From: Dictyostelium discoideum
Taxonomy: Eukaryota
Length of the DNA stretch: 64,000 bases
Direction of reading: 5' to 3'
NCBI GenBank assembly: GCA_000004695.1
Contig: CM000151.3
Location: 5,024,001-5,088,000, forward strand
Shown here: in pieces, positions 1 through 64,000 of the stretch
Layout of the letters: each line of letters begins with the position of its first letter
Numbering within the stretch: the first letter of the stretch is position 1
The notes under the pieces: generated by a model
Told to the model about the DNA's origin: nothing
The model's database searches: none
What the model saw: only the letters and a program-made list of their open reading frames with translations
Translations under genes and position numbers: made by a program

Positions 1-384
1 TTATTTTTTTTTTTTTTTTATAATAATAATAATTACATATAAATACTTTGAAAGTTTATTCGTTCGGGTTTTAAAGAATAAAAATGTGGTATACAAAAAG
101 AAAAAAAAAAAAAAAAAAAAAACCAAACTACCAAGAGTATCTTGTCGCCTAACGCAAAAAAAAATTCTTATTATTTTCACTCGCACAAAAAAAAAAAATT
201 AAAAAAATTCTGGGATATTCAAGTTTTTATGCTTGAGTTTTGGGGAATTTTCAATGTGATTATTATGCTAATTAAAAAATTACTTAGAATCACTGCCATA
301 CCCAAGAGACTTTAATCAAGCTATTTGGGAACGGTTTAGATATTGTGTGTTGTAAATATTATTTTAATTTATTTTTAATTATTT

Positions 385-430
<46 letters not shown>

Positions 431-588
431 CTTAAAAGTGAGATGTGGTTGAACAACAATATAAAATTACATTGATTTTAAATGAAAGATACAATAAAAA
501 TATGAAAAATCATTTCATACTAAAAAAAGAATTTCCTACCTTTTTTTTTTTTCCTTTAAAAAACTGTTACCCGTTGTGCAATGTTTTT

Positions 589-619
<31 letters not shown>

Positions 620-1156
620 TTTTATTTTCTATTTTATTATATTTATTTATTATATTATTATTAAAATGATTATTTGAAAATTTTATTTAAAATGTTTTTT
701 CAATAATTTTTTTTTATTTTTGATTATATTTTTTTTAATTATTTTTGGTAATATTTTTTTTATTTTTTTTTTTTATTTCTCTTTTTCTTGAGATTAATTG
801 TGTATAGATAAAATAAAAAAAAAAAAATATAAAAAAAAAAAAATTTTAAAAAATAAAATAAAAAAATATTTATAAATTTTCTTTTTTTCTTTTTTTTTTT
901 TTCTTTTTTTTACGAATTTTATAAAAGGTGTTAAAAATCTTTGGACTTTAGTAAAAGCTTTCAAAATAAAAATCTTGATTGGAAAAAAAAATAAAAAATA
1001 AAATAAAATAAATTCCAAAAAAAAAAAAAAAAAAAAAAAAACCTAAATTCGTTCAAAGGGTGTTTAGGAAAAAAAAAAAAAAAAAAAAAATGAAAAAAAA
1101 AAAAAAAAAATGAAAAATTCAAAAATATGTCCAATTTTTGATTATTATATATTTAT

Positions 1157-1376
1157 TTAATTTATAATTGAATCATAAACTTGTTGAACCAATGTTGAGA
1201 AAGGTTTTCTAACATTTTCAATTTTAATATTTGAAGGGTCTGGATATACTCTATTTGTTAATAAAATAACAATGAGTTCACGTTCAGGATCACCACATAA
1301 CATAGTGCCGGTATAACCTAAATGCATCCATGTCTTTGCTGATAATGTTCCACAAGCCAATCCCCAGCCTTCATCT

Positions 1377-1410
<34 letters not shown>

Positions 1411-1453
1411 AATAAATGAGTTAATAAAATATTTTTTTTTTTTAATTACCATT

Positions 1454-1496
<43 letters not shown>

Positions 1497-2093
1497 TATA
1501 AAAAAACACAAAAGATATTTTTTAGGGGTGGCATGAAATATTTAAAAATAAAGCGAAAAAAAAAAGTAAGGGTTTGTCTTTATTTTAAAAGAAATTGAAA
1601 AAATCAAAAAAACAATTTAATTGATTGGAGTGACGAGAAACCCTGACAACTAAGGAAAAAAAAAACCGATTTTTCCTGATTTCCAAAGCGACCATATCAA
1701 AATTGAGAAAAATTTTTTAAAAAAAAAAAAAAAATTTTATAAAAAATAAATAAAATTTTTTTGATTGGAATGTGCAACGATTCTAAAAAAAAAAAAAATA
1801 TAAACAAATTAAAATATTTATAAATATTTTAAGTCTTAAAATGTTTTTTTTTTGATTTTTTTTGATTTTTTTTTTTTTGAATTTTTTTTTTTGGATGGTT
1901 GGGGGTGGATTAAAAAAAATGAGTTTAACCTTTTGTAAAATTAAGAAAGAAATACTTACTCTCTTAACAAAACAAAAAAAAACAAAAAAATAAAAAAAAA
2001 TAAAAAAATAAAAAAACAATAATAAAAAAAATAATAATAATAAAAAAAAAAAAAATATATAACAAATAAATAAATATAACAAATAAATAAATA

Positions 2094-2165
<72 letters not shown>

Positions 2166-3462
2166 ATTTATTATATATATATATATATATAATATAAATA
2201 AATTTTTTTTTTTTTTTTTAATATACATACCAAAAACAGATGGATCATTTGTATTCCAACCTAATGCTCTTGAACTTTGAGTATGATTATATTCAGTTGT
2301 AAAATATTGTACAGTTGTACTATTAAGATATTGAGAATTTGCTTCAGCAAACATTAAAGAGTACATGAAAATCCACATTTCTTCAACATTTGAGAATACA
2401 CCAGCATGACCACTGATACCACCTAATGCATAAGCATTACCATCAGAAACAACACCTTGAATTGTGGTATGCATATAAACTGTATCATTTTCAGTTGGTG
2501 CACATTGTGGAGCTAAATATTGTGGTGGTAAATAATTTGTGACATTTAAATTCAATGCATTGAAAACATAGTGTCTTACGTATGCTTCGTAGTAGCATTG
2601 AGCATTTTCAGGTGCACCATTATCACAACCTGGTGTTAACTGATCCGCAGTGATGTAATTAAACTGTTTAGCTAAATTACCAACTACATACATTAATGTC
2701 ATGAAATTTAAATCACTATATACATAAGTTGAACCAATTGGGTTCATTAATGATTGATTTAAAATTGATTGATAAATTTGACTTTGACATGTGAATTCCA
2801 TTGGTGGATAATATTCCTCGGTTGCTGGACAATTAAATTCTGCTGTATTCCAAAATGGATTTGGGTCTGGATAAAATCCTGAATTATGTAATAAACAATT
2901 TCTAACTGAAATTCCACTCTTTCCATTAACTCCAAATTCTAATCCTAAAAAATCTGTAATTGGTGAATCTAAATTAAGTTCACCTCTTTGATAAAATTGT
3001 GCTACTGATGTTGTACATGCTGTAACTTTTGAGCAACTTGCCATATCAAATAATGTCTATTTTTTTTTTTTTTTTAAAATAATTTTTTTTTTTATTTTTT
3101 TAATTTTTATTTGTGAATAGAAAATAAATAAATAAATAAATAAAACTTACACTTAATTCCATTGGTGGTACTTTAAAATCATTAATTGGAGTACCAATAC
3201 CATAAGTGAAACTACCTTTTGCAGAGGCATATAAGACACCTTTTTGATTACCAACTAAAGCAACACAACCTGGAAAAGTACCATTTTCAATTGCTTCTTC
3301 TAAAAATGTATCAACTTCTGACCAAGTTTCATCTGATGGATATCTAACTTGTTGATTATTTAATCTTGGTACATCAATTTTAGATTTAATTGGTGATTTT
3401 AAACTAACAACACAACCAATAATTACAATAAAAAATATTAAAAGTATATTTAAATATTTCAT
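1157..3462 (-). CDS. Beta-lactamase-family serine hydrolase with signal peptide, 3 exons. Exons on the minus strand are 3462..3151, 3056..2231 and 1374..1157.
   Basis: The N-terminus is hydrophobic (MKYLNILLIFFIVIIGCVV). The S-x-x-K motif 'ASCSKV' sits at the exon1/exon2 junction. The C-terminus 'LLTNRVYPD' is typical of beta-lactamase/esterase-family proteins. Donors are GTAAGT at 3150 and GTATGT at 2230. Acceptors are ..atag at 3057 and ..ttag at 1375. Phases are consistent (0, then 1). Confidence 0.8.
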
Positions 3463-3497
3463 TTTTTTTATTTTTATTACTCTATCAATAATAATTT

Positions 3498-3535
<38 letters not shown>

Positions 3536-3726
3536 AATGATTCAATTTCCCAACGCCAAAAAATTTTTTTAAAAAAAAAAAAAATAAAATAAAATAAAAT
3601 AAAAAATTCGAAAAATAACTATCAAATAAAAAATCTTCTTTTTTTTTTTTTTAAAAAAAAATTCCCAGGGACTTTTTAACCCCCAATTTTAAAATAAATT
3701 TTATCACAAAATAAAATAAAATAAAA

Positions 3727-3757
<31 letters not shown>

Positions 3758-3831
3758 CTAAGATATTTTAATAATATATTATATTTTTGTACAATTTTAT
3801 TTTTTTTTTTTTATTTTTTTTTATTTTTTTT

Positions 3832-3932
3832 TTATGCTAATGTATCCAATTTTTCTTGAATACTTTCTAATTTATTATAAAATTCTAATAATTGTTCCTT
3901 ATTAAATTCTAAAATCATTTTATCATTATTAA

Positions 3933-3986
<54 letters not shown>

Positions 3987-4338
3987 AATTTAATTCCATT
4001 ATTGCACTTGCATTTCTTTTAATTGTCTTTGAAGATGACATTTGATAATGAAGTCTCCAACCAATTTCATTTAATTGTAATGGTGCAATTGATTGAGTTC
4101 TTAAAAAGTTTAAAACATGTTCAGAGTTATCCTCCCATACTGATTGAAAACATGATGTTTTATCATCGTTTAACATTGTCTTTTTCAATTGATTAACTAA
4201 ATTATTTGGTGATAATGAATAGTATGCTGTTTGTTCAAAAATGAATGAACAACATTCTAATATACCTTTAAATTCTAATGATGTTATTTTAAATAAATTT
4301 TGTAAAATGTTTTCTTCTGATTCTGTGAATATTCTTTC

Positions 4339-4375
<37 letters not shown>

Positions 4376-4644
4376 AAATTTAATTATAATATTGATATGT
4401 TAATTTATTATTTACTATTTATTATTTATTATTATTTTTATTATTATTTATTTTTATTATTATTTATTTTTATTTTTTTTAATTTTAATTATTAATTTTA
4501 TTTTTTTATTATTATTACCCTGTGACCAATTTTATTAACAACTCTTGTTAAAATTTTTTGAAATCTTGGTGTTTCCAATTTGTTAATTAATTCAATAGAG
4601 TCATTGAATCTTTTTGTATTACCAAATATATTATTATCGGTCAT
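3832..4644 (-). CDS. COMM domain-containing protein, 2 exons: 4644..4519 and 4341..3832 on the minus strand.
   Basis: ATG at 4644 and donor GTAATA at 4518 (phase 0). Acceptor ..tttag at 4342. The C-terminus 'IGWRLHYQMSSS...[polyN]...MILEFNKEQLLEFYNKLESIQEKLDTLA' matches the COMM-domain pattern (W-R-L...SS...leucine-rich tail). Confidence 0.55.
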
Positions 4645-4700
4645 TGTTGTGTGTGTGAAAAGTTATGTGAAAATCACAACAAAAAAAAAAAAAAAAAAAT

Positions 4701-4735
<35 letters not shown>

Positions 4736-5100
4736 AATTTTTTATTTTGAATATTTTTATTTTAATTTACTTTATAAAAAATAAAATGATTACATCATTA
4801 TTTAGCTAAATAAACTTCAAAATATTTTGAATGGGGATATTTAGACTTTCATTTACTATAATTGGAATAATTATTAATTGGTTTTTTTTTTTTTGTTTTG
4901 TTTTGTGGTGAACAAAAAAAAAAAAACAAAAAAAAAAAACAAAACAAAACAAAAAAAAAAAACACAACAAAAAAAAAAAAAAAACGGAACTATGTTGCCA
5001 TATTGGGGGATTTAATAATCGACAATTTAAAGTTTTTAATTTTTATTTGTTTATTTATGGTTTTTATTTGTCATTGTTAATTTTTTTTTTTTTTTTCTGA

Positions 5101-5131
<31 letters not shown>

Positions 5132-5262
5132 GATAAATAATTAAAAACCAATAGCACATTTTTAATTTTATTTTTATATTTATATTTATATTTTTATATT
5201 TATAAAACTAATAAACACAAAAATAGTATTTTTTTTTTAATTTTTAATTTTTAAAAAAAAAA

Positions 5263-6186
5263 ATGAATAAATTATTTAAAATAGTAACAATATTATTAAT
5301 TTTAGTAAATATTATTTATTGTAATGAAAAATATTATTTTAAAATTAGTTGGAGTGGTATTAAATGTTTAAATAAACAAGAAAATTCATGTAATCAATAT
5401 AGTATTGAAAAAATTAATAATAAAACTCAACAACAACAATTATTATTAAATAAAATATCAATTAATAAATTAATAGTAAATGAAAAATCGCCATTATCAA
5501 AAATTAAACATTTCTTTATAAATAAAGAATCAAATAATATAATTGTGTATGGTAGTATTGTGAAGAATATCAATGGAAATGATTTAAATGTTATTAGAGT
5601 TTATAAACAGTTGCCATTAGGTAATAAAATTGAAATTACTGATAAATATTATACATTAAATAATTCGAATTTCCCTTGTTTGAATAGAACCAATAATGGA
5701 GGGAAACCATGTTATCAATTAATATCAACATTGGTTAATTATAATAATAATTATAATAATTATTTAATTTCAAAGATAATTTATCCATTTCAAGAAAATG
5801 TTGGTAAATATTTTGATAACAATTGGTTAAATTATAAATCTGTAATTCAAGATCATTCAAAATTAATTGCATTGGGTACAATTAATAATAATAATGAAAT
5901 GGTTGTTTCAAATGCTTATATAAACATTCCTGATCCTATTGAAAAATGTATACCACCAAAATCAATAAAATGCAACTCACAATCAATTATTACAAATTCA
6001 AGAGATTTTAATAGATGTTTAACAAATTCAACTTGTACTCCACTTGCCTTTAATGGTAATACTACAGTAGTAATCCCCATTTACCCAACTTGTCCAAAAG
6101 GTTATTATCTTACTTTTTTTACAGGAAATAATGGTGGAAAATTAGAATTTAATTGTGATGCTAATTTTTTAACAGATACTTATTAA
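5263..6186 (+). CDS. Secreted Cys-rich protein, paralog A of a 4-member tandem family; intronless, 307 aa.
   Basis: Signal peptide MNKLFKIVTILLILVNIIYC. It shares the conserved blocks 'YYFK.xW...C..PC.QYS..K.N', 'VYKQLPLGN...TDKYY', 'NVGKYFD..WL', 'LPDPI..C', 'R..NRCLT' and 'CP.GY.L..F....GCP...CD..F' with the ORFs at 7311, 8870 and 13232. The stop is at 6184-6186. Confidence 0.75.
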   Translation: MNKLFKIVTILLILVNIIYCNEKYYFKISWSGIKCLNKQENSCNQYSIEKINNKTQQQQLLLNKISINKLIVNEKSPLSKIKHFFINKESNNIIVYGSIVKNINGNDLNVIRVYKQLPLGNKIEITDKYYTLNNSNFPCLNRTNNGGKPCYQLISTLVNYNNNYNNYLISKIIYPFQENVGKYFDNNWLNYKSVIQDHSKLIALGTINNNNEMVVSNAYINIPDPIEKCIPPKSIKCNSQSIITNSRDFNRCLTNSTCTPLAFNGNTTVVIPIYPTCPKGYYLTFFTGNNGGKLEFNCDANFLTDTY

Positions 6187-6484
6187 ATAAAATAAAATAA
6201 AATAAAATAAAATAAAATAAAAAAAAAATAAAAAAAAAATTAAAAAAAAAAAAAAAATTTAATAAATAATAAAAAAAAAATTAAATAAATAATATTAAAA
6301 AAAAAAAAAAAACCAGATAAAGAAGAAAATTAAATTAAATAAAAAAGAATAAAGAATTAAAAGAATTAAAAGAATTTAAAGAATTTAAATAATTTATTGA
6401 ATAAATTACAATTGTTTGATTATTTTAGGAAATGTTGATTCATTTTTTAAATTATTTCATCATTATAGATTATTAAAATTATTA

Positions 6485-6516
<32 letters not shown>

Positions 6517-7310
6517 CCCAAATTCAATAAAATAAAATAAAATCAAGATCTAAATCAAACCTATGATCTTTGTAAAATGGTTTTGTTTTTATTTATTTTT
6601 TTTTAACTATCTAATTTTTTTTTTTTATTTATTTTTTTTTATTTTTTTTTTTGTATTTTCCAAATTAAAATGTTTAAAGATGCTGACATTTATTAACATT
6701 AATTTAATAATTAAGTGAAAGATTTAATTTTTATTTAATTTTTATTTTTTTTTTATTTTTTTTATTTTTTTTTTTTTCAAAGATTATTAATATGTAACCA
6801 CAACTTGTATTTTTTATTTGAAAAAAAAAAGGACAAATATAGATTTTTTTTTTAAAAAAAATATCCAGTTTTTATGTCATATTAAATTGAACTCTATTAC
6901 ACTTTTATAAATAGGGGTGGTGGGGTTGGAAAATACTATCCACTAAAAAAAAAATGTTTTAAAAAACGGTTTTTTTTTTTATTTCTTAATAGAGACTTTC
7001 TGAAAAAAGTCAATTCAATGATATATGGTTATACTATAAGGCCATATTAAATTAAAAAAAAAAAAAAAAAAATAAAAATATAATTTAATGAGGAATTATA
7101 TATATATTTTTTTTTTTTAATAATTAAATTTTTATTTTTTTTTTTATTTTTTTTTTTATTTTTTTTTTTTAAAGTTCTCCTATAAAAGTGTTAAATTTTT
7201 TTTTTTTATTATAAAACATTTTCATTTAATTTAATAAACAAATAAACAAACAAAGCAAACAGACAATATATAAAATAAATAAATAAAATTTTATATAAAT
7301 AAAAAAAAAA

Positions 7311-8265
7311 ATGATAAAATTATTTTGTATATCAGCAATATTGTTTATATTCATTTTTTCACTTGGTGAAAGTACATTGATTAGACCAAATTTTTATTAT
7401 AGAATTGATTGGGAAAACATAAATTGTATTAGAGCTCCATGTCCACAATATTCAGCACAAAAAGTCAATACAAATGAAAATTCAACTGCAATTTTAAGTT
7501 TCATTTACCCAGATGGCTATAATAAATCATACCTTTTTTCTGAAGAGGCCAGATCTCTCATTATTTTTGGTTCTATCCAACCAAACCCAAATTTCCCAAC
7601 TGAAGCAAAAGATTTAAAAGTTGTAAGAGTTTATAAATCATTACCATTAGGTAACCCAGCATCAGCAACTGATAAATATTATATTTTTGGTGATAATGGT
7701 ATGTGTTTCATTTTTTTAAAATTATTATTATTATTATTATTATTATTATTTTTATAGAATAAATTATTAATATTTTTTTATTTTAAAATTAGGTGTCAGA
7801 TGTGTCACTACCCCATGTGCATCAACAGATGCAGTTTTATTGAATATCCGTACTAAACAAACTGTTAGTGATATACTCATGCCATATTCAAAGAACGTTG
7901 GTAAATATTTTGATTCTGCATGGTTAGGATCTAAAACAGTTAGATCAGATGACTATGGTTTAATCGGTCAAGGTACATTCAGTAGTGGAAAAATTACAAT
8001 ATCAAATGCTTTCATTCATTTACCAGATCCAATTGGTAAATGTGATTCATTGCCATTATTAAAATGTCCAGGTGGTTCGATTATGACATACTCTCGTAAT
8101 GAAAATCGTTGTTTAGCTTCTCCAACTTGCACTCAATCTTCATTCTGTACCTTGGGTATGCCACTTTGTCCAGCAGGTTATCGTTTAGATCAATTCAGAG
8201 CAACTGAAGCAAATGGATGTCCAAAATATTATTGTGATCCAACCTTTGTTTGTAAAACACATTAA
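7311..8265 (+). CDS. Secreted Cys-rich protein, paralog B; 2 exons: 7311..7698 and 7793..8265.
   Basis: Donor GTATGT at 7699 directly after '...TDKYYIFGDNG' (phase 1). Acceptor aattag at 7791-7792. Exon 2 begins 'VRCVTTPCAS...' and ends '...GCPKYYCDPTFVCKTH*'. Confidence 0.75.
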
Positions 8266-8869
8266 TTTCTTTTTTTGTTAATTTTCTAAACAATTGTAAA
8301 AAAAAAAAAAATAAAAAAAAAATAAACACCTCCTTTTTTATTATTAATTTTTTATTTTATTTTCAAAAGATTATAAATATTATTAATTGTTAATCACAAT
8401 TTTAAAAATTTTTTAATAATAATTTTATTTTCTTGAATTATTATTTTTTTTTTTAATAATCCTAAAATTAAAATAATTCAATTGGTATTTTATAAAATAT
8501 TGTAAATTCCAATTATTCAATAATTGTATACAATAGCCCAATAATTTACCTAATTTGGTACAATCTACAAATTTAAAAAATCACCCAAAATATTAAATTA
8601 TAACAATAGATATCAGAATTACTTCAATGATAATAAAAATATTCAGTTTTTAATTGAATTTTTATTTTTTATTTATTTTAAATTTAATAAAATTTTTTAT
8701 TTTTATTTTTTATCATTATTATTTTTTTTTTTTATTTTTTTTTTTTTTTTCAAAAAATAAATATAAATAATAGTTTTTTTTTTTATTTTTTATTTGAATT
8801 TTATTATTAAAATTATAAAATTAGTATATAATAATAATAATAACAATAATAATTAAAATAATTAAAATA

Positions 8870-9836
8870 ATGATTAAAAATTATAAATTACTTTTATTTA
8901 CAACATTCACTTTATTTTTTATTACATTTGTAAGTGGTAGTAGTATTTTAAAAGCAAACTTTTATTATAAAGTTGATTGGGAAAATGTTCAATGTTTCGT
9001 TCCACCATGTCCAAAATACACAATTCAAAAATTAAATACAAATGAAAAATCACAAAAAATTTTAGATTTCATTTTCCCAAATGGTTTAAATAAAACAACA
9101 CTTTTGGGTGATGAATCTAAAACTCTTATAGTTTTAGGTACCACTCAACCAAGTTCAAAATTCCCAAATAATGCAACTGATTTCCTTGTTACCAGAGTAT
9201 ATAAATCATTACCATTAGGTAATAAACAAACTTCAACTGATAAATATTATATGTTTGGTGATAATGGTAATTTTTAATTTATTTAATATTTATTTTTTTT
9301 TTTTAAAATTTATTAATATTTATTAATATTTATTAATATTTATTAATATTTATTTATTTATAGGAACAAGATGTAAGACATCACCATGTCCAAATATTGT
9401 TGCAGCTTTATTAAATGTACATAGTCAGGAAATAATAAATACAATTAGTCAACCATATGAGAAAAATGTAGGATTTTTAGATTCAGTTTGGTTAAGTTCA
9501 AAAAATATTAGATCTGATGATTTTGGTTTAATTGGACAAGGAACAATTAAAAATGGAGTTATTTCAATTTCAAATTCATTCATTTATTTACCAGATCCAC
9601 CAATAAAATGTCCAGAACTTCCATTATTGAAGTGTGTTGAAGGTAATTCCATGACCTATTCTCGTGATGAAAATCGTTGTCTTGTCTCACCAAGATGTAC
9701 TAAATTTGGTGTTTGCACTCTAAGTATTCCACTTTGTAATAAAGGTTATCGTCTCGTTTCTTTCCCATCAACTGAATTAAATGGTTGTCCAAAATTCTTC
9801 TGTGATCCAGAATTTGTTAATAAAACTCATAAATAA
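8870..9836 (+). CDS. Secreted Cys-rich protein, paralog C; 2 exons: 8870..9266 and 9364..9836.
   Basis: Donor GTAATT at 9267 after '...DKYYMFGDNG' (phase 1, same position as paralogs B and D). Acceptor tatag at 9361-9363. The intron contains a 10-mer (tattaatatt) repeated about 4.5 times. Exon 2 reads 'TRCKTSPCPN...GCPKFFCDPEFVNKTHK*'. Confidence 0.75.
9311..9356. repeat. Tandem 10-mer (tattaatatt) x ~4.5 within the intron of paralog C.
   Basis: Direct reading. Confidence 0.8.
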
Positions 9837-9895
9837 ATACACTACCATTATTCCATTTGTTCACATCTTTTTTTATTTATTTATTTTTTATTTTA

Positions 9896-10041
9896 TTAAT
9901 TTTTAATTAATTGATCTATTTTAATAATCATAGAAACTGTATCAATAATCATTTTTAACATTATTTCTTTTCCTTTTAATGATTCAATAACTCCTAAATC
10001 TATCATATTACATAATTTACCATTTTCTAAATTAATTGAAA

Positions 10042-10083
<42 letters not shown>

Positions 10084-10426
10084 GAATTGATTTTAAATGT
10101 TGAAATAATATTATGGAGTCGAAACCAGCATTACTAATCAATAGTTTTGGTATTATTTCTAAAGATTTTGAAAATGCTTTTATACTATTCATATATTTAA
10201 TAATATCTTGTGGTTTTTCATTTTTCATTAATTCTTTAAACTTATCACTCTTTATAAATTTTTCTAATTCAACCGATAACATTATTTCATTTGAGCCACC
10301 ACCTGCAATAACCTTTTTACTTTCAACAATTAATGATAATATTGAAATTGAATCATTTAATGACTGTGTGTATATAATATATATTTGAAAGAATTTAAAA
10401 AGTAGTAATTAATTAATATATTATTT

Positions 10427-10488
<62 letters not shown>

Positions 10489-12134
10489 ATCTCTTACCCT
10501 TTGAACTTCTTCAATAATGAATATCGAAGGTGCTTTTAATAAAAATGTACATATTTTACAATTATTATTTTTAATCTCTATGTAATATTCTGATTGTTTT
10601 TCAAATAAAATATTTAAATTACAATTACCAAAAATACTACCACCACTACTGCTACTATTTTTAGTGATATTTGATGTAATTGAATTTAAAATTACTGAAG
10701 AATTTGTAACTTGTTGAATATTAAATAATTGATTATTATCTAGATTAAAAATTGTTTTTATATTATTATCTTGTAATAATTTCAAACAAGATAATGATAT
10801 TCTTTTACTTGAAAAAATTATAATATTATTATTATTATTGCAAGTTGTATTTTGTTTTTTTAAATTATCAATAAATTCTTTTGCCTGTTTAATTTCCAAT
10901 TGTCTTTTTTCATTTTCAATCATTTCTCTTTTCTATAAAAAAATAAAATAAAATAAAATAAAATAATATTACTTTTAGTTAATTATTTTTATTATTATCA
11001 TTATCATCTAATTTTTTTTTTTTTAAAAAAAAAATACAAACATTAAAATTTAAATTACTATATTGAATAAGTTTAAAAGAATTTTCATCAATATATCCAA
11101 TATCAAAATTAATTAAAACTACATTAAAAGTTAAAGCTAGTGATGGTGATGATGAAATTTCATTATTATTATTATTATTATTAATTGAAATTAAATTTGA
11201 ATAATTTAAATTTAGTGGTAATATTATACCTCTAATTAATTTACTTGATGATATATTATTACCTAATAATTTAATATATTTTACATTTGATTGAATATTA
11301 TCAAATACTCTAATTTTATCGATTTTATCACCATCAAAACCATTATCATCATCATCATCATCATTATCATCATTATGTTTAACTATCTCTTTAATTATTG
11401 ATATTGCTTCAAAACAATATCTTGTAAACTGTTTTACATAGCTATTTAATATTTTTGATGATAATGAAGTTGATATAATTTGTTCAAGTATTTTAATTGT
11501 TTCATATTCGCTACCACTATTATTATTATTATTAATAATATTAAAATTATTTGATAATAAATCATTTGTTATTGATAATTCAATAGAATTTGAGTTTAAT
11601 AATAATTTAGATTGTTCATATGCTATGGTGAATGCTTTAATGATTAAATTTGGATGATAGTTTCTGATTAATAGTTTTTCTGATTCTTTTAATAATTTAC
11701 AAGCTAAAATAACTCCAGATGTAGTACCATCACCTATTTTTGTCTGAATGAATGTAGTACATAATTACAATTAATTAGTATATATTTTTTAAAAATATGA
11801 ATAAAATACACAAGTATTGTGTACACAATTTTATGGTTTTTTTTTTATTTTTTTTTATTCAAATATTAGTAATATAAAAAATACATACATCAATTGAATT
11901 TGATAATTGTTGTAATATAATACCTAATGGATGTGAAATAGGTAATGATTTCATGATAGTTGCACCATCATTTGTTATTATCAAATCATCAGTATCGAGT
12001 TGTTGACTTTCATTTTTTTCAAATGTTTTACTCTTTTGTATATTCACAATCACTTTATCTAATCCTTTTGGTCCTAGTGATGTTGATAATATTTTAAATA
12101 TTGCATGAACTGCTGTGAATTCTAATTGTTTCAT
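9896..12134 (-). CDS. Highly divergent TCP-1/cpn60-family (CCT-like group II chaperonin) protein, 4 exons: 12134..11889, 11743..11042, 10932..10498 and 10363..9896 on the minus strand.
   Basis: All four equatorial ATP-binding motifs are present: 'LGPKGLDKVIV', 'ITNDGATIM', 'IGDGTTSGVILA' (at the start of exon 2, which has no ATG and so is absent from the ORF track) and 'AGGGSNEIMLS' (start of exon 4). The C-terminus '...MIIKIDQLIKN' is CCT-like. The middle (apical) region is replaced by N/D-rich low complexity. Donors are GTATGT at 11888, GTTTGT at 11041 (weak) and GTAAGA at 10497. Acceptors are ..ttcag, ..tatag and ..cacag. All exons are phase 0. Confidence 0.6.
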
Positions 12135-13104
12135 TAAATCTCTCCCATTTGAATATCTGATTGATCAGAGTTAAAAATAAAAAAAATAAAAAAAATAAAA
12201 AAAAAAAATTTGAAAAGTCATTTCACAAAAACAAAAAAAAAAAAAAAAAACTTTTTTATTTTGCCATAATCAATTTTGTTTATTTTTAATGTAATTTTTT
12301 GATTTTGTTGATGGTTTTTTAATGGTTATACTTGAATTAATAATAATAAAAGAATAAATAAAAAAAATTAATATGTTAATTAAAAATTAATCAAAAACCA
12401 AAATAATAATAATTAGGAAATCAAATAATTTTGATTATTAACCCTTTACACCATTGTCTAAATTACAATACACCTGCAAATGTATCAAAAATAAAATAAA
12501 ATAAAATAAAATAAAATAAAACAAAATAAATTAAATTAAATTAAAAAATAGTTTTCAAAGAAATAATATTTTCTTAAGTAAAAATTATGTATTAAAGAAT
12601 GTTGGTAAATTGAAAAAAAAAAAAAAAAAAAATTTGGAAAAAAAAAAAACTAACTAGTTAGTTTTTTTTTTTTCCAAACCAATCCATTAATTTAAAATCT
12701 TGGGATAATAAAAATCCCCCCAAAAAAAAGATCAATACTATCGTTTGTTTATAATGTTTAATCAAAATTGTATAGGTTGAATATAAAAAAAAGAAAATTA
12801 AAAGAAAAAAAAACATTTTATTATTTATTATAAAATAAATTTAATTTTGACCAATCAAAAAAAAAAAAAAGATTTTTGTTGAAAATTTTTAAAAAAAAAG
12901 TTAAAATAATAGATGCGAATATTTGCATCTTCAACCTCTAAAAAAAAACCCTTTGACTAAGATCCTACCAAATTCATATTATAATTCCATTAAAAAAAAA
13001 ATAATAATAAAAAAAATAGTAAAAGTTTATTTTAAATTTCCTTTCTAATAAATTGATATGATTTTTTATTTAAAATTATTTTTTTAGTTTTTTTGAATTA
13101 ATTT

Positions 13105-13141
<37 letters not shown>

Positions 13142-13231
13142 CCTAAAAGTATAAATAGAATATAAAATAAATTTTATTTTATAATTTAAATTTTAATATT
13201 TAAAAACAATAATAAAAAAAAAAAAAAGAAA
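12135..13231. promoter_or_regulatory. Divergent AT-rich promoter region between the CCT-like gene (minus) and paralog D (plus). It contains a 20-nt near-palindrome at 12911-12930.
   Basis: The two genes are head-to-head. The palindrome is 'agatgcGaatattTgcatct', with only a single symmetric mismatch pair. Oligo(dT)/(dA) tracts of Dictyostelium-promoter type are present. Confidence 0.3.
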
Positions 13232-14183
13232 ATGTTAAAAAATACATTTATTACTTTAATCTTTACAATTATTTCAATTTCAATTTGTTTTGGTAGTCAA
13301 TTACCAACAAACTATTATTTCAAAGTTACCCATGTTCCAATTTATTGTATTACCACACCGTGCAGTCAATACCGTGTCTATAAGGTAAATACTCAAGATC
13401 CAGAGATTGTTATTGAAAATTTCGTTTTCCCAAATGGAGTTGAACAAAACTATTTCTCACTTCAAGAAGCCAATACTGCTATCCTTTATGGTACTATCAT
13501 TGCAAACAGAAATGGTTACAATGTAAATGATTTTAAAGTAAAAAGAGTTTATAAACAACTTCCACAAGGTAATGCTTTAACATCAACTGATAAATATTAT
13601 ATGTTTGCTTCATCAGGTAATTATTATTATTATTTTTATAATTATTATATATTATCCAATTTTAATAATTATTAATTGTTTTTTTTTTTTAATTTTACCA
13701 ACAGGTATTGTTTGCATTACAACACCATGCCCATCAGTTTCAGCAATTTTATTAAATATTGATAATGCTGCAACCAATGTTAATGATGTTAAGCAACCAT
13801 ATGAAAGTAATGTACCACTTTTCGATAGCAATTGGTTATTCCAAAAGCAATTTGAGTCAGAATCTAACAGATTGATTGGTGTTGGTACAATTAATAGTCA
13901 AGGTGAAGTGATTGTTTCTTCTTCTTTTGTAAGATTACCAGATCCAATTTCAAATTGTCCAGCATTACCATTATTAAAATGTCAAGGTGGTCATGTTACA
14001 GTTTACGAAAGAGATTCAAATCGTTGTTTAACAAATCCACAATGTTCAAATGATAATGACACTCGTGCTTGTATCCTTTCAATTCCAACCTGCTCAACTG
14101 GTTATGATTTAGTATCTTATACTTCTATTTCAACTTGTCCAGCATACAACTGTGATGCTTATTTCTTAACAAAAACTTATTGA
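13232..14183 (+). CDS. Secreted Cys-rich protein, paralog D; 2 exons: 13232..13616 and 13705..14183.
   Basis: Signal peptide MLKNTFITLIFTIISISICFG. Donor GTAATT at 13617 after '...DKYYMFASSG' (phase 1). Acceptor ..caacag at 13703-13704. Exon 2 reads 'IVCITTPCPS...CPAYNCDAYFLTKTY*'. Confidence 0.75.
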
Positions 14184-14289
14184 ATTTAATTTAAATACAT
14201 ATATTTATAAATAAATAAAAAAAAATAGTAATATATTTTTTTTTTATCACGTACTGGTACTCTTTTATATTGACAATATCTTTTTTGTG

Positions 14290-14290
<1 letters not shown>

Positions 14291-14368
<78 letters not shown>

Positions 14369-14370
14369 AT
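14291..14370. repeat. (AAAT)n microsatellite, about 20 copies, in the convergent 3' intergenic region between paralog D and top3.
   Basis: Direct reading gives aaataaataaat... across 80 nt. Confidence 0.9.
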
Positions 14371-14465
14371 TTTTAAACTTTTGTTAAATAAAGAAATTAA
14401 TTTTATTTAAAAAAAAAAAAAATAAATAAATAAATAAATGAAAATAATAATAGTTTACATTTCGT

Positions 14466-14633
14466 TTAAAAAATAAAATTATTATTATTACGATCTGAAT
14501 TTCTATTGTTATTATTAAAATTATTATTAGATGCTGTAAAAGTTCTATGTTGAGTTGTTGTTCTAGTTGTTCTAGTTGTTATTGGTCTTGCGCTATTTGT
14601 GTTATTATTGTTATTATTTCTATTATAATTTGT

Positions 14634-14674
<41 letters not shown>

Positions 14675-16938
14675 TACCAGTTGCTAAATTGCAATTAAAT
14701 GTACATTGAAAACAATGAAATGGTTTTTTATGAATTGGGTCAGGTGGAGAATTTCTACATTTTGGACAAATTGTATAACTTTTATCGTTTATAGGATTTC
14801 TTACACTAAGAACTTGATATTGACAAATTGGACAATTTTGTGGTACACCCATTGAAGTTACCAATTGAGAGATATCACCATTCTTTGGTAAATCAAAAGT
14901 ATCAATACATTGAGGACAAAATAAAATTCTTTTTGGTGCTTCTGGATTTTGATCAGATTTATATTGCATTTTACCATTACATTTACCACAACGTGAGAAT
15001 TGAGAAACCAAAACACGAAATTCACCACCTTTTGGATCGGCAGGTTCATAATATTCTCTAAATGATCTATCGAAACAATTTATATTTTGATTTGCCAATT
15101 GATAAAGTTGTTTATACTTTTCAATGGTTGATAAGAGTACTTCTTGTTTAGTTTTTTGACCTCTACTAATTTTATCTACATCAGCTTCGATTGCAGCTCT
15201 AAGATTTGGTTTTGAAAATTCAAATCCCATTAATTCATAACTTGCAACCAATGATACACCTAAATTTGAGGGAACAAATTGATTACTTTCATTCTTTTTA
15301 ACATAAAAACGATCTTGAATAGTTTGAATATGAGTTGCCATCGTTGCATCTGTACCGATTTTATTATTATCCATGGCTGTCAATAGTTCTGCCTCTGTTA
15401 TATAATGAGGTGCAACGGTTGTACCTTTTGTAAGATCAATTCTTTTTGGTGTAAATCTTTCACCTTTTTGATAGGTTGGTATTAGTTTATCATTACGTTT
15501 ATCGAATGGATAAACTTCAAGATAACCCAATTTCAAAACCATTGTACCAGTCTCTGAAAATCTTTCACCCTGAATATCGATGGTAACCGTTGTATTTGCA
15601 AATACAGATTCCTCAGAACAACATGCTAAAAATCTACGAGTAATGAAATCATAAATCTTTTTCAAATTACCCGATAAACCAGTGGCTGATGAAGTTGGAT
15701 GAATTGGTGGATGTGAATTATCATTGTTTTTACCTGATTTTGGATAAACAAATTGATTGTTATTAATTAATCTACTTGCATAAGCACCCCATTCAGGATT
15801 TGATGCTTGGTTACCAATCAAACCTTTTAAATCGGTTCCTGCTTGAAATGAATCTGTCTCTGTTCTTGGATAACTAATTAAGCCTTTTGTATAAAGTTCC
15901 TCTGCATATTGCATAGTTTGAACTGATGAAATTCTTAACTTTTTCGATGCCGCCTTTTGAAGTTCAATCGTTGTCAAAGGTACAGGTCTATATCTACTCT
16001 CTTTTGAAGTAACATCAACAACCGTTGCCTCTGTATTATCTAAACATTTCTCATACAATATAAATGCAGCTGTATAATCAAACAAACGATTTCTACACCA
16101 TGAAAATGTAACAGGTATCATCTTACCACTACTAGTATCCATTTTTTCATGAACCACTGATAAATGCCAAAAATCCTCTGGTTTAAAATTTACAATTCTA
16201 AAATATCTTTCAACTACAAATCCTAAAGTTGGAAATTGGCATGGTCCATAACTAATAATTTCTTTACCACTTGAATTATTATTACTATTATTAAGTATAT
16301 TACCATTTGCTGGTGTAGTAGTCTTTGGTTGATTATCACTATTTGAAATGATTTTAAATTTCTTTAAATATAAAGTTTGAAATCTTGTGAAAGCAGCACC
16401 AATTCTAAGATCAATCTCCATTCTAGTATCAACTGCAATTGAATCTTTTTCATTTGGTTTTGCAAGGTTTTTACAAGCTCTATCAATTTCTCTTGGAATG
16501 ATTGCAGAGAAATGTGCTCTATAAAATTCAAATTTCTTTTTAGCATTTTTACAAACTTCCAATACTTCAAATGCAATATTTTCACCCTCTCTATCACAAT
16601 CTAACCAAAGAATTAATATATCAGCTTTCTTTATCTCTCTTTCCAATGTTTTCTTTAATGGTTCTTTATCTGATGGTACTGTTTTTCTTATTGGTGCATC
16701 AAATAATTGAATTGGATCGCATGATGCCCATGGTTTAAATTGTTCAACTACATCAATCTCCATTAAATGACCTGTAACTGATGTGAATGTCATTTCGCAA
16801 TCATTAAAATTCAATATATTATATTTAAAATCCCAAAGTTTATTATATTTTGAAAATCCTTCTCTCTTTTTTTTAAATAATAAAAATGAATAAAATAAAA
16901 AAAATAAAATAAAATGTTTGTAAATAATTAATAATTTT

Positions 16939-16969
<31 letters not shown>

Positions 16970-17076
16970 TATTAAATTTGAAAACTTACAACTGTTGCTC
17001 TTTTATTTGATAATATTGCTGCAATCTCTTTTGCTGCTGATGGTTTTTCAGCAACATTCAATATCCTTTTTGTCAT
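14466..17076 (-). CDS. top3: DNA topoisomerase III (type IA; Toprim and Topo IA core plus C-terminal zinc fingers), 2 exons: 17076..16990 and 16865..14466 on the minus strand.
   Basis: Exon 1 reads 'MTKRILNVAEKPSAAKEIAAILSNKRATV' with donor GTAAGT at 16989. Exon 2 starts 'REGFSKYNKLWDF...' (compare human TOP3A 'RREGLSKFNKIYEF'). It continues with 'SVTGHLMEIDV', 'ILWLDCDREGENIAFEV' and the topo IA core, then a polyQ tract and a C4/GRF-type Cys-rich tail. Confidence 0.85.
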
Positions 17077-17440
17077 TTTTTTTTTTTTTTTTATATGTAC
17101 ATATATTTATTATAATTATTATTTCATAAACTCTATTTACATAATAATTTTTAATTTATTATTTATTTGTTGATATCTTAAGTATTTGAAAAAGTATAAA
17201 AAAAAAAAAAAAAAAAAAAAAAAATGAAAACTGTGAAAAAACAATTGTTTAAAAAAAAATAAAAAATAAAAAAATTAAAAAAATAAAAAACACTACATTT
17301 TATTTCTGAGAAATTGTTGGTTTTGTTGAAATTTTATTTTATTTTTGATATTTAAATAAAACACATTTTTGGGAAATATTTGATTAAATCTTTCTTTAAA
17401 AAAAAAAAAAAAAATTAAAATTAAAATTAAAATTAAATAT

Positions 17441-19297
17441 TTATTGATAACCTTGAATTAATAAATCCTGAAATACTTTTAATGTCTCCATATCAAAGTT
17501 GCATTCTTTTACTAAATTTTCAAATTTATCATTATTGTCTTTAATATCCTTTAATATTTCTTCATCAATTGATGATAAACTATATATATATTTAAAAAAT
17601 AAAAATTATTAATAAACAATAATAATAATAATAATAAATTTAATTAAATACACATTACCATTTTAAAAAAACTAAAATTAACATTTTCCAATGATTTCTT
17701 CTTAAAGATGGTACAGGTTTATCAAATTTAAAAGTGTCAATTAAAATTGTAACTTTTTCTTTTGCAGTTGTAATTTTGAAACCTAATTGATCGATTACAC
17801 TTTGATAAACTAATGATAATTGAGAATGAAGATTAGATTTAATTTGTAAATTTTGTTCTAATATATATTCATAATTGATTTGATTAAATTGTAAAAAGTT
17901 ATTGGTATGTTTAGTTGTAAATTGACTTAATGTTGAATAAACCATATGATAATTTGAAATGTGTGGTTTAAATAATTCTTCAACCCTTTTACTAGACATT
18001 TGTGTTGGTCTAAATAATGAAAATTCATCTTCACTTTTATCACTCTTATTTTCATCCTCCTCATCTTCATTAATGTTATTATCATTTTCATCCTCATCTT
18101 CATTTAAAACCATTGGTGCATCGTCTTGTTCATCTCCTAATAATGTATCATCTTCACTATAATAATTTAAATCACTATCATCATCATCCTCCTCATCATC
18201 ACTATCCCTAATTTTAATTTCTTTTTTTTCTATTGGTACCTTTAAATCATCTGTAATAATAGTTTTTTTCTTTGGTTTACTTATAGTTTTATTTGTTGTA
18301 GTTGATTTTTGTGGTTGTTTATCTATTTTGGTTTTTTCATTATCTACATTTTTATCAAATGTTAAATTTGGTGGAATTAAACTTGCATTTTCATTCTCTG
18401 TAATTACTAATGATTTTCTATTTATATATATATATTAGTAATAATATTATATATATATATATTTATATAGAAAATGTATACATACTCAAATTTATTTAAG
18501 AATTCAATTGGTTTAGATGCTGGTTTTGGTGCTTGTTGTGATTGTGTTTGTGTTTGTGATTGTGTTTTTGTTTGTGATGATATTAAAGTTTGTTCAGTTG
18601 GTAAAATCTTTTTACTTTCAACATTTCTTAAGTAAACAGCAGTTTCATCTAATGTTGATGCATATAATTTTGATTTAACTAAACAATCTGATGAACAAAA
18701 CATTGATAGTTCTTCAACATTGTATACTTTTTGTTCTTTTACTGAAATAAAATATTTTTGATTCAATTTCTTTACTCCTAATGGTTTACTACAACATGGA
18801 TATCCACATTTACCTGATGCCGATCTCTCTGCTACAACATCTTTAAAATGATCAGGTTGAAATAAATTATACTAATATTAAATATATATAATTAGTATCA
18901 TTTATAAAATTAAAATAATTGTTATTTATTTATTAATACATACATAATGAGATCTTAATTCATTTTCAGTTGTTTCATCCTCAATTAATGACATTTGAGC
19001 ATCATATGTTAATTTGTCAAAGTGGATCTTTTCTTTAATTGATTTTTTTAATATATCAGATTTTTTTTGTACGTTTGGTTTATTAAGTGTATTTATAGTT
19101 GTATTTGTGGTATTATTAGTTGTAGTGCTATTATTACTGCTATCTAATTTTAAGTTTGAAAGTTGTTCATTCAGTTTATTAGTTGAGGGATCACTATTAT
19201 CAGATGTCATTGGTGGTTTCTTTCTTATAACTTTTTTAACAACCCTTATTTTTGGTTTTGGTATAACTCCATTTAATGTATTTTCTTTATTTTCCAT
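17441..19297 (-). CDS. RPAP2/Rtr1-family protein (RNA polymerase II-associated, zinc-finger phosphatase-like), 4 exons: 19297..18944, 18871..18486, 18417..17659 and 17579..17441 on the minus strand.
   Basis: The exon 1/2 junction gives '...ERSASGKCGYPCCSKPLGVKKLNQKYFISVKEQKVYNVEELSMFCSSDCL', which matches the Rtr1/RPAP2 C-x4-C...C-x3-C zinc-finger signature. Exon 3 carries a long acidic D/E tract. Donors are GTATGT at 18943, GTATGT at 18485 (phase 2) and GTAATG at 17658 (phase 2). Acceptors are tattag, aaatag and tatatag. The last intron and mini-exon ('...LSSIDEEILKDIKDNNDKFENLVKECNFDMETLKVFQDLLIQGYQ*') are less certain. Confidence 0.6.
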
Positions 19298-19992
19298 CTT
19301 TTTTTTTTTTTTTTTTATTGCATGTATCAAATGCAATAACTAATTCATATACAATTGAAAATAAAAAATAAAAAAAAAAAAATTAAAAAAATTAAAAAAA
19401 AAAAAAAAAAAAAAAATTAAAAAAAAAAAAAAAATTAAAAAATAAAATTAAAAAGTTATAAATTAAAACATTAAGATTTTGAGGGATCGAATACTGTGAA
19501 TTTATATAAATTGTACATATATTTGGTTTTTTTTAATTTAAAATTCAAAATTAAAATAAAAAAAAATTAAAAAAAAAATTAGACACTTTTTTTATTATTA
19601 CTATATTAATAATAAATTAAGATCTCTAATTAGTACTTTCAATGTTTAATTCTTTATAAATTATTTTTTAAGCATTCCTATCAAATAAATTTTTTATTGG
19701 AATAAAAAAAAAAAAAACAAAATTATTACAAAAATAAAAAATTATATATGAATCGGGTTTTTTTTTTCTGTGTTTTGAAATCAAATTATTATTTTCACTG
19801 AAAAAAAAAAAAAAAAAAAAAAAAGAAAAATTTGGGAAATCAAAAATATTTAACACACAATTTTTTTTTTTATTTTTTTTAATTTTTATCTTCACATTTT
19901 TTATTATTCTTTTTTTATTATTTGTAATATTATTTGTATTATTATTATTATTATCTATATTTAATTTTTATATTTAGCAATCACATTTTAAG

Positions 19993-20035
<43 letters not shown>

Positions 20036-20063
20036 AATGTTTTTTTTTATTAAAAAAGAAGAA

Positions 20064-20183
20064 ATGAAAATCTCTCCATATGAAAAAGAACAAAAAATTA
20101 ACCAAGTTCTATCAATGTTCCCATTACTCGTAAGTTTTTAAAATTTTAAATTTTAAATTTTTTTTTTTTTTATTTACTAATTG

Positions 20184-20214
<31 letters not shown>

Positions 20215-21219
20215 TATATAAAGTCAAGAGATCATTTCTTGTATTCAACATTAGAAAGAAATAATTGGAGTTTAGATGCATCACTTACAATTCTTCAAAG
20301 AAGACATGAATACTTGGAAGCAGAACAATACCAAATCGAAAGAAAATTAGAAGAGAACCGTTTAAAGAAAGAACGTGAACAAAGAGAACGTGAAAGAGAA
20401 TTAAGATTAATTGCACAAGTTAGAGATATTTTCGGTAGTAAATTCACAGATCATCAAATTCAACGTGCACTCTATGACAATCGTAATAATGTAGAGTCAA
20501 CAATTAACCATTTCATGAGAGAAATTGACCAAGAACAATATCGTGAAAGACAAAGAAGACAACAAAGATTGGATGAAGAGGATCGTTTACAACGTCAACG
20601 TGAACGTGATGAATATGAAAGACGTGAAAGAAACAAAAAAAGAGTCAATGACCTCTTATTAGAAATTAAATACTCTTCACCAGAACAAAAAAGACAATTG
20701 GCTCAATCCAAATTGTTCCAAGATGTTTTAAAAGATTTCGATCATCTCACTGTTTTTGATCAACCACCACCACCACAAATTAAAACAATTTATGTCCCAG
20801 TACCACAACCAATTCCACAACCAAGATATGTTAATAATTTCCCAACAACACCAACAATGCCATCATTTTCACCACCAGACTATAATTCCTCAATGTTTAA
20901 TAATGGTAATAAACCACCAACCACCACTACCACCACCACTTCAAATCAACCATTCCAAAATTTAGACCCATTTAATAATACTGCAATTACTCCATTTTCA
21001 ACAAATCCATTCTTTGTTGATCAAAATGTAAGTCAAGGTTTAATGAAAACTAGACCAGAAGAAGAATCTGCTAGAAAATTAAAAGAATTATTCCCAAACA
21101 CCTCTGATGAAGTAGTTAGATATGTTTTATTATCAACCGATAATAATATGTCTTTGGCAATCCAAAATCTTTTGGATATCACCATCAAAGTTGAAAATTC
21201 TAAAAACGCTTCAAATTAA
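20064..21219 (+). CDS. CUE-domain protein (ubiquitin-binding, 3 CUE domains), 2 exons: 20064..20129 and 20224..21219.
   Basis: Exon 1 'MKISPYEKEQKINQVLSMFPLL' carries the CUE 'MFP' motif; donor GTAAGT at 20130. Acceptor ..ataaag at 20222-20223. Exon 2 contains two further CUE-like blocks, 'VRDIFGSKFTDHQIQRALYDNRNNVESTINHF' and 'LKELFPNTSDEVVRYVLLSTDNNMSLAIQNLLD', separated by an R/E/Q coiled-coil and Pro-rich linker. Confidence 0.75.
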
Positions 21220-21431
21220 AAGATTATTACAATTTAAAACTCTGTAATACATATGTAAATATCCCAAAATAAAATCAAATTTTTTTTTTTTTATAAATTT
21301 TTTTTTTTTTTTACCAAAAATCCCAAAAATAGTATTTTTTTATTCAATTTTCCATTTTCAAAAAAAAAAAAAACTACGTCACAAAACTTTTATAAAAAAA
21401 TTTAGTCACGAGACTTTCAAAAAAAAAAAAT

Positions 21432-21464
<33 letters not shown>

Positions 21465-22258
21465 CAGTTTCGGCCCTTATATTTTTTTTTTTTTTTTTTT
21501 TTCATTTTTTTTTTTTTATTCAACCAAGCGAAGAAACTTTCCTTTATTTTTTATATTGGTATGTAGAAAAATTTAACATAAAAAAAAAAAATAAAAAGAA
21601 AAATTTTAGTGCAAGCAATATATTTAATGATGATACACAAAATCATATGTCAATTCCTTTAACATGAAATAGAATGATTATAACGATTTTCCATTTAACT
21701 GACAATATAATGCTTCGCTATTATTTTTTAAAACAAAAAAAAAAAAAAAAAAAAACCAAATTGTCTAACTTCTTTTTTTTTTTCCTTTATAATTATTAGA
21801 GTTTCTTTTTAATGTCCAAATATGAGATTATCACTTTATTTTTTTTTTAAAAAAAAAAAAATTCCGAATAAGAAAAAAATAAATAAAAATTATATATCTT
21901 TGAAAAAAAAAAATATTTAAACTTTTTAAAAATTTATTTGTGTTTGGTTTTTTTTAATACTTTGTATTTTTTTTTGGAATTAGTTTATTTAATTTTTTCT
22001 TTTGTATAGATAATATTTTTTATTTATACTTTGTTTACAATTTTCATTTTTTTTTTATTTTATTTATTTTTTTTATTTTCCATTTTTTTTTTTATTTTTT
22101 TTTTTTTTTATTTTTTATTTTTTTTTTATTTTTTTTATTTTTTTTGAAATTTTGAACAAAAAAAAAAAAAATTTATTTTTTTTTAATTTTTATTTTGCAT
22201 TTACATTAAACAAAAAAGGGTCATTTATTGACATATATAAAAGAAATCACAATACAAA

Positions 22259-23451
<1,193 letters not shown>

Positions 23452-23946
23452 TCAATTTAAAATCAAACACTTTCATATATCATTTTAATAATAATATATT
23501 GGTTTTAAATAAATTTAATAACCAATGTAAAAAAATAATCATTTATAAATATAACAGTACAATTAAAAAAAAAAAGAAAAAAAAAAAAAAAAAAAATAAA
23601 TAAAAGATAATCAAATTTAATCCATATTTTTCTTTTTTAAAAAGTAAAGCTTAAACCATTGGAAAATATACAAAAATGGAAAAAAAAAAGAGTTCAAGTT
23701 TTTTTTTTTTTTATAAATTATAAATTTTTTTTTTATTTTTTTTAAAATGGAATTACAGTATTATTAAATAATGAAGGTTTAAACCTTTATATATAATTAA
23801 GGATTTTTTATTAAAAATAATTTTTGGTATGTTGGACGAAAAAATAATTTAATTTGTTGTATAGTTTTTCTAATTTATAATATGCGTGTTGTTGAATTAT
23901 ATTTATAACATTTATATCAATATGATTTTTTTTTTTTTTTTTTTTT

Positions 23947-24026
23947 TTAAGGATTATTTGTGGTGATCGGAATATTATTATTTGGTATAATAGGGTTATA
24001 AAAATTTGGGTTATTTATATTATTAA

Positions 24027-24093
<67 letters not shown>

Positions 24094-24264
24094 TTGATTA
24101 CTGTTATTTTGATTATTATTATTTTGATTATTATTATTATTGTTCTGATTATTATTATTATTGTTGTTATTATTATGATTATTATTGTTATTATTATAAT
24201 TATTGTTATTATTATTAAATGGGATTGGTATTGGTGGATTATAATTATTGTTGATATTATTATG

Positions 24265-24354
<90 letters not shown>

Positions 24355-25988
24355 ACTATTATTACTATTATTATTAATAATACTATTATTACTACTATTA
24401 TTATTATTAATAATACTATTACTACTACCTTGATTAGAATTATTAATAATTGCACTGTTATTAACTGATTCTTCATTTAAAGTGAAATTAATATTTTTTA
24501 AACCTGAAGAAACTCTACGATCATGAACTTCCATTACACTTCTCTTTGTTATATTATTCTTACTTGAATAAGAGAGTGCAACTTTTTGAAGGTCTTGACA
24601 AGTTAAAAACAATGCTTCGACGGTTGCAAAAGTTATTTTCATTGGACCTTTACTTGTTGAGTAGTTTGAGGATTGTTGTTGATCACGAGATAGATCAACA
24701 CAAAACAATTTCTTGCAGTGAGTTGCTATCATCAACATTGACTCATCGGTTACTTCAACACAAGCTACCAAACGTAAACTCTTCAAGTTTGCAGCATATT
24801 CTGTCAATTGGAATATATCTTCATCTTTGACATCGGTAAATGAAAGGTCTATGGTGGTGAGTGTATTTAAAAGTCTATATGGATTCTTTGGGAAAGTGAT
24901 TGGGTGAATATTCTTAAAGGATGAAAGATTTAGAGTTGTTAAGTTATGAAGATTTTGAAGTACATGTTGAACACTTGTACGTGTAACTTTGCTACATGAT
25001 GCCAAATTTAAATCCATTAATTGTGGGCAATCATGAATTAACTCTAAAACACCATGATCTGTAATTAGTTTACAACTCTTTAATGAAATGAATTTTAATT
25101 TTTTACATTGTCTTGTTAATGCTTTCAAATCATCATCTGATAAATTATTACTTGATCCCAAATCCATTGATGTAAAATGTGCACAATATGGAGCAAGTGT
25201 TCTATTTTTTTTTTTTTTTTTAAAAAAAAATAAAATAAAATAATATATATTAGTAAAATTAAATTTAAAATAATTATTGTAAAAAAAAAAAAAAGAATAA
25301 AAAAAAAAATAAAATAAAAAACATACCTAATATCCCAACCTGAAATACCATTAAAATTAAGAAAACTAAGATTTGTATTTTTAATGATATGACAAATACC
25401 AGTTGTTGTAATATTTTCAACCTTGTGAAGATTTATAGATTTTAATTTTACAGCACCATTTGCCAAGAGTTCAAGACATTCATCACTTGTTCTACCGCCA
25501 TCCATATAGACTTGTTCAAGGTTTGGGCATTTTGCAACCAATAATTTAGAAGTTTTTTCGGTTAATCTAAGGTTGTGAAGTCTAATCTCTTTAAGTTGTG
25601 GTGTATGAGTGACGATATAATCAATTGTTTTTTGTTTGATATTTAAATTGTTTAAGTTGATTAATCTAACTGAGGCTAATCTTGATGTTAACTCCATATT
25701 CTTTAATGCTGAATCAATCTTTTTCTTTGCCATTTCAGAACTAAAACCTAATGTTCTCCATAATGTACTATCGTAGCAACATTCTCTAAATCTTTTTGAA
25801 ATTCTTGCAAGAATACATAGATCATGTGTTCCCATATACTTTAATATATAAAGAATTAATTCAGTTGATAATAAATTAAAGTAATTTCTATTTAATTGAG
25901 CTTCTTTTTCCTCTGCTTGCATTTGTTTTAATAAAACTGATTTCTTCTTATTCCTAACTCCAAAACATGAAAAAGCATCCATTTTCAT
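23947..25988 (-). CDS. F-box / leucine-rich-repeat protein with a long poly-Asn tail, 2 exons: 25988..25327 and 25201..23947 on the minus strand.
   Basis: The N-terminus has the F-box 'LSTELILYILKYMGTHDLCILARISKRFRE'. Repeated 'L..L.L..C..ITD' LRR units span both exons. Donor GTATGT at 25326 (phase 2) and acceptor ..aatag at 25203-25202 join '...GWDIR|TLAPYCAHFTSMDLGSS...'. The C-terminal roughly 150 aa is poly-N/I from the AAT/ATT repeat at 24000-24470. Confidence 0.75.
24000..24470. repeat. Coding AAT/ATT trinucleotide repeat (poly-Asn tail of the F-box/LRR gene).
   Basis: Long, nearly perfect (att)n/(aat)n. It generates the artefactual poly-I/poly-N ORFs on both strands in the track (24015..24476 on minus, 24094..24468 on plus). 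Confidence 0.85.
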
Positions 25989-26042
25989 TTATTTATATAT
26001 ATATTTATTTATTAATTAATTTATTAATTAATTATTTAAATT

Positions 26043-26082
<40 letters not shown>

Positions 26083-26379
26083 TTATTTATTATTTATTAT
26101 TTATTATTAATTTTTTTTTTTTTTTTTTATAAAAAAAAAAATATTCTAATTTTCTTTCTCTTTTTTTTAATTATTTTTATTACTATATTGAAAATAAATA
26201 TAAAATTTTATTTTGAAAGAAATTGTTTCTTCTGAAGGATAATAAATTTTAAAAAAGAAAAAAGGAAAAAAAAAAAAAAAAAGTAAATTTTAATATGTTA
26301 ATAGTTAGTTTTATTTTAATTTTTTATTAAAAATACAAATGTATATGATTAAATAAATAATATGGGTTATAATGTAGAA

Positions 26380-26413
<34 letters not shown>

Positions 26414-26811
26414 AAAAAAAAAACAAACAAACAAGATAAAAATTATTAAATTTAAAAAAATAAAAAAAAAAAAAATAAAATAAAAGAAAAAAATAAAAAA
26501 AAGAAAAAAAAAGACACACATACACCCACACACACAAAACACAGTTCTAAAAAAAAAAAAGAAAAAAAAAAAAAAAAAAAATTACATATAATTTTTATTA
26601 TTACTATTATTATTTTTATATTATAAAACCAATAATTTAATTATCAAAAAAAAAAAATTTAAAAAAAAATGAAATAATAAAAAAAAAAAAAAGTGGAAAC
26701 TATATCGTTATTTTACAATTGTTGTTGGTTTAAAATTAAGCTCATAACAACAATATTAAAATACAATACAGGTAGTTATATTTGTTTTTATTATTATTAT
26801 TAATATTATTG

Positions 26812-26843
<32 letters not shown>

Positions 26844-26994
26844 TTTGATAATATAATTAATTTAATAACTAATAATTTTTTTTTTTTTTATTTTATATAG
26901 GATAAAAAATACTGGAAAAAATATGTTATTTTTTTTTTTTATTTAAAAATGAATAAATTAAGATTACTAAAAAAAAAAAAAAAACCCAAATTGA

Positions 26995-27033
<39 letters not shown>

Positions 27034-28256
27034 AAGATAAAGTACAGTTTTGCAGTTTCTTAAGTGTGTGGAAATTTGTTTATTATAAATAATGTATATT
27101 ATTATTATTATTTTTATTATTTTTTTTTTTTTATTATTATTATTATTTTTATTATTTTTATTATTAATCCAAAGTGATTTTTTCAAATCATGTATAAAAT
27201 ATATTTTATTAAAGTATTATAAAGAAAGAAAAAAAATAAAAATTTTAATTTAATCTATACCTTTTATACGTATATTTGGTTGTTATTATTTCAACTATGC
27301 GTTTTAATAATTAAATTACTTTCTACTATTAATATATTTTTTTTTTTTTTAAAAATTTTTTTTTTTTTTTTGTTTTATTTTTTTTTATTTTATTATTTTT
27401 AATATTTAATTAAAAAAATAATTGTTTTTAAAATACAAAGAAGGAATAATTAAACAATTTTAGGTAACATAAAAAAAAAAAAAAAAAAAAAAAATTTATA
27501 TGTAAATTAAGATAAAAAAAAAAAAAAAAATTTATAACAATTTTAATTTTTTTTTTTTTTTTTAGTGTGGTCGTGGGAAGGGGTAATTGTGTTTATATAT
27601 GATATGTAACAATTTTTTTTTTTCTGTTATATAATTTTTGTGTGTGGTTAAAAAAGGAAATTTGCATTTAAAATAATTCAAAAAAAAATGGGTTTTTTGA
27701 AAGTTTATTGAAATAGAGTATACAAATGTGATTTTAAGGAGTAGTGAAATTACCAGATATACTATCCAAGGTCGAATAAAATTTTTAAAACAAAATTATT
27801 AAAGAGAGAGAGAAAGTGGGTGTGGGCTTGTTTGTTTTAAAAATATAAAAATTAAAATTAACAAAAAAAAAAAAAAAAAAAAAATAAAAATAAAAAAAAA
27901 ATAAATAAATAAAAAAATTTTAATTAAATAAATAAAAAAAAACATAATCAATTATTTCAATTGAACAACACAAACAATTAACACACAAATAAAAAACGCC
28001 TGAATTAGTTTTTTTTTTTTTTTTTTTAAAAAAAAAATGATAAACACTTTGTTGTTTTTTTTTTTTCCAATAATAATTTTCTATTTTAAGCTGTATTATC
28101 ACTTTTTTAATTTTATTATTTTTATATTGTATCGTAGATATTATGGGTATTTTTAATATTAAAAATAAATATGTACACAAATATATGTGATTGTATTGGT
28201 ATTTTTTTTTTATTATTTAATATGAGTGTATTAATATTATTTTTTAATTATATGAA

Positions 28257-28341
<85 letters not shown>

Positions 28342-28948
28342 TAAATTTTTTTTTTTTTTTTTTTGTTTTTAATTAAAAAGTTTCATCTGGATTGTAAAAC
28401 ATTCATTTTTTGAGTATTTAATTTCACATTTTCTCAGTTTTTTGTGAGTTTGTGATCAAAATGTAAAAACAATTGTTTTTTTTTTTTTTTTTTTTTTTTT
28501 TTATTATTATAATAGGTGGTTTTTGGGTGTTTCCATAAAATTTTTTTTTAAAAAAAAACTAAATTAGATTTAAATGGTTTATATATGTTGAAGAAGCATA
28601 CCTTTACAAATTATTTTATCTTTTTTTCCTATTTCTTTTTTTCTCTTTTCTCTTTTCTATTTTCTATTTTTCTTTTTCTCTTTTTTTTTTTTTTTTAATT
28701 TATGAATTTTTTTTTTTTTAAAAAATTTTATCCAAATAATCTATTATTATATTTTTTTTTTAAAATTAATTAATTTTTTTTTTTTTGTTTTTAATTTCTT
28801 ATAATATTTATTTTTTTATTTTATTTTATTTTTTTTAATTAATAAATATTATTTAATTGAAAATATTTTAATTTTATAAAAAATGGTATTAATTTTAATT
28901 TGTAATGAAGTTTAATTTATAATGTAATTATTTTCATTCTTTTTTATG

Positions 28949-28983
<35 letters not shown>

Positions 28984-29163
28984 GACTGAGTGATAAGTTT
29001 TAAACTTAATAAAAAAAAAAAAAAAAAAAAAAAAAAGAAAATTAACCATCATCTGTTTTTTTTTTTAATTTTAATTGGTTTCTTTAAAACAAAACAATTT
29101 CTATTAATATTTCAAAAATGCGAGAATATGATCAAAGTTTAAAATGGATTAAAAAAATTTTCA

Positions 29164-29195
<32 letters not shown>

Positions 29196-29458
29196 TTTTA
29201 TTTTTTTCGTTAACCCACACTTCCTTTTGGTGCCCCAAGTCAAAAATTTTTTGTTACTAAAAAAAAATACAAAAAATAAAAAAAAAAAATAATAATAATA
29301 AAAGAAATAATAAAACATACCACACACACACTTCACACACCTCAAACACAAACTTCACACATAGTTTTTTTTTTTTTTAAAAAAATAAATTTTCAAAAAA
29401 AACTATCACAATTGTTCAAGATTAATCAATCAATCAATTATAGAAAATAAAAACAAAT

Positions 29459-29492
<34 letters not shown>

Positions 29493-29539
29493 CAAATTAT
29501 AAAATAAATTTAATTTTTCAATATAAAATTAACAATTCA

Positions 29540-29700
29540 ATGAATAGAAGAGATTTAATTCCATTATTATCAGCAATTGCTTTAGGTGCTGTTTCAGGTT
29601 ATTATATTTTTAGTCCAGGGTAAGTCAGTCATATCATACATTTCTTTTTATCATAATGTTTTTATTTATTTACCAATTATATATATATTCATTCATATTA

Positions 29701-29741
<41 letters not shown>

Positions 29742-29821
29742 CATCATCACTATTCAGCCTAAAACAAATCGGTCAAGAGCAAAGATTAGAATTTCAAAAA
29801 AATCAACAACAACAAAAATAA
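29540..29821 (+). CDS. Possible small (about 47 aa) single-TM protein, 2 exons: 29540..29619 and 29758..29821. Weak call.
   Basis: Reads 'MNRRDLIPLLSAIALGAVSGYYIFSPG' with a perfect GTAAGT donor at 29620 (phase 2). An in-frame acceptor ..ttcag at 29756-29757 continues 'GLKQIGQEQRLEFQKNQQQQK*'. There is no homology assignment. It sits alone in a 3.5 kb AT-rich region. Confidence 0.25.
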
Positions 29822-29881
29822 AAATAAATTAAACTAAATTTGTATATAAAAAAAAAAAAAATGCATAAACAATTCTATCAT

Positions 29882-29912
<31 letters not shown>

Positions 29913-30022
29913 AATATCTATTATTACAACAAATAACCAACTAATTTAAATTAGTTGTAAAATGAAATTTGTTTATTTTTTTTTTTTTTTTAATTTTTAA
30001 TTGTTTTATTTAATTGTTATTA

Positions 30023-30060
<38 letters not shown>

Positions 30061-30067
30061 TTTTCTC

Positions 30068-31109
30068 TTATGCAAAATATTTTAAAAGATCTCCTTGTGA
30101 AATAACAGCGGATGGTCTACCCTCTAAATCAACTTTATATAATCTATGAACCTTTGAAATATAGAATTTTGTAATAATTTCTTCAATTGTAGTTGAATCT
30201 AAAACACAAAGTACTTTACCAAACTAAGAATAATAATAATAATAAAAAAAGAAAAAGAAAAAAAAAAAAAAAATTAGTATTGATTATTACAAGTAATAAA
30301 ATGTATTATTATATTTTAATTATAATAATTTATATTTACGATATCAATATTTTGATTTTTTGGTTTCATTTCTAAGAAAGATTCAATTGGTAAAAACATT
30401 CTACTAAATAAAGTACCATCATAACCAACCATTTTCATATCAGAAACACTAATGTTACCAATTAAAATACCGATTTGGTTAACTACAGGAACGGCACTAA
30501 TACCATTTTCATGCATTAGTCTAAAAGCATCAATTACCATACGATCTTGTTTAATACTAATGACAGAGCTTGTACCAAACTCTTTTAATTGACCAATTGC
30601 CTTATCTAAACCATTAATGTTTTGAATATGATTTTGAATATATTCAACAACTCTTGATTGTGTAAGTATTGAAATTAATGTACCTTCTGAATCGATAATT
30701 GGTAAACGATGTACACCCCATTTGGTCATTAAATCAATACCAATCTTTAATGGTGCTGTTGATTCAACTGGATAATATCCATTTCTACCTGATAAATCTA
30801 TAAAAAAAAAAATAAAAAAAATAAAAATAAAAAAAAAAAATATTAATAAAAAAATATTAAAATTAATTAAAATAATAATTATAAAAATAATTACCACAAA
30901 TATCACCAATTTTGAATTTTTGGAAAATTTCTTTTGATTCAAGAATGAAATTTAAATCTAATTCACTTAATTCCTTTTGTGAAAAGTGATTGATACAAAA
31001 GGAAACAATATCTAACATATCAATAAATTTATTATATTTTCTAGTTTTTGTATCATAAACTGGTAATGAAAGAACTTTCTTTTTTATCATTAACTAAATA
31101 AATAAATAA

Positions 31110-31148
<39 letters not shown>

Positions 31149-31197
31149 TAATATTACAATAATTATTCCTTATATACTATTTTTTATTTATTTTATT

Positions 31198-31254
<57 letters not shown>

Positions 31255-31388
31255 TTTATTTATTTTTTTTAAAATAATTTATTTACCTCGAAAGCATCTT
31301 TAACTGGAGAGTCAGAGTGAACGCTAAAAATTTCAGCGTTTGAATTTGGAAAAATTTCACCAATTGTTGTATTATAAAAGTCAGCCAT
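30068..31388 (-). CDS. CBS-domain pair protein (AMPK-gamma/SNF4-like architecture), 4 exons: 31388..31287, 31093..30895, 30797..30340 and 30223..30068 on the minus strand.
   Basis: Exon 1 is 'MADFYNTTIGEIFPNSNAEIFSVHSDSPVKDAFE' with donor GTAAAT. Exons 2 and 3 carry CBS motifs ('VLSLPVYD', 'HRLPIIDSEGTLISILTQSRVVEY', 'GISAVPVVNQIGILIGNISVSDM'). Exon 4 is '...KVHRLYKVDLEGRPSAVISQGDLLKYFA*'. Donors are GTAATT at 30894 (phase 1) and GTAAAT at 30339. Acceptors are atttag, ttatag and ttcttag. Phases are consistent. Confidence 0.7.
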
Positions 31389-32010
31389 TTTTTATTTATG
31401 TGTATTTATTTATTTATTTATTAAAATAAAATATAAAAAAAAAAAAAAAAAAAAAAATATTTAAAGAAATTTTATAAAGAAAAGAAAAAAAAAAAAAAAA
31501 AAAAAATTAATATTTTAATATTATTATAAATCCTACAAAAATGTTTTTATAAAAAAAAAAAAAAAAAAAAACTATTGTTTATTAATATAAATTCTCCTTT
31601 TTTAGGATTTTTTTTTTTAAAAAAAAAAAAATAAATATTAAAAAAAAATATTTTTTTTAAAAAAAATTCCTGGTGTTTAATTTTATCGCACTTTACCCTG
31701 TTTAATTGAAATTTCAAATGGAATTAAATTGCAAATGTTTTAATGATTCGTTTCTGTTCAATGAATCACAATCAAATCTTGCACTTTTTCAAAAAAAAAA
31801 AAAAAATTAATTATTTTTATTTTTTTTTAATATTTTTTTTTTTTTTTTTTGTTTAATTCACATAAATATCTTTTCTTATTCGATAGTGTTTAGAAAAAAA
31901 TTAAAGGAAAAAAAAAGTTTATTTTTTAAAATTTAAACAATCATTGATTACCTTAAATATAATTTTTGCATTGCACCAATCCTCAACAAAATATTTCACT
32001 TTTTCTCATA

Positions 32011-32044
<34 letters not shown>

Positions 32045-32194
32045 AAATGTATAAATAATAATTAAAAAAATAAATAAAAAGACAAAACACTTTTTTTAGG
32101 AATAAATAAAATTTTAAATATTTTCGAATACATTATTATTATTATTATTGGGTGTTTTTAATTTATTTTTATTTTTTATTTTTAATTTTTAATT

Positions 32195-34343
32195 TTATTT
32201 TGATTGTGTTGATTCAAATAATTTTATAATTTTCTTTTCTAAACCAGTTATGGAAGAAGGATTATTAATTGAACATTCTGAATAACCTAATAAATTTTTG
32301 TTTCTTAATAAATTATCAATTTCAGTTTTATCAACTGGAGTATTATTTGTGGCAGTTGTTGATTCATTAGTTGTTGTTGTTGTTGTTGTTGATTCATTTG
32401 TACTAGCTGATGCAGTGGTTGTATTTTTAATATCAGATTGTAAACCTAATAAATAGATTGGAGTATTTGTGAATTGTTTTTGAAGTTTATCAATTTTATC
32501 AGTTAAAACATTAAAAGAGTCGACATTTCCAATTGAGAAAGTTGCAATGAATAATGAATTGAAAGGTATACTATAAAGAGTATCCAAACGATAATCATTG
32601 AAATATAATCTAGTTTCATCTTTTAAAGTTTTCAAAATTAATGTCTTTTGGAATGATTTGAAACCAATATGTTGATTACCAATAACTAAACCCAATACAG
32701 GTATCTTGTAAGTTGACTTCTTGCCAGATGCCTTATAACGACTTCCAAACATTGGTTTTGTAAAACTTTCAGTCTTTGGTTGATCATCATCAATAAAATT
32801 ACACCAATCTTCATTCTTATCAAAATTTGAATTTAAAACACCATAATGTTTTGGTAATTTAATTGGAGCATCTTTAGTGGTAGTGGTGGTGGTAGTAGTG
32901 GTAGTGGTGGTGGTAGTAGTTGAAGAACTACCTTCACCCTCTGGTGTATTGATTTTATTAGGATCTTCTTCATTTTCTGGTTTTTTGTCATCCAATGCTG
33001 GTGTGGTGGTAACTTCAAAATTTGGTTTATCTAAATCATTAAAAATTGAATCTAAACCTTCAGCATTACCTCTTTCTTTTGCTTCCTTTTTATATTGTTC
33101 ATATTTTGCAGAAGAGGCTTCTCTCATACAAATTGCTAAAAACATTTCAGTGATTAATTCAAAACGTGAGAAAAGTATACAAAGTCCACTAGTTCTTTCA
33201 GAGATAGTTTGATAAAAGTAACGATACTTTTCATGAATTGCAACGATACCATAGATTTTGACACCCAACGCTTCGAGATCGTCACATTCTCTAACCCAAT
33301 TTAAATGATGATTACTATAGTATGGTGGATGTGGAGGACTGTCTCCAATCATGACCAAAGCTTTACTCGTATGAGATGACCATGATAGGAATTTGGCTTT
33401 ATGTAATGCAAATTCGTAGCATTCAGGCTCGTCACCACCAGATGTTGCCTTTACACCATTGATAAAGTTTACAATTTTATCAACATCAGTTGTTAAATCT
33501 AAAATATACAATGGACGCTCCTCACAGAAATCCCCCATTGCCATAATACCAATTCTAATCAATGGAATCTCTTTCATTAATTTAGTAACGGTTTCCATAA
33601 GTTTCTTTCTAACTTCAACAATAACTGCATTCATACTTGTTGTAGTATCAAAACAAAATACAATCTCAACATCATTTGAAATTGAATTACCAATGAAATG
33701 TGATAAAATCTCTTCCTTATTAATAATTGGTATAACATTTTGACTGCCATTCTCTTCACCTGAGCCACCACTACCACCACCACCACCACTTGAACTTGAT
33801 TTCTTTTCCAATATTAATGTTTCCATTCTTTTTACAACGCTATGAACTAATTCTTTATCTGTAAATGTTTTACCACTTTGTGATAATATTAATGGTTGTG
33901 AATAAATATCTGGTTGATTTGCTGCTAAAACTGAACAAATATGACTTTTTTTTTAAAAAAAAGGTAAATTAATATGTATTATTTTTATTTTTTTTTTTTT
34001 ATTTTATTTTTTTTTTTTATTTTTTTTTTTTTATTTACCTTTTTAATTCTAAAATTGTTAAACCAGATTTATTTGGAATTGTAACTTTTAAGACAACTGT
34101 ACCATATTCTACATCAAATGTTAATTCTTTAATTGTTTGTAAATGAATTGTACCTTCTTTTTTAATACCATGTGATCCAATTGTTGCTTGAACATCCATT
34201 GGTTCACCTGCAAATACAAGATTGAATTGATACTCTGACATTGAAGTTCTTTCACATACTTTTTTAATTAATACTTCAACTTTATCTGCTGGATTAACAT
34301 CCAATGAGAATGTAACTGTTGATGTTTTTACTAATATAATCAT
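32195..34343 (-). CDS. Ubiquitin-like (UBL) domain plus von Willebrand A (vWA) domain protein, 2 exons: 34343..34039 and 33944..32195 on the minus strand.
   Basis: Exon 1 'MIILVKTSTVTFSLDVNPADKVEVLIKKVCERTSMSEYQFNLVFAGEPMDVQATIGSHGIKKEGTIHL' has a ubiquitin-like fold pattern. Donor GTAAAT at 34038 (phase 2). Exon 2 has a vWA-like block 'VEIVFCFDTTTSMN...IGIMAMGDFCE...SGGDEPECYEFAL', then S/T-rich linkers and a C-terminal domain of unknown type. Confidence 0.65.
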
Positions 34344-34864
34344 TTTGATGTTTTTTTTTTTTTTTTTTTTTTTTTAATGAAATAAATTATACAAATACAA
34401 ATACAAATAAAATTTAAAATACAAATAAATGATAAAAAAAAAAAAAAACTGTTTATGAAGTGAAAAAAAAAATAAAAATGATAAAAAAAAAAAAAAAAAA
34501 TCCATAAAAAAAAAAAAAAAAAAACCAATTTTTAGATATTTTTTGAAATCAGTTATTTGAAATCAATTCAATGAAAAAGTTAAAAAAAGAAAAAATAAAA
34601 ATTATTAATAGAAAATACTTTTCATTTTTTTTTTATATACTGAAAAAATAAATAATAATAAAAAAATACAGAAATAAAAATGAAGTTGAGAAATTAATTT
34701 TATTTTTATATTAAAAAGGTTATTTTAATTTATTATTATTAATTATTATTATTATTATTTTATATGTGAATTCAAAATTTTTTACTTTTCACACTAAAAA
34801 GTTTATAGTTTTTTTTTTTTTTTTTTTAAGATTTTATTTATTTAAATTTTATTTATTTATTTAT

Positions 34865-35482
34865 TTAAGTTTTAATATTGGCTTTTTCAATATTTGATAA
34901 AATAAATTGTTTATCTATTCCTTTTTTACCGCTATACCCAATAACCTTACCATTTGAAGAAATAATACGGTGACAGGGAACTAGCAAAAGGAAAATATTT
35001 AATCGGCAGCTAGTCGCAATTGCACGAGCATATTTCTTATCAAGTCCTAATTGAGTAGCAACTGATGAATAAGATAAAGTTGAACCATATGGTATGGTTC
35101 TAAGATGAGTCCAAACTTTTCTTTGAAATTCAGTACCCAATTCTAAATTTATAGGAGTTTTAAATTCTTGTAGTTTTCCATTAAAATACTGATCTAATTC
35201 TTGATTAATTTGTAAAATAATTTTATTATTTGTTTTATTTTTACATTCTTCATCTAAATTTTTACTTTCGTATAATCTTATACCATGTAATGATTTATCA
35301 TCTGCTGTTATCTTTAATGCTCCAATTGGTGATTTTAAAATAAAAGAATTAATTATTTTTATTTCTTCTTCTTTTTCTTCTTTTTCTTCTTTTTCAATTT
35401 TTAATTTTTTATTATTATCATCATCATCATCATCATTATTATTATTATTATTTTCAATTGATTTTCTTATTTTATTATTCAT
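34865..35482 (-). CDS. mgmt: O6-methylguanine-DNA methyltransferase (MGMT/Ogt), single exon.
   Basis: The active-site motif 'LLLVPCHRIISSNGKVIGYSG' (PCHR) and the upstream helix-turn-helix block 'TEFQRKVWTHLRTIPYGSTLSYSSVATQLG' are both present. The N-terminus has an acidic, lysine-rich low-complexity extension. Confidence 0.8.
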   Translation of the reverse strand: MNNKIRKSIENNNNNNDDDDDDNNKKLKIEKEEKEEKEEEIKIINSFILKSPIGALKITADDKSLHGIRLYESKNLDEECKNKTNNKIILQINQELDQYFNGKLQEFKTPINLELGTEFQRKVWTHLRTIPYGSTLSYSSVATQLGLDKKYARAIATSCRLNIFLLLVPCHRIISSNGKVIGYSGKKGIDKQFILSNIEKANIKT

Positions 35483-36013
35483 TTTTAATTTATTTTATTT
35501 TATTTTATTTTTTTTTTTGGTTGTGTGTTAAAAAATTCATTTTGTAAAAAGGTGAGAAAAAAAAAAAAAAGTAAAAAAAAAAAAAAAAAAAAAAAATAAA
35601 AGACAAAATATTATTTAATACTTAGAAATCCATGGTTGGAACTGACCGTTGGAAAAATCAAAAAAAAAAAAAAAATAAAATTAAAAAAAAAAAAATTAAA
35701 AATAATTTAATTTAAAAAAAAAAAACGTGATTCGCTTGATTTTTTGAATCATTGTTTTTTTCTTTTTTTTTTTTTTTTTTATTTTTTTTTATTTTTTTTT
35801 CCCTAAAGATATTTTCTATTTTTATTTCTATTTTCTATCTTTTTTTTTTTTTTTAAATTTTTCTCTTTCAAAAAAAAAGGTAAAAAAAATTTTAGTAATA
35901 CTACTTGTATGTAGTAATAAAATTTTAAAAATTTCCAAGTAAAAAAAAAAAAAAAAAAATAAGAATTTAAAAATAGAAATTTTAAAAAAAGGGGTATTTT
36001 TAAATTGAAAAAA

Positions 36014-38269
36014 ATGATACCAACACAAACACCCCCAAGACAACAAATGATGAATCATAATCATCAACCACAACAAATACAACAACCACAACAAATACAA
36101 CCACATCAACCACAACAACAACAACCACATCAATTTAGACCATTGGATGAAAATGCAGAAATTCCATTTTTACAAATTGTAACACCAAATCAAATGATTA
36201 AATTACCACCAATGTTTCAAGAACAATATAAACAATTATTAAATAGATGGTCAAATCAATGTATTAAAAAATCTGGATTATTATATACTCAAGCAGTACC
36301 ATATAATCAAGTTTTGGTATTATTAGAAATTGCTAAAAATGGTGATATTCAAGAATATAGAGATTTCATTCAAGTAATTATTGAGTCAAATCAAAATAAA
36401 GATGGTGATGAAAATGAAGAATCAATTCAACAACAACAACAACAACAACAATTAACATTAAAATCAATAATAAATTTAATAGATTTAGAAGGTAATACAT
36501 CAATTCATTATGCAATTATGAGAAAGAATAAAGCAATGGTTAGTTATTTAATTGATTGTGGTGCAAATTTAGATATTCAAAATTTAGAGGAAGGTCATAC
36601 ACCATTACATTGGGCATGTATTAAAGCAGATTCATCATTTGTGTTACAATTGGTTGAAAATGGTGCAGATATTCATTTGACTGATAAGAGGGGTTACAAT
36701 GCATTACTTCATGCTGCACAATATAATGAAGTGAATTCAGTGCGTTATTTAATTGAGAAAGGATTGGACCCAGTGCAATGCAAAGACATTCAATTACATA
36801 CTGCAGTGCATTGGACCTCGTTTCAAGGTCATGCAAATATGGCACGTTATTTCATAAGTTTAGGCGTTGACCCAAATGCACAAGACATTCAAGGCAGAAC
36901 GGCATTCCATTGGGGTTGTATCAAAGGTCACAAACAAGTGGTCAGCATGTTATGTTCATTCGAAGGTCAAGATAGTATAGATAAAACCATTCGTGATAAT
37001 GATGGTAAGACAGCCTACCAATTGGCAGAATCAAAGGAACATTATGAAATCATCGATTATTTAGACACAAAGCTTAAAGATGATAAATTATTTGGCGGCA
37101 ATGAGAGACTCTATCATAGATTTTGGACAGTGATGGGTGTGTTGACAGTATTGGTGCCAACCTGGATTCTATGCTATGTGCCAGTGATATTTGGGTTACC
37201 ATTGTTGGCTGTCGGTGGCTACTTTTTAAAGAATTATTTACACTTAAATTATTGGGTACCAGAGAGAAACAATTGGTTATTACCCTCGATTTTATATTCT
37301 TCAGTATCTATTTGGTATTTGATTTATTTACTTAGAATTGCACCATTGGTAATGGCAATTAACATTTTCCCAAATTTAATAATTAATGCAACCTCGTGGT
37401 ACTTTTTCTACTTTTTCATTCGTTTAACAAAGGAAGATCCAGGCACAATTTCTAAACATATCTCTAAAGAGAAATCAAATGAAAACTTTATGAATGCTCT
37501 CTCAAGTGGTCGTCAAATCCCTTTGATTTGTCCAACCTGTTTAATTAATCGTCCAATTCGTTCAAAACATTGTCCATCTTGTAAAGGTTGTTTTGCACGT
37601 TTTGATCATCATTGTGTTTGGATTAATAAATGTATTGGTATCAATAACCAAGCTTTATTCATCACTGTACTCTTCTCATATGTTATCTTGGTAATTTCTG
37701 GTTTCATTGTAACTTGGGATTACTTTAAATCTGATTCAAATGCTCCAATACTATCTGAAAGTTATATTCAATCATTTTTATTCTACTATACCAATTACCC
37801 CTTTATTTTATTATTCTCAATCTATGGTATTGGTATGGCTATTTGGATTGGTAAATTAGCAATCTCACAAGTTTTAACAATTTTATTCAATAAAACTACT
37901 TATGAACAAATTCAACAAATTAGAGAATTTGAAAGTAGACAAGGTCATGGTCATAGTCACGGTGGTGATCAACAATGTAATCATAGTCATGGTAGTGGTG
38001 GTGGTGATCATGGTCATAGCCATGGTGGTAGTTCTGGTAGTGGTAGTGGTAGTGGTAGTGGTGATCATGGTCATAGTCATGGTGGTCAACCTTCACTTCC
38101 ATCTTCAAGTGGTGGAAGTAAAAAAGATTCTGATAAATCATTCCATAATCAACAAACTAATTTTGATATGTATCATCGTGGTGTTGTAAATAATGTTAAA
38201 GAATTTTTATTCGATTCTCAAAAATTCTATTTCCAAACTGAAAATATTTATGCTGATTCAAGAGTTTAG
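36014..38269 (+). CDS. Ankyrin-repeat DHHC-type palmitoyltransferase (Akr1/ZDHHC17-like), single exon in this window.
   Basis: There are at least 5 ankyrin repeats ('[28 protein letters not shown]', '[13 protein letters not shown]...', 'GYNALLHAA', '[13 protein letters not shown]', '[13 protein letters not shown]'). The DHHC-CRD '[37 protein letters not shown]' follows, then multiple TM segments and a C-terminal (HGHSHGG)n His-Gly repeat. The ATG at 36014 is preferred over the track's TTG at 36005. Confidence 0.85.
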
Positions 38270-38454
38270 AAAATAATATTTTCTTTTTTTAAATTTTTAA
38301 TAAATTAAATAATATTAAAAAAATATAATTTTAACTTAATAATTACAATTTTATTTTATTAAAAAAAAGATTATTAAATTTATTTCTTTTTACTAAAAAA
38401 AAAATTAATTTTTTTTTTTTTTTTTACTATTTTCATTTATTTACTAAATTTAAT

Positions 38455-39879
38455 TTATTCCCATAATGGTGGTTGTTGTAATTTCTTTAAAGCAGTATTG
38501 ACCCAAGCAGAAATGGTTTGATATCTAGTGCAAAATAATACATTTCCAGAGACAGATTGTTGAGAGTTTGGTTGTTTTTTGATGATAGCACAAAGTTCAC
38601 CACAGTGTAAGTTAAAGATGAGACCTCCTTTACAAACACCCGGATCACCTGACAATGAAATTTCTAATGTATCATCATTGAAATGGGATATATGACCATA
38701 GTAGAGTGATGGTTCTGGTGGTACAACTGTTGAAAAGTTTTTATGATCACTTGGTGATACCATTGGTAAACGAGTGTATGGAAATGAACAACATATAACA
38801 TCTTTTAATAATTCATATCCCTTGGTTGCTATTGGATAGGTTTCAACGGTGAATTTATCTTGTAAATCTTTGATTTGCAATAAGGCACAATCAGTATTTG
38901 ATTCTTCTGTTGATGAAACATCTAAAATCGTTGATTTAAACCATTGACCATCAAATCCAACTTCAATCAATGTCGATCCACCCTCCTTTATACCATTCAT
39001 TAAATGTGATGATGTAAGTATTAAATCTCTACCAACTCTTAAACCACTACCAAAAACAAGGTCATGTTTTATCATATATTTCTTTTTTAAAATTCTAATA
39101 ATTGCAACTCTATTTACAATATCTTTTTTTAATTCTAAAATTTTAAAAAAAATATTAGTAAGTTAACAAAATTAATTTTGAAATTATATTTTTCTAAACT
39201 TACTTTGTTTTGATAAAATTTCAACTTTTTCTTTTAAATCATCATATAATAATGAAGCGAATGCTCTATCATGTTTACTTTCTCCTGCATATGATTTAAA
39301 TGTATCTTTTGATTTTGAAATTTCTAATAATGAGACACCATTTCTATTTTCAAAATCAGATGTATCTGAATCTTTATCATTTTGAGTACCAATTGATTTT
39401 TTACATTGAATCCATTGTTTAGTATTTTCAGTTGACCAATCAATTATTGGTATTCTTTGAAATTCATGTTCTTGAAATTCTTGTTGTTGTTGTTTAGATT
39501 CATTTTCATTACTTTTACTCGAAGATGATTGATTTTGTTCATCATTTTCATCTTTGTCAAGATTATCTTGTTCATCTTGATCACCTTCTGGTTTATCATG
39601 ATGGTTTTGGTTAATTTCAACAACTGATGAATGTTCTTCACTTTTCTTTACTTCACTCTTTTCTTCACTCCTTTCAGATTTGTGTCTATCTTCACTCTTT
39701 TCATGTTGTTCTGGAGATTTATTATGATTGTCTTTGTTTCTATGTTCTTCTTTATTATTATTATCATTGTTTTTATTAAGATCATCTTTTAATAATTTAT
39801 CTTTTTTAATTTCATTTTCATCGTTTTTTGAATGGTGATGATGTTGATGATGATGATGTTGATCTTGTCCTGTATCCAT
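38455..39879 (-). CDS. Chymotrypsin-fold (trypsin-like) peptidase-domain protein with a His-rich acidic N-terminal region, 2 exons: 39879..39204 and 39134..38455 on the minus strand.
   Basis: Exon 1 is 'MDTGQDQHHHHQHHHHS...' then an acidic K/E/D-rich region. Donor GTAAGT at 39203 (phase 1); acceptor ttttag at 39136-39135. Exon 2 has His in 'RDLILTSSHLM' (compare the trypsin TAAHC block), Asp in 'TDCALLQIKD' (compare DIALL), and 'GDPGVCKGGLIF' where trypsins have GDSGGP. Confidence 0.6.
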
Positions 39880-40559
39880 TGTAAAATAATTATTTAATAA
39901 AATTATAAACTTTATAATTTTTTAAATACAATAATAATTTATAAATTTTTATAATAATTTTTTTTTTTTATAATTTTTTTTTTTTTTATAATATTCATAT
40001 TTGGTAATTTATGTTTTTTTTTTATTATTCTCTAAATGGTAATTTTTTTCTTCAGATTTGATTTTTATTATTTTTATTTTTATTTTTTTTTTATTGAATA
40101 TAAAAAGTTTTTTTTTTTTTTAATAAACCCGTTTTACTTTTTTATTTTTCAAAAATCCTTTTTTAAAACTAATCCCATAAAAAATAATTGAGAATTTATT
40201 TGGTATGAATAGGCCAATTTTTTTTTTTTTTTTTTTTTTTATTTTATTGACCACCTCAAATAAAAAAAAAAAAACAATTATCCTAACATTTTCTTATTTA
40301 ATCTGATCTGGTTCATTTGGTTCATTTGGTTTATCAGGTTTTATAGGATCAGGCTTTAAAGGCTAAGGTTTATCAGGAGACTTTGTTGCAATGCATCTGG
40401 AATTTTAAAAATAGAGGTCCAAATCAAATGATAGGAAGGAAAAAACAAAAAAAAAAAAAAAAAAAAAAAAAAAAGAAAAATTATTAGATACAGAGCAGAT
40501 AGGTAATTGTAAAACAAATTTTTTTTTTTTTTTTAATTTTTAAAAAATATTATAATTTA

Positions 40560-41200
40560 TTTTTAATATTGTTTTTAAAAAATTATTTTAAAAACAACAT
40601 TTGTTTGGTTTTTTTGATACAGCTACAATCGCTAGAGGTTCAATTTCTTTCACATCTGGTTTCTTCTTTACAATTTTTAATTACAAAATGCAATATCTAT
40701 AGTTGAAGGATTTGTTGCTGTTGTTTCATAATAATCACAATCTATATCATTGGCGAACTCTTGAACTTGATTTTCTTTGACTTTTTTATTTTTTAAATCA
40801 CAATAATAAAAAAATCAATTTTATTACCTACAGTTGATACTACTTGTGTATGTAACTCTTTTATTTCTGAAAATGAATCATTGTTTGTGACATCATAAAC
40901 CAAAATTACACCATCAACTCTTAAATATTGTTTTACAAAATCATTAAAATATCTCTTTTGCCCTGGAGGATCATAAACTTTAACTTTAATATCTTTTCCT
41001 GCTAAATTAATTTCACGTGAAACAAAAGTCGGTACTAATAGTGGATACTGGTTGAGTCATCCCTTCTCCTTTAGTATGACAAGCAAATACTGTACATTCA
41101 CCAACAAAAGTATCTCCTAACAGTAAAAGTTTAATTTCTAGTATATTTCTTGAGATACTTTATAATTTGTTAATTATTGATGTGAAGCCTCCAATTTACA
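40560..41200 (-). pseudogene. Rab-like small GTPase, degenerate. Likely a pseudogene or pseudo-GTPase. Approximate bounds.
   Basis: The minus-strand reading gives 'IKLLLLGDTFVGECTVFACH' (P-loop GxxxxGKS degraded to GECT), '...TISTDF', 'KDIKVKVYDPPGQKRYFNDFVKQYLRVDGVILVYDVTNNDSFSEIKELH' (DTAGQ degraded to DPPGQ), 'VGNKID' (NKxD retained), 'ENQVQEFANDIDCDYYETTA' and a C-terminal 'KKPNKCCF*' prenylation-type tail. These lie in at least 3 different frames that switch at A/T homopolymers. There is no in-frame ATG upstream. Confidence 0.4.
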
Positions 41201-41611
41201 AAAAAAAAAATAAAAAATAAAAAATAAAAAATAAAAATAAAAATAGAAAAATAAAAACCAAAGCAAAAAGAAATATTTATTTTTTTGATTTTTTTTGAAA
41301 TTGTATATTTTATTTATTTATTTTGAAATTTGTATCATTTGTTTATTTATTTTTTTATTTATTTTTTTTTATTTTTTTTTATTTTTTATATTTTTTTATT
41401 TTTTTTTGAAATTTGTTTATCATTTTTTTATTATTATTTTTTTTTTTTTTATTTTTTTGAAATGATAACAAAAATAGAAAATTAAAAAAATAAAAATTTA
41501 TTTTTTCACACACCCCAATCCATTTTTCTTAAATATTTTCAATAATAGAAATAAGTTCTTAATTAAAAAAAAAAAAAAAAAAAAAAAAGGAAAATACTAT
41601 AGTATTAAAAA

Positions 41612-43482
41612 ATGAATTATTATTTTAATTTAGAATGTCCACATCATATGGAACAAATTTGTTATTTCTTTTGCTATACATGTAGAACTCAGTATTGTGG
41701 TCATTGTAGTTTTTCCGATAAACATCTAAAGAGTAAAGGACACAAAGTTGCTGATATAAAAGAAGAAGTAGAGAATTATTTTTTATTTTCAGGATACATT
41801 TTAGAAAATAGTAAAAAAATGAAATCAGATATAGAATCAATTCATAATGAAATTAAAAATTCAAATGATCTTATAAGAAAAGAATTATCAGAATTACAAG
41901 AAGAAGTAATAATGAAAATTAATGAAATTTTCAAAAAAAAGTATCAACAAATAAATGAATGTGATAAATCAAATGAAGATATTTTAAAAACATTTTTTGA
42001 AGAAATTGATAAGATTATTTCAAAACTAACTCAATTGAGACAAATGGGAATTAGAACAAATGAACAAGAGATAATTTCACAATTTGGAAATTATTATGAA
42101 GTATTTTCAAAAGAAAATAATTTATTAAAAAATCCTCATTTTTCAAAATGTGAAATTACAAAATTAAATGAAATTGAAATTTTAAATAATCCAATTTCAA
42201 TTGAAATTAAAAATTTTGAATATAAGGAAGAATGTATGTATTTATAAAATTTTAAAAAGTAATGATTTTAATAATAATAATTATAATAATTTATTAACCA
42301 AATTAAAAAAAAAAAAAAGTTTTAATGAAAAAACAATATTTATTATGTAATGAAGAAATTAAAAATGATACTGATATGGTTTTATTAGCAAAGAATGTTG
42401 ATACTTTAAATTTAAAAATCCCACCAGAAACAAAGTCAATTGCATATTTTGATGATAAAATACCATTTAATGGTGAACCAATAAAAAGTACAAAAATCGG
42501 AACTTTAAACTTTTTTTCAAATGCACCATCAATTTCGAAAGATACTATACCAAAAAATAATATTCATACACTTTATTTTTCATTTGGATATAATAAATTA
42601 ATTGAACCTGGTGTTATTCCAGAGAATATTAAGATTATTCATTTTGGTAATATAGAAAATAAGGTTTTAGTAGAAGGTTCAATTCCAAATACTGTAGAAA
42701 CAATTCATTTTCATGGTGAATTTAAATTAAAATTAGAGAAAAACATTATACCAAATAATGTTAAAACACTTCACTTTTATGATGTAAAGAATATTTTAAA
42801 AAAAGGTTCAATTCCAGAATTCGTAAACTCTGTTAATTTACATGACGGTTTTGAAAATGATTTTGATGATTTCCTTTCAAAAGGTTGTTCAATACTTTCA
42901 GTTCATAACATTACATCCCCATTACCAATAATGCATGAAGGAAAGGTTGATACCATCTTTTTCAATGATGGATATGATCACAAGATTGAAAAGAACCATA
43001 TTCCAAAAGGAGTAAAAACAATCCACTTTCATAATATTAATAAGCCATTAATTAAAGGTTCAATTCCAAAATCTGTTGAAACTATTATTTTAGAAAAAGG
43101 ATTTAACCAACCACTACCACCTTTTATAATTCCAAATAACGTAATTCGTATGGAGATTGGCGCAATTCAATCAAAATTAGAAAAAGGATCCTTACCAGAA
43201 TCAGTAGAAAACTTACAATTTAAAAAGGGATTCAACCAAATTATAACTAAAGATTTATTATTAAATAATAATAAATTGATTTCAGTTGAATTTAGTGATA
43301 TATTAAAAAGAATAGATTTAGATTCACTTCCTCCATCATTAAAAGAATTAAAGTTTGTTTCTAATTTTTCACACCCAAAAGATATAAAATATGTAACAGT
43401 ACCCCCAAAATTTGTTAAAGAATTTATAAACTCTGGTGTCCGTCCTGAAGTTATCAATCAATCTTTTTTTAATACATTGTAA
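41612..43482 (+). CDS. B-box zinc finger / coiled-coil / FNIP-repeat protein, 2 exons: 41612..42233 and 42320..43482.
   Basis: B-box 'CPHHMEQICYFFCYTCRTQYCGHCSFSDKH', then coiled-coil. Donor GTATGT at 42234 (phase 1) and acceptor a(14)g at 42318-42319 join the track's two ORFs as '...FEYKEE|F|LMKKQYLL...'. Exon 2 is classic Dictyostelium FNIP repeats ('IPNNVKTLHFYDVKN', 'IPKGVKTIHFHNINKP', 'IPKSVETIILEKGFNQPL', 'LPESVENLQFKKGFNQII'). Confidence 0.7.
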
Positions 43483-44256
43483 TAATAATTTTTGAATTAA
43501 AAAAAAAAAAATAATAAATTAATAAACATAATATTCATTTTATTTTATTTATTTATTTATTTTTTTACAAAAAAGATATGATTGTGTTGAAATTTAAGAT
43601 ATTTTTACCTTTTTTTTTTTTTTGAATCATCCTTGAAATCTAAAAAAAAAAAAAAAATATCTTTAATTTTTTAATGATTAAAATCATTCTAGAAATCTAA
43701 GACTGATGGCTGGTAAATTTTCCCAAAAAAACTAAAAAAAAATTAAAAATAAAAAATAAAAAAAAAATAAAATTAGGTATTTTGGTTTTTTGATTGAAGC
43801 AAATTGAAAACAATTTGGGTCGAAAAACGTTTATTTTTTTTTTATTTTCATTTTAATAATTTCTTTTTTTTTAAAACAAAATCAAATAAATAGTCTTTAA
43901 AAAATGTCACTGATATTAGATATAAATAAAAATCCAATTATTGATAATGAAAACAATCAAGAATCAACAAGAATATTATTTAAAAAAGTTTGGGATAATG
44001 TAGTGATAATTCAAGTAATAATAGAAAACATAAAGATATCTTGGAAGAATTAAAAGATAGTATATTCTGTGCTATAAAAAATAAAATAGAATAAGTTGTT
44101 TAAAACTTTTATTGAAATTAGATCAAGATAATAAATCTTTCTTTTCTGATGATTTGTTAATATTTTATTACAAACAAATAAATACAAATTATTCAATAAA
44201 TCAAGAAATTTCAAATATTTTAAAAATTAATTTTAATATTAATAAAAGAGGAAGAG

Positions 44257-44291
<35 letters not shown>

Positions 44292-44592
44292 AATAGAAGA
44301 AGAAGAAAAAGAAGAAAAAGAAAAAGAAAAAAAAGATGACGAAGATGATGATGTGAATTATGTAGAAGATATATTACTACTAATTCAGATTCTTTTTCTT
44401 TAAATAAATTAATATTAAATTTCTTTTTTTTTTAAACAAAATACACATAATTTAAAATTAACAATTATCTCAATTTATTTATTTTTAAAAAGAGTAGATA
44501 AAAAAAACTAAAAAAAAGTGTATAGATAATACTAGTTAATTTATAAAAAAAAAAAAAAAGCTATTTATTTATTTATTTATTTATTTAAAATT

Positions 44593-46735
<2,143 letters not shown>

Positions 46736-46971
46736 TTAATAGTTTTTGTTTTTATTTATTTATAAATTGAAAAAAAAAAATTAAATGAAAATAGAAAAAA
46801 AAAAAAAAAATTTTTTAAAAGTTTTTTTTTTTTTTTTTTATTTTTTTTTTATTTTTTTTTTCTTTTTGAAAAAGCAATCAATCTATCAAAATAAAATAAA
46901 AAAAAAAAAATAAAAAAATCATTGCTAATAAAAAAAACTTTGGATAATATAAAATAAAATAAAATTAAATA

Positions 46972-47685
46972 ATGGTATTCAGATTTTTAGGTAATAATAA
47001 TAATAATAATAATGAATTACCAGATCAACAATTAATCAATGAAATTGGTTATCTTTCAAATTTTTCAAATGAACAATTAGAACAACTTTTAGATATTATA
47101 TTTGAATTTATGATTATTCAAAAATCTGAACAATTATTAAACCAAATTCAAGAATTTAGCAATGAACATTCAATCAATGAAAATACATTAAAGAATATAA
47201 TTAGAGGATGTATCATTTTCTTTAAATCATCAGCAAAGAATAATTTAACAATTGATCATCTTAGAGAGGACTGTATTCAATTCAAATTGGATGAAGAACA
47301 ATCTAAATTGGTATCAACGAAATATAAACAACATTATATTGAAATCTCTAGATCATTAGTTGGTAACTCTTTAACAATTAATCAAGTTTTAGATATGCAA
47401 TGGAGATTCGGTGTAACAACAAGTTCTTCTGAATTCACAAAATCAAATACAACAGGTTCAACATTTTTACAATTAAAATTAGTTTTAGATAAAGGAAATA
47501 ATATAAAAGAAGATGTTCATATGGGTAAATAATAAAAATAATAATAATAAAAAAAAAAAAAAAAAAAACCAAATAAAGAAACTAATTTATTTAATTTTAT
47601 ATATATAGAATTAACTTTACCTCAATTTTATGAATTTTTAAAAGAAATGCAAAGTGCAAAAGCAAGTTTAGAATATTTTAATTAA
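46972..47685 (+). CDS. COMM domain-containing protein, 2 exons: 46972..47524 and 47609..47685.
   Basis: The C-terminus 'LDMQWRFGVTTSSSEF...TFLQLKLVLDKGNNIKEDVHM|ELTLPQFYEFLKEMQSAKASLEYFN*' matches the COMM-domain pattern across the splice. Donor GTAAAT at 47525 (phase 1); acceptor atatatag at 47607-47608. Confidence 0.7.
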
Positions 47686-48045
47686 TTATTTATAATAAAA
47701 AAAAAAATAAAAAAAAATAATAAAAAAGGAAAGGTTGTAGAATAATAAAATAAAAAAAAAAAAAAAAAAGATTATTTTAATATTAAAATATTTTATATAC
47801 AATTTTATTTTTTGAGAAAGAGAATTAATTACATAAAAAAAAAAATATATAAATATTATTATTGTTATCATTATTATTATTATTTATTATTTTTGTTGTT
47901 GATATTTGAAACAATTGTACAATTGATTATATATTAAATGGTAGTTGAGCGTATTTGGGAAAAAAAAAAAAGAAATTTTAATATTTTTTATATAAAATTA
48001 AAATTTGGAAAATGATTTTTAAAACTATTTCAAGTTTAATTAATA

Positions 48046-48404
48046 TTATTTTAAATGATGATGGTTATGACTATTATTATTATTATTATTATTATTAATA
48101 TTAATTTCATTATCAGTTTCTTTTAATAATTGTAAAACTTGGTCACAATGTTCACATAAATTATTTGAAAGTCTTTCTAAGTATAATTTATAAGTATCTG
48201 TACTAACTAAATCTTTAATTTCAAAAGGTGAAATTAAAACTTGACAATCTTGATCTGGACAAATTATACTCTCCAATGTATCATTTTCAATATTTAATGT
48301 AACATAAGCTGATAAACATTCTTGACAAAAATTATGATTACAATTAAAAATATTTATAAAACTTTAAAAAAAAAAAAAAAAAAATTAATTAATAAATTGT
48401 AAAT

Positions 48405-48460
<56 letters not shown>

Positions 48461-48777
48461 CTTACTCAACATTATAATGATCAGAACTACATAATGTACA
48501 AACTTTAATATTATAAATATGTGGTGAAACTTCATTTTCTATATCCCAAGAGACCAAGTATGAAATTGGATCTTGACCTTGAACATCATTTATATACATT
48601 GGTGGCAATGTTAAACTATAATGAGTACTTATAATTGATTCTTCATAATATAATGGTAATTGTTGAATTATTTTACCACTTTTAGATAAAGATGATGATG
48701 ATGATGATTTTATTTGTTGACGTTGATTTTGTAGTTGTTGTTTTTGTTGTTGTTGTTGTTGTTGTTGTTTAAAACCT

Positions 48778-48809
<32 letters not shown>

Positions 48810-49957
48810 TTTATCATTTACTTCAACAACACCATTATTATCTTGATTATCTTCATTCACTTGATTACCTTGATTATCTTCATTTTCATTATTTTCATTA
48901 TTATCACCATCATTATCATTATCATCATTTTGATGATCATTTTCAAATTGTTTGGTTATAATTGTTGTAGTTGTACGTATTGAATATAAATTTAAGAAAA
49001 ATAAAGATTCTTCTTTTAACCAATTTGCCCAGATTGAAATGATTGGTAAGTTGATATTAGTATTCCAAAGTGTAATTAATTGATTTGATAATGTACACAA
49101 ACAATTTTCACTTAACCAATCACATTCTAATTTGAAAAATTCTAAACTTGAAAGGAGTGGATAATCATCATTATATTTAAAAGTTAAAAAAATTGGTGGT
49201 AATTTTGAAACAGTGCAATAATCTTCAAAATTTTCATTCTCTAATAATTTTGTTGTAAAAGAACTTAATCCAATTCTATCTGCTGGCAAATCGAATGATA
49301 AACATAACTTTTGTTGTTTTTTTTTTAAAAAAGAAAAAAAAAAAAAAAAGTTGATTTGTTTTGTATTGAGTCGAAGGGTGATTTTGTAGTTTTGTGGTTT
49401 CGGATGTTTAAAAAAAAAATAAAAAAAAAAAAAAAATAAAAAAAAATTGTAGTTTGTTGTGTTTGATTGATTGCGTGAGTGGGTGAGTGGTAAAAAAAAA
49501 AAAAGTATGAGTTTTATATTTTTATTTTTAGAATCTAACCACACTTTCCAATTTTTTTTTTTTTTTTTTTTTTTTTTTGTAAAATGATTGATTCGAATTG
49601 AATTTAAAATTAATTAATTTAAAAAAAAAAAATAAAAAGATAAAATATATATTTTTATTTACATACCCTATAACATCTATCAGTGTTTTTTATTATGAGA
49701 AAATTATTTCTATATAATTGTTTTAAAGTATAAATTTCATTTTGTTGTAATGTTTTAATTAAATCGCTTATAATTTTATCTTGAAGTAAAGAATTTTTTC
49801 TACTTCTTGTTTTTATTTCCCCTGGTGATTCATGTTGTAATGGTTGTTGATCATCATAAAATTGTTGATTATTATAATATAATTGTTCATTTATTTGTTT
49901 TTGATTTATTTGAGTATGATTATGATTGTGTTTACCTTTTGATTTATAATGTTCCAT
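48046..49957 (-). CDS. RWD-domain plus RING-type zinc-finger protein (RNF14/RBR-like N-terminal architecture, ending inside an IBR-like Cys/His cluster), 3 exons: 49957..49667, 49307..48466 and 48361..48046 on the minus strand.
   Basis: The exon 1/2 junction 'LQQNEIYTLKQLYRNNFLIIKNTDRCYR|LCLSFDLPADR...KYNDDYPLLSSLEFFKLECDWLSENC' has the RWD fold pattern. The RING reads 'CTLCSSDHYNV|DFINIFNCNHNFCQECLSAY' across intron 2, then 'ICPDQDCQ...CEHCDQ' (IBR-like) with stop at 48046. Donors are GTATGT at 49666 and GTAAGT at 48465 (phase 2). Acceptors are ..caaaag and ..ttaaag. Confidence 0.6.
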
Positions 49958-49977
49958 TTTTTTTTTTTTAATAATTT

Positions 49978-50012
<35 letters not shown>

Positions 50013-50262
50013 ATTAATATTAAAAAATAAATAGATAAATAAATAACTAAATTATAAAAAAAAAATTATTTAAAAATTTTAAATAAATATGAATATATAG
50101 TAAAATTGTATAATTATAAAAATAATAAAAAATTAAAATGAATTATAATGTGCTTAAGTAATAAAAAATATTTTGATTTTTTTTTTTTTTTTTTTTTTTT
50201 TTTATTACAAAAATAAAAAAATAAAAAAAAAAATAATAATAACAATAAAAAAATTAAGTTGG

Positions 50263-50302
<40 letters not shown>

Positions 50303-51374
50303 CATAAAAATTCACATCTTGAGGTGTTTTGCAGAGAGATATAAAAAGATTTTTCAATTTTTTTTTTTTTTTTTTAATCTTTTTTATTTTCAGAGGAGGG
50401 GGTCTTAATATTTTTTTTTTTTCTTTTTTTTTTTTTTTTTCTTTTTTTTTGATTGACAGATTAACATCAATTGAAAGAAAGTACTTTACTATAATTTTTT
50501 TTAATTTATTTTTTTTTTTTTTTTTTTTATTTTTTATTTTCTAAAGAATCCGTTTAATTGAAAAAAATAAAAAAAAAGAAAAATAAAAAAATAAAAAAAT
50601 AAAAAAAATGACCATACACACGTGTGATAGATATCTTTTTTACCTTTTTTGTTTTGTGATACCATAATTAATTTGCCCAAACCGGTTTGGATTTTAAAGT
50701 TAAAAAAAAAAAAAAAAAAAATGAATATAAATTTTTTTAGTAGTGAAAATCAAAAACATATTGGTTGGAAATTTGGATGGAATATGTTTTTTTATTTCTA
50801 ACCATATCGTTTTTGTTTTAATTATTTTACAATAATTATAATCAGAGATTAATTTTTTGTGTTGGATTGAGTGTGTACGAAATATTCTAATATTTGTGAG
50901 TGTTTATATAAAATTCTCAATTTAATCACTAATATATACAAATTTAACAGAGTGTTTCTTTGAGTGGGTGGTTTAATTATTGGATGTGGGTTTTAACAAA
51001 AAACATTTTGGAAAATTTAGGAAAATAAAAAATTTAAATCACAATATATATATTTTTTTTTTTTTTTTTTTTTTTTTAATAATTAAAAGAATTAAGTTCA
51101 TCAATTTTTTAAAAATTCAAATTATAAGAAACCATTTTATTAGGCCACGGTTTTGAGATCTCATACCATTAAAAACAAGGTTATAATTTCCAAAAAAAAA
51201 AAAAAAAAAAAAAAAAATAAAAAAAAAAAAAAAAAATAAAAAACAATTTTTTTTATGTTTCAATTAATTGAAAATCGAATTAAGAGTGTACTGAAAAAAA
51301 AAAAGATTGTAAACATAATTAATAATATTTAAAAGAAAAATAAAATAAAAATGTTTTATTAGAAAATTAATAAT

Positions 51375-51417
<43 letters not shown>

Positions 51418-51840
51418 TGGAATTTGGCTGGAATTAAATCGCCATTTTACTTTTTTGTTATTTGTTAAATCGTAATCGATTTAAAAAGTTGATTGATTTT
51501 TTAAAATCAATTTGATTTAATGTAAAGAGTGTGGGAGATTTATGAGTGGTTAAATAAAAAAAAAAAAAAAAAATTGTTTACAATTTATATTATTTTTTTT
51601 TTTTTTTTAATAATTAAAAACAATAAAAAAATAATAATAATAAAATATTACTTTACAATATTATTATTTTTTAATTATTAAAAACAATAAAATAAAATTA
51701 AAGATAAAAAGAATTAATAAATGTAAAAAAAATAAAATAAAATAAAAAAAATAAAAAATAATTTTGAAAATGAGAGATAGAAACACTTTATTTGATCAAA
51801 AATGATTTTAGAATTGAGAAATTAAAATCAAAAAAATATT

Positions 51841-51987
51841 TTATGGGGTAATTCTATCTTTTGTACGTTGGTAAACACAAACATTACGAATATGTTCTTC
51901 TTTGAGCATCCAAGTAAGGAAACGTTCAACACCTGTTTTTTAAAAATAGAAAATTGAAAATAAAAATATTAATAAAAAAACAATGAA

Positions 51988-52046
<59 letters not shown>

Positions 52047-54052
52047 TAAAATATATATTTACCTAAACCATAACCACCATGTTGAGTAGTACCATATTTA
52101 CGTTGATCAGTGAACCAATAATATTCATCAGTATCAAGACCAGCTTTTTTATAAGCTGCAACCAATTCATTGAAATCTGAAATTCTCATAGAACCACCAA
52201 CGATTTCACCAACACCTGGCATTAAGAGATCAAGAGATTCAGTGAGAGTTCTATCTTCTGGACATCTAGCCATGTAGAAAGCTTTCATTTCAGCAGGGAA
52301 TCTACAGAGGAAGATTGGTTCACCGATTTGATCATTCATTCTTCTTTCTTGAGCCTCTGGAATATCATCACCAAATTCGAAATCGACTTCAGTACCATCT
52401 TCAAGTTTCTTTTGGATACCATTCTTTTTACAATATTCGATAGCATCGGAATAGTTCATTCTCATGAATGGTCTCTTTGGTACTTTAAAGTCTGGATTGA
52501 CAGAGAGGATCAATTCTGGGTCCATTTTGAAGAGTTTTTCACAAACATCGACAACCAAGAATTCGATACGATCTTGAAGTTCCTCGTAGGTGATGAATGG
52601 ACATTCAGCTTCCAAATGTAAAAACTCGGTTAAATGACGACGAGTACGAGCCTTTTCAGCACGATAACTTTGAGTGATGGTGAAATTGTCACCGAGTACT
52701 GGTAACATAGTTTCGAGGTATAATTGTGATGATTGAGTGAGATAGGCTGGTTTACCAAAGTAGTCGACGGTGAAGAGTTCAGAACCACCTTCACAGTAGG
52801 TGTTTACGAGGGTTGGTGGAGTGACTTCCATATAATGATTTTCGAAAAAGTGTTGACGGAATGCAAACAAACATAATGAACGAATCTTCATGATGGATGA
52901 GGCACGAGTACCTCTCATCATGATATGACGTTGGTCGAATAAATGATCGACGTTTGATTCTTGATTGATAACACCCTCTAAATCGGCATTACTTGGTCCT
53001 AATAATTCCCAGTAGTCTGCTTGGAGCTCGACGCCACCTGGACACTTCTTATCGGCTGGTGGAATCACCAAGGTACCAACAATCTTTACAGTGGCTTCAC
53101 GTAATAATTTATCAATGATTGATGGATGAACCAAGTCACCTGATAAAACACATTGAAGGAAACCAGTACCATCACGTAACTCTAAAAATACAATCTTCTT
53201 TTGATTTCTAACATGATGTGCCCATGCATGAACTTCAACACGTTGATTGGCAAATTTTGGTGAACATTCTCTAATCTTTAATCTCTTTGGTGTTGGTAAG
53301 CTTGCATCTTGTTTCAATGTAATTGCTGCTAATTGCTCTTCAATCTTTTTAACTGGTGCAGTGGTTGTTGCTGCTACTTTCTTTTCTTTAGCTTCAACAA
53401 CTTTTGGTCCTAATGTTGTCTCTAATTTTTTATCTAACATTATTTTAACTTCTTTTAAATCTGCCCATTTTAATGATTCTTTTAATGGATTTAATAAATC
53501 ACCAATTGGTATATGCCATCTTTTATTTAAAAATAATCCAATCAAAATAAAAATAAAAAATAAAAATAAAAAATATTGATGTGGTGTGTTAATAATTTTG
53601 TTTTTTTTTTTTTTTTAAAAAAAAATTTTTAATTTATACTTTTTTTCAGAAATTTCAGTAGCTTTTTTAGTGAATAAATCATCAATAGCTTTTTGAATTT
53701 GTTCTGGTGTGATGACAACACCAACACCACAAAAATCGTTAAATGTATCTTGATTGAATTCTTTGTTATCTTTTAAGTATTGAGTTGCAGCTTGGAATTG
53801 AATGGTGGTTTTAATTTTTTCTTCACCAATTGCTTTTGAAACGTTTGAACGAATTGGTGAGTTTACTTGTTGACAAGTTGCTAAACTATATAAAAGGTTA
53901 CCAATTGATTTATCACAACCTTTTGAAACGGATGCTTCTTCAATAATGGTTTTTAATAATGCAGTAAGATCTTTATTTTTTAAAGTATCTTTTGCTCTCT
54001 TTTCATCTAATCCAATTGAAAGGAATAATTTTTGATCTTCTTCTGTTGACAT
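51841..54052 (-). CDS. asnS: Asparaginyl-tRNA synthetase (class IIb, cytoplasmic type) with an N-terminal GlnRS/GatB(YqeY)-type appended domain, 3 exons: 54052..53640, 53519..52063 and 51932..51841 on the minus strand. About 653 aa.
   Basis: The core closely matches eukaryotic AsnRS: 'ITLKQDASLPTPKRLKI', 'FLELRDGTGFLQCVL', 'FTITQSYRAEKARTRRHLTEFLHLEAE' (motif 2), 'GGYGLG|VERFLTWM' (motif 3, split by the last intron, donor GTAAAT at 52062, phase 1). Exon 1 is 'MSTEEDQKLFLSIGLDEKRAKDTLKNKDLTALLKTII...GVGVVITPEQIQ...'. The start of exon 2, '...LKESLKWADLKEVKIMLDKKLETTLGPK', aligns with the yeast GlnRS N-terminal domain ('ELTQLFSQVGFEDKKVKEIVKNKKVS...LKELKWADPRSFKPIIDQEVLKLLGPK'). Donor GTATAA at 53639 (phase 2); acceptor aaataaaag at 53521-53520. 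Confidence 0.85.
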
Positions 54053-54944
54053 TTCTTTTAATGTATATATAAAAGTATTTATATTAAAAAAAAATAAAAA
54101 AATAAAAATAAAAAAAGAAAAAAAAAAATTTTTTTTTTGAGATATCGGCTGAAAAAAAAAAAATAAAAAAAAAAATAAAAAAAAAAAAAATAAAAAAATG
54201 AAAAAAAAAAAAATGAAAAAAAAATTAATTATTTTTTGATTTTTTTCCCAATTTCCAAATTCAAACATTGTTATTACCAAAATAGAAAAAAAAAATAAGG
54301 ATTTAAATTTTTTTTACTAAAAAAAAAAAAAATTTACAATAATTTTATCAAAAAATAAAAAAATTAAATAAATAAATAAATAAAATTAAAAAAAATTAAA
54401 ATTATATATTAAAAAGAATCTTCATTTTTTTTATTCATTTTATCTTTCTTTTTTTTTTTTAATTCTTTTTTATTTTTACAAAAACTTAATTATTAATTTT
54501 TAATATTAGTTCATATTATAAAAATGCAGAGATCTAAATTCACAAAATAAAATAAAATTAAAAAAAAATTCATATATCCATGCTTTTTTTAATAAAAAAA
54601 AAATAAAAAAAAAATTCAAAAAAAAAATGGTTACTTTAATTTTTTTTTTTTTTTTTTCTATATTTTATGATTTTATTTTTGAGTTTTCTATTTATACTAA
54701 ACTCATATTAAAAATAAATAAATTAAAAAATTGTTAAAAAAAAAGAAAATTGAAAAGAAAAAAAAAATGAAAAAAAGTGGTCCATTTCCAAAAAATAAGG
54801 ATTGTGGATACACAAAAAAAAACTTTTTATCAAAAAATGGATAAAAGTAAAACACTAAAATAAAGGAAAAGTTAAAGAATGAAAAAAAAAAAAAAAAAAA
54901 ATTTTTTTACTCTACACATTACATTTTTATTTATTAATATAAAT

Positions 54945-56368
54945 TTATTTTAAAGATAAAACTTTATTTTTAACTAAATCATATTGTTTAAAACGTTTAA
55001 TAGCATAATCTATGTAATCAAAATCGATTGAAGAAGAGAAATGTTGAATTATACCCCAAAATCCCCACATTAAATGAGAACCTAATGTTAAGTGATTTGA
55101 TTCGATATAAAGATTATGAATTTCTTCTTTACTTGGTTCATATAATAATTCATCATTTTCAATATCCATATTTTCATCGTTGATACTATTTTGAATTTGT
55201 TGTTGTTGTTGTTTTTGTTTTTGTTTTTGTTGAATATTTTTACAATTATTAATTGAAATTAAATAATTTTTAATAAATCTTTTTTGAATTTCAATTGATG
55301 GATATTTTGTATAGTCTAAATCTAAACCAGAGAATTCACAAAAGAAATTACCAATATCATAACCTCTAAAATTGTAACCAGAATATTCGAAATCAATAAA
55401 TTTAACTTGACCCTTCTCTTTATTGTAAATCATATTTCTTGGTATTAAATCGTTATGACAAAAGTTGATATACTCTTCACCACTATAATGTTCTTCAATG
55501 AAGGACATTAAAGACATTGCTTCCTCTTTATAACGGTTTAAATTAATCTTTGAGATCATTGAACCCTTTGATTCCTTTGATGTTAATGTCATTGCATTAT
55601 TTATCCATGAATTTAAATTTTTAAATAATGATGTTGAAGATGTTTGTGTATTCATATTTCTTGGTGATAATGTTGAATTTTCTAATGATGGAGAAGTTGA
55701 TGGAGAAGTTGATGATGTTGATGTTGATGTTGATGTTGATGTTGATATTGTTGTTGATTCTTTAATAGACGAATCAGATGATGAAGATAATAATAATTGT
55801 GAATTTGAATTAATATCTAATTTAAGTGAATGCCATCTACCAGTTTCTTTTGCAATTAATGAGAGTATATTATTTTGATATAAATCCTCTAATTGTAATT
55901 GATCACCTTCAACATAACCATAGATACATCCATTTTCAAATGTACCATAAAATTTTGGACCAACTCCATTCTTACTTAATAAATATTGAATGTTTGCCTC
56001 AGTTTTTCTATCTATAAATTGTTCTGATCCTTTACCATATAATCTTATAATAACACTCTTATTACTACCTTGTCCTGTAATAAATGATGATTTAAATAAT
56101 GTATTTGTTACTCCACCGACCATTGGTTTAAATTCTATCTCTTCTTTTAAGTTATTATCAACCAATTCTTTTAAAATTTGACTATAAAAAAAAAAAAAAA
56201 AATTAATAAGTTAGTAAAAGAATTTTTAAAAAAAAAAAATTATTTTATAAATAATATTTACACCAAATTTAAATAATTTTCATTATTTTCAATATTTTCA
56301 TCTTCAAATTCAATATTTGTAGTAACATGTGATGGACCTGGATAAATAATATCTTCAAACTCGTTCAT
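54945..56368 (-). CDS. Choline/ethanolamine kinase, 2 exons: 56368..56262 and 56181..54945 on the minus strand.
   Basis: Exon 1 is 'MNEFEDIIYPGPSHVTTNIEFEDENIENNENYLNL' with donor GTAAAT at 56261 (phase 2). Acceptor tatag at 56183-56182. Exon 2 'VQILKELVDNNLKEEIEFKPMVGGVTNTLFK' is the choline-kinase N-terminal pattern. Brenner motif 'FCHNDLIPRNMIY' and choline-kinase motif 'IDFEYSGYNFRGYDIGNFFCEFSG' follow. S/T- and Q-rich inserts are present. Confidence 0.75.
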
Positions 56369-56749
56369 TTTTTTTTATTTTTTTAATATTGTTGGATTAA
56401 TAGGTTGTGTTTTTAAAATTATTATTATTATTATTTTAAATTAATTTAAATATTTTCTAATTTTTTTTTTGTTTTTTTTTTTTTTTTTTTTTTTTTTTTG
56501 TTTCTTTTCTTCTTTTAAATAAATAATTGATTTGGTATTCTTGTTGGTTTGGCTATTGCTTTTTCTTTTAATTGGATTAATAGTTTTTTAGTTTTTTTAT
56601 TTTTTTATTTTAAAGGAAAGCTTGTTTTTTTAAATAAAAATTAAGGAAATTTTTTTTTTTTTTTTTTTTTTAAATATTTATAAAAATACAAAATGGTATA
56701 AATATATTATTTGATTAAATGAGTTGCCAATTAAATGAAAAAAATTTAT

Positions 56750-56799
<50 letters not shown>

Positions 56800-57462
56800 C
56801 TAAAAAAAAATTTGAAAATTAAAGTAGCAAATGTATGTGAGTGTGATATATATGAGTCAATGAAAGAAAAGTGGAAGCAAATAACCAATCCAACACAACT
56901 GATATTTGTTTAATTATCCCATGTAAATTAATGGTTCGTCACTTTTAAATTTGATCTAAAAAAACAAAAAAAAATATCTGAAACGTATTTTTTAATTATT
57001 TTTTATTATTTTTATTTTTATTATTTTTATTATTTTTTTTTTTTTTTTTTTTTTTTTTGTGGTTGCGGTTCTTTGTGTAATTGATAATTATTTGTGTGTG
57101 TTTGTGTGTATTTATCTGATCTAAAAAAACCAATGAAAAAAAAAAAAAAAAAAATTTATAATAATAAAAAAAAAATTATAAAAACTAAAAAAAAAAAACA
57201 AATTTAAAAAAAAAAAAAAAAAAAAATAAAAATAAAAATAATAAAAAATAAAAATAAAAATACGACGAATTTTCGTACAATTGTTGACAGGTTGTCTAAA
57301 AATATAATATATAATATTTTTTTTTTTTAAAATTTTTTTTTTATTTTTTTATTTTTTTATTTTTTTTATTTTTTGTTTTTTCCTTTTTTAGGAAATAAAA
57401 ATTTTTTATTTCCTATTTTCATTTTTTTTTTATTTTTTGTTTCTTATTTTTTTACTAAAATT

Positions 57463-57710
57463 CTAAAATACTAAAACACCTGCACTCCCCACCCTAATTG
57501 AATCATCACCAGCACTTTTATCTAAATTATATTCATCTTGATCATCATCACGATCATCATCACTAATTATTGATTGTTTTTTAAATACACTTAATAAATT
57601 ATTTTTACTTTCATCAAAACCACTATCATCAGCACCATAATCATCAGCACCACCACCATAACTGTTTCGTATATTAATAATACTCGAATTAATACTTTCA
57701 TTTCTATTTA

Positions 57711-57774
<64 letters not shown>

Positions 57775-57882
57775 GTTATTATTATCATCATCAGTTTGTG
57801 AAATTATTGATGTTGAAACTATAATTTTACTAAATGAATTTTCAGATGACGAATGTGAAATCGAATTTGATATTATATCACC

Positions 57883-57923
<41 letters not shown>

Positions 57924-59066
57924 CAATTGAATGTGGAGGTAATTCAATTGACCCATTATTTATATCGTATTGTTGTTTTTCATATTTATATAATGCATCT
58001 TTTTTATTCTCTCTATATTTTGATACCATGACAGCACCAACACCAAATAAAATTACAAAACCACCTACAATATTTAATGGAGTTAATATTTCACTTAAGA
58101 AAATGTAAGCCAACACTCCAGTCAATAGTGGTTCCACTGTGAGATACACAGATACAGTGGTAGAATCACTTTTTGCAACAGCCCAACTTGATGCAAAAAA
58201 TGCATATGCAGTTGCAAATATCGCACAATATATAACAGATAACCAACCAAATAATGAAATTTGAGCAACTTGTGAACTAATTTCACTTTTTGCAATAAGC
58301 AATGCAATTGCTATCACTGGTGGTGTACCAATTGTAAATGACCATGCCATACATTTTGATGCACTCATACCACCATCATCAATCAATGGTTTTTGTGATA
58401 ATAAAAATATAGCATATGCCAATGTGTTTCCTAAAAAACATAAATTACCAAATAAAATATTATTCCTATTTGAATCATTTGATTTCAAATGTGTGAAATC
58501 TACCATCAACACTGCACCAATCACTGCAATTGCAACACCTATACTATAATAATAAAAATAATAAAAAAATTAATAAATTATTTTTTATTTTTTTATCAAA
58601 ACACACACACACACACACGGACATACAATTTTAATTTTGTTTTTCTTTCAAATTTTAATAATACAGCAAGGATTGCACTGAATACTGGGGTTAGGGGTTG
58701 AACGATTGCAGCATTAGTGGCACCACTGAGATAGAGACCGTAGAGGAATAATGATTGATTTATAGTTACTGAAAATATTCCAGATATTGATAATAATATA
58801 AATTCTTTTTTTGTTGGTAATTTAAATACTGTGTCTGGTGATAATATTATTGCCATTAACCAAAGTAATGGTGTTGCAATAACTAATCTAAACATTAAAA
58901 ATACGAATGGTGGTATATTATCCATTGCTAATTTTGCAACTATATAAAATACTGAAAATACTAAACATACTGATAATAATACTAAATGAACTTTTAAATC
59001 TTCAAATGTAATTCCTTTTATAGTTTTTTTTATTCTTGTTTTTAATGAGAAATCCATTTTAACCAT
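57463..59066 (-). CDS. EamA/drug-metabolite-transporter (DMT) superfamily membrane protein, 2 exons: 59066..58627 and 58543..57463 on the minus strand.
   Basis: About ten predicted TM helices in two EamA-like halves ('LLSVCLVFSVFYIVAKLAM', 'GATNAAIVQPLTPVFSAILAVLL' | 'IGVAIAVIGAVLMV', 'LGNTLAYAIFLLSQK', 'VEPLLTGVLAYIFLSEILT'). Donor GTATGT at 58626 (phase 2) and acceptor ttattatag at 58545-58544. The intron contains an (AC)9 microsatellite. The cytoplasmic C-tail has long poly-Asn tracts. Confidence 0.75.
58601..58618. repeat. (AC)9 dinucleotide microsatellite in the intron of the DMT transporter gene.
   Basis: Direct reading gives acacacacacacacacac. It is unusual in this AT-rich context. 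Confidence 0.85.
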
Positions 59067-59229
59067 TTTTTTTTTAAAAATATATAAATATATATATATA
59101 TATATATAAATATATATAAATATATATAAATAAATATATAAATAATAAAAAATTAAATTACTATAAAAATAATAATATTTTAATTTAGTTAAAAAAAATA
59201 GAATTATTTTTATTTAATTTTTTTAATTT

Positions 59230-59265
<36 letters not shown>

Positions 59266-59681
59266 AAAAAAAAAAGTGGAATTAAATCTGCAGCACAGAT
59301 CACAAAATAAAATAAAAAAAAAAAAAAAATAATAAAATAAAACTAAAAAAAGTTAAATTTAAGAATAATTATGTGATGAAAAAAAAAAAAAAAAATCGAG
59401 AATTATTTTTAAAATTTTAAAAAAATCTTTTTTTGATTTGTTTGTACTGGCACATAACCAGGTGATTTGTTTATTTTTTTTTTTTTTTTTTAATTTTTTT
59501 TATTTTTTTTTATTTTTTTTTTTCACAATTTTTGGTGTGTATTAAAAAAGTAAAAAAGTGATTGTGGGGCCTAATTTATTATTTAATATTTTTAACAGGA
59601 ATTACAAGTTTTATTTAACAAAAGTTCAAATTATTATTTGGTTTTTTAAAGAAAAAATATATCCAGAAATCCTTTAACCCA

Positions 59682-59713
<32 letters not shown>

Positions 59714-60017
59714 GATTAATTTAATTTCTGACAATTCACAATTAAATATTAATTTGACAATGAAATAAATAAAAATAAAAAAATAAAAAAAATAAAATAA
59801 ATAAAAATTATAATTTTTACCCAATGGTATCACCGACACATCAAAGTTCGTTTTTTTTCTTTGATTTCTTTTTTTTTTAATTTTTTTTTTTTTAATTTTT
59901 TTTTTTTCCCAACACATGTATTTTTTTTTATTTTTTTTATTTTCAAAATTTAAAATAGAATTAAAAAAAAAAAAAAAAAAAAAAGTTGAATATATATAAA
60001 TAATAAAATTTTAAAAT

Positions 60018-60256
60018 ATGAGTAGTGAAAATAACCTACCAAAACCACCAGGTTTCAAAGTTATTTTTAATCATATTTTATTATTATTATTAATATTATT
60101 TATAGTATTATTTGTATTAACATCAATTACATTAATTTCAAGATTATCAAAATCTAGAAAAAATAAACAATCTAAAAAATTATCGTATAGAACTAGAGCT
60201 GAAGTTTATTTAACAGTATCTGGTATTATACAATGGATTGTAAAAATCTTTATATT

Positions 60257-60299
<43 letters not shown>

Positions 60300-63200
60300 T
60301 AAATATTTTATTTTAATTTTATTTATTTATTCTAAATATAGAATATTTTTATTTATTTTTTATTTCTATTTTTATTAAAATATTTTTTTTTTTGTTTTTT
60401 TTTTTTTTATATAATAGGAAGCAATTCAAACTTTATTATCAGTTATATCAGTTATAGTATTTATATATGGTACATATAGTAAAGGATCACCACCATTAGC
60501 ATATTCATGGGTAGAAATTTCTTTAACAATTTTCTTTACAATTCATTGGATGTTAGATTACTTTATTAGTAAAGATAGATTAAAATATTTATTTTCATTC
60601 TTTTCAATAGTTGATTTAGTAACAGTTTTACCAATTTATATTGATATTTCAACTGGTCAATTCTTTAATGAATTAGGTACTTTTCAATTTTTACGTGTAT
60701 TACGTACTGTTAGAATTTTAAGAGCAAATAGAGTATTACATTATTTTAATGGTAAATAATTATAATAATTATAATAATAATAATTTATAATAATTTATAA
60801 TAATTTATAATAAAATTTTAACATATATATATATATTAATTTTTATTTTATTTTTTATTTTTAGATATAACACAATATTTATTTAGAGTTGTAATTGCAA
60901 TTTTTACATTTATTATGATATTTGCAGCATTTTATATGAATATTGATGTATCACCAATAACGGGTAAAACATTAGAATTTCATGAAACAATTTATTTTTT
61001 CGTTGTTACATTAACAACTGATGGTTATGGTGATATTCATCCAACAAATGCAGTTGGTCAATTAACAATAACATTAGCGGTAGTTGTTGGTGCTGTATTA
61101 ATTCCATATCAAGTTTCAAGATTATTAGAAACTTTTTCATCATATTCTCGTAAGTATAATAAATTAATATATTTTTAATTTGTTATATATACACACTATA
61201 TAATTATATAATTAGTATTAATATTAATATATTTATTTTTACAATTGAAAAATATAAGCATATAAAAGAGATTTATCAAAAAGTAATTTACATGGTCATG
61301 TTATATTATGTGGTGATATAAATTTTACATCATTATTAGAATTTTTAACAGAATTTTATTTAGAGAAATATGGACAATTGAAAAAGACAATTGTAATTTT
61401 ATCAACAAATCCACCATCTGATCAATTGAAGATGTTATTGTTACATCCATTCTATAAGAATAGGATATCCTATTTGGAGGGATCCCCAATGCTTGAGAAT
61501 GATTTAAAGAGGGCCCGTTATATTCATTCGTCGTCATGTTTTATTTTCAGACCGTTGTTTTGGGAGGACGGTGATTCGACGGCGATTTTAACGGCTTTGG
61601 CAATGAAGAATTTGAAGCCTAAAGGATCGAAAATTTTCGTCCAATTATTACATCATGAGAATAAGTATAAAATTTCTGCACGTATAAAATACATTATGTG
61701 TATTGAGGATTTCCGTAACGGTATTCTAGTTCAAAGTACCCTCTGTCCTGGTTTCGGTACTTTAGTTTGTAACTTATTCACATCACGTCAACCTGACATT
61801 GGTGATGAAGATAAATGGATAGGTGAATATTGTAATGGTAGTGTTAATTCAATTTATAAAATTCCTGTCCCCTTAGCATTTGTTGGTGAAACTTTTCTTC
61901 ATGTAACTTCTGTTATGTATTCTGGTGCAAAAGCTTTAGTTTTAGGTTACATTGATGATTTAAATCAAAATCAAAATCAAAATCAAACACCAAATAATAC
62001 TACGACCAATGGTAGTAGTGGAGGTATAAGCAGTAATGGTGGTAGTAATCCAAATGTTAGAAATAGTACAAATAGTACAAACAACAATAATAATAGAAGA
62101 CAAAAAAAGAATAAATTTATAATTCATCCACCATTTTCAACAATTATAACATCAACAATGAGTTTAATTATTATTGCTCATAGTCCATCAGCACCAACTT
62201 TTAAACCAAATGTACCATCAATTATTAGAAAAGAGATGGATGATGATGAGTTACCAAAAACTTCATTTTTTCAAAATATATATAACAAATTATTTGTACC
62301 AGAAGAGATGAGACATTTTACAGATTTAAATGATTCACAAGATATTTTCTTTAATGAAGATTTAAAATCATTTTTTACTTCAACTTTTACAAATAATAAT
62401 AATACAAATATTGAAATGGATACATTTTCATCACCACAATCAACATCATCATCAACAACAACAACAACATTACCAAATCAAATTTTAATTTCTGATATTA
62501 ATAATAATAATAATATTGAAAATGATAATCAACCATTAATGGGTGTTGAAAATATACCAATTATTGTAACAACAGCAGCAGCATCAACATCAACAACTTC
62601 ACCAAATGGTACTAATGGTGCAACAAATACATCATCATTATTGGATCCAAATAATTATAATAATAATAATAATAATAGTGAAGAAGATAAAGTTTCACCA
62701 TTAGTTGCATTATGTAATGAAGAATTTGATTCAAATTGGAATGAAGTTATTGCAACAGTAATTGAATCAATTGATTCAAAGAAAGCACATATGGAAGAGA
62801 TTGTTGAAGATTTAGAACCAGTTTTAGAAGCAATTGAAAGAAATAGAAATCTTGATGAATATTCTGAAGATTCTAAAGAAGATAATAATTGGAAAGAACA
62901 TATTATCATTTGTGGTTCAATTAATAGAATTGATTTATTTATTAGAGGTTTAAGACAAAGATATATTTCTGATAATTTAAATCATTTTTATCATTTAAAA
63001 CAACATCAACATCATCAACAACAACAACAACAAAATAATCATCACCATGGTGGTGGTAATAATCATAATAGTCAAACTAATTTAAGTGAACATTCAGATT
63101 ATTCAGCACCAACAATTGTAATTTTACATCCAGAGGAACCAGATATGTCAGAATGGGATGATATTGATGATGTTTTTTATGTTCATGGCTCACCATTAGA

Positions 63201-63825
63201 AAGAAAAGATTTAGATTTAGTAAAGATTCATTTAGCTAGTAAAATTATAATTTTATCAGATCCTTATAAAGAACATCATAGTTCAAATTTAACTGATAAA
63301 ACATCTGTTCAATTGGATGCTCAAACTATTATGGCATATTTAGAGATTAGTGAAGTATTTCAAAATCATCCAAATCCTTCAAATTTCGTCACTGTTGAAT
63401 TGGTACATGAACCAAATATTAGATTCATTTCAAAGAATATTAAATCCTCAAAAATTGGTAGTAAAGTAACTGGTGGTTCTAGTAGCTCTAGAAAAGAGGG
63501 TGAGGATATTGATAAACCAAATTACTATATCACTAGTGAATTTGCCTCTGGAAAAGTCCTGACTTTGACAACGCTAGATTCATTACTATGTCAAGCTAAC
63601 CATCAAGAGTATCTCTTGGATGTCGCAAATGAATTGGTATTGGGTGTAAATGGTATTAGAAAATATTATAGAAAATTAATTAGAAATATTTCAGATTCTG
63701 ATTCTGATGATTCCGATACTGCTGCAAATAAAAATAATAATGATTATGACTATGATGATACTGATAGTAGTGATGATGAAAAATCATCATTACCAAATGT
63801 TTCAAATAGTAATAGTAGTATTAAT

Positions 63826-63910
<85 letters not shown>

Positions 63911-64000
63911 GTAATAATGGTTCAAATGCTTTATTATCACCTTCTCGTAGTTTTGGATATAAAGGTTTCAATTCAAGATTATCTCAATCAGGAATTTGGA
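60018..64000 (+). CDS. Slo/BK-type K+ channel alpha subunit (voltage-sensor S4, K+ selectivity filter, two RCK domains). At least 4 exons: 60018..60239, 60418..60751, 60865..61149 and 61259..>64000. The 3' end is partial because the ORF runs off the window.
   Basis: S4 is 'FQFLRVLRTVRILRANRVL'. The pore is 'FVVTLTTDGYGDIHPTN' (GYGD filter). RCK1 starts 'LHGHVILCGDINFTSLLEF'; RCK2 starts 'KEHIIICGSINRIDLFIRGL'. Donors are GTAAAA at 60240, GTAAAT at 60752 (phase 1) and GTAAGT at 61150 (phase 1). Acceptors are ataatag, tttttag and aatataag. My hand count places the ATG one nt off the track start, so exon coordinates are ±1 nt. N/Q/T low-complexity linkers are present. Confidence 0.8.

Follow-up and report, generated by a model that had tools for sequence, protein, structure and literature searches.

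A tandem array of four DUF6748 genes in Dictyostelium discoideum

On balance, we read four neighboring genes on chromosome 2 of D. discoideum AX4 as a lineage-specific tandem expansion of the DUF6748 family, which would encode non-enzymatic, disulfide-stabilized extracellular matrix proteins and in which the first copy would have lost its intron. The genes, designated copies A to D, are located in a 64,000-nucleotide stretch of DNA (the window), and their features are listed below by position in the window.

5263..6186, plus strand: copy A (DDB_G0275251, Q86I10), 307 aa, no intron; open reading frame with an exact public-protein match
6185..6353, plus strand: A-rich tract starting from the copy A stop codon; TRF rows
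7311..7698 and 7793..8265, plus strand: copy B (DDB_G0275253, Q8T2U1), 286 aa
7311..7698, plus strand: copy B exon 1, predicted signal peptide and beta-barrel repeat 1, ending on base 1 of the Gly130 codon
7699..7792, plus strand: copy B intron, 94 nt, phase 1, GTATGT..TTAG, 6% G+C
7793..8265, plus strand: copy B exon 2, beta-barrel repeat 2 (aa ~130-207), then the 8-Cys domain
8017..8262, plus strand: copy B C-terminal 8-Cys domain (aa 205-286), from Cys spacing and AF2 models
8870..9266 and 9364..9836, plus strand: copy C (DDB_G0275255, Q8T2U0), 289 aa
8870..9266 (exon 1) and 9364..9836 (exon 2), plus strand: copy C exons
9267..9363, plus strand: copy C intron, 97 nt, phase 1, 2% G+C
9896..12134, minus strand: Cpn60/TCP-1 family gene, four exons; six-frame translation, Pfam PF00118, 260 bits
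13232..13616 and 13705..14183, plus strand: copy D (DDB_G0275111, Q8T2T8), 287 aa
13232..13616 (exon 1) and 13705..14183 (exon 2), plus strand: copy D exons
13617..13704, plus strand: copy D intron, 88 nt, phase 1, 9% G+C

The array is an ordinary tandem gene family that has already been annotated, and its four translations are identical, letter for letter, to public AX4 proteins. A first-pass annotation of this DNA had described four same-strand, Cys-rich paralogs with predicted secretion and had set their full-length alignability as the test. Pairwise BLASTP bore out both points, with full-length identities of 34 to 58%. Copies B and C are 56 to 58% identical, C and D 43 to 44%, and B and D 42%, while A shares a roughly equal 34 to 35% with each of the others. 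E-values for the paralog pairs ranged from 1e-37 to 1e-124 (1e-37 to 1e-53 for A against B, C, and D), and tblastn revealed no fifth copy within the 64 kb. The opposite-strand, chaperonin-like gene reported between C and D is indeed unrelated to the array (Cpn60_TCP1, 260 bits). In D. citrinum, a minus-strand gene of matching size likewise follows C at this position, and in D. firmibasis one lies between B/C and D.

Family assignment and protein architecture

The view that these proteins belong to no known family did not hold. Copies B, C, and D scored 63.7, 45.6, and 53.7 bits, respectively, against PF20533 (DUF6748), for which the curated gathering score is 27 bits, and B and D are already entered in UniProt as "DUF6748 domain-containing protein." The 196-position Pfam model of this uncharacterized family covers two beta-barrel repeats, whereas a conserved C-terminal 8-Cys domain falls outside it. 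Copy A had no match to PF20533 at E ≤ 1. Despite failing the Pfam model, copy A is, on profile evidence, a member of the family: a profile built without A-lineage sequences recovered D. discoideum A over its full length (178 bits, E 1e-50), and a bacteria-only profile detected A at 78 bits (E 3e-20) and B, C, and D at about 1e-41. In the literature searched, we found no mention of the DUF6748 family or of the four genes in the main text.

The architecture consists of a predicted signal peptide, two homologous small beta-barrel repeats, and the 8-Cys C-terminal domain. Thus, of the "two Cys-rich modules" proposed earlier, the Cys richness stands, as judged by hhalign and Cys spacing, but the layout is better described as two related barrels plus a separate 8-Cys domain. 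Profile-profile comparison revealed here that the PF20533 domain is internally duplicated, as repeat 1 matched repeat 2 with an hhalign probability of 95% (E 2.6e-8). Each repeat opens with a Cys-x3/4-(Pro)-Cys motif and carries a conserved Asn 14 residues past the first Cys; these residues (C39/C44/N53 and C133/C138/N147) are conserved in 88 to 94% of 215 members. The C-terminal domain has the spacing C-x7-C-x14-C-x5-C-x5-C-x6-C-x12-16-C-x4-C, to which B, C, and D conform, and all eight Cys are present in 221 of 242 members. An AF2 model (pLDDT 79, pTM 0.77) displays two barrels and a beta-hairpin domain.

The N termini of A to D are hydrophobic and signal-peptide-like, with 12-residue Kyte-Doolittle maxima of 2.4 to 3.2, and a hydropathy scan of the four proteins showed no transmembrane-like segment beyond the N terminus. 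Copy C is flagged with a signal peptide in a published table (PMC12821622). All four are therefore predicted, from their sequences, to enter the secretory pathway via an N-terminal signal peptide. Since the columns conserved in at least 85% of the 215 members comprise only 12 Cys plus N, G, P, W, R, and Y, and no Ser, His, Asp, Glu, or Lys reached that level, the family is probably non-enzymatic.

The 8-Cys domain had no match in Pfam and no fold match among the PDB structures searched. Known small Cys-rich domains (Kazal, TIL, EGF-like, and others) were considered and rejected, as a profile or fold match was absent. For the repeats, the nearest comparison is with the small beta-barrels of the OB-fold (cold-shock domains, SSB/PriB, and CsaA); however, scores were at the border of noise, identity was 4 to 9%, and Foldseek returned nothing at E < 0.1. 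Moreover, OB-fold proteins are cytoplasmic nucleic-acid binders, whereas A to D are predicted to be secreted and disulfide bonded.

A shared intron at the repeat boundary and its probable loss

As the first-pass annotation had proposed, copies B, C, and D share a phase-1 intron at the same codon. Their first exons span 388, 397, and 385 nt, which places the intron in phase 1 in all three, and the split codon is an aligned Gly directly before an x-x-C-x-T-x-P-C motif, at the boundary between the repeats. The introns are bounded by GT and AG and contain 2 to 9% G+C, compared to 28 to 32% in the exons. No intron length is divisible by 3, and read-through meets an in-frame stop in each. Copy A was correctly called intronless, with a continuous open reading frame at 5263..6186. 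On the other hand, its approximately six extra residues do not lie at the intron site but a few codons downstream, between two Cys of the repeat-2 motif, and the length of this insertion is variable among A orthologs.

The repeat-boundary intron was seen only in the genus Dictyostelium. Homologs from P. violaceum (two) and T. lacteum (one) are intronless, and the introns of the C. fasciculata and A. subglobosum homologs lie at different sites, which suggests that the intron was gained within the genus. The polarity of its absence from A consequently hangs on where A branches. If A were the earliest Dictyostelium branch, it could retain the ancestral intronless state, with the intron gained on the B/C/D stem. 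The outgroup gene structures would fit such a history, as would the near-equal distance of A from B, C, and D (34 to 35% identity) and an uncorrected-distance NJ tree in which A was basal in 79% of bootstraps. However, uncorrected distances are expected to draw a long branch artifactually to the base of a tree, and in 65 to 77% of bootstraps Kimura- or gamma-corrected NJ united A with B, C, and the D. purpureum genes; all trees were NJ, and the placement of A varies with the distance correction. A one-residue NVG-x insertion is common to A, B, and D. purpureum 95133/150105 but absent from D and the outgroups. In addition, the syntenic A-B-C slot of D. purpureum is filled by just one gene, which carries the intron, and no ortholog of A turned up in that species. 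Taken together, an A that never had the intron is unlikely, albeit with a chance that deserves to be kept in mind.

Copy A has thus probably lost its intron, as synteny, the shared indel, and the corrected trees suggest. This upholds, as probable, one half of the earlier proposal of "intron loss or retro-copy-like origin." At some cost to this reading, a second loss has to be assumed for the D. purpureum ortholog of D; the repeat-boundary intron would have been lost at least once and probably twice, in copy A and in that ortholog.

Divergence and origin of copy A

Copy A has diverged in several respects. It keeps six of the eight Cys of the C-terminal domain, and the same two are missing in its two orthologs; the Cys pairs of the repeats are retained with wider spacing, and low-complexity (poly-N/Q) insertions are present. 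Its dN/dS is 0.33 to 0.49, versus 0.13 to 0.20 for B, C, and D. Decay into a pseudogene might be considered, given the two lost Cys, the poly-N/Q insertions, the failed Pfam model, the weak expression (see below), and a coding G+C content (20.6%) equal to the window average. Nonetheless, the open reading frame is intact in three species, dN/dS is far under 1, the three orthologs lack the same Cys pair and have many motifs conserved among them, and the protein was detected by mass spectrometry (MS) in both fruiting-body replicates (PMC12821622). These data largely refute decay, which we regard as highly improbable.

For the other half of the earlier proposal, the retrocopy origin, the evidence is divided. 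Copy A could be a processed retrocopy of a B/C-like mRNA inserted beside its parent, instead of having arisen by tandem DNA duplication and lost the intron afterwards. It precisely lacks the only intron, which B, C, D, and the syntenic D. purpureum gene all carry, and it is expressed at another level, at another time, and in another cell type, as would follow from a new promoter. An A-rich tract also begins at its stop codon: the first 150 nt after the stop are 78% A, a level reached in 0.19% of the 150-nt windows in the 64 kb, and the same region is 68% and 54% A in the orthologs of D. citrinum and D. firmibasis. By comparison, this region is 30 to 49% A after B, C, and D and after the three D. 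purpureum genes; D. firmibasis D reaches 54%. Yet the intergenic DNA of Dictyostelium commonly contains such tracts, and the observation was made post hoc; the tract may be a poly(A) relic or a plain terminator region. Furthermore, A adjoins B, 1124 nt upstream in the same orientation, a placement that recurs in D. citrinum and D. firmibasis. This head-to-tail arrangement in three species is expected of tandem duplication and is an improbable landing site for a retrocopy. We thus consider the retrocopy origin doubtful and favor a tandem duplicate with later intron loss.

Expression and possible function

We compared published expression and MS data for copies A, B, and C. In the expression tables of Kin et al. 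2018 (PMC6198379), B reaches 10134 TPM in stalk, 3568 in cup, 731 in spore, and 3.3 in vegetative cells; it is induced from 8 h and is higher in prestalk (1780 TPM) than in prespore cells (339 TPM). C is listed there at 784 TPM in stalk, 6.8 in spore, and 0.7 in vegetative cells, and A appears on the Cup sheet at ≤37 TPM, at 20 to 24 h only. In the protein tables of Banu et al. 2026 (PMC12821622), the MS abundance of A, B, and C is maximal in the fruiting body, and the entry for C stands next to those for cotB, ecmF, and cellulose-binding proteins and bears the remark "Expressed in pstO cells." Thus, B and C are strongly induced during development and prestalk/stalk enriched, while A is weak, late, and cup enriched.

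In this respect, the proteins resemble the Dictyostelium extracellular matrix (ECM) and coat proteins EcmA, EcmB, EcmF, and CotB, in that they are predicted to be secreted, Cys rich, and strongly induced in development; in the published data, they show prestalk/stalk expression and cluster with cotB and ecmF by protein abundance profile. The resemblance concerns expression and predicted location only, as a sequence relationship to A to D is absent, and a Pfam scan at E ≤ 1 found no ECM/spore-coat repeats or cellulose-binding domains in the four proteins, only DUF6748 and subthreshold noise. Based on expression pattern, secretion signal, and cysteine content, a structural or ligand-binding component of the extracellular matrix is the most likely function. 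Prestalk and stalk cells (B and C) and cup cells (A) would deposit the proteins during culmination, and A to D would serve as structural or ligand-binding, possibly polysaccharide-binding, parts of the fruiting-body matrix or cell wall.

Alternatively, the proteins might be secreted inhibitors or defense/antimicrobial effectors, e.g., protease inhibitors, which amoebae and myxobacteria, as soil predators, would turn against prey or competitors. Such a role is hard to reconcile with transcripts that, in the published tables, are nearly absent from feeding vegetative cells (TPM 0 to 3.3) and peak in stalk cells and fruiting bodies. The C-terminal domain matched no inhibitor family in sequence or fold, the Kazal fusion amounts to one metagenomic protein, and bacterial gene neighbors are uninformative. 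We judge this role to be improbable and retain the matrix function as the preferred reading.

Relatives and a proposed history

An exhaustive profile search returned 314 cluster representatives, and all named ones are from Dictyostelia or Myxococcota, a restriction that rests on the named hits, a minority of the total. The Myxococcota members (Myxococcus, Archangium, and Myxococcaceae MAGs) contain the same three modules over their full length, including the 8-Cys domain. They differ from the amoebal proteins in having lipobox-like N termini in place of eukaryotic signal peptides, a C-x4-CGG rather than a C-x3-PC motif in repeat 1, and a high-G+C amino-acid composition. In Archangium, the sole genomic context examined, the gene is single copy with unrelated neighbors. 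One metagenomic protein carries a fusion of the family to a Kazal domain.

The gene of the dictyostelid ancestor was probably intronless. Because dictyostelids share the family with Myxococcota lipoproteins, it is likely to have passed once, long ago, between bacteria and amoebae, in either direction. Within the genus Dictyostelium, a phase-1 intron would then have arisen precisely where the two repeats meet. D would have split from the B/C lineage prior to the divergence of D. discoideum and D. purpureum, and later tandem duplication would have produced A, B, and C. Finally, A would have lost the intron, probably by a reverse-transcript-mediated event, along with one Cys pair; it would also have picked up low-complexity insertions, become a weakly and late expressed gene of cup cells, and evolved about 2-fold faster, still under purifying selection.

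More speculatively, and with little confidence, we suggest that DUF6748 may be a three-module secreted family nearly confined to the aggregative, fruiting-body-forming soil lineages Dictyostelia and Myxococcota. It would have crossed between them in one early horizontal transfer, and the amoebae would have turned it into a major component of the stalk or fruiting-body matrix.

Altogether, the analysis attaches evidence to four "hypothetical proteins," two of which rank with the very abundant stalk transcripts and fruiting-body proteins of a model organism. It also offers a compact, datable case of intron turnover, with a gain exactly at an internal repeat boundary within one genus followed by one or, more probably, two losses. 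If true, the restriction to social amoebae and myxobacteria would make this a testable inter-kingdom gene transfer tied to aggregative multicellularity. If the myxobacterial lipoproteins also act in the fruiting-body or spore matrix, the family would be a molecular component common to two independent origins of aggregative multicellularity.

Copies A to D form an interrupted tandem array

Four plus-strand genes, here called A to D, encode proteins that align with one another end to end (E-values 1e-37 to 1e-124), and each product is letter-for-letter identical to a public protein. The tandem array of four paralogs proposed in the first-pass annotation is thus upheld, as is its interruption on the opposite strand between C and D by a chaperonin-like gene, which belongs to the Cpn60/TCP-1 family (Pfam, 260 bits). 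The array and its surroundings are as follows.

Upstream of A: beta-lactamase-family gene
5263..6186, plus strand: copy A, intronless, 307 aa, DDB_G0275251 (Q86I10)
6185..6353: A-rich tract, starting exactly at the stop codon of A
7311..7698 and 7793..8265, plus strand: copy B, 286 aa, DDB_G0275253 (Q8T2U1)
8870..9266 and 9364..9836, plus strand: copy C, 289 aa, DDB_G0275255 (Q8T2U0)
9896..12134, minus strand: Cpn60/TCP-1 family gene between C and D, four exons, divergent
13232..13616 and 13705..14183, plus strand: copy D, 287 aa, DDB_G0275111 (Q8T2T8)
14290..14370: perfect (TAAA)20 microsatellite between D and the topoisomerase III gene
14466..16814, minus strand: topoisomerase III gene (top3; Toprim and Topoisom_bac domains), downstream of D
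20239..21219, plus strand: CUE-domain gene (cnrD-like)

Identity is highest between B and C (56-58%), followed by C and D (43-44%), B and D (42%), and A against the other three (34-35%). Tblastn found no fifth copy within the 64 kb, a stretch of D. discoideum AX4 chromosome 2 with a G+C content of 20.8%, and the whole window contains no tRNA genes. All four N-termini are hydrophobic and resemble signal peptides, and no membrane-spanning segment follows them. The GT..AG introns of B, C, and D (94, 97, and 88 nt) have 2-9% G+C, compared to 28-32% in the exons; their lengths are never a multiple of three, and reading through any of them brings in an in-frame stop. All three fall behind the first base of one and the same aligned Gly codon, in support of the shared phase-1 intron suggested earlier. 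As to the neighbors, the Cpn60/TCP-1 family gene, which may be a CCT subunit or a different group II chaperonin-like protein, contains poly-N and poly-D tracts, and a size-matched minus-strand gene occupies the same place beyond C in D. citrinum and D. firmibasis. D. firmibasis keeps the order of top3 and the CUE-domain gene relative to the array genes, and D. purpureum keeps it in part.

Two repeats and an eight-cysteine domain

The proteins had been left without a known family; however, B, C, and D score 63.7, 45.6, and 53.7 bits against PF20533 (DUF6748), above its Pfam gathering score of 27 bits. Copy A has no match to PF20533 at E<=1. Nonetheless, it reaches 178 bits (E 1e-50) against a family profile built without A-lineage sequences and 78 bits against a profile of bacterial members alone, and by these scores it clearly belongs to the family despite the Pfam miss. 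NCBIfam has no model for DUF6748.

Profile-profile comparison revealed homology between residues ~35-112 and ~129-207 of B (hhalign 95%, E 2.6e-8); thus, the protein is built from a predicted signal peptide, two repeats in tandem, and a domain at the C terminus, and the junction between the two repeats is the exact site of the shared intron. The C-terminal domain carries eight Cys with the spacing 7-14-5-5-6-(12-16)-4 in 221 of 242 family members, falls outside the Pfam DUF6748 model, and matched no Pfam family. AlphaFold2 predicted two small beta-barrels and a domain of two beta-hairpins (full protein, pLDDT 79 and pTM 0.77; C-terminal domain on its own, pLDDT 87), for which neither Foldseek against the PDB (E<0.1) nor a PDB sequence profile search gave a match. 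Among 215 full-length members, the columns at least 85% conserved comprise only 12 Cys and N, G, P, W, R, and Y residues. None of these is of a catalytic type, which suggests that the protein binds a partner or has a structural role and is not an enzyme.

Two metagenomic or bacterial members depart from this architecture: in P0247 the two repeats are followed by a Kazal protease-inhibitor domain replacing the eight-Cys domain, and P0080 has an additional CUB domain at its C terminus. Long multidomain hits that include SRR1 or Nuf2 (P0045 and P0097) were discarded as functional clues since they resemble fused transcript models.

History of the repeat-boundary intron

Intron state of DUF6748 genes in dictyostelids

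Repeat-boundary phase-1 intron present: D. discoideum B, C, and D
Repeat-boundary phase-1 intron present: D. citrinum B and C
Repeat-boundary phase-1 intron present: D. firmibasis D
Repeat-boundary phase-1 intron present: D. purpureum 95133, with an additional phase-2 intron at aa 41
Repeat-boundary phase-1 intron present: D. purpureum 150105
Repeat-boundary intron absent: A orthologs of D. citrinum and D. firmibasis
Repeat-boundary intron absent: D. purpureum 154923 (DICPUDRAFT_154923, 6001..6922 of locus L006), the top3-linked D ortholog
Repeat-boundary intron absent: C. fasciculata; own phase-1 intron at aa 39
Repeat-boundary intron absent: A. subglobosum; own phase-2 intron at aa 136
Intronless: P. 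violaceum (two genes) and T. lacteum (one gene)

This map indicates that the repeat-boundary intron is a gain inside the genus Dictyostelium and not ancient, and whether A lost it therefore hinges on where A branches. What D. purpureum 154923 has instead is a genuine phase-1 intron of 67 nt at aa 64 (4% G+C), a second and independent shift of intron position within the family.

Copy A probably lost its intron in situ. In D. citrinum and D. firmibasis, the gene order runs from the beta-lactamase gene through A, B, and C to a minus-strand gene matching the chaperonin-family gene, after which D and top3 follow in D. firmibasis, as in the window. The D. purpureum slot after beta-lactamase/COMM holds a lone, intron-bearing gene, 150105, which suggests that a gene with the intron was later duplicated in tandem to give A, B, and C. 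Moreover, a one-residue insertion, NVG-x-(Y/L)FD, is common to A, B, and D. purpureum 95133 and 150105, while D and the outgroups are without it. All trees were neighbor joining (NJ) only; a Dictyostelium clade including A had 92-99% support, and in 65-77% of bootstraps on Kimura or gamma-corrected distances, A fell together with B, C, and the D. purpureum pair. Synteny, the shared indel, and the corrected trees thus favor loss; on the other hand, with uncorrected distances the long A branch was basal in 79% of bootstraps, which counts against it and speaks for A never having carried the intron. That history is unlikely given the same slot, insertion, and corrected groupings. We consider it quite improbable that A is a retrocopy, because in three species A sits upstream of B, head-to-tail and 1.1 kb away, as tandem duplication predicts. 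What speaks for a retrocopy is the A-rich tract: adenine makes up 78% of the 150 nt past the stop codon, and 0.19% of windows across the 64 kb are as A-rich. Enrichment recurs after the two A orthologs, in D. citrinum and D. firmibasis (68% and 54%). B, C, D, and the D. purpureum genes are followed by 30-49% A, and D. firmibasis D by 54%. The tract may be a poly(A) relic or a mere terminator region.

At the position of B and C, D. firmibasis has one annotated 535-aa DUF6748 model (L003, 4342..6805), which is probably two genes fused by annotation.

Copy A is a divergent functional paralog

Copy A had been described as intronless with about six extra residues at the intron site. The former holds; the extra residues lie elsewhere, between the two Cys of the repeat-2 motif, and number 6, 12, and 7 in the three A orthologs. 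Given this position and varying length, the insertion is unrelated to the intron, and we rejected it as an intron remnant. The A coding sequence has 20.6% G+C and poly-N/Q insertions, and the same two conserved Cys are gone from A in all three species. Its dN/dS is 0.49 (D. discoideum versus D. citrinum) and 0.33 (versus D. firmibasis); the values for B, C, and D are 0.20, 0.19, and 0.13. These ratios point to relaxed constraint, yet clear purifying selection, on A. Together with detection of the protein by mass spectrometry, they led us to reject a pseudogene; copy A is a divergent functional paralog.

Expression and likely function

Transcript levels (TPM) in Additional file 5 of Kin et al. 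2018 (PMC6198379)

B: prespore 339, prestalk 1780, cup 3568, spore 731, stalk 10134, vegetative 3.3; time course 5.7, then about 1,700-2,300
C: prespore 101, prestalk 307, cup 251, spore 6.8, stalk 784, vegetative 0.74; time course 0.8, then 128-352
A: prespore 7.4, prestalk 2.06, cup 7.3, spore 0.70, stalk 0.79, vegetative 0; time course 0, then 0.35-37.5 (hr20 21.7, hr24 37.5); appears on the Cup sheet

Label-free mass spectrometry abundances in two replicates (Banu et al. 2026, PMC12821622) were 1.9e7/3.0e7 in the mound, 1.4e7/1.1e7 at culmination, and 2.8e8/2.4e8 in fruiting bodies for B; 3.4e6/6.4e6 at culmination and 6.4e7/6.5e7 in fruiting bodies for C; and 3.9e5/2.2e6, in fruiting bodies only, for A. 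C has a log2 fold change of 7.6 (fruiting body versus other stages), stands in the table next to cotB, ecmF, and cellulose-binding proteins, and is annotated "Expressed in pstO cells" and with a signal peptide (PMC12821622). D was not found in the consulted parts of these two data sets, and the supplements of PMC9117722 list none of the genes.

Four properties, namely, a predicted secretion signal, six predicted disulfides, the lack of a catalytic signature, and very strong expression in prestalk, stalk, and fruiting bodies, suggest that the proteins are, on balance, most likely structural or ligand-binding components of the extracellular matrix or wall of stalk and cup. The main rival, a secreted inhibitor or defense role, draws its support from the single Kazal swap in one metagenomic member and seems rather improbable, expression being nearly absent in feeding cells.

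Distribution in Dictyostelia and Myxococcota

A word-indexed homolog search with B returned Dictyostelium species only. A profile search run exhaustively over 1.84 billion representatives reached distant relatives that the former did not, yielding 314 clusters at E<=1e-3, mostly full-length matches; all matches carrying names were from Dictyostelia or Myxococcota.

Dictyostelia: D. purpureum, D. citrinum, D. dimigraforme, D. firmibasis, Polysphondylium violaceum, Tieghemostelium lacteum, Cavenderia fasciculata, Acytostelium subglobosum, Synstelium polycarpum
Myxococcota: metagenome-assembled genomes (MAGs) of Myxococcus, Archangium, and Myxococcaceae

A related-locus search with the single protein P0192 returned Archangium MAGs only, and the one bacterial gene neighborhood examined gave no functional clue. 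Amoebal members have predicted signal peptides of the classical kind and bacterial members lipobox-type lipoprotein signals, and composition also separates the two groups. In an NJ tree with a bacterial root, the eukaryotic sequences form a clade (59% bootstrap), a topology compatible with one old transfer in either direction.

A second, distant DUF6748 subfamily is present at other dictyostelid loci, namely, P0155 (D. dimigraforme) and L010 (C. fasciculata). P0155 was dismissed as a dispersed A ortholog since it falls in this other subfamily. L010 holds two adjacent copies (778..2671 and 3001..3946); thus, tandem duplication of DUF6748 recurs in other lineages.

As annotated hypothetical proteins and as Pfam DUF6748, the genes and their family are already on record, and they represent a known, ordinary kind of system. 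The literature searched had no mention of DUF6748 in text or of the gene and protein identifiers in main texts, and nothing relevant on Dictyostelium/Myxococcus gene transfer. Several features appear to be undescribed: the internal duplication; the unmodeled eight-Cys domain, for which our PDB searches gave no match; the gain of an intron at the repeat boundary and the loss or losses of that intron; the division of the paralogs between stalk and cup expression; and the apparent Dictyostelia-plus-Myxococcota distribution. If true, the restriction of the family to Dictyostelia and Myxococcota would be the most interesting reading of these data.

What the first reader, a model, noticed from the sequence alone, without database searches (positions are those of the whole stretch)
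9896..12134. Highly divergent CCT/TCP-1-like chaperonin paralog with intact ATP-binding motifs and a low-complexity apical region
The gene keeps the four equatorial-domain nucleotide-binding signatures (LGPKGLDK, ITNDGATIM, GDGTTSGV, GGGSNEIM) and a CCT-like C-terminus. Elsewhere it is far more divergent than canonical CCT1-8 subunits, which are extremely conserved. Its apical-domain region is largely N/D-rich low complexity. Known divergent group II chaperonin-likes (MKKS/BBS6, BBS10, BBS12) are cilium-associated, and this organism type lacks cilia, so a stand-alone divergent CCT-like protein is unexpected. Exon 2, which carries the GDGTT motif, has no in-frame ATG and is missing from the ORF track.
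Basis: partly seen in the sequence, partly recalled or inferred. Interest (0 to 1): 0.6.

Follow-up and report, generated by a model that had tools for sequence, protein, structure and literature searches.

The report
Orphan chaperonin paralog of social amoebae
This is a real, intact gene for a fast-evolving extra copy of the CCT/thermosome protein-folding subunit that is found only in dictyostelid social amoebae, keeps a complete ATP site, and belongs neither to the eight standard CCT subunits nor, by sequence, to the cilium-linked BBS chaperonin-likes; its existence was already noted in a 2023 paper, but its function is unknown.

Summary
The gene is real: four exons on the minus strand (9896-12134) encode 616 aa. 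An independent annotation of a syntenic Dictyostelium genome, conserved intron positions in D. purpureum and an intronless Acytostelium ortholog all support the model. The protein is a full-length group II chaperonin (Pfam 260 bits; AlphaFold pLDDT 81, three domains with a lid region) and keeps every canonical ATP-site residue. It fails all eight CCT-subunit models (at most 202 bits against cutoffs of 456-800; true CCTs score 811-898). It evolves about 6.5 times faster than CCT-beta and lacks the N-terminal strand segment. Orthologs occur across Dictyostelia and nowhere else among 1.84 billion representative proteins. The apical domain is folded and only sparsely low-complexity, so that part of the finding is overstated; it is, however, the least conserved domain. 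Ewerling et al. 2023 described what is almost certainly this gene (DDB_G0268902) as "BBS12-like", with caution. My profile comparisons do not support that label: the clade scores 537 against thermosome, 526 against CCT-alpha and 31 against BBS12. Its tree position is unresolved. The most likely reading is an ATP-driven chaperonin-like protein that works outside the standard ring. Interest is moderate; this is a new variant of a known kind.

The parts
9896..12134 (-). Whole gene: 4 exons and 3 introns, encoding a 616-aa group II chaperonin-like protein (stop codon included)
   Evidence: Assembled and translated. Pfam Cpn60_TCP1 scores 260 bits over residues 14-615. Transferring the same exon boundaries to the syntenic locus L001 reproduces the NCBI-annotated protein P0001 exactly.
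11889..12134 (-). Exon 1 (aa 1-82): start codon, LGPKGLDK (aa 20-27), stem-loop, ITNDGATIM (aa 53-61)
   Evidence: There is an in-frame stop 11 codons upstream of the ATG and no upstream exon candidate.
11997..12032 (-). 12-aa insertion (aa 35-46, SKTFEKNESQQL) between LGPKG and TNDG, in the stem-loop region; low model confidence; absent in the Heterostelium and Acytostelium orthologs
   Evidence: Insertion relative to 30 canonical sequences; pLDDT below 50 at residues 37-46; clade alignment.
11744..11888 (-). Intron 1 (145 nt, GTATGT..TTCAG, phase 0)
   Evidence: GC 0.15. The position is conserved in D. purpureum and L001.
11042..11743 (-). Exon 2 (aa 83-316): GDGTTSGV phosphate-binding loop (aa 86-93), TSLSSK nucleotide-sensing-loop lysine K179, intermediate domain, first half of the apical domain
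   Evidence: The open frame has no ATG, GTG or TTG.
11318..11377 (-). Asp/Asn-rich insertion (aa 205-224, HNDDNDDDDDDNGFDGDKID) in the intermediate domain, predicted disordered
   Evidence: pLDDT below 50 at residues 206-222; length varies among orthologs.
10564..11233 (-). Region encoding the apical domain (aa 253-439, interrupted by intron 2), including the lid-region segment and the long helix 315-347
   Evidence: Domain mapping through the alignment to the Thermococcus thermosome; AF2 secondary structure; full-length Foldseek matches to closed CCT and thermosome subunits; lowest conservation in the clade.
10933..11041 (-). Intron 2 (109 nt, GTTTGT..TATAG, phase 0)
   Evidence: The position is conserved in D. 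purpureum.
10498..10932 (-). Exon 3 (aa 317-461): rest of the apical domain and the start of the C-terminal intermediate segment, ending ...EEVQR
10364..10497 (-). Intron 3 (134 nt, GTAAGA..ACACAG, phase 0), containing a long homopolymer tract
   Evidence: It splits the conserved motif EEVQR|SLNDS, which only splicing restores. The position is conserved in D. purpureum.
9896..10363 (-). Exon 4 (aa 462-616 plus stop): catalytic-Asp helix SLNDS (D465), GGGSNEIM (aa 482-489), C-terminal equatorial domain ending in the last helix with no C-terminal tail
10043..10081 (-). Poly-Asn run (aa 556-568) in the C-terminal equatorial domain, a lineage-specific low-complexity tract
   Evidence: It is shorter or interrupted in P0001 and absent in other orthologs.

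Best explanation
The locus encodes a functional, Dictyostelia-specific orphan paralog of the group II chaperonin subunit family (CCT/thermosome). It is very probably the gene listed as DDB_G0268902. Shown: it has the complete equatorial-intermediate-apical fold with a lid region, keeps every canonical nucleotide-binding and hydrolysis residue, is under purifying selection, is conserved across dictyostelid lineages, evolves several times faster than a canonical CCT subunit (fastest in the apical, client-facing domain), and lacks the N-terminal segment containing the first beta-strand of canonical subunits. Inferred: it binds and hydrolyses ATP and uses that cycle to open and close its apical/lid region as a chaperonin subunit does. 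It probably does not sit as a regular member of the eight-subunit CCT ring. More likely it acts alone or docked to CCT as a specialised holdase or assembly factor for lineage-specific clients, by analogy with the BBS6/10/12 and CCT8L proteins but of independent origin. Its ancestry (a duplicate of a CCT1/alpha-like gene or an older paralog) is unresolved.
For: Gene reality: splice model; exact reproduction of an independent annotation, exons about 98% against introns 71-91% identical, dN/dS 0.22; the same three intron positions in D. purpureum; a collinear uninterrupted ORF in Acytostelium. Family: Pfam 260 bits; AF2 pLDDT 81 and pTM 0.79; Foldseek TM 0.81-0.86 to human CCT1 and thermosomes. 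ATP site: all columns invariant across 37 group II chaperonins are kept, including D87, T89, T90, K179, D465 and G484; motif table. Not CCT1-8: at most 305 bits on any model for any clade member against 811-898 for true subunits. Distribution: orthologs in D. discoideum, D. purpureum, Polysphondylium, Heterostelium, Acytostelium and Tieghemostelium. In an exhaustive HMM search of 1.84 billion representatives the clade scores 685 bits or more and the next genuine hit scores 243. Monophyly 200/200. Rate 6.5 times CCT-beta and apical identity 29%. N-terminal segment absent, with no upstream exon. No BBS affinity: hhalign 31 to BBS12 and 93 to MKKS, against 526-537 to alpha and thermosome.
Against: There are no expression, localisation, oligomeric-state or ATPase data. 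'Works outside the ring' rests on the missing N-terminal strand, the variable stem-loop insertions, the fast rate and analogy. Loss of ring contacts was not measured, because no contact-residue analysis or multimer modelling was possible. My trees are neighbour-joining only and lack CCT gamma, epsilon, zeta and theta sequences. A published ML tree places the D. discoideum sequence sister to animal BBS12 (PMC10074162). Identity with DDB_G0268902 is inferred: the exact 616-aa sequence is not in the protein collection. Sampling of non-dictyostelid Amoebozoa is thin, and divergent chaperonin-likes exist in Ceratiomyxa.
Confidence: 0.6

Rival explanations
1. It is a true ortholog of animal BBS12, retained in Dictyostelia after loss of cilia and the BBSome and put to another use (the cautious reading of Ewerling et al. 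2023).
For: The published ML tree puts DDB_G0268902 sister to animal BBS12 'with good support' (PMC10074162, read). Like the BBS proteins it is a stand-alone, fast-evolving chaperonin-like that is outside CCT1-8.
Against: The profile-profile score of the clade against BBS12 is 31 (probability 4.7%, 114 columns), against 526-537 for CCT-alpha and thermosome. BBS12 itself matches CCT-alpha (76) better than it matches the clade (33). BBS12 is degenerate at TNDGAT, GDGTT and the catalytic-Asp helix, where the clade is canonical, and BBS12 has a large insertion after the nucleotide-sensing loop that the clade lacks. BBS proteins are reported to derive from CCT8 (PMC2846930), yet the clade's score on the CCT8/theta model is among its lowest. 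In NJ bootstraps the clade is never sister to BBS12 alone, and it jumps to whichever other long branch is added, which is typical of long-branch attraction. The authors themselves urge caution because no other unciliated organism has BBS12. Caveat: my BBS12 profile is amniote-only.
Confidence: 0.07
2. It is an alternative or ninth ring subunit, for example a fast-evolving duplicate of CCT1/alpha, that swaps into the hetero-oligomeric CCT ring under particular conditions or developmental stages.
For: The least-diverged orthologs rank alpha > thermosome > eta on the NCBIfam models, the same order as a true CCT-alpha. The best phmmer match outside the clade is CCT-alpha, or alpha tied with thermosome. 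The NJ point estimate is sister to alpha (data sets t1 and t4). The best Foldseek hit is human CCT1. The ATP site and lid region are intact.
Against: Bootstrap support for an alpha sister is only 35/200 (70-73/200 with the slow-evolving members). The N-terminal strand segment is absent in all orthologs; from established thermosome/CCT structures this strand takes part in the inter-subunit beta-sheet. The rate is 6.5 times that of CCT-beta and the apical domain is only 29% identical within the clade, unlike ring subunits, whose positions and clients are fixed.
Confidence: 0.15
3. It descends from an archaeal thermosome gene acquired by horizontal transfer into the dictyostelid ancestor, and may form its own homo-oligomeric ring.
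For: Thermosomes are the most numerous top hits outside the clade. hhalign is marginally highest against thermosome (537 against 526 for alpha).
Against: Thermosome model cutoffs are not met (182-280 bits against 400-671). Canonical eukaryotic CCT-alpha also has thermosomes as its next-best match, so this pattern is not specific. The gene has three spliceosomal introns and host-like 19-26% GC. A thermosome-only sister appears in about 35/200 bootstraps. Ewerling et al. found no archaeal sequence with affinity for it. The N-terminal strand is missing.
Confidence: 0.05
4. It is a decaying or non-functional duplicate, or an annotation artefact that stitches unrelated ORFs together.
For: The sequence is highly divergent, has low-complexity insertions, and has no experimental support.
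Against: The reading frame is intact in at least seven genomes spanning Dictyostelia. All catalytic residues are invariant. dN/dS is 0.22 and exons are much better conserved than introns. The conserved motif EEVQR|SLNDS is restored only by splicing intron 3. The Acytostelium ORF is collinear and intronless. The full-length fold prediction is confident.
Confidence: 0.03

Closest known systems
Canonical group II chaperonin subunits: eukaryotic CCT1/TCP-1 alpha and archaeal thermosome subunits
   Same: Same Pfam family (Cpn60_TCP1) and the same three-domain fold with a lid region (TM 0.81-0.86). All nucleotide-site motifs are identical or conservatively substituted: LGPKG, TNDGAT, GDGTTS, the sensing-loop Lys, the catalytic Asp and GGG. 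These are the closest families by HMM and profile score.
   Different: It scores at most 305 bits against 800 or more for a real alpha subunit. It evolves about 6.5 times faster than CCT-beta, lacks the roughly 18-residue N-terminal strand segment and the C-terminal tail, carries lineage-variable insertions, has a poorly conserved apical domain, and is restricted to Dictyostelia.
BBS chaperonin-like proteins (MKKS/BBS6, BBS10, BBS12)
   Same: These are also stand-alone, fast-evolving group II chaperonin paralogs outside CCT1-8, with changes at regions used for ring contacts. They are the functional analogy for a non-ring, CCT-associated assembly factor (PMC5534436, PMC2846930). A published tree places the Dictyostelium sequence next to BBS12 (PMC10074162).
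   Different: There is no specific profile similarity (31 to BBS12, 93 to MKKS). The ATP-hydrolysis motifs are intact here but degenerate in BBS6 and BBS12. There is no affinity to CCT8. From established knowledge and PMC10074162, the host lacks cilia and the BBSome. BBS10 was not retrieved and so was not tested.
CCT8L1/CCT8L2 (mammalian divergent CCT8 retrogenes)
   Same: A lineage-restricted extra chaperonin gene under purifying selection that is thought not to form the canonical complex (PMC2846930).
   Different: CCT8L genes are intronless retrocopies of CCT8 confined to mammals. This gene has three introns in D. discoideum and D. purpureum, shows no CCT8 affinity, and is far older, being shared across Dictyostelia.
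DDB_G0268902, the 'BBS12-like' sequence of D. discoideum in Ewerling et al. 2023
   Same: The description matches. It is the single D. discoideum chaperonin-like sequence that is not a member of any CCT family, its orthologs occur in Dictyostelia, and thermosomes are the best BLAST hits outside Dictyostelia. I see the same pattern.
   Different: Identity is inferred, not proven. No sequence is printed in the paper, no supplements are held, and the exact window protein is not in the collection. The window is 90-95% identical in DNA to the one available D. discoideum assembly locus.

Membership tests
Group II chaperonin superfamily (Pfam PF00118 Cpn60_TCP1) | Full-length match to the family HMM above the gathering threshold | tested here: met
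   260.1 bits against a cutoff of 34.3; residues 14-615 cover profile positions 3-487 of 490.
Group II chaperonin superfamily (Pfam PF00118 Cpn60_TCP1) | Equatorial, intermediate and apical domains with a built-in lid region | tested here: met
   AF2 pLDDT 81 and pTM 0.79, with low confidence only at the low-complexity inserts. Foldseek gives full-length matches to closed CCT and thermosome subunits, TM 0.81-0.86.
Group II chaperonin superfamily (Pfam PF00118 Cpn60_TCP1) | Nucleotide-binding and hydrolysis residues: GP of LGPKG, NDG, GDGTT, sensing-loop Lys, catalytic Asp, GGG | tested here: met
   All columns invariant across 37 sequences are retained; motif table; they are also invariant within the clade.
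Group II chaperonin superfamily (Pfam PF00118 Cpn60_TCP1) | N-terminal beta-strand segment (PVxxLxxGT...) that contributes to the inter-subunit sheet of the ring | tested here: not met
   Thermococcus residues 7-24 have no counterpart. There is an in-frame stop 11 codons upstream and no upstream exon. The canonical motif is absent in all orthologs.
Group II chaperonin superfamily (Pfam PF00118 Cpn60_TCP1) | Assembly into a double-ring 16- or 18-mer | not testable with these tools
   This needs native mass measurement, cryo-EM or multimer modelling.
Canonical CCT subunits alpha to theta (NCBIfam TIGR02340-02347 equivalogs) | Score above the curated equivalog cutoff of one subunit model | tested here: not met
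   Window protein: best is alpha at 202 bits against 800; all eight models fail. Five orthologs score 112-305 bits and all fail. Controls: CCT beta 879, alpha 898, eta 811.
Canonical CCT subunits alpha to theta (NCBIfam TIGR02340-02347 equivalogs) | Placement inside one subunit clade with an ordinary branch length | tested here: not met
   Distances to alpha, beta, eta, delta and thermosome are 1.7-2.0, against about 1.5 between families. The sister group is unresolved (alpha 35-73 of 200). The rate is 6.5 times CCT-beta. Gamma, epsilon, zeta and theta were absent from the tree and are covered only by the HMM scores.
BBS12 | Specific sequence or profile similarity to BBS12 orthologs | tested here: not met
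   hhalign score 31.2, probability 4.7%, 114 columns. BBS12 against CCT-alpha scores 76. The BBS12 profile is amniote-only.
BBS12 | Degenerate, unrecognisable ATP-hydrolysis motif and BBS12-specific insertions (PMC5534436, PMC2846930) | tested here: not met
   The clade has GDGTTS, TNDGAT and SLNDS where BBS12 has RTGTS, SSTVRL and FWTC. The large BBS12 insertion after the sensing loop is absent.
BBS12 | Sister or nested position with BBS12 in a phylogeny | tested here: inconclusive
   The published ML tree places it sister to BBS12, with caution. My NJ bootstraps never give a BBS12-only sister, and placement follows whichever long branch is present. The method is crude.
BBS12 | Co-occurrence with cilia and a BBSome to assemble | not tested
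   From established knowledge and PMC10074162, dictyostelids build no cilia and lack the BBSome. I did not search the genome myself.
MKKS/BBS6 | Specific profile similarity to MKKS orthologs | tested here: not met
   MKKS against the clade scores 92.7, lower than MKKS against thermosome (157), beta (134) and alpha (115). The MKKS profile is mammal-only.
BBS10 | Specific similarity to BBS10, the BBS member reported to keep the hydrolysis motif | not tested
   The BBS10 bait returned no listed hits, because MKKS filled the top 120.
Archaeal thermosome | Score above the NCBIfam thermosome cutoffs, or nesting in an archaeal clade | tested here: not met
   182-189 bits against cutoffs of 400-671 for the window protein, and at most 280 for orthologs. 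A thermosome-only sister appears in about 35 of 200 bootstraps. The gene has spliceosomal introns.

The most novel reading that the evidence does not exclude
Dictyostelia independently evolved an ATP-hydrolysing group II chaperonin that no longer lives in the CCT ring. It would be a monomeric or CCT-docking ATPase whose rapidly evolving apical domain handles lineage-specific clients, for example proteins of multicellular development. That would be a convergent counterpart of the animal BBS chaperonin-likes in an organism without cilia, and it would remove the only evidence that BBS12 predates animals.
Probability: 0.3. Interest if true: 0.6.

Novelty: new variant of a known kind. Interest (0 to 1): 0.4.

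Why it matters
Extra chaperonin genes outside the eight-subunit CCT ring are rare, and the characterised ones (BBS6/10/12) are tied to cilia. A ninth, ATPase-competent, ring-contact-altered chaperonin conserved across an unciliated, genetically tractable lineage gives a simple system (D. discoideum knockouts and tagging) for asking what a chaperonin subunit can do on its own. It also bears on a published claim. If this protein is not a BBS12 ortholog, as the profile comparisons here indicate, the proposed pre-metazoan origin of BBS12 loses its only non-animal representative. The gene itself is already in the databases as a hypothetical protein and has been mentioned in one paper, so this is a refinement rather than a discovery.

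Tried and rejected
1. Canonical CCT subunit: rejected with calibrated NCBIfam models.
2. Relatives outside Dictyostelia: P0121 (331 bits) looked intermediate but is a tandem double thermosome from an Asgard archaeon whose score is summed over two units. P0122 is a fragmentary model of another clade member.
3. The NJ sister pair, Ceratiomyxa P0174 and Gefionella P0158 (164/200): rejected as long-branch attraction, because both score higher to canonical families than to the clade by phmmer and hhalign.
4. BBS12 and MKKS affinity: rejected at the profile level.
5. A missed upstream exon explaining the short N-terminus: none found.
6. Pseudogene: rejected.
7. Linking the window to DDB_G0268902 through the supplements, neighbouring gene IDs or an exact-sequence lookup: nothing found.
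9. The BBS10 bait failed to surface BBS10 hits.
10. I could not obtain CCT gamma, epsilon, zeta or theta sequences for the tree. Those families are covered only by HMM scores.
All analyses used the database sequences returned and named by NCBI or UniRef.
Full report
OBSERVATION. The window is about 20% GC with poly-Asn/Asp codon runs, which is typical of Dictyostelium. On the minus strand between 9896 and 12134 I assembled four phase-0 exons: 12134-11889, 11743-11042, 10932-10498 and 10363-9896. The introns are GT..AG, 145, 109 and 134 nt long, at 7-15% GC against 19-26% in the exons. The product is 616 aa. The open frame around exon 2 (261 codons) contains no ATG, GTG or TTG, which is why the mechanical ORF list omits it.

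IS THE GENE MODEL RIGHT? There is no transcript evidence here, but four independent lines agree.
- The window is collinear with, and 90-95% identical in DNA to, a locus of a D. discoideum assembly (GCA_054859385.1, L001). Transferring my exon boundaries to L001 reproduces the NCBI-annotated 609-aa protein P0001 exactly. Exons are about 98% identical, introns 71-91%, and dN/dS is 0.22.
- D. purpureum has the same four exons, with introns at the homologous positions.
- In Acytostelium the ortholog is one uninterrupted 575-codon ORF running collinearly through all three junction positions.
- Intron 3 splits EEVQR|SLNDS. This matches the conserved group II helix that carries the catalytic Asp, and it is restored only by splicing.

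WHAT IT IS. Pfam Cpn60_TCP1 matches from end to end at 260 bits. An AlphaFold2 model built on a 37-sequence alignment is confident (pLDDT 81, pTM 0.79). Low confidence is confined to residues 1-3, 37-46, 206-222, 273-282 and 406-413, and all but the first stretch coincide with low-complexity insertions. Foldseek aligns the whole chain to closed-state group II subunits, with TM 0.81-0.86 normalised to the target; the best hits are human CCT1 and the Thermococcus KS-1 thermosome. So an apical domain exists. It maps to about residues 253-439, contains only 12 residues in N/D runs, and includes the lid region with a long helix at 315-347. The apical domain is, however, the least conserved part of the family: 29% mean identity and 4 of 187 invariant columns, against 55% in the N-terminal equatorial segment.

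ATP SITE. Every column that is invariant across 37 group II chaperonins is retained: G21, P22, G24, D26, N55, D56, G57, T59, G86, D87, G88, T89, T90, T174, K179, D465, G484 and E487, among others. The same residues are invariant within the dictyostelid clade. A side-by-side motif table shows the clade reading like CCT or thermosome at all six motifs. I infer from sequence that the protein binds and hydrolyses ATP; this was not measured.

NOT ONE OF CCT1-8. NCBIfam has a curated equivalog model for each CCT subunit. The window protein's best score is 202 bits, on alpha, against a cutoff of 800, and all eight models fail. Five orthologs score 112-305 bits on every model. As controls, genuine Dictyostelium CCT-beta scores 879 on its own model, a CCT-alpha 898 and a CCT-eta 811. 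These canonical proteins score 256-512 on the other subunit and thermosome models, which is higher than the clade scores on anything. Over the same species pair (D. discoideum and Tieghemostelium) the Kimura distance is 1.11 for this family against 0.17 for CCT-beta, about 6.5 times faster.

DISTRIBUTION. A word-indexed search found orthologs in D. discoideum (95% identity), D. purpureum (60%), Polysphondylium violaceum, Heterostelium album, Acytostelium subglobosum and Tieghemostelium lacteum. All are named 'hypothetical' or 'uncharacterized'. After them the scores drop to about 150 bits for thermosomes and CCTs. An exhaustive HMM search of 1.84 billion cluster representatives with the clade profile gave 685-849 bits for clade members, and then a continuum from 243 bits downward made of thermosomes, CCT-alpha, beta, eta and delta. 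Two apparent intermediates turned out not to be. P0121 is an Asgard tandem double thermosome whose score is summed over two units. P0122 is a fragmentary EukProt model with the clade's own signatures. As far as current data show, the family is restricted to Dictyostelia.

STRUCTURAL DEPARTURES. Relative to 30 canonical sequences the window protein has insertions of 12, 18, 20, 15, 5, 7 and 13 aa. Most vary in length among the orthologs, and the stem-loop insertion is absent in Heterostelium and Acytostelium. The protein also lacks the roughly 18-residue N-terminal segment (Thermococcus residues 7-24, QPVVILPEGTQRYVGRDA) and the C-terminal tail. The short N-terminus is real: an in-frame stop lies 11 codons upstream, and the 1.2 kb upstream is 14% GC in its proximal 300 nt and holds no candidate exon. 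From established thermosome and CCT structures, the N-terminal strand pairs with the neighbouring subunit's stem-loop in the ring. Its loss, the variable stem-loop insertion and the fast rate are my grounds for inferring that the protein is not a regular ring subunit. This is an inference and was not tested.

PRIOR LITERATURE AND THE BBS12 QUESTION. Ewerling et al. 2023 (PMC10074162) report a single D. discoideum sequence, DDB_G0268902. [quoted passage not shown] This matches the present gene in every described respect. I could not prove identity, because no sequence is held and the exact protein is not in the collection. To test the BBS link I retrieved real BBS12 and MKKS sequences, using remembered human sequences only as bait. 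The hits are named by NCBI and UniRef and are 97-98% identical to the bait. Profile-profile scores for the clade are: thermosome 537, CCT-alpha 526, eta 484, beta 476, delta 378 and BBS12 31 (probability 4.7%). BBS12 matches CCT-alpha (76) better than it matches the clade (33). MKKS matches thermosome (157), beta (134) and alpha (115) better than the clade (93). BBS12 and MKKS are degenerate at TNDGAT, GDGTT and the catalytic-Asp helix, where the clade is canonical. This agrees with the literature, which describes the BBS12 hydrolysis motif as unrecognisable and derives the BBS proteins from CCT8 (PMC5534436, PMC2846930). The clade's score on the CCT8/theta model is among its lowest.

PHYLOGENY. 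In bootstrapped NJ trees the clade is monophyletic (199-200 of 200). Its sister is unresolved: alpha in 35-73 of 200, with beta, eta, delta and thermosome also appearing. It is never BBS12 alone. It jumps to other divergent sequences (Ceratiomyxa, Gefionella) when they are added, even though these score better to canonical families than to the clade. That is long-branch behaviour. I conclude that there is no positive sequence evidence for BBS12 or BBS6 orthology and that the ancestry is unresolved, with a weak lean toward a CCT-alpha-like source. Caveats: the method was NJ only, the BBS profiles are amniote-only or mammal-only, BBS10 was not tested, and four CCT families are represented only through HMM scores.

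MECHANISM. Shown: a complete fold, an intact nucleotide site, purifying selection, clade-wide retention, a fast-evolving apical domain and a missing N-terminal strand segment. Inferred: an ATP-driven open-and-close cycle like that of any group II subunit, operating outside the standard ring, either alone or docked to CCT, on lineage-specific clients. In this it would resemble the BBS and CCT8L proteins functionally while having an independent origin. The rivals are a BBS12 ortholog (0.07), an alternative ring subunit (0.15), an archaeal transfer (0.05) and a non-functional gene (0.03).

CONTEXT. The neighbours are ordinary chromosomal genes: a beta-lactamase-like protein, Top3, a CUE-domain protein, an ankyrin-DHHC palmitoyltransferase, an FNIP-repeat protein, a class II aminoacyl-tRNA synthetase and choline kinase. 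There are no tRNAs. Nothing suggests an operon-like functional link.

VERDICT. The finding is real and its core interpretation is right. One descriptive claim is overstated. The oddity has already been flagged in print under a label that my data do not support. I rate it a new variant of a known kind, with interest 0.4.

Noticed in passing
Not in the window: proteins P0132, P0135, P0197, P0200: There is a second, separate group of divergent group II chaperonin-likes that meet no CCT model cutoff: Polysphondylium violaceum CYY_001247 (563 aa, best eta 298 bits against 669), a Ceratiomyxa fruticulosa transcript, and two metagenome/Logan proteins. They are mutual best hits (191-406 bits) and distinct from the window gene's clade, so Amoebozoa may carry more than one orphan chaperonin family.
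   Followed up: partly
Not in the window: P0174 (Ceratiomyxa) and P0158 (Gefionella okellyi, a malawimonad): These are further divergent singleton chaperonin-likes in flagellated protists. P0158 might correspond to the malawimonad 'BBS6 candidate' class mentioned by Ewerling et al., but it scores only 27 against my mammalian MKKS profile, compared with 471 against thermosome.
   Followed up: partly
Not in the window: P0121 (1057 aa, Candidatus Freyarchaeota) and P0126 (1047 aa): These are single polypeptides made of two complete thermosome-like units in tandem, one of them in an Asgard archaeon: covalently fused chaperonin subunit pairs.
   Followed up: no
Whole window against L001 (GCA_054859385.1, JBTAPF010000017.1:3445778-3467961): The two loci are collinear but only 85-95% identical in DNA (about 98% in the chaperonin exons), although the assembly is labelled D. 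discoideum. The exact 616-aa protein is absent from a collection of about 15 billion proteins. Either the window or that assembly represents a noticeably diverged lineage.
   Followed up: partly
window 8870-9836 (+) and about 12260-14800; L001 genes at 7940-8901, 12262-13232, 13814-14765: The chaperonin gene is flanked on both sides by paralogous small genes annotated in L001 as DUF6748, with three copies in that locus. The copy in the window begins with a hydrophobic N-terminus (MIKNYKLLLFTTFTLFFITFVSG...) and its last ORF ends 60 nt from the chaperonin stop codon, convergently.
   Followed up: no
window 12134-12148 (-): A 4-codon upstream ORF (ATG GGA GAG ATT TAA) has a stop codon that overlaps the A of the main start codon (TAATG). 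In DNA this AT-rich it could be chance.
   Followed up: no
window about 10418-10482 (inside intron 3): A very long homopolymer tract (T-run followed by A-run on the + strand) lies inside the 134-nt intron. The intron is 34 nt shorter in L001 (100 nt), consistent with slippage in this tract.
   Followed up: no
L003 1501-3228 (Acytostelium subglobosum): The ortholog is a single 575-codon ORF, yet the deposited 558-aa protein lacks a 17-aa stretch (APSPKDEDQAQEAGTH region). This suggests that a short in-frame segment was annotated as an intron.
   Followed up: no

Follow-up and report, generated by a model that had tools for sequence, protein, structure and literature searches.

DDB_G0275099 is a two-exon gene on the minus strand of a 64,000-nucleotide stretch of Dictyostelium discoideum DNA (contig CM000151.3, positions 5,024,001 to 5,088,000), referred to here as the window. 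Its structure was established from the list of open reading frames and by reconstruction of the splice (Table 1). The minus-strand open reading frames at 39184-39879 and 38455-39075 are the two halves that splicing joins, and the spliced 451-residue product is identical to XP_643765.1 / EAL69830.1, the 'hypothetical protein DDB_G0275099' of D. discoideum AX4. The intron donor, GTAAGT following CAAA, has the same position in the corresponding loci of D. citrinum and D. cf. discoideum. The G+C content of the window is about 12-33% when taken in 2-kb segments, and mostly about 20%.

A first-pass annotation, made from the letters of the DNA alone, had drawn attention to this gene as a protease-like protein with an altered nucleophile block. 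The span that it marked runs exactly from the start to the stop codon of DDB_G0275099, and the strings on which it built (HHHHQHHHH, LILTSSHLM, DCALLQIKD and GDPGVCKGG) all lie where it had placed them. The gene and its family are known to the databases only through automatic annotation: the UniProt entry (Q8T847) carries the automatic label 'Peptidase S1 domain-containing protein', and a literature search by gene ID found no paper that mentions the gene.

Table 1. Features of the DDB_G0275099 locus, numbered along the forward strand of the window
Feature	Position	Strand	Residues	Remarks
Gene DDB_G0275099	38455..39879	-	451-aa product	ATG at 39879, TAA at 38457-38455
Exon 1	39204..39879	-	1-225 and first base of codon 226	
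Intron	39135..39203	-		69 nt, phase 1, GTAAGT...TTTTAG
Exon 2	38455..39134	-	226-451 and stop	Entire protease-like domain inside
N-terminal low-complexity region	39454..39879	-	1-142	His run, then K/E/D/S/N/Q-rich segment
HHHHQHHHH	39832-39858	-	8-16	
Divergent SAM_PNT-like region	39204..39453	-	143-226	Starts DWSTENTKQWIQ
Chymotrypsin-fold (HtrA/S1B-like) protease-homology domain	38458..39132	-	227-451	C-terminal helix, PPLWE tail
His269 codon	39004..39006	-	269	Catalytic His column; LTSSHLM vs SplA VTNKHIA, DegP VTNNHVI
Asp307 codon	38890..38892	-	307	Catalytic Asp column; TDCALLQI vs SplA EDLAIVHV, DegP SDLAVIRI
Nucleophile block G388-D-P-G-V-C393-K-G-G396	38623..38649	-	388-396	Cys393 codon TGT at 38632-38634
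Ankyrin-DHHC gene	36005-38269	+		Neighbour
MGMT-like gene	34865-35482	-		Neighbour

The protease-like domain and its catalytic columns

The assignment of the C-terminal half to the chymotrypsin fold (clan PA) held up in several kinds of comparison. The Pfam profile Trypsin_2 (PF13365) matches residues 254-409 over its full length (positions 1-144 of 144; E 3e-6), with a score of 28.5 bits that is marginally above the gathering cut-off of 27.6 bits. A profile of the family, when searched against the PDB, finds SplA of S. aureus (E 4.2e-6) and a DegP-like protease (E 1.7e-4) in alignments that span all three catalytic blocks, followed by SplC/SplE, glutamyl endopeptidases, exfoliative toxins and DegQ/DegS. 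A smaller profile likewise matched S1B and S1C proteases. A single-sequence phmmer search of the PDB returned nothing relevant, only chance matches to Fe-S subunits, and a search of NCBIfam gave no meaningful match. The AlphaFold2 model of the exon-2 domain, built from a 10-sequence alignment, consists of two beta-barrels and a C-terminal helix (pLDDT 82.9, pTM 0.85; about 71 in the loop preceding Cys393), and the chain ends 8 residues past the helix. The best Foldseek matches of the model are DegP/DegQ/DegS/HtrA1-3 (E 7.5e-11 to 1e-8, TM 0.61-0.68), with the V8-type glutamyl endopeptidases close behind. In sum, the C-terminal domain is an HtrA/V8-like clan PA chymotrypsin fold of cellular ancestry.

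The protein nevertheless differs from both groups of relatives. In the HtrA/DegP/DegS/Deg proteases (MEROPS S1C), a PDZ domain follows the protease domain, whereas Pfam finds no PDZ domain in DDB_G0275099, which ends after the C-terminal helix. Identity to the HtrA family is only about 15-21%, Cys stands for the catalytic Ser and Lys for the Gly that follows it, and what precedes the domain is a SAM_PNT-like region, in place of a signal or transmembrane segment. The members of the SplA/SplC/SplE, V8 and exfoliative toxin group (MEROPS S1B) use Ser as their nucleophile, are secreted by bacteria and become active through N-terminal processing. By contrast, DDB_G0275099 is a eukaryotic protein that looks intracellular, its sequence showing no signal peptide, and Cys takes the place of the Ser nucleophile.

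In the family alignments and in those with PDB entries, the three catalytic columns are occupied by His269, Asp307 and Cys393. For His and Asp, the first-pass annotation had thus picked the right blocks: the His of TSSHLM is aligned to SKHVV, GKHVL, AKHVL and VKHL in the homologues, and the Asp of TDCALL is invariant across the family alignment. At the third column, D-P-G-V-C-K-G-G is aligned to Q-P-G-N-S-G-S-P of SplA and N-P-G-N-S-G-G-A of DegP, with Cys393 in the column of the catalytic Ser. The suggestion that the block be read as G-x-C, with Cys as the potential nucleophile, is therefore borne out, but the register first given for it, in which GDPGVC was matched to GDSGGP and the Cys was merely adjacent to the nucleophile site, is off by three residues. 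To judge from these alignments, the Pro-Gly of GDPGVC is part of the 'PGxSG' block of S1B/S1C style. The homologues have E-P-G-Y-S-E-S-S-V-I-F, E-S-G-F-S-G-T-G-V-L-F, E-P-G-F-S-G-S-G-V-L-F and D-P-G-Y-S-G-S-A-L-V-F opposite D-P-G-V-C-K-G-G-L-I-F. The column of Cys393 is accordingly Ser in all aligned homologues (GYSES, GFSGTG, GFSGSG, GYSGSA), with the exception of the D. purpureum orthologue described below.

Around the nucleophile column, the oxyanion-hole Gly at -2 (Gly391) is kept and Lys394 occupies the position of the usual Gly at +1. The +1 Gly is present in the aligned blocks of SplA (GNSGS) and DegP (GNSGG), and to our knowledge Gly after the nucleophile (GxSG or GxCG) is near-universal in active enzymes of the PA clan. 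The His-Asp-Ser triad of peptidase family S1 is thus changed at the Ser column to Cys393, and the G-x-S-G-G/S block of S1 is kept at -2 and changed at +1. A Cys on the nucleophile column together with a His as general base, the combination found in clan PA cysteine peptidases, is present. The domain as a whole is rich in Cys, with 7 in 225 residues. An error of sequencing or annotation at the codon of Cys393 is ruled out: three further, independent assemblies from related strains and species have the same TGT as the window.

The first-pass annotation had likened the block to that of the viral 3C-like cysteine peptidases. The picornain 3C (C3), NIa/TEV (C4) and coronavirus Mpro (C30) families indeed share with DDB_G0275099 a chymotrypsin fold, a Cys at the nucleophile column and a His base. 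These, however, are viral polyprotein enzymes with a G-x-C-G-G/S motif, whereas DDB_G0275099 is cellular and reads G-V-C-K-G-G. No specific sequence or structural affinity to C3, C4 or C30 was found with the family profile against the PDB or in a library of viral structures, and the nearest relatives are S1B/S1C serine proteases. A special kinship with these viral families finds no support in this comparison.

Two lineages, one of them fast-evolving

The family is small. An exhaustive search with the exon-2 translation found six clusters at E <= 1e-3 among 1.84 billion representatives: the D. discoideum group, two from D. purpureum (P0006 and P0007), one from Synstelium polycarpum (P0010) and two environmental eukaryote-like ones (P0008 and P0009/P0011). 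A word-indexed homologue search returned only species at 92% identity or above; with the family alignment as query it gave three proteins and missed known members, and the family size is taken from the exhaustive search.

One of the D. purpureum proteins, P0006 (DICPUDRAFT_147997), is 38% identical to DDB_G0275099 over the domain. Its gene stands tail-to-tail with an ankyrin-DHHC gene, beyond which lies an MGMT-type gene. This neighborhood matches the order in the window (Table 1), and the same order of ankyrin-DHHC and MGMT genes is found in D. citrinum and D. cf. discoideum. P0006 is the syntenic D. purpureum orthologue of DDB_G0275099. It keeps the catalytic His, with a one-residue indel, and the Asp. 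At the nucleophile block, after a 3-residue insertion, it reads N-E-F-E-N-K-S-R-V-I-F: the column of Cys393 holds Asn (AAT) and the Pro-Gly is lost. The DNA is uninterrupted across the lost block. P0006 also has neither the His run nor the SAM-like part, and the upstream gene is only some 260 bp away.

The second lineage, B, consists of P0007 (F0ZGY1 in D. purpureum), Q54I31 / XP_636440.1 of D. discoideum and proteins of D. citrinum, D. cf. discoideum and D. firmibasis; the D. discoideum member bears the database name 'trypsin-like serine proteases family protein'. Lineages A (that of DDB_G0275099) and B are separated in a neighbor-joining tree with 200 of 200 bootstraps each, and their domains are about 28-30% identical to each other. 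Lineage B keeps SKHVV, TDLALL and PEPGYSES, and hence His-Asp-Ser, in four species. It too is without the +1 Gly (GYSES), and its triad is conserved nonetheless. The Ser codon of B in D. purpureum is TCT, one transversion away from the TGT of Cys393. Compared over the same 208 columns, the D. discoideum and D. purpureum proteins of lineage A are 38% identical, against 58% for those of B. No lineage A orthologue was found in D. firmibasis, although its lineage B protein is in the database, which could reflect loss or a missed annotation.

The two lineages share the order of their parts. All lineage B orthologues have a Pfam SAM_PNT domain (E 4.4e-8 in P0007), and Q54I31, like DDB_G0275099, has its SAM_PNT or SAM_PNT-like region in front of the protease domain. 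It differs in having a clear Pfam match there, a low-complexity insertion of about 100 residues between the barrels and a slower evolution. In DDB_G0275099, Pfam SAM_PNT (PF02198) has no match at E up to 10. The start of residues 143-226, DWSTENTKQWIQ, matches the start of the lineage B domain, DWSIEDTKEWIN. The BLASTP alignment with the SAM_PNT domain of paralogue B (E 2e-4) takes in no more than its first 40 residues or so, and that of hhalign (76% probability, E 2.2e-5) no more than the first 41 columns. The full-length AlphaFold2 model, built from 11 sequences, is too poor (pLDDT 40.9) for judging the region. From these alignments we read residues 143-226 as a probable degenerate remnant of SAM_PNT, with a match that is partial.

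Selection was compared between DDB_G0275099 and its counterparts in D. citrinum, D. cf. discoideum and a second D. cf. discoideum assembly (dS 0.09-0.40). The dN/dS is 0.07-0.13 in the protease-like domain and 0.11-0.15 in the SAM-like region (residues 143-226). The folded parts are under strong purifying selection, and the gene is therefore functional. The TGT codon of Cys393 is identical in all four sequences, and the flanking Gly and Pro codons show synonymous differences. The conservation of Cys393 and its neighbors is equal to that of the domain at large, and so is not specific to the catalytic site.

The N-terminal 142 residues present a different picture. Their His run and K/E/D/S region are typical of Dictyostelium low-complexity sequence, they appear as low-confidence coil in the AlphaFold2 model, and their dN/dS is 0.33-0.62, with many indels among close orthologues. 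Conservation of the region does not extend beyond the D. discoideum complex, constraint on it is relaxed, and the D. purpureum orthologue lacks it. The idea that it might bind metal or nucleic acid, raised when the sequence was first read, finds no support in this record.

Catalysis and its probable loss

The explanation that we favor, with somewhat more confidence than doubt, is that DDB_G0275099 encodes a functional, fast-evolving and probably non-catalytic paralogue, that is, a pseudoprotease. The marks of such a protein in sequence are there: the fold is kept, Ser has given way to Cys here, and the D. purpureum orthologue has Asn in this column and has lost the Pro-Gly. The first-pass annotation had left the choice between a Cys enzyme and a pseudoprotease; the comparison with orthologues favors the latter, because the nearest of them, at the syntenic D. 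purpureum locus, has lost the nucleophile site. The conserved function of lineage A would then not need catalysis, since that orthologue does without both the nucleophile and the Pro-Gly of the oxyanion loop. A pseudoprotease is also the most economical explanation in view of the faster evolution of A than of B, the loss of the +1 Gly and the cost of exchanging the nucleophile: interconversion of Ser and Cys typically lowers kcat/KM at least 10^4-fold (PMC4576821).

The course of events may have been as follows. Lineages A and B would descend from an intracellular serine protease, in which a SAM_PNT-type interaction domain at the N-terminus preceded the HtrA/V8-like domain. After duplication, lineage A would have stopped depending on peptide-bond hydrolysis. 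The double-barrel cleft, still intact, may now hold a ligand, be it a peptide or a protein. Contacts with partners, possibly with paralogue B, may be made through the SAM_PNT-like remnant and the disordered His/acidic tail. Cys393 would be a replacement that was tolerated once the catalytic constraint had gone, and not an evolved nucleophile.

Some caveats attach to the pseudoprotease. The residues in the three triad columns are all capable of the chemistry, and the oxyanion-hole Gly391 is still there. Cys393 and its neighbors do not vary across four independent assemblies that span a dS of about 0.34-0.40, although the rest of the domain is conserved to the same degree. A functional switch from Ser to Cys could have come first, with D. 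purpureum losing the site afterwards and on its own. In addition, the GYSES of paralogue B means that a residue other than Gly at +1 may be tolerated in the family. The well-known S1 pseudoproteases (SMIPP-S, haptoglobin, HGF, protein Z, MamO) differ from DDB_G0275099, in which the nucleophile alone is changed, and to another potential nucleophile. For this reason, we infer its inactivity rather than find it evident in the sequence.

An active cellular clan PA cysteine peptidase is a possible but unlikely alternative. Cys393 would be activated by His269 and Asp307, following a recent switch from the Ser that is still present in the paralogue Q54I31 of the same genome. The Cys lies exactly in the Ser column, with His and Asp in theirs and Gly391 retained at -2 in a confidently modeled fold; TCT and TGT are a single nucleotide apart; and the Cys does not vary among D. 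discoideum, D. cf. discoideum and D. citrinum, where purifying selection on the domain is strong. Lineage B, moreover, tolerates a residue other than Gly at +1, and directed evolution shows that PA-clan scaffolds can turn nucleophile-permissive (PMC4576821). Against such an enzyme stand the syntenic D. purpureum orthologue, lacking nucleophile and oxyanion-loop Pro-Gly alike, the much faster evolution of lineage A than of B, the Lys where Gly is near-universal and the pLDDT of only about 71 in the loop just before the Cys. The usual penalty for Ser/Cys swaps, cited above, weighs in the same direction.

It is rather improbable that the domain is non-proteolytic with Cys393 recruited for some other chemistry, be it as a redox or electrophile sensor, as a residue that binds metal jointly with His269 (as in MamO) or as a covalent trap for substrate. 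By homology, Cys and His would be juxtaposed in a conserved cleft, and the abundance of Cys in the domain fits such a use, but the D. purpureum orthologue is without the Cys and the idea is read from residue identity. Finally, capture of a 3C-like protease gene from an RNA virus, picorna-like or other, is effectively refuted. The superficial G-x-C...G-G resemblance and some picorna-like polyproteins among the viral fold matches might speak for it, but the closest relatives are serine-type homologues from dictyostelids and other eukaryotes, then bacterial SplA/V8 and HtrA, viral structures match no better than cellular ones, and the gene has an intron, a host-like composition and conserved synteny.

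Significance for the family

Cellular proteases of the PA clan use serine, and Cys nucleophiles occur in viral families (PMC4576821). A literature search for non-viral chymotrypsin-fold cysteine proteases found no direct precedent. A His-Asp-Cys arrangement in a chromosomal HtrA/V8-like gene is then either a counter-example or a snapshot of a protease decaying to a pseudoenzyme by way of a chemically 'near-miss' residue. The Cys on the nucleophile column, its loss in the orthologue and the paralogy of A and B appear to have gone undescribed so far.

If DDB_G0275099 were an active cysteine protease, the switch from Ser to Cys would have been fixed before the split of D. discoideum and D. citrinum, and the D. 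purpureum orthologue would be catalytically dead. A single small clade that is amenable to genetics would then offer all three states of the nucleophile, Ser, Cys and lost, for direct comparison. As a plain pseudoprotease, DDB_G0275099 would join a class with many members, and its interest would be modest. On present evidence this second case is the more probable one: an S1-type pseudoprotease like others, but for its unusual substitution. The combination of SAM_PNT with a trypsin-like domain is itself an uncharacterized architecture, and it suggests an intracellular pair of protease and pseudoprotease that may be recruited via SAM-type interactions.

Neighbourhood of the protease-like gene

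The protease-like gene DDB_G0275099 is flanked downstream by a convergent neighbour, an ankyrin-repeat DHHC palmitoyltransferase (Ank-DHHC) gene, the two stop codons being only 186 bp apart. Synteny with D. purpureum, D. citrinum and D. cf. discoideum was anchored on this neighbour and the MGMT-type methyltransferase ORF. The C-terminus of the palmitoyltransferase carries repeated His-Gly units (GHGHSHGG / GDHGHSHGG) and a (GS)n run.

Upstream, where the two ORFs of the window were compared with segments of loci L003 and L005, gene content differs among very close species. In the window, the repeat-rich ORF is FNIP-repeat-like as judged by eye; in D. citrinum an Alg6_Alg8 gene lies just ~450 bp upstream of the protease-like orthologue; and in D. 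cf. discoideum two genes stand at this place, one for an Arf protein and one with FNIP repeats (Pfam FNIP).

Features of the window and of the comparison loci
Feature	Location	Strand	Remark
MGMT-type methyltransferase ORF	window 34865-35482	-	DNA_binding_1, 'VPCHRII'
Ank-DHHC palmitoyltransferase gene	window 36005-38269	+	convergent neighbour
B-box-like zinc-finger ORF	window 41612-42247	+	between protease-like and ALG8-like genes
Repeat-rich ORF	window 42325-43482	+	between protease-like and ALG8-like genes
Upstream segment compared	L003 3465-6001		
Upstream segment compared	L005 2051-6001		
Lineage B, P0007	L002 10001-11449		
Lineage B, P0013-P0019			

The two dictyostelid lineages

In lineage B, the SAM_PNT paralogues, a low-complexity insertion of ~100 aa (poly-S/N, acidic) separates the Asp strand from the second barrel. 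The residue at +1 to the catalytic Ser is Glu, not Gly (GYSES), and is kept from D. purpureum to D. discoideum. Because of this replacement, catalytic activity is likewise not self-evident in lineage B. For D. firmibasis, the database contains the lineage-B protein (P0017); the homologue search returned no lineage-A orthologue (that is, of DDB_G0275099) from this species, which could reflect gene loss or a missed annotation.

Homologues outside dictyostelids

The environmental homologues P0008 and P0009/P0011, found on short Logan/JGI contigs of 1.1-1.3 kb, have the canonical GFSG[ST]G block. The N-terminus of P0011 is Cys-rich (CSEALCVNTPGVCGSCGLHCSSPSCPKH) where SAM_PNT would be. Thus, outside dictyostelids, the protease module is joined to different N-terminal domains.

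What the first reader, a model, noticed from the sequence alone, without database searches (positions are those of the whole stretch)
51841..54052. Asparaginyl-tRNA synthetase carrying a GlnRS/GatB-type N-terminal appended domain
The class II AsnRS core is preceded, through a phase-2 intron, by about 170 aa that align with the N-terminal appended domain of eukaryotic class I GlnRS (yeast Gln4 'ELTQLFSQVGFEDKKVKEIVKNKKVS...' versus 'EDQKLFLSIGLDEKRAKDTLKNKDLT...'). Across the splice, 'LKELKWADPRSFKPIIDQEVLKLLGPK' aligns with 'LKESLKWADLKEVKIMLDKKLETTLGPK'. The GlnRS N-terminal domain is a GatB/YqeY-like tRNA-binding module. Having it on AsnRS, the other synthetase that replaced the tRNA-dependent transamidation route, would be a notable case of domain sharing between a class I and a class II synthetase. 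The alignment continuing across the predicted splice junction argues for a single gene. The spliced product is about 653 aa.
Basis: partly seen in the sequence, partly recalled or inferred. Interest (0 to 1): 0.6.

Follow-up and report, generated by a model that had tools for sequence, protein, structure and literature searches.

The report
AsnRS carrying a GlnRS-type N-terminal domain
This is the already-annotated Dictyostelium discoideum cytosolic asparaginyl-tRNA synthetase gene, which really does carry the tRNA-binding N-terminal domain normally seen on glutaminyl-tRNA synthetase; that fusion is published for trypanosomatid parasites, and I found no paper reporting it for amoebae.

Summary
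On the minus strand, three exons (54052-53640, 53519-52063, 51932-51841) splice through two GT..AG introns into a 653-aa protein. It is identical to D. discoideum XP_643772.1 / UniProt Q554D9, "Asparagine--tRNA ligase, cytoplasmic".

- **N-terminal domain (NTD).** Residues 4-158 match Pfam PF04558, the GlnRS N-terminal RNA-binding domain, at E 2.8e-50. The match runs across the splice at codon 138.
- **AsnRS body.** Residues 225-652 pass the asnS equivalog cut-off.
- **Functional residues.** The Gln4 residues shown to matter for tRNA binding (GVG hinge, Trp) are conserved here as G109-V110-G111 and W156.
- **One gene.** The intron sits at the same codon in Cavenderia. It is absent in Heterostelium and in the intronless Diplonema gene. 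Ortholog transcripts are continuous.
- **Distribution.** The architecture occurs in all listed dictyostelids, other Amoebozoa and Diplonema.

The fusion is already published for trypanosomatids (Parrot et al. 2021; a Leishmania major table in 2012). I therefore rate this a new member of a known kind. Unlike trypanosomatids, Dictyostelium GlnRS keeps its own NTD. The likely role, a flexibly tethered tRNA-affinity module, is inferred and not shown. Interest is modest.

The parts
53640..54052 (-). Exon 1 (413 nt): start codon at 54052-54050. Encodes aa 1-137 plus 2 nt of codon 138, that is the helical subdomain, the hinge and the start of the tail subdomain of the NTD.
   Evidence: 28.8% G+C against 8.6% in the 5' flank.
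53520..53639 (-). Intron 1: 120 nt, GTATAA...AAAAG, phase 2, between K137 and codon 138. Read-through meets a stop after ...EKKYKLKIFF.
   Evidence: 10% G+C. Cavenderia fasciculata has a 78-nt intron at the same codon and phase. Heterostelium album has no intron there.
52063..53519 (-). Exon 2 (1457 nt): rest of the NTD tail subdomain, the linker, the OB anticodon-binding domain and most of the class II catalytic core.
51933..52062 (-). Intron 2: 130 nt, GTAAAT...AACAG, phase 1, inside motif 3 (GYGL-G|VERF). Contains an 18-unit trinucleotide microsatellite.
   Evidence: This intron is absent in Cavenderia.
51841..51932 (-). Exon 3 (92 nt including the TAA stop): C-terminal 30 aa of the catalytic core.
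53729..54052 (-). NTD helical subdomain, aa 1-108 (seven helices).
   Evidence: AlphaFold model with pLDDT 93-98. PF04558 match. Matches the seven-helix Gln4(1-110) subdomain described in PMC3333875.
53720..53728 (-). Hinge G109-V110-G111, equivalent to Gln4 G112-V113-G114.
   Evidence: G109 and G111 are invariant and V110 is at least 90% conserved in 33 AsnRS-linked NTDs. In Gln4, mutating the hinge raises Km for tRNA about 10-fold.
53402..53707 (-). NTD tail subdomain, aa 116-177 (four helices). It spans intron 1 and includes W156 (53465-53467) and the LGPK motif.
   Evidence: W156 is at least 90% conserved. It is equivalent to Gln4 W160, which contacts G112 and is needed for stable tRNA binding.
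53267..53401 (-). Lys/Ala/Glu-rich linker, aa 178-222. aa 180-193 are predicted disordered, followed by a short helix at 193-202.
   Evidence: Full-length AlphaFold model: pLDDT below 50 for aa 180-193. Lowest conservation among orthologs.
53000..53239 (-). OB-fold anticodon-binding domain, aa 232-311.
   Evidence: PF01336, E 3.5e-12.
51862..52945 (-). Class IIb catalytic domain, aa 330-647 (interrupted by intron 2). Motif 2 region is QSYRAEKARTRRHLTEF and motif 3 region is GGYGLGVERF.
   Evidence: PF00152, E 1.8e-69. TIGR00457 asnS above its cut-off. Coordinates.

Best explanation
This is one three-exon gene, the D. discoideum cytosolic asparaginyl-tRNA synthetase. A canonical class IIb AsnRS (OB anticodon-binding domain plus catalytic core) is joined by a roughly 45-residue, partly disordered Lys-rich tether to a 177-residue all-helical domain. 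That domain is homologous to the N-terminal appended domain of eukaryotic GlnRS. It has a seven-helix subdomain, a GVG hinge and a four-helix tail subdomain, the same two-lobed module found at the C-terminus of GatB. Shown here: the gene structure, the homology, the predicted fold, conservation of the residues that matter for tRNA binding in yeast Gln4, and purifying selection across Amoebozoa. Inferred: the domain acts in cis as a low-specificity tRNA clamp that closes on the tRNA body and raises the enzyme's affinity for tRNA-Asn (lowers Km), as it does for tRNA-Gln in Gln4. In that role it would fill the niche taken in animals by the unrelated AsnRS_N/UNE-N extension.
For: - **Gene model.** The spliced product is exactly XP_643772.1/Q554D9.
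- **NTD homology.** PF04558 E 2.8e-50 across the splice. Human GlnRS E 4e-25 and yeast NTD E 7e-16.
- **Functional residues.** G109/G111 are invariant. V110, W156 and Y55 are at least 90% conserved in 33 AsnRS-linked NTDs. The equivalent Gln4 residues G112-G114 and W160 are required for tRNA binding, with a 10-fold Km effect (PMC3333875). Y55 aligns with human GlnRS Y57, the residue changed in the deposited Y57H mutant structure 4YE8.
- **Selection.** NTD identity within Dictyostelia is 57-72%, against 69-74% for the core.
- **Tether.** pLDDT is below 50 at aa 180-193.
- **One gene.** The intron position is conserved in Cavenderia. The exon is continuous in Heterostelium, and Diplonema has an intronless 670-aa ORF. 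Continuous Trinity transcripts exist in Phalansterium, Ceratiomyxa, Clastostelium and Vermistella.
- **AsnRS identity.** TIGR00457 scores 385 bits, above its 342.6 cut-off.
Against: No biochemical or transcript data for the Dictyostelium protein were available to me, so tRNA binding by this NTD is only an analogy with Gln4. The GlnRS NTD has also been implicated in multisynthetase-complex stability in humans. Parrot et al. suggest that the AsnRS-borne copy in trypanosomatids may have a distinct function. The class II AsnRS approaches tRNA differently from class I GlnRS, so the geometry by which a tethered NTD would reach tRNA-Asn is unknown. PF04557 (R2) is not detected in the Dictyostelium protein.
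Confidence: 0.65

Rival explanations
1. The NTD is mainly a protein-protein interaction module that docks AsnRS into a multisynthetase complex or onto another partner, rather than a tRNA-affinity module.
For: As summarised in PMC8319005, the human GlnRS NTD is needed to stabilise association of other multisynthetase-complex components. Human GlnRS crystallises in an ArgRS-GlnRS-AIMP1 subcomplex entry, 4R3Z, whose GlnRS chain includes the NTD sequence.
Against: AsnRS was not found in the T. brucei multisynthetase complex despite carrying this NTD (PMC8319005). The residues most conserved in the AsnRS-linked NTDs are the hinge and the Trp, which are tied to tRNA binding in Gln4. AsnRS is not listed among the eight synthetases of the mammalian complex (my own knowledge).
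Confidence: 0.18
2. The NTD is a specificity sensor rather than a general affinity clamp. Like the GatB tail, it would read a tRNA-Asn body feature such as the D-loop or variable loop and help reject tRNA-Asp or tRNA-Lys.
For: GatCAB acts on both tRNA-Gln and tRNA-Asn. The GatB tail is proposed to read the D-loop or variable loop (PMC2811023 abstract). GatB and YqeY are the nearest non-GlnRS folds.
Confidence: 0.1
3. There are two separate genes: a small upstream gene that ends at the in-frame stop inside 'intron 1', and an AsnRS that starts at the internal MLDKK methionine.
For: Read-through of intron 1 reaches a stop after 7 codons, and an in-frame Met exists downstream. The donor GTATAA is not the commonest Dictyostelium donor (my own knowledge).
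Against: This model would cut the tail subdomain in half, separating the hinge (exon 1) from its contact W156 (exon 2). The Pfam match is continuous across the junction. A GTAT-type donor and the same phase-2 position occur in Cavenderia. Heterostelium has no intron there, and the Diplonema gene is intronless. Orthologous transcripts are continuous. The intron is 10% G+C against 29-38% in the exons.
Confidence: 0.02

Closest known systems
Trypanosomatid AsnRS with the GlnRS-appended NTD (Parrot et al. 2021, J Biol Chem, PMC8319005; L. major LmjF.34.2340 listed with tRNA_synt_Ic_R1 in PMC3532385)
   Same: Same architecture: GlnRS-type NTD, then the AsnRS anticodon-binding domain, then the class II core. 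A euglenozoan relative, Diplonema papillatum, has it as an intronless ORF.
   Different: In trypanosomatids the GlnRS has lost the NTD, so the domain looks 'moved'. D. discoideum GlnRS P14325 is listed with a 185-aa NTD (PMC3333875), so in Dictyostelium both amide synthetases carry it. Trypanosomatid extensions are longer (about 235 aa, plus 220 aa more in some Leishmania) and their cores carry a 17-aa insertion. That insertion was not examined here. The authors called the arrangement trypanosomatid-specific, and the data here show it is not.
Eukaryotic GlnRS N-terminal domain (yeast Gln4 NTD, PDB 3TL4; human QARS1, PDB 4YE6)
   Different: Here it is attached to a class II, dimeric, OB-containing synthetase instead of a class I Rossmann-fold enzyme. 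The R2 Pfam model is not detected.
GatB C-terminal helical and tail domains, and YqeY (including the YqeY-like C-terminal extension of Deinococcus radiodurans GlnRS, PMC1865053)
   Same: All-helical, two-lobed tRNA-binding appendage associated with Asn/Gln-tRNA formation. These are the nearest non-GlnRS structural neighbours.
Metazoan AsnRS N-terminal extension (Pfam PF20917 AsnRS_N / UNE-N)
   Same: Same position in front of the AsnRS OB domain, and presumably the same general role as an appended tRNA-affinity or signalling module.
   Different: Not homologous. hhalign of 33 AsnRS-type NTDs against 17 metazoan N-extensions gives probability 0.1%. PF20917 and PF04558 are mutually exclusive among the 120 best AsnRS hits.

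Membership tests
Asparaginyl-tRNA synthetase (class IIb, eukaryotic/archaeal type) | Whole-protein match to the asnS equivalog model above its curated cut-off | tested here: met
   TIGR00457 scores 385 bits against a cut-off of 342.6. AspRS and LysRS models all fall below their cut-offs.
Asparaginyl-tRNA synthetase (class IIb, eukaryotic/archaeal type) | N-terminal OB-fold anticodon-binding domain followed by a class II catalytic core with motifs 2 and 3 | tested here: met
   PF01336 over aa 232-311 and PF00152 over aa 330-647, covering 304 of 308 model positions. QSYRAE...RRHLTEF and GGYGLGVERF are visible in the sequence. Human NARS1 8TC8 matches at E 3.5e-168.
Asparaginyl-tRNA synthetase (class IIb, eukaryotic/archaeal type) | Asn-specific aminoacylation of tRNA-Asn | not testable with these tools
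   Requires an enzyme assay.
GlnRS-type N-terminal appended domain (Pfam tRNA_synt_1c_R1/R2) | PF04558 (R1) above its gathering score | tested here: met
   170.9 bits against 28.6, over aa 4-158.
GlnRS-type N-terminal appended domain (Pfam tRNA_synt_1c_R1/R2) | PF04557 (R2) match | tested here: not met
   No hit at E <= 0.01 in the D. discoideum protein. Weak hits occur in Diplonema, P0070, P0188 and P0189. phmmer alignment to human GlnRS still extends to aa 188.
GlnRS-type N-terminal appended domain (Pfam tRNA_synt_1c_R1/R2) | Two all-helical subdomains joined by a conserved GVG hinge, which contacts a conserved Trp | tested here: met
GlnRS-type N-terminal appended domain (Pfam tRNA_synt_1c_R1/R2) | Binds tRNA and lowers Km(tRNA) of the attached synthetase | not testable with these tools
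   Shown only for yeast Gln4 (PMC3333875).
GatB / YqeY tRNA-binding domain | Sequence-profile membership (Pfam GatB_Yqey) | tested here: not met
   No such hit in the Pfam scan at E <= 0.01.
GatB / YqeY tRNA-binding domain | Structural similarity to the GatB helical and tail domains | tested here: inconclusive
Trypanosomatid-type 'relocated NTD' arrangement (Parrot et al. 2021) | NTD fused to the N-terminus of AsnRS | tested here: met
Trypanosomatid-type 'relocated NTD' arrangement (Parrot et al. 2021) | GlnRS of the same organism lacks the NTD | tested here: not met
   D. discoideum GlnRS P14325 is listed with a 185-aa NTD in PMC3333875. I could not retrieve the sequence to check it directly.
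Trypanosomatid-type 'relocated NTD' arrangement (Parrot et al. 2021) | [quoted passage not shown] | not tested

The most novel reading that the evidence does not exclude
The GlnRS-type (GatB-like) NTD may have been present on AsnRS as well as GlnRS in an early eukaryote, possibly the last eukaryotic common ancestor. Both synthetases that replaced the GatCAB transamidation route would then have inherited the same tRNA-Asn/tRNA-Gln-sensing module. AsnRS would later have lost it, or swapped it for UNE-N, in opisthokonts and other lineages. The presence of the fusion in both Amoebozoa (Amorphea) and Euglenozoa (Discoba) fits this reading, but it fits independent fusions or gene transfer equally well. 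My NTD and core trees cannot tell these apart (all-AsnRS NTD monophyly in 0 of 100 bootstraps, deep nodes below 30%).
Probability: 0.12. Interest if true: 0.6.

Novelty: new member of a known kind. Interest (0 to 1): 0.3.

Why it matters
The GlnRS N-terminal domain has been treated as unique to one synthetase family (PMC3333875), and its presence on AsnRS has been called trypanosomatid-specific (PMC8319005). This locus and its orthologs show the fusion is conserved across Amoebozoa (Dictyostelia, Protosporangiida, Variosea, Discosea), in a diplonemid and in many environmental transcripts. In Dictyostelium it coexists with an NTD-bearing GlnRS. That weakens any claim that the arrangement is parasite-specific, for example as a drug target. 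It also offers a genetically tractable, non-pathogenic organism for testing what a GatB-like tRNA module does on a class II scaffold. It does not change our picture of aminoacylation mechanisms.

Tried and rejected
- **Homology searches with the NTD alone.** A single-sequence search returned nothing. A 33-sequence profile search returned only short, fragment-length GlnRS pieces. The tool seems to favour targets of query-like length, so the domain census relied on the all-against-library HMMER search and the full-length search.
- **NTD tree.** A neighbour-joining tree with bootstrap on 39 AsnRS-linked and 45 GlnRS-linked NTDs did not resolve deep nodes. AsnRS-NTD monophyly was found in 0 of 100 replicates, and Dictyostelia had 97% support. 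Single versus multiple origin stays undecided.
- **AsnRS core tree.** A neighbour-joining tree of 34 NTD-bearing and 13 other AsnRS cores gave 50% support for the NTD/non-NTD split and a weak backbone, so it is uninformative.
- **Metazoan N-extension as a degenerate NTD tail.** A phmmer alignment hinted at this (KESLKW... against KENERW...). Profile-profile comparison rejected it, with probability 0.1%.
- **D. discoideum GlnRS NTD sequence.** I tried to obtain it from the supplement of PMC3333875, but none is held. A direct within-genome comparison of the two NTDs was therefore not possible.
- **Two-gene model.** Rejected; see the rival explanations.
- **Literature.** Searches for any paper linking Dictyostelium or Amoebozoa AsnRS to the GlnRS NTD found none.

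Full report
**What is in the sequence.**
The region is extremely AT-rich (window 20.8% G+C), with coding islands of 29-38% G+C. On the minus strand an ATG at 54052 opens a 413-nt exon ending at 53640. A 120-nt GT..AG intron follows (53639-53520, phase 2), then a 1457-nt exon (53519-52063). A 130-nt GT..AG intron comes next (52062-51933, phase 1), then a 92-nt terminal exon ending with TAA at 51841. An exact-sequence look-up shows that this protein is D. discoideum AX4 XP_643772.1 / EAL69912.1 / UniProt Q554D9, "Asparagine--tRNA ligase, cytoplasmic". Near-identical 649-653-aa proteins occur in D. citrinum, D. firmibasis and D. dimigraforme. The window is therefore Dictyostelium discoideum nuclear DNA, and the gene model is already public.

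**Domain content.**
Pfam finds three domains:

| Pfam model | Residues | E-value |
|---|---|---|
| PF04558, tRNA_synt_1c_R1 ([quoted passage not shown]) | 4-158 | 2.8e-50 |
| PF01336, OB anticodon-binding domain | 232-311 | 3.5e-12 |
| PF00152, class II D/K/N core | 330-647 | 1.8e-69 |

- PF04558 scores 170.9 bits against a cut-off of 28.6.
- NCBIfam assigns the C-terminal 430 residues to the asnS equivalog TIGR00457 (385 bits, cut-off 342.6). AspRS and LysRS models fall below their cut-offs.
- The best solved relatives of the core are human NARS1 (E 3.5e-168), Brugia AsnRS and Entamoeba AsnRS.
- The N-terminal 200 residues hit only GlnRS chains in the PDB. Human QARS1 gives E 4e-25 over aa 6-188. 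A fungal GlnRS and the yeast Gln4 NTD crystal chain 3TL4 give about 6e-16.
- The R1 match and these alignments run straight through the splice at codon 138.
- PF04557 (R2) is not detected in the Dictyostelium protein.

**Fold.**
I predicted the NTD structure from an alignment of 33 AsnRS-linked NTDs. The model has mean pLDDT 91.9. It shows seven helices in aa 3-108, an extended hinge at 109-115, four helices in 116-174, and no confident structure after about aa 178.

- Foldseek agrees: 3TL4 has TM 0.71/0.76 and GatB 9A6E_A has E 0.14.

The GatB/YqeY resemblance reported for Gln4 by Grant et al. (PMC3333875) is therefore reproduced, but only weakly. Homology to the GlnRS NTD is certain. The link to GatB is a structural resemblance and I do not count it as demonstrated membership. 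A full-length model (pLDDT 88) shows aa 180-193 below pLDDT 50. This fits a flexible tether between the NTD and the AsnRS body.

**Functional residues and selection.**
In yeast Gln4 the linker G112-V113-G114 and W160, which packs on G112, are the best-conserved NTD positions. Mutating them destabilises tRNA binding, and G112P raises Km(tRNA) 10-fold.

- In the 33 AsnRS-linked NTDs, G109 and G111 are invariant. V110, W156, Y55, G14, K25, G51, G144, G175 and P176 are at least 90% conserved.
- Y55 aligns with human Y57, the residue changed in the deposited Y57H mutant structure 4YE8.
- The hinge is encoded in exon 1 and its Trp partner in exon 2. Neither exon alone can encode a folded domain.
- Within Dictyostelia the NTD is 57-72% identical to the D. 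discoideum copy, against 69-74% for the catalytic body and 40-67% for the linker. The NTD is therefore under purifying selection comparable to that on the enzyme.

**One gene, not two.**
- The fused protein is the deposited RefSeq and UniProt model.
- Cavenderia fasciculata has a 78-nt intron at exactly the same codon and phase (...EEKK|WHIPMGD), also with a GTAT-type donor.
- In Heterostelium album, aa 15-338 are encoded in one uninterrupted frame, so there is no intron at this site.
- The Diplonema papillatum ortholog is a 2013-nt intronless ORF that translates to the 670-aa fusion.
- Trinity transcript ORFs from Phalansterium, Ceratiomyxa, Clastostelium and Vermistella are continuous fusions of 650-671 aa.

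**Distribution.**
A HMMER scan of 1.84 billion cluster representatives with the NTD found 459 hits at E <= 1e-3. Of the 150 listed, most are GlnRS or short fragments. Five 50%-identity representatives carry an AsnRS core.

The full-length search showed the PF04558+PF01336+PF00152 architecture in these taxa:

- every dictyostelid listed: D. purpureum, Tieghemostelium, Heterostelium, Acytostelium, Cavenderia and Synstelium
- Ceratiomyxa and Clastostelium (Protosporangiida)
- Phalansterium (Variosea)
- Vermistella (Discosea)
- an MMETSP "Gloeochaete" transcript, whose origin I did not verify
- Diplonema papillatum (Euglenozoa)
- about 30 unnamed, roughly 2-kb transcript-like environmental contigs

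Metazoan AsnRS instead carry PF20917. Profile-profile comparison shows that this metazoan N-domain is unrelated to the NTD (probability 0.1%). The Entamoeba AsnRS crystal chain (456 aa) has no NTD. That could reflect the construct used, so it is only a hint of loss in Archamoebae.

**Prior knowledge.**
Grant et al. 2012 describe the NTD only in GlnRS, and their introduction notes that several appended domains are each unique to a single synthetase family. However, Parrot et al. 2021 (PMC8319005) state that trypanosomatid AsnRSs have a roughly 235-aa N-terminal extension homologous to the GlnRS-appended NTD. They also report that trypanosomatid GlnRS lacks the NTD, and that AsnRS is nevertheless not in the T. 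brucei multisynthetase complex. A 2012 Leishmania major survey already lists AsnRS LmjF.34.2340 with a tRNA_synt_Ic_R1 domain. I found no paper mentioning the arrangement in Dictyostelium or any amoebozoan.

So the kind is known, the Dictyostelium gene and its Pfam domains are in databases, and what is new is modest. The arrangement is not trypanosomatid-specific. It is ancient within Amoebozoa. In Dictyostelium it coexists with an NTD-bearing GlnRS: P14325 is listed with a 185-aa NTD.

**Mechanism.**
- **Shown:** the architecture, the fold, the conserved hinge and Trp, the flexible tether, and the selection on the NTD.
- **Inferred (about 0.65):** the NTD is a cis-acting tRNA clamp that raises the affinity of AsnRS for tRNA-Asn, by analogy with Gln4.
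- **Rivals:** a protein-docking role (about 0.18), a tRNA-specificity sensor like the GatB tail (about 0.1), and separate genes (about 0.02).

**Origin.**
Whether the AsnRS-linked NTDs arose once or several times is unresolved. Neighbour-joining trees of the NTD and of the AsnRS core have no deep support. The D. discoideum NTD is about as similar to plant and jakobid GlnRS NTDs (36-39%) as it is to non-eumycetozoan AsnRS NTDs such as Vermistella (33-40%).

**Verdict.**
The gene is already annotated, and the architecture is already described in another eukaryotic lineage. I rate it a new member of a known kind, with an interest score of 0.3.

Noticed in passing
window 51988-52041 (inside intron 2 of the AsnRS gene): An 18-unit perfect trinucleotide microsatellite, (AAT)n on the + strand and (ATT)n on the gene strand, fills much of the 130-nt intron. 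The intron is only 5.4% G+C.
   Followed up: partly
L002 (Diplonema papillatum JAPJBO010000236.1) 1065-1208, upstream of the AsnRS ORF at 1501-3513: A 95.8%-identical copy of the first 48 codons of the AsnRS NTD lies about 300 nt upstream of the real start, in another frame. Weaker fragments lie at 707-827. This may be a partial tandem duplication or an assembly artefact.
   Followed up: no
P0061 (ENA metagenome protein, 1100 aa, 17-kb contig): A predicted protein combines a GlnRS-type NTD (aa 77-233, PF04558 E 2e-37) with a TonB-dependent receptor beta-barrel (aa 487-1063). It is most likely a chimeric assembly or gene call, but it is an odd eukaryote-type domain next to a bacterial outer-membrane domain.
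   Followed up: no
Environmental AsnRS proteins P0087, P0192, P0193, P0205, P0206, P0211, P0215, P0236 (NTD region): A well-supported subgroup of NTD-bearing AsnRS (bootstrap 81-100) has a shortened tail subdomain. It lacks the segment equivalent to D. discoideum aa 131-142 and the LGPK motif, but keeps the GVG hinge and the Trp. Their organisms are unknown.
   Followed up: partly
L003 (Heterostelium album GL291010.1) against L001 (Cavenderia fasciculata) and the window: Intron content of the orthologous AsnRS gene varies among dictyostelids. Intron 1 is shared by Dictyostelium and Cavenderia and absent in Heterostelium. Heterostelium has other introns, near codons 1-15 and 338. Dictyostelium intron 2 is absent in Cavenderia.
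   Followed up: partly
window 54945-56165 (-), 57463-58524 (-), 48462-49544 (-): Neighbouring ORFs encode a choline/ethanolamine kinase (PF01633, E 4e-92), an EamA-family transporter with long poly-Asn tracts, and an RWD-domain protein with poly-Asn and poly-Gln tracts. These are ordinary Dictyostelium genes with no evident link to the AsnRS gene.
   Followed up: partly
PDB chain 3M4P_A (Entamoeba histolytica AsnRS, 456 aa): This amoebozoan AsnRS chain aligns only to the core (query aa 213-653) and has no NTD. That suggests loss in Archamoebae, unless the crystallised construct was truncated.
   Followed up: no
Tool behaviour: the search for homologous proteins with a 200-217-aa domain query missed all full-length AsnRS and GlnRS proteins, including the query's own cluster. 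It returned only proteins of similar short length. Negative results from domain-length queries with this tool should not be read as absence.
   Followed up: yes
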